From assembly GCA_964595645.1 (NCBI GenBank), contig CAZQQT010000014.1, positions 1 to 11,005 on the forward strand: a stretch of DNA of 11,005 nt. Direction: 5' to 3'. Shown one piece after another: positions 1-11,005 of this stretch. The DNA comes from an uncultured Thermococci archaeon (GTDB lineage: Archaea > Methanobacteriota_B > Thermococci > Methanofastidiosales > B48-G16). Every line of letters starts with the position of its first letter. The stretch's first letter is position 1. The position numbers and the translations under genes were made by a program. Under the pieces are notes generated by a model. It had not been told where the DNA came from and did no database searches. It worked only from the letters and a program-made list of their open reading frames with translations.

Positions 1-55
1 TGGAGGTCTGCAGATCCTTCAAAATTTTTCCAAATTTCTCTGTTCTCGATGCCAT
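1..55 (-). CDS. 5' fragment of a CDS running off the window edge; possibly a Roadblock/LC7 (MglB-like) domain protein
   Basis: ATG at 55-53 reads MASRTEKFGKILKDLQTS..., open to the edge. It is preceded by a GTGAT RBS-like motif (64-60) and a TTTTAAG TATA box (97-91) with an A-rich BRE. The N-terminal pattern resembles Roadblock/LC7 proteins, but only 18 codons are visible. Confidence 0.5.
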   Translation of the reverse strand, partial: MASRTEKFGKILKDLQTS

Positions 56-90
56 ATTGATCACGTCTTGTTACTCTACTGTAGTATACA

Positions 91-107
91 CTTAAAACTT
101 TTTCTTT
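91..107 (-). promoter_or_regulatory. Archaeal TATA box with purine-rich BRE for the edge gene
   Basis: Minus strand reads AAAGAAAAAG-TTTTAAG about 36 nt upstream of the ATG at 55. Confidence 0.5.
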
Positions 108-305
108 CACACAACAAGAGAACATAGAGCTCTTCCCAACAACAGAGTTAATATGTTTCCCATCTTTACGCTAGTCTTTCAGTAGCCACCCCTTGTATCT
201 TTCCTCAGATTTAGAAAAGAACATTTTACGCCCTATTATTTACAGTAAACAAGAAACAACATGAATATTCTCTGGATGTTATTGCCAAGAACTAGAAATA
301 ATCAT

Positions 306-310
306 AAAAA
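306..310 (-). terminator. Oligo-U tract, probable archaeal terminator of the ncRNA
   Basis: AAAAA on the + strand (UUUUU on -) immediately after the last ANA motif. Confidence 0.4.
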
Positions 311-499
311 TTTTGCCCATCACACTAACACGGAATGTCATCGGTTAGGGGATCCTCTCTCAATCCGCTACTCTCATGTGGGGCTTTTCTGTGTCATGCT
401 TATCCGTAATCATCAATCATACGGCGGGATCATGACACAGTCTCCCCCTTGATTTGCTCCGATTATCATCGTTTCAAACCGGTCCTCTTCCAAGGGGTT
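311..499 (-). ncRNA. Putative three-hairpin archaeal box H/ACA pseudouridylation guide RNA
   Basis: Three consecutive minus-strand hairpins, each with lower stem, internal loop, upper stem and UGA...AUGA K-loop/K-turn, followed by an ANA triplet. HP1 (497-445): CCCCUUG-gaagagga-CCGGUU-ugaaacgaugau-AAUCGG-agcaaau-CAAGGGG-g-AGA. HP2 (440-389): CUGUGUCAUG-aucccg-CCGUA-ugauugaugau-UACGG-auaag-CAUGACACAG-AAA. HP3 (384-315): GCCCCACA-ugagagua-GCGGAU-uga...augac-AUUCCGU-guuag-UGUGauGGGC-AAA. In all three, 15 nt separate the upper stem from ANA. A TATA box lies upstream (528-521) and a U5 tract downstream (310-306). Confidence 0.85.
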
Positions 500-514
500 A
501 CTACATTATAAGAC

Positions 515-537
515 AGGAAAATTTAAAAACTTTTCCT
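515..537. promoter_or_regulatory. Bidirectional archaeal promoter (TATA flanked by inverted BRE-like elements) serving paaK (+) and the H/ACA RNA (-)
   Basis: AGGAAAA-TTTAAAAAC-TTTTCCT: a perfect 7-bp inverted repeat around a TATA readable on both strands. Expected starts (~22-24 nt from the box) fall at ~499 (-) and ~552 (+). Confidence 0.65.
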
Positions 538-564
538 CAAATATAGAAAAAAGGAGGGGCTTTT

Positions 565-1854
565 ATGGAAGAACCGTACTGGAACAAAAAAATCGAAACA
601 ATGGATTTTGATGAGTTGAGAAAACTTCAATTAAAAAGACTGAAGGCGGTAATAAAAAGAGCATATGACAACAATGAGTTCTACCGCAGAAAATTCAAGG
701 ATGCCGGGTTAAAACCTGGAGATATTAAAACACTTAACGATGTGCAAAAAATTCCGTTCCTCACAAAGGACGAACTGAGGAAGTACTACCCATTCGGGCT
801 GTTGTGCACTCCTCTAAATAAGGTTGTGGAAATACATGCATCCTCAGGTACTACTGGAAAACCTGTGGTGGGGACATATACTCAGAATGATCTTGATGTG
901 TGGGGAGAGGTCATGGCACGGAGTATGTACACTGCCGGCGTGCGAAAGAACGACGTATTCCAGAATGCCTATGGCTACGGACTATTTACTGGAGCCCATG
1001 GATTTGAGAAAGGAGCACAGCGGATCGGTGCAACGGTAATTCCAATGTCCAGCGGGAACACGCTAAGACAGTTGCAAATGATGAAAGATCTCGGAACTAC
1101 CTCCATTGGCTGCACGCCTAGTTATGCAGTGTATATGGCCGAGGTAGCAGAGAAGGAGGGATACGATATAGAAAAGGACTTCAAGCTTGAAAGAGCACTG
1201 TGCGGTGCCGAAGCGTGGTCTGATGAGATGAGGAAGAACCTTGAAGACACGTGGGGTATCTCAGCTTTTGACAACTACGGTCTGACAGAGATTATTGGCC
1301 CCGGTGTCTCTGTGGAATGTGCACAACATAATGGACTCCATATCAACGCCGATCATTTCTATGTGGAGGTCATCGATCCGAAAACGGAAGAGGTGGTAGA
1401 ACCTGGTGAGAAGGGAGAGCTCGTCTTTACCACACTTACCAAGGAGGCCTTCCCCTCAATTCGGTTCAGAACAAAGGATCTCTCCAAACTCATTGTAGAG
1501 GAGTGTGACTGCGGCCGAACACTCCCCCGACATGTGCGGATTCTGGGAAGAGCCGACGATATGATGAAGGTGAGGGGAGTCATTGTGTTTCCCAAACAGA
1601 TAGAAGAAGCTATCATGAAGACGGAAGGGGCCAGCGAAAACTATCAGATCGTAAAATACAAAGAAGGGCCGATGACACGATTAACTGTGAACGTTGAACC
1701 CCGAAAGGAGTTTAAAGGTGATAGAGAAGCACTGGCAAAAAAGATTCAGGAGCGGATCTATGGAATCCTCAATCTCACAGTTGAGGTTGACATTGTTGAT
1801 ATCGGCGATATTCCACGATCAACAGGGAAAGCAAAACGTGTAATCGAAAAATAA
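565..1854 (+). CDS. paaK: Phenylacetate-CoA ligase family (AMP-forming acyl-CoA ligase)
   Basis: HASSGTTGKP AMP-binding loop, YGYGLFTG, CTPSYA, GAEAWS, YGLTEIIGPG, IRFRTKD, GRADDMMKVRGVIVFP and C-terminal GKAKRV. GGAGG RBS at 553-557. Confidence 0.92.
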   Translation: MEEPYWNKKIETMDFDELRKLQLKRLKAVIKRAYDNNEFYRRKFKDAGLKPGDIKTLNDVQKIPFLTKDELRKYYPFGLLCTPLNKVVEIHASSGTTGKPVVGTYTQNDLDVWGEVMARSMYTAGVRKNDVFQNAYGYGLFTGAHGFEKGAQRIGATVIPMSSGNTLRQLQMMKDLGTTSIGCTPSYAVYMAEVAEKEGYDIEKDFKLERALCGAEAWSDEMRKNLEDTWGISAFDNYGLTEIIGPGVSVECAQHNGLHINADHFYVEVIDPKTEEVVEPGEKGELVFTTLTKEAFPSIRFRTKDLSKLIVEECDCGRTLPRHVRILGRADDMMKVRGVIVFPKQIEEAIMKTEGASENYQIVKYKEGPMTRLTVNVEPRKEFKGDREALAKKIQERIYGILNLTVEVDIVDIGDIPRSTGKAKRVIEK

Positions 1855-1874
1855 AAATAAAAAGAAATAAAATT
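1855..1874 (-). terminator. T-rich tract (minus strand) between convergent paaK and satP; probable satP terminator
   Basis: AAATAAAAAGAAATAAAATT on + gives oligo-T runs just after the satP stop. Confidence 0.4.
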
Positions 1875-2426
1875 TTAAAGGGGCAAGATATTCTTGTCCC
1901 ATGTTTCATTTATTAGAAGCGCAGCAGATGTGTAGAGTGCTGAAAGTGCACAGAGAATCCCTTCATATCCTGCTATTTTGTGTATTGTGGCATTGAATTC
2001 TCCTGCGGCAAGCAGGAAGAATAGTATTGTCAGTGTGAGGAACACTGTCTGCGATGTTCTTGTTAACTTTAATGTGCCAATAAACATATACGCAGTAAAT
2101 ATCCCCCATGCTGCCAAAAAGACTGCCAATCCTTCCTTTGGCACGGTGGCAATTGTGCCGTTATTCTCGAGTAGTACCATTGTACCCAGTGCAATCCAGA
2201 AGGCACCGTATGAGGAGAATGCGGTAGATCCAAATGTGTTTCCTTTTTTAAACTCCCACATTCCCGCTACAAACTGCGCCGTTCCACCATAAAAAATACC
2301 GAGGGGCAGTACCATTCCTATACTCTCTGCAGGCACAATCCCTGCGTTTACAATGTTCAGCACTAGTGTCGTCAGTCCAAATGCTGCCAATCCCAATGGC
2401 GCGGGATTTGCTATTTCTTTTTCCAT
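1875..2426 (-). CDS. satP: Acetate uptake channel, GPR1/FUN34/YaaH (SatP) family
   Basis: Signature ANPAPLGL, plus FYGG.AQ..AG, GNTFG...FSSYGAFW and about 6 hydrophobic helices. AAGGAGG RBS upstream. Confidence 0.93.
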   Translation of the reverse strand: MEKEIANPAPLGLAAFGLTTLVLNIVNAGIVPAESIGMVLPLGIFYGGTAQFVAGMWEFKKGNTFGSTAFSSYGAFWIALGTMVLLENNGTIATVPKEGLAVFLAAWGIFTAYMFIGTLKLTRTSQTVFLTLTILFFLLAAGEFNATIHKIAGYEGILCALSALYTSAALLINETWDKNILPL

Positions 2427-2548
2427 TTACCTTCCTCCTTCAATTTTTTGTTTTGAAGTGCGATTTTCTAAGAGTGACCATCGGCTATTCTGTATCATAC
2501 TTGCTCATGGACAACTCTTATACTGCACGCACATGTTTTCTTTTGGAC

Positions 2549-2556
2549 TATTTAAA
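2549..2556 (-). promoter_or_regulatory. TATA box (TTTAAATA) upstream of satP, implying a ~100-nt 5' leader
   Basis: Consensus-like TATA on the minus strand; the predicted start ~2525 lies just before a hairpin at 2520-2469. Confidence 0.45.
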
Positions 2557-2571
2557 GGTAATGCTACGTAG

Positions 2572-2913
2572 TTACAGGTTTTTTCGTATCGCATCCAACC
2601 GTTCCTTTGTGTCCGGTACCATTTCAAAGAACTCACTCAGCTTTTCACATGCGTACTCGTCACAATGTGCACAGTTCATCACATCCTTTTCGCGGGCACA
2701 TTTTCGTATTTCACAGACGTTGCAGTGGCGAAAAACTCTTTCGTTGCTGAGACATCCATCACAATTGATATCTTCTGGTTTTATGTCCGCGTTAAATTCT
2801 TGAGACCATGTTTCAGCAGTTTCTTTTCTTTTTGCATTGTCATCTTCCTGTGTTGCAATGTACGCCGGACAGTCGCTACAGGATAACCCACAATATGCGA
2901 TTATTTCTGACAT
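2572..2913 (-). CDS. Cys-rich DUF3795-like putative metal-binding protein
   Basis: YCGLSCSDC...CDGC...CNVCEIRKC...CAHCDEYAC cysteine pattern. TATA (ATTTAAAT, 2935-2942) ~22 nt before the ATG and no RBS, so probably leaderless. Confidence 0.8.
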   Translation of the reverse strand: MSEIIAYCGLSCSDCPAYIATQEDDNAKRKETAETWSQEFNADIKPEDINCDGCLSNERVFRHCNVCEIRKCAREKDVMNCAHCDEYACEKLSEFFEMVPDTKERLDAIRKNL

Positions 2914-2978
2914 GGCACGTGTTATTTTCCAAGAATTTAAATCTTTTTATTACATACCGAAAAAAGATCCTCCCCGGA

Positions 2979-4316
2979 CTATGTAATATTATCTACCACT
3001 TCTTTTACCGTATTCAACCCAAACTCTACAAGTTTTTTTGCCTCTTTCTTATCTTTTGATTCAGAGTAGCATCGGATTATCGGTTCTGTTCCAGAAGGGC
3101 GGATAATAAACCATCCTTTATTCGTGAATGCCTTTACCCCGTCTGTTGTATCTTTCTTGTATTCTCCAAGTTTCTCCTCAACTCTCCGAATTACTTTTTC
3201 CTTATATTTGTTCTCACAGGATGTCTTTTTTTTGTATTGATAGTACGTGGGAAGCTCATCCATCAATACGGATAATGGTTTTTTCTGTTCAGAGAGTATT
3301 TCCGCTATCTTTAATGTGGCGAGATCTCCATTTTTACCCGGAACAAAATCAGGGAAGATAACACCGCCGCTCTCTTCACCCCCGATGATTCCATTGGATT
3401 CCAATAGCTTTCTTGCCACGATGAGATCACCAACTTCAGTCCGTATCACGCGATCGCCTGCTACGTCATCTATCACCTGTGAGGTGGCAACCGTGGTTAC
3501 TACGGGTCCTTCTCTTTCTTTCACGTAGTGCTTCACCAGCAGTGCAAGGGATCGATCTCCCCGGATAAAATTACCCTTCTCGTCGACAAACATGGCCCTG
3601 TCCGCGTCTCCATCGAAGGCCATTCCAAAATCTGCACCAATACTTTTCACCGTTTCCTTAAGAGCTGTCACGGTTTCAGGCGTGGGTTCCGGACTTCTCC
3701 CTGGAAATGTTCCATCCATATGCCCATTGAGCGTGATAACCTTACAGCCAACTGTTTCGAGAAGGTACGGCAGCGTGCGAGATCCGACACCATTTCCACA
3801 GTCCACGACCACGGTGAGATCCTCTATTTTCTTCGTATTCACAAAGGAAAGTACACTTTCAAAGTATGCATTAAGCACATTTCTTTCTTCTACTTTCCCT
3901 ACATTTTTCCAATTTTTCAGATTAAATTCTTCTTTTTTTATTTTTTCTTCTATAATGGGCTCTTTTTCTTTTTTTAATCCCATACCATTCGGTTCCAGCA
4001 ATTTTATTCCATTGTATTCTGGGGGATTATGGGATGCCGTGATCATGACACCACCTACAGCATCCAATGATTTCGTTGCGAACATCGTTACAGGTGTAGG
4101 AACGGCGCCAACGTCTATTACATCCACACCACAGGAGATGAGTCCAGAGATAAGCGTGTCAGTGAGCATTTTATTCGACGTTCTTCCATCACAGCCTACT
4201 ACTACTGTGCCATCCTGCAGAAACGATCCGAAACTCATCCCCATTTTTAACGCGAGTTCCGGTGTAATTTCTTTATTCACTATACCTCTAATCCCAAATG
4301 TCCCAAATAGACCCAT
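2979..4316 (-). CDS. Alpha-D-phosphohexomutase (phosphoglucomutase/phosphomannomutase; GlmM superfamily), 445 aa
   Basis: True start is MGLFGTFGIRG at 4316, not 4478, which would overlap the divergent gene. Catalytic ITASHNP, metal-binding FDGDADR, sugar-binding GEESGG and phosphate-binding IRPSGTEP motifs are present. Confidence 0.92.
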   Translation of the reverse strand: MGLFGTFGIRGIVNKEITPELALKMGMSFGSFLQDGTVVVGCDGRTSNKMLTDTLISGLISCGVDVIDVGAVPTPVTMFATKSLDAVGGVMITASHNPPEYNGIKLLEPNGMGLKKEKEPIIEEKIKKEEFNLKNWKNVGKVEERNVLNAYFESVLSFVNTKKIEDLTVVVDCGNGVGSRTLPYLLETVGCKVITLNGHMDGTFPGRSPEPTPETVTALKETVKSIGADFGMAFDGDADRAMFVDEKGNFIRGDRSLALLVKHYVKEREGPVVTTVATSQVIDDVAGDRVIRTEVGDLIVARKLLESNGIIGGEESGGVIFPDFVPGKNGDLATLKIAEILSEQKKPLSVLMDELPTYYQYKKKTSCENKYKEKVIRRVEEKLGEYKKDTTDGVKAFTNKGWFIIRPSGTEPIIRCYSESKDKKEAKKLVEFGLNTVKEVVDNIT

Positions 4317-4337
4317 ACAACGAGAGGGGAAGAATAT

Positions 4338-4345
4338 TTTATAAA
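4338..4345. promoter_or_regulatory. Palindromic TATA box (TTTATAAA) between the divergent mutase and nucleotidyltransferase genes
   Basis: Located 22 nt from the mutase ATG (leaderless spacing) and upstream of the GAGGTGA RBS (4367-4373) of the nucleotidyltransferase. Confidence 0.6.
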
Positions 4346-4377
4346 CTTTGGGTATATAACAGTAGCGAGGTGAGCAC

Positions 4378-5280
4378 ATGAAGACAGTAATAATGGCAGG
4401 AGGATACGCCACAAGATTAATGCCGTTGACTGAAAATAAATCAAAACCGTTGCTCCCTGTTGCAGGGAAACCTATCATAAATTATATCATTGAGAAGATC
4501 CCCCAGGATGAGATTATCGTCACGACAAATGAAAAATTTAGAGAGGAATTTGAGAAATGGGAAGCAACAGTGGACAAGAAGATAGATCTCGTGATAGAGG
4601 AAACAAAAAAAGAAGAAGAAAAACTTGGAACTGTCGGGGCAATAAATTACCTTATCAATAAGAAAAATATAGATGAGGACCTCCTTGTCATTGCAGGAGA
4701 TAATATTCTGGAGTTCGATTTCAGTGATTTTATCGCAACTTACGATGGTAGCACTCCACTCATCGCGCTCTTTGATATTGAGGATAAGGACATGGTGAGG
4801 GGTAAGTACGGTGTTGTTCTGCTTGAAGGGAATAACGTGACAGGGTTCCAGGAGAAACCACAAAAACCCAAATCAACGTTAGTGAGTGTGGGGTGTTATA
4901 TCTACCCACAAGATGTCCTTCCGCTCTTTTCAGAATTTTTACAAGAGGCAGATGCATCACAAGACGCACCAGGATATTTTAATCAGTGGCTCAATGAAAA
5001 GAAACCGATGGATGGATTTATTTTCCATGGAGACTGGTTTGATATAGGTGATAGAAAATCGTATATAGAAGCCAATATGAACTACTCAACGAAAGAAGAT
5101 TATATCGCGAGAGATGCTGAAATTGTGAATTCCACCGTGAAAAACTCCGTGATCCTGGAAAATACGAAGATCATCGATTCTTCTGTAGTAGACTGCGTAA
5201 TTGATAAGAACTCCTACCTCGAAGGCATCGAACTGGAAAAGTGCATTGTAGGAGAAGGGACGAAGATCCGAAAAACATGA
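4378..5280 (+). CDS. Sugar-1-phosphate nucleotidyltransferase (NDP-sugar synthase) with a short C-terminal beta-helix-like repeat region
   Basis: IMAGGYATRL..LT...KPLLPVAGKP, LGTVGA, LLVIAGDN, YGVV, FQEKP and WFDIG motifs; C-terminal I/V-rich repeats. RBS GAGGTGA. Confidence 0.9.
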   Translation: MKTVIMAGGYATRLMPLTENKSKPLLPVAGKPIINYIIEKIPQDEIIVTTNEKFREEFEKWEATVDKKIDLVIEETKKEEEKLGTVGAINYLINKKNIDEDLLVIAGDNILEFDFSDFIATYDGSTPLIALFDIEDKDMVRGKYGVVLLEGNNVTGFQEKPQKPKSTLVSVGCYIYPQDVLPLFSEFLQEADASQDAPGYFNQWLNEKKPMDGFIFHGDWFDIGDRKSYIEANMNYSTKEDYIARDAEIVNSTVKNSVILENTKIIDSSVVDCVIDKNSYLEGIELEKCIVGEGTKIRKT

Positions 5281-5290
5281 TGCACTGAGC

Positions 5291-5303
5291 AAAAATTTTT
5301 AAA
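5291..5303 (+). promoter_or_regulatory. Possible BRE/TATA for the trehalose operon
   Basis: AAAAA-TTTTTAAA about 54 nt upstream of the ATG at 5357; GGAGTGA RBS at 5344-5350. Confidence 0.45.
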
Positions 5304-5356
5304 CCTCTTCATAAGAGAAAGCATAACAATTATTGTCTTGTCTGGAGTGAATAAAT

Positions 5357-7555
5357 ATGGAACGATTACTGATTGTGTCGAACCGATTACCCGTGACTGT
5401 CAAGAAAAAAGAGGATGAGTTCGAGTTTAGTGAAAGTATTGGTGGGTTGGCCACTGGGCTCAGTTCCTTTTATGAATCGCGTAATAGCAAATGGATAGGA
5501 TGGAGTGGGATTCCTTCCGAAGAATTAACGAGAGATGAAGAAAATACTATCAAAAAGAAATTAACTGAAGAATTTAGCAACTACCCTGTATTTTTGTCTG
5601 AAAATGACGTTAATAAATATTACTATGGCTTTTGTAACAAGACGATCTGGCCACTGTTTCACTCCTTCACTCAGTATGTAGAGTATGACAGTGAGCTGTG
5701 GAATGCATATAAACGAGTAAATGAAATTTTCTGCAACGAGGTGACGTACATTGCAGAGCCAGAGGACACTCTATGGATCCATGATTATCATTTGATGCTT
5801 CTTCCAAATCTTGTCAGAGAAAAAATACCGGATATTACCATTGGATTCTTCCTCCATATCCCCTTTCCACCCTTTGAGATATTTCACTTGCTTCCATGGC
5901 GGGATCAAATCTTACAGGGTCTTTGGGGAGCAGATCTTATCGGATTTCACACATATGACTACGCCCAGAAATTTCTTAGCAGTGTCCGAAGGTTGTTGGG
6001 ATATGAACCTGTGTTGGGGAAAACAATCGCTGAGGATCGAGTAGTAAAGGTTGATAGCTTCCCGATGGGAATAGATTACGATCGATACGAAAGTGCAGTA
6101 ACTGATTCAGAAGTACAAGAAGAAATTACGCGAATTCATGATGAAGTAGGACATCACGACATCATTTTATCCATGGACAGATTAGATTACACGAAAGGTA
6201 TACTTCAGCGCTTAGAGGCGTTTGATTATTTCTTAGAGAAAAATCCAGAGTATAAGGAAAAAGCAACGCTTATGCTGGTAGCTTCTCCTTCACGCACACG
6301 GGTAAAGCATTATCAAGATCTCAAAAAGCAATTAGAAGAACGCATTGGACGAATCAATGGGAAATACGGGACCATAGAATGGACACCCGTGCGGTACATG
6401 CATCAGGTCATCCCGTTCAAGATACTTATCGCTCTATACAAGATTGCGGACGTAGGGCTCGTGACCCCCCTGAGGGATGGGATGAATCTGATGGCAAAGG
6501 AGTTCCTCGCAACGAAAACTGATGGAAAGGGTGTACTGGTTCTTAGTGAAATGGCAGGTGCAGCCAAAGAAATGGGAGAAGCACTGATAGTAAATCCAAA
6601 TAATAAAGAAGAAATTGCGGAAGCACTAAAAAACGCACTCTCCATGCCAGAAGAAGAACAAAAAAGGCATAATAGAGCAATGCAAAAGAGATTAAAGCGT
6701 TATGATGTTGTACGGTGGGCAAATGATTTTATGGATCAGCTTAATCGAGTAAAAGAAATGCAGGAAGATCTTGAGGTAAGGAAGCTCACCCATAATATGA
6801 AAAAGAAACTACTCACAGAGTACCAGGAGAGTGAGAGTCGACTGGTACTTTTGGACTATGATGGTACACTTGTTCCCTTTGAGAAGAAACCGGAAGAAGC
6901 ACGTCCCGATAATAATCTTTTAACAATACTCGAAGCGCTATGTCACGACGAAAAAAATCATGTGGTAATTGTGAGCGGACGGGATAAAAATACACTCGGA
7001 AGATGGTTTGCAAATCTCGATGTAGCGTTAATTGCAGAACATGGTGTCTGGATTAGAGAAAGAGATGGAGAATGGGAGATGATAGAAAGCCTGGAAAACA
7101 ACTGGAAGGAAGAAATACGACCGATTCTTGAGCTTCATGTTGATAGAACACCTGGATCTTTTATTGAAGAGAAGGAGCACTCCCTCGGGTGGCACAGTCG
7201 GAGGGTGAGCAATCACAAACTACGTTCTGTGAGATCCCGGGAGCTCAAAGAATCCCTCGTTGAGCTTACCGCCAATCTCGGCCTCAAGGTCCTTGAGGGA
7301 GATAAGGTAATTGAGGTGAAGCATCAAGGTGTTGATAAAGGACGAGCAGCAAGAAAATTCCTTTCTGAGAAGGATTGGGATTTTATTATGGCTATTGGAG
7401 ATGATTGGACAGACGAAGATACATTCAGTGTGCTCCCAGACTCGGCGTATTCTATAAAAGTTGGACTACAGCCTTCAGAGGCTAACTACAACATTCCTTC
7501 TGTAAATGATGTAAGGTCATTACTGAAAGAGATACGTGAAATAGAAGGAGAGTAA
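5357..7555 (+). CDS. Bifunctional trehalose-6-phosphate synthase/phosphatase (GT20 OtsA domain fused to HAD-IIB OtsB domain)
   Basis: GT20 motifs [35 protein letters not shown] and LRDGMNL. HAD motifs [19 protein letters not shown] and GDDWTDE. Confidence 0.95.
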
Positions 7556-7559
7556 CTGT

Positions 7560-8777
7560 ATGGACGGAAATTATATGCGGACGTTAGAAGATTATCGAGA
7601 AATTGTAGGGGATAGAGTACTCAATGATATTTACCGCAGGAAAAAGACGTACGGAAAGCGCGTGTTGCACATAAATTCTACGTACCAAGGGGGTGGTGTT
7701 GCAGAGATTCTGAATTCCTTGGTCCTCCTCATGAACGATGTGGGTGTACAAACGGACTGGAAAATTTTACACGGTACCCCTGACTTTTTTACCATTACCA
7801 AAAAGTTTCATAACGGTCTTCAGGGAGATTCTATCAATATCTCAGCCATGAAGAAAAGGATTTACTACGAGGTAAACAAAAAGAACTCGGTGTTCACCTC
7901 CGTGGATCAGGATTTCGTTATTGTTCACGATCCCCAGCCTCTTCCCATCATACGGTTTTATCAGAAAACGCAACCATGGGTATGGCGGTGTCACATCGAT
8001 CTGAGTGAGCCTTACCTCCCCCTTTGGGAGTACCTTACAGGGTTTGTGTCCAGGTATGACAAAATGATTGTATCCATGGAGGATTATAAACGAAATGATT
8101 TACAGATTGATCAACAGGTGATTATGCCTGCGATTGACCCCTTGACACCCAAAAACAAAAAATTGCCAGAACGAACAGTCTCAAAATATCTTTCAAAAAA
8201 TGGTATTGAACGAGATAAACCAATTATTGCGCAGGTATCACGATTTGACAAATGGAAGGATCCTCTCGGTGTGATAAAGGTCTTCGAACTGGTAAAAGAG
8301 AAGGTCGACTGTCAACTTGTGTGGGTGGGAAACATGGTGGTGGACGATCCAGAGAGTACTGACATTTATAATGAAGTTATAGAGAGAACAAAGGAAAGAG
8401 ATGACATCACGATTCTCGCAAATGTAACAGATATTGTGGTGAATGCGGTGCAACGGGCCTCTACTGTCATGATGCAGAAGTCGATTCGTGAAGGATTTAG
8501 TCTTACTGTGTCCGAAGCCTTGTGGAAGGGGACACCAGTAGTAGCGTCGAATGTGGGGGGCATACCCCTTCAGGTAATCAATGGGGACACAGGGTATTTG
8601 GTCGAACCTCATGATGTAAAAGGAACAGCAAAAAGAGTAATAAAAATCCTGCAGAACGAAAAAATCGCCAAAAAAATAGGCAAAAGAGCAAAAGAACATG
8701 TGAGAGAAAATTTCCTCATTACACGGTTATTATCTGATTATTTAGGGCTGCTAGAGCATCTGAGTGACAAAAAATGA
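7560..8777 (+). CDS. treT: TreT-type glycosyl-transferring trehalose synthase (GT4)
   Basis: LEDY..IVG, HINST..GGGVAEIL, TKKFHNGLQG, VHDPQP, WRCHIDLS, QVSRFDKWKDPLGVI and QKSIREGF.LTVSEA.WKGTPV match the TreT family. Starts 4 nt after the TPS/TPP stop; alternative start at 7575. Confidence 0.82.
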   Translation: MDGNYMRTLEDYREIVGDRVLNDIYRRKKTYGKRVLHINSTYQGGGVAEILNSLVLLMNDVGVQTDWKILHGTPDFFTITKKFHNGLQGDSINISAMKKRIYYEVNKKNSVFTSVDQDFVIVHDPQPLPIIRFYQKTQPWVWRCHIDLSEPYLPLWEYLTGFVSRYDKMIVSMEDYKRNDLQIDQQVIMPAIDPLTPKNKKLPERTVSKYLSKNGIERDKPIIAQVSRFDKWKDPLGVIKVFELVKEKVDCQLVWVGNMVVDDPESTDIYNEVIERTKERDDITILANVTDIVVNAVQRASTVMMQKSIREGFSLTVSEALWKGTPVVASNVGGIPLQVINGDTGYLVEPHDVKGTAKRVIKILQNEKIAKKIGKRAKEHVRENFLITRLLSDYLGLLEHLSDKK

Positions 8778-8801
8778 ATTTTAAATAAAAAGAGGCTTCC
8801 T

Positions 8802-10544
8802 TTACCGATATATTTTTCTGATTTTTTCTTTATATAGTTTTATCATTTCTTCCATCTTTTCCTCATCAAGTTTTCCCTGCAGTGTTTCTGTTTCAAAAAA
8901 TCTTTTTGGTATCTTTACTTTAGCAAGATCGTATCCTATATCTTTCTTTATTTTCATTTTTTGTTTGTATATTTTTTTACCGAGCTTTTTCAGTGTTTCT
9001 TTATTCTTATGTACCCCTACGGTTTTCAGCGCACGAGAGACAAGATCGAGATCGTAGATACCCCGAGAGAACAAGCACATGATCAGTGATTCGTAGATAC
9101 ATCTCGTTTGCTCTTCAGTCAGCAACCTATCTACAATGTCTTCCGGTGTTGCTGTTTCCTCTATTTTTTGATCGATAGAATATCCCCCGGAGAGATGAGA
9201 GTGTCGAGCACCAAAGGTTACTCCAAGAATATTGGCATACCCGGTGTGGTAACCCGGCATCTCATTGCCTCCGAGAGCCAGGGCAAAGTCTTCTCCACCG
9301 TACATTTTCGATGCGTAGTCAACACCTCTGCCCAGTGCTTCAAAAAAACTGTTTTCTTTTTCTACCAACGAATCTATAAATTTCAAATAAGTTTCTTTAT
9401 CTCCAAACTCCAACGCGTACTTCGTTTCTTTCTCTGATACTACTCCCTTTTTCAGTGCTTCTGTTGCCCAGGCCAGACAGACGCCAGTACTCATTGCATC
9501 CAACCCATGCATTTCCACCCGTTCCATAAGTTCAAGAACATCAGAAGGGTCATCTATTTCGAGCATCGTGCCAAGTGCGAATATTGGTTCATAGTCGTAG
9601 CTCACCTGACTGAACTCATACTCGTGGTCTGGGGCGAACTGCCGCTTCAGCATTCCGATATGAATACACCCAATAGGACATCCTACGCATGCTTCCTTCC
9701 TCATTAATATTTTCTCTCCGAAACTCTCTCCGCTTATGTTTTCTGCGTTCTCAAAGGAGCTCCTCTGTAGGTTTCTTGTAGGAAGAGCATTCATTTCGTT
9801 GAGCGGCAGAATATTTTTTGATGTACCAAGATCGTGGTACTTTTTCATCTTATCTGTGCCCGTCACCAGCTCGTTGATCTTCTTATAGAGTGCGATGTAT
9901 TCCTGAAAGTTTTGTATGGGATACGATTTTGTTCCAGAGATTATCATCGCCTTCAAATTTTTTGATCCCATCACTGCACCCAGTCCAAGTCTCCCGAAGT
10001 GTCGGAAGGAATCAACATTCAGACACGCATATCTGATCTCATCTTCGCCGGCAGGGCCAATGCGTATGATGGATCGATGGCCCCTTCCTGGCTCAAGGTT
10101 CCGGATTATTCGTCCTGTTTTCTCTACAGGCAGACCCCAGAGGGTTTCTGCGTTTTTGAACCGTATTTTGTCATTGTGGATCGAGATGTACTTTGGATCT
10201 GCGGATTTACCTTCTATTACTACTGCATCGTATCCTGCAAATCTGATAGAGGACGCTAACCTTCCTCCTCCATAGCTTTCTCCGTACTCGCCGGTAAGAG
10301 GAGATTTAAAAGTGGCAACAGTCTTTGTCATTACAGGATAGATTGCAGACAGCGGTCCTATTGCGAAAATAATGGGTTGATCGGGTGCAAGAGGATCTTT
10401 TTTCTTTTCACACTGCTCATCGAGGAGCTTTGCCCCTACACCGACACCACCAAGGTACTCTGTCAAGTCTTCTCTTTTCTCTACCTTTGTTGTTTCCTCT
10501 GTGAGATTGATTCTAAGTATTTTGATGTAGTCTTTGTTCATCAT
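8802..10544 (-). CDS. aor: Tungsten-dependent aldehyde:ferredoxin oxidoreductase family protein
   Basis: YLGG.G, KSPLTG...ES.GGG, AGYDAVVIEG, RIGPAGE, GRLGLGAVMGSKNLKA, LPTRN, C..C...C (EACVGCPIGC), YEP...LG, GLDAMS and a fourth Cys in LIMCLF. Confidence 0.9.
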   Translation of the reverse strand: MMNKDYIKILRINLTEETTKVEKREDLTEYLGGVGVGAKLLDEQCEKKKDPLAPDQPIIFAIGPLSAIYPVMTKTVATFKSPLTGEYGESYGGGRLASSIRFAGYDAVVIEGKSADPKYISIHNDKIRFKNAETLWGLPVEKTGRIIRNLEPGRGHRSIIRIGPAGEDEIRYACLNVDSFRHFGRLGLGAVMGSKNLKAMIISGTKSYPIQNFQEYIALYKKINELVTGTDKMKKYHDLGTSKNILPLNEMNALPTRNLQRSSFENAENISGESFGEKILMRKEACVGCPIGCIHIGMLKRQFAPDHEYEFSQVSYDYEPIFALGTMLEIDDPSDVLELMERVEMHGLDAMSTGVCLAWATEALKKGVVSEKETKYALEFGDKETYLKFIDSLVEKENSFFEALGRGVDYASKMYGGEDFALALGGNEMPGYHTGYANILGVTFGARHSHLSGGYSIDQKIEETATPEDIVDRLLTEEQTRCIYESLIMCLFSRGIYDLDLVSRALKTVGVHKNKETLKKLGKKIYKQKMKIKKDIGYDLAKVKIPKRFFETETLQGKLDEEKMEEMIKLYKEKIRKIYR

Positions 10545-10954
10545 TCCACTTCCACCTCCTCAAAGCTTATGCAGCCGTGAGGGCAGTATAATGTACAGAT
10601 TCCGCACTGTTTGCAGACGATGGGTACATTTTTTTCCTTATCGAACCATATCGCATCCACTACGCATGCTTTGATGCACTGACGGCATCCGATACACTGC
10701 TCTTCGTCAAGGGTCACCCCCCCTCCTTCTCTCGGCGAAAGTGCATCTGTAGGACACACTGCGGCACAGGGAGGGTCATTACATCCAATACACGCATCAA
10801 TTACAAACTGTCCTTCGAGTCCCCCCTCTGTCTTAATTCTAATTGCACTCTTTGTGATGGAGTGGGACTTGTATTGATAGCTCGAACAGACAATGGCGCA
10901 TAGGTTACACCCTATACACCTTCCTGGATTGGGTATTTTCAGCTTTTTTGTCAT
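10541..10954 (-). CDS. 4Fe-4S ferredoxin-like electron-transfer subunit (DmsB/HybA-like, 16 Cys)
   Basis: CIGCNLCAIVC, CIGCNDPPCAAVCP, CIGCRQCIKAC and CKQCGICTLYCP. ATGA overlap with aor; GGAGGT RBS. Confidence 0.9.
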   Translation of the reverse strand: MTKKLKIPNPGRCIGCNLCAIVCSSYQYKSHSITKSAIRIKTEGGLEGQFVIDACIGCNDPPCAAVCPTDALSPREGGGVTLDEEQCIGCRQCIKACVVDAIWFDKEKNVPIVCKQCGICTLYCPHGCISFEEVEVE

Positions 10955-11005
10955 TCTACCTCCTCAAATCTGTCCTCCAGTCTATCGAGGACTTTGGGGA
11001 GGGTG
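10951..11005 (-). CDS. 3' end of an upstream CDS (unknown product) coupled to the ferredoxin gene
   Basis: Open frame ...TLPKVLDRLEDRFEEVE* whose TGA overlaps the ferredoxin ATG (ATGA at 10954-10951). Confidence 0.6.
   Translation of the reverse strand, partial: TLPKVLDRLEDRFEEVE

What the first reader, a model, noticed from the sequence alone, without database searches (positions are those of the whole stretch)
311..499. Hidden three-hairpin box H/ACA guide RNA with its own promoter and terminator
Seen in sequence: three back-to-back minus-strand hairpins with the same architecture. Each has a lower stem, a bipartite internal loop, a 5-6 bp upper stem (G-U pairs support the minus strand), an apical UGA...AUGAU/C motif and an ANA triplet 15 nt after the upper stem. 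A TATA box sits at the right distance upstream and a U-tract follows directly. Established knowledge: archaeal H/ACA RNAs have 1-3 such hairpins, bind L7Ae through a K-turn/K-loop and Cbf5 through the ANA box, with 14-16 nt spacing. Inference: this is a pseudouridylation guide that ORF-based annotation would miss or mis-call as the 63-aa ORF.
Basis: partly seen in the sequence, partly recalled or inferred. Interest (0 to 1): 0.88.

Follow-up and report, generated by a model that had tools for sequence, protein, structure and literature searches.

The report
Three-hairpin H/ACA guide RNA gene
The minus strand of 306-500 encodes a roughly 195-nt small RNA with three hairpins that directs pseudouridine formation in ribosomal RNA; it is a divergent copy of the known Pyrococcus Pab40/HgcG RNA in an uncultured sister order, so it is real but an ordinary kind of gene.

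Summary
Window 306-500 (minus strand) folds into three consecutive hairpins, each with a lower stem, pocket, upper stem, K-loop or K-turn and ANA box. A BRE/TATA element (522-533) lies upstream and a T5 tract (306-310) follows.

Rfam's HgcG model (RF00064, Pab40/Pf7) matches at 62.7 bits, E 1e-16. This is below the gathering score of 77, so standard annotation misses it.

A model built from three family members finds one copy in 32 of 34 genomes of the order. It also hits the Pab40 loci of Thermococcaceae. In the model-fitted alignment, 31 of 46 pairs show compensatory changes, against 6-9 in slid controls.

Cbf5, Nop10, Gar1 and L7Ae are all encoded in the genome. The antisense 63-aa ORF is broken in relatives.

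- **Hairpin 1:** its best rRNA match is the orthologue of the proven Pab40 motif-1 site, but pairing is only 4+4 bp here.
- **Hairpin 3:** it pairs with 23S helix 69, as Pab40 motif 3 does. In this genus the target base (E. coli 1915) is C, so the outcome is unclear.
- **Hairpin 2:** no convincing target was found.

Expression could not be tested. This is a new member of a known family and of modest interest.

The parts
522..533 (-). Archaeal promoter: BRE-like AAAG plus TATA box TTTTTAAA, with 24 nt between it and hairpin 1
   Evidence: Read from the sequence. The block AAAGTTTTTAAA is identical in the G002 and G005 orthologues. That this is the functional promoter is inference.
306..500 (-). 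Whole H/ACA sRNA gene, about 195 nt. The start near 498-501 is inferred; the 3' end lies in the T-tract.
   Evidence: RF00064 hit at 62.7 bits, E 1e-16. Own model R1 scores 230 bits here and finds one copy in 32 of 34 genomes of the order. Covariation.
441..497 (-). Hairpin 1 with its AGA box (441-443). Pocket: 5' guide AAGAGGA (483-489), 3' guide AGCAAA (453-458). K-loop at 465-476.
   Evidence: Helices 1 and 2 are 98-99% paired, and 12 of 13 pairs show double-sided changes. The best rRNA match is LSU U2564, the orthologue of P. abyssi psi2588.
385..440 (-). Hairpin 2 with its AAA box (386-388). Pocket: AUCCCG (425-430) and AUAAG (399-403). K-loop at 409-419.
   Evidence: Helices 3 and 4 are 94-97% paired, and 10 of 15 pairs show double-sided changes. 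The compact form of this hairpin occurs only in family f1. The target is unresolved.
311..384 (-). Hairpin 3 with its AAA box (311-314). Pocket: GAGAGUAG (368-375) and UGUUA (326-330). K-turn region at 338-360.
   Evidence: GAGAGU, GUUAG and AUGA are conserved in most of the 30 aligned sequences, and all 6 upper-stem pairs covary. The pocket pairs with both flanks of the 23S helix 69 loop.
306..310 (-). T5 tract directly after the last ANA box; likely archaeal terminator
   Evidence: Read from the sequence. T-rich in the f1 orthologues. The terminator role is inferred.
261..452 (+). Spurious 63-aa ORF antisense to the sRNA
   Evidence: No Pfam family. The frame is interrupted or shifted in G001, G002, G004 and G005.

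Best explanation
Window 306-500 (minus strand) is an independently transcribed box H/ACA small RNA with three guide hairpins. It is the orthologue of Pyrococcus Pab40/Pf7 (Rfam HgcG) in a sister order of Thermococcales.

Proposed mechanism, inferred from the family: L7Ae binds the K-loop or K-turn of each hairpin. Cbf5 with Nop10 and Gar1 binds the ANA box and lower stem. The two strands of each internal loop pair with rRNA on either side of a uridine, which Cbf5 converts to pseudouridine.

- Hairpin 1 most likely guides the 23S domain V uridine at LSU 2564 (P. abyssi psi2588 equivalent).
- Hairpin 3 docks on the 23S helix 69 loop. In relatives it presents U(E. coli 1915). In this genus that base is C, so it either acts on U1917 through an enlarged pocket or makes no pseudouridine.
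- Hairpin 2 is a family-specific replacement with an unassigned target.
For: Family identity:
- The only significant Rfam hit in the region, and the single hit in the genome, is HgcG/Pab40: E 1e-16, full-length over model positions 1-276.
- All 27 Thermococcaceae genomes hit the same model above its cut-off.
- My model R1, built from three f1 sequences, hits those Pab40 loci in return, with E from 2e-10 to 7.5e-5 for five full-length matches.

Conservation and structure:
- One copy was found in 32 of 34 genomes of the order.
- 89% of cells are paired, against 36-46% when partners are slid. 31 of 46 pairs have changes on both sides, against 6-9 when slid, and 0 of 500 shuffles reach this.
- RNAalifold on an unbiased MAFFT alignment of 5 sequences predicts the same three hairpins, with 13 compensated pairs.
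- The minus-strand fold has z = -4.2.

Geometry fits the rules of PMC2377435 (upper helix 5-6 bp; ANA 14-15 nt from the target) for hairpins 1 and 2.

Targets:
- Hairpin 1's best site among all positions of both rRNAs is the orthologous UUGC-UA-CCUC site in G000, G001, G006 and Pyrococcus G055. That site is the experimentally assigned Pab40 motif-1 target.
- Hairpin 3's best site is helix 69 in G055 and G006 with a 2-nt gap, and in G000 and G002 with a 4-nt gap.
- Guide and target differ together. The Pyrococcus G055 rRNA reads UAACCC and its guide GGGUUA. The rRNA of this order reads (U)AACUCUC and its guide GAGAGU(UA).

The partner proteins Cbf5, Nop10, Gar1 and L7Ae are all encoded.
Against: - The Rfam score of 62.7 bits is below the curated gathering score of 77.
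- There is no expression evidence.
- In this genome hairpin 1 has only 4+4 bp with its target, because the 5' guide reads AAGAGG where nearly all relatives read GCGAGG.
- Hairpin 3's canonical register puts a C, not a U, in the catalytic position. Its ANA spacing is 15-16 nt.
- Hairpin 2 has only weak 3+4 or 3+5 bp candidates.
- Alignment A3 was fitted to the model, so its pair counts lean towards the structure.
Confidence: 0.9

Rival explanations
1. The RNA is an H/ACA-derived relic in this genome. It is still transcribed and folded, but most of its guide function has decayed.
For: - Hairpin 1 has a G000-specific GC-to-AA change that removes pairing beyond 4 bp on the 5' guide side.
- The hairpin 3 target base is C in G000 and G001.
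- The G001 5' guide of hairpin 3 has a further change, GAGAGAA.
- Hairpin 2 has no convincing target.
Against: - All stems, K-motifs and ANA boxes are intact and still covary within family f1.
- The 3' guide of hairpin 1 is unchanged, and PMC2377435 reports that this side matters more.
- The hairpin 1 target is still the top-ranked site.
Confidence: 0.06
2. The region is protein-coding: the 63-aa plus-strand ORF at 261-452 is the real gene.
For: An ATG-initiated open frame of 63 codons exists.
Against: - There is no Pfam match.
- The frame is cut by stops or shifted in all four f1 orthologous loci, while the RNA structure is kept by compensatory changes.
Confidence: 0.01
3. It is another K-turn RNA, such as a box C/D sRNA, or a cis-regulatory or antisense element of the divergently transcribed AMP-binding ligase gene (565-1854).
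For: - GAUGA motifs resemble box C.
- The ligase gene is its neighbour in all five f1 genomes.
Against: - There is no C/D family hit at any useful score, and I saw no box D (CUGA) paired with the GAUGA motifs (reading).
- The RNA is conserved across the order and in Thermococcaceae, where the tblastn for the ligase found no match in the fetched loci.
- It has its own promoter and T-tract.
Confidence: 0.02

Closest known systems
Pab40 / Pf7 / HgcG (Rfam RF00064), the three-motif H/ACA sRNA of Pyrococcus and Thermococcus
   Same: - Three hairpins in the same order.
- Motif 1 has a K-loop and the same 23S domain V target (P. abyssi psi2588).
- Motif 3 has a K-turn, the same UGUUA 3' guide and the helix 69 target (P. 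abyssi 2016).
- An ANA box follows each hairpin.
- TATA-driven and single-copy.
- Detection is reciprocal between the covariance models.
   Different: - Lower G+C (46% against 60-71% in the matches), shorter, and below the Rfam gathering score.
- Motif 2 is a compact 5-bp K-loop hairpin with a different pocket, in place of the long K-turn motif.
- The terminal boxes are AGA, AAA and AAA rather than ACA.
- The hairpin 3 5' guide pairs with the whole 3' strand of helix 69 (GAGAGU), with a disturbed top.
- The target base is C in this genus.
Afu-4 of Archaeoglobus fulgidus, a three-motif H/ACA sRNA
   Same: [quoted passage not shown]
   Different: It was not compared here at the sequence level. 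It belongs to a different class.
Eukaryotic snoRNA snR191 (yeast psi2258/psi2260) and Haloferax sR-h45, guides for the two helix 69 pseudouridines
   Same: They target the E. coli 1915 and 1917 equivalents of helix 69. This is from my own knowledge and was not checked here.
   Different: No sequence relationship was tested. They serve only as a functional analogy for a guide that may reach two neighbouring uridines.

Membership tests
Archaeal box H/ACA sRNA | Hairpin made of lower stem, internal loop (pocket) and upper stem, supported by covariation | tested here: met
   Three such hairpins. 31 of 46 pairs are compensated, against 6-9 in slid controls. RNAalifold predicts them independently.
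Archaeal box H/ACA sRNA | K-turn or K-loop (tandem GA...UGA) 5-6 bp above the pocket (PMC2377435) | tested here: met
   Hairpin 1 has 6 bp and hairpin 2 has 5 bp below a UGA...UGAU loop. Hairpin 3 has 7 positions below AGAGA...GAUGA, the same length as Pab40 motif 3 in the Rfam consensus. The GA/UGA letters are conserved in nearly all sequences where the hairpin aligns. L7Ae binding itself was not tested.
Archaeal box H/ACA sRNA | ANA box 14-15 nt from the target position (PMC2377435) | tested here: inconclusive
   Hairpin 1: 14-15 nt (AGA). Hairpin 2: 15 nt (AAA). Hairpin 3: 15-16 nt in the 1915 register and 17-18 nt in a 1917 register.
Archaeal box H/ACA sRNA | Both pocket strands complementary to rRNA flanking an unpaired U-N | tested here: inconclusive
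   Hairpin 1: met, as the top-ranked site, but only 4+4 bp. Hairpin 3: 4+6 bp around a 4-nt gap whose first base is C. Hairpin 2: only weak candidates.
Archaeal box H/ACA sRNA | Cbf5, Nop10, Gar1 and L7Ae encoded in the genome | tested here: met
   DKCLD domain 49.5 bits, Nop10p 70.3 bits, Gar1 34.9 bits and Ribosomal_L7Ae 91.7 and 68.6 bits, all above their cut-offs.
Archaeal box H/ACA sRNA | Expressed as a stable small RNA | not testable with these tools
Promoter and T-tract are inferred from the sequence only.
Rfam RF00064 HgcG (Pab40) | Score at or above the curated gathering score of 77 bits | tested here: not met
   62.7 bits, E 1e-16. Model positions 1-57 are 5' flank rather than RNA according to P. 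abyssi RNA-seq (PMC4652768), which may cost score in a distant lineage.
Rfam RF00064 HgcG (Pab40) | Orthology: unique reciprocal hit, same motif order, same targets for motifs 1 and 3 | tested here: met
   Single hit per genome. R1 hits the Pab40 loci. Motif 1 and motif 3 target sites are shared.

The most novel reading that the evidence does not exclude
In this genus (G000 and G001) the helix 69 uridine that hairpin 3 guides in relatives (E. coli 1915 equivalent) has become C, yet the hairpin is kept. The top of its 5' guide is loosened, so four rRNA bases (C-A-U-A) stay unpaired in the pocket. The guide may therefore have been re-aimed two bases downstream to U1917. Alternatively it may persist as a modification-independent docking or chaperone element on helix 69. 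Either case would be a natural example of a guide outliving or following its target.
Probability: 0.3. Interest if true: 0.5.

Novelty: new member of a known kind. Interest (0 to 1): 0.3.

Why it matters
- **Annotation:** the Pab40/HgcG family extends beyond Thermococcales to a whole uncultured sister order, where Rfam's threshold misses it. Those genomes therefore currently lack this annotation, and ORF callers could mis-call an antisense ORF.
- **Resource:** the 30-sequence alignment gives a covariation-supported model that could be used to extend the Rfam family.
- **Biology:** the lineage shows guide and target changing together at helix 69, replacement of the middle hairpin, and a guide whose target uridine has been lost. 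These are useful test cases for how H/ACA guides evolve.
- **Caveat:** none of this changes the accepted picture of H/ACA RNPs.

Tried and rejected
- **Rigid pocket scan:** fixed pocket boundaries failed to recover even the proven Pyrococcus targets. I replaced it with a scan that allows 0-2 unpaired guide bases at the top of the pocket.
- **Lower stem included in the guide arms:** this gave spurious long pairings for hairpin 3, so the arms were restricted to the pocket.
- **Hairpin 2 target:** the Pab40 motif-2 sites (P. abyssi 1932 and 2678 equivalents, G000 LSU 1908 and 2654) show no complementarity to this pocket (by inspection). A three-genome scan left only 16S U619 and 23S U1803, with 3+4 or 3+5 bp. 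That is too weak to assign.
- **Second helix 69 guide:** a genome-wide regex for another guide for helix 69 U1917 returned 176 unfiltered hits and was uninformative.
- **Bacterial promoter/terminator scan:** it does not apply to an archaeon and found nothing relevant on the minus strand.
- **Organism name:** relatives' records carry only MAG titles such as 'Thermococci archaeon', 'Methanomicrobia archaeon' and 'Methanobacteriota archaeon'. Assigning the order to Methanofastidiosales is my unverified inference from GTDB knowledge.

Full report
**1. Observation**

Read as RNA, the minus strand of 306-500 forms three consecutive hairpins.

- **Hairpin 1 (445-497).** Lower stem CCCCUUGG/UCAAGGGG. 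Pocket strands AAGAGGA and AGCAAA. A 6-bp upper stem CCGGUU/AAUCGG that includes a G-U pair. Loop UGAAACGAUGAU. The box AGA follows.
- **Hairpin 2 (389-440).** A 10-bp lower stem. Pocket strands AUCCCG and AUAAG. A 5-bp upper stem. Loop UGAUUGAUGAU. The box AAA follows.
- **Hairpin 3 (315-384).** A lower stem of 4+5 bp with a 2-nt bulge. Pocket strands GAGAGUAG and UGUUA. A 7-position upper stem. A K-turn-like AGAGA...GAUGA around a 3-bp apical stem. Then AAAA and T5.

AAAG-TTTTTAAA lies at 522-533, with 24 nt between it and hairpin 1.

RNAfold gives -62.1 kcal/mol for the minus strand (z = -4.2; 0 of 200 shuffles as good). The plus strand gives z = -1.8. The only correction is that hairpin 3 has a K-turn and an ANA spacing of 16 nt rather than 15.

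**2. Identity**

At gathering thresholds Rfam reports nothing in the window. With E-value reporting, the only significant hit is RF00064 HgcG (Pab40, H/ACA). It spans 306-556 on the minus strand at 62.7 bits, E 1.4e-16, over the full model length; the gathering score is 77. It is also the only hit in the 1.97-Mb genome.

The window is a whole 11-kb contig of that genome.

All 27 genomes of family f5 hit the model above its cut-off. One of those hits, G036 at 382332-382604, has exactly the coordinates that PMC4652768 gives for Pab40 in P. abyssi. Family f5 is therefore Thermococcaceae, and the window's organism belongs to another order of the same class. Relatives are unnamed MAGs. Methanofastidiosales is my unverified guess for the order.

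P. abyssi RNA-seq shows that Pab40 starts at the first base of motif 1 (PMC4652768). The first 57 positions of the Rfam model are therefore promoter flank. In my reading this contributes to the low score in a distant lineage.

**3. Conservation and covariation**

I built a covariance model (R1) from G000, G002 and G005, using the three-hairpin structure.

- R1 finds exactly one match in 32 of 34 genomes of the order, including all 19 high-quality genomes.
- It also hits the Pab40 loci of Thermococcaceae, with E from 2e-10 to 7.5e-5 for five full-length matches.
- On the 30-sequence alignment, 89% of cells are standard pairs, against 36-46% when partners are slid.
- 31 of 46 pairs change on both sides, against 6-9 when slid. 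No shuffle out of 500 reaches the observed values.

That alignment is fitted to the model. I therefore also ran RNAalifold on a plain MAFFT alignment of the five family-f1 sequences. It predicts the same three hairpins, with 13 compensated pairs.

The GA...UGA letters of the K-motifs, the ANA boxes and the pocket cores (GCGAGG, AGCAAA, GAGAGU, GUUAG) are conserved while the stems vary.

The middle hairpin differs between families. It is compact with a K-loop in f1. It is long with a K-turn in f2, as in Pyrococcus. Several f3 and f4 matches are much shorter (140-151 nt).

**4. Protein partners and rival readings**

Cbf5 (DKCLD domain), Nop10, Gar1 and two L7Ae-family genes are present above their Pfam cut-offs.

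The 63-aa antisense ORF has no Pfam family. It is broken or frame-shifted in G001, G002, G004 and G005.

The divergent AMP-binding ligase gene (565-1854) is the neighbour only within family f1. The RNA is therefore not tied to that gene.

**5. Targets**

PMC2377435 assigns the Pab40 motifs as follows: motif 1 to 23S psi2588, motif 2 to 1932, and motif 3 to 2016. Its stated rules are an upper helix of 5-6 bp, an ANA box 14-15 nt from the target, greater importance of the 3' guide, and tolerance of an unpaired UNN.

*Hairpin 1.* I scanned every position of both rRNAs, allowing 0-2 unpaired guide bases at the top of the pocket. The best site in G000, G001, G006 and Pyrococcus G055 is the same orthologous site, UUGC-UA-CCUC(GCU). 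This is G000 LSU 2564, the psi2588 equivalent. In G000 the 5' guide reads AAGAGG where nearly all relatives read GCGAGG. Pairing here is therefore 4+4 bp, against 4+7 to 4+9 bp in the relatives.

*Hairpin 3.* In Pyrococcus and in G006 the best site with the canonical 2-nt gap is the helix 69 loop U in GUAAC-UA-UAAC. From my own knowledge of the E. coli sequence this is position 1915. Guide and target differ together: the Pyrococcus G055 rRNA reads UAACCC with guide GGGUUA, while this order's rRNA reads UAACUCUC with guide GAGAGUUA.

In family f1 the guide is GAGAGUAG. The best site is again helix 69, but it requires a 4-nt gap or a bulged A.

In G000 and G001 the 1915 base is C. This variant occurs in 2 of 133 genomes of the phylum. 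The U form occurs in 68 of the 83 other genomes that are at least 95% complete.

Hairpin 3 of this genome therefore docks on helix 69 with a C in the canonical catalytic position. It could still reach U1917, but with only 2 contiguous pairs on the 3' guide side and an ANA spacing of 17-18 nt. My analysis agrees that helix 69 is the docking site, but leaves the product open.

*Hairpin 2.* No target could be assigned. The only candidates conserved across three genomes are 16S U619 and 23S U1803, and both are weak.

**6. Verdict**

It is not a new kind of element. It is a sub-threshold orthologue of Pab40/HgcG in a sister order of Thermococcales.

What is shown:
- the structure and its covariation;
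- family homology;
- the presence of the partner proteins;
- the top-ranked, orthologous complementarity of hairpins 1 and 3.

What is inferred:
- transcription from the TATA box to the T-tract;
- binding by the RNP proteins;
- the actual pseudouridines formed.

Expression could not be examined.

Noticed in passing
G000:C2:120491-120515 (23S rRNA, locus L031); also G001:C51:13995-14019: The helix 69 loop reads AACCAUA instead of AACUAUA. The normally conserved U at the E. coli 1915 position is C in G000 and G001 only, 2 of 133 genomes in the phylum. The U form is in 68 of the 83 other genomes that are at least 95% complete.
   Followed up: partly
window 483-489 (minus strand): The 5' guide of hairpin 1 reads AAGAGGA in this genome. 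Nearly all relatives, including Pyrococcus, read GCGAGG. The target rRNA is unchanged, so several guide-target pairs are lost here.
   Followed up: partly
alignment A3; loci L045-L069: The middle hairpin is the variable part of the family. It is a compact K-loop hairpin in f1 and a long K-turn hairpin in f2 and Thermococcaceae. Several f3 and f4 matches are only 140-151 nt. In f2 the hairpin is followed by AUCA rather than a clear ANA.
   Followed up: no
window 2979-8777: Sugar and trehalose gene cluster: phosphoglucomutase (2979-4478, minus strand), a nucleotidyl transferase (4378-5280), a fused trehalose-6-phosphate synthase/phosphatase (5357-7555) and a TreT-type trehalose synthase (7560-8777). 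Two trehalose routes sit side by side.
   Followed up: no
window 8802-10954 (minus strand): An aldehyde:ferredoxin oxidoreductase (8802-10544) lies downstream of a 4Fe-4S ferredoxin-like gene (10541-10954) that overlaps its start. A GPR1/FUN34/YaaH family gene (1875-2426) and a DUF3795 gene (2572-2913) are also present.
   Followed up: no
Rfam RF00064 model positions 1-57: The Rfam HgcG model includes about 57 nt of promoter flank that is not part of the transcript according to P. abyssi RNA-seq (PMC4652768). No genome of this order reached the gathering score (best 62.7 bits, against a cut-off of 77).
   Followed up: partly
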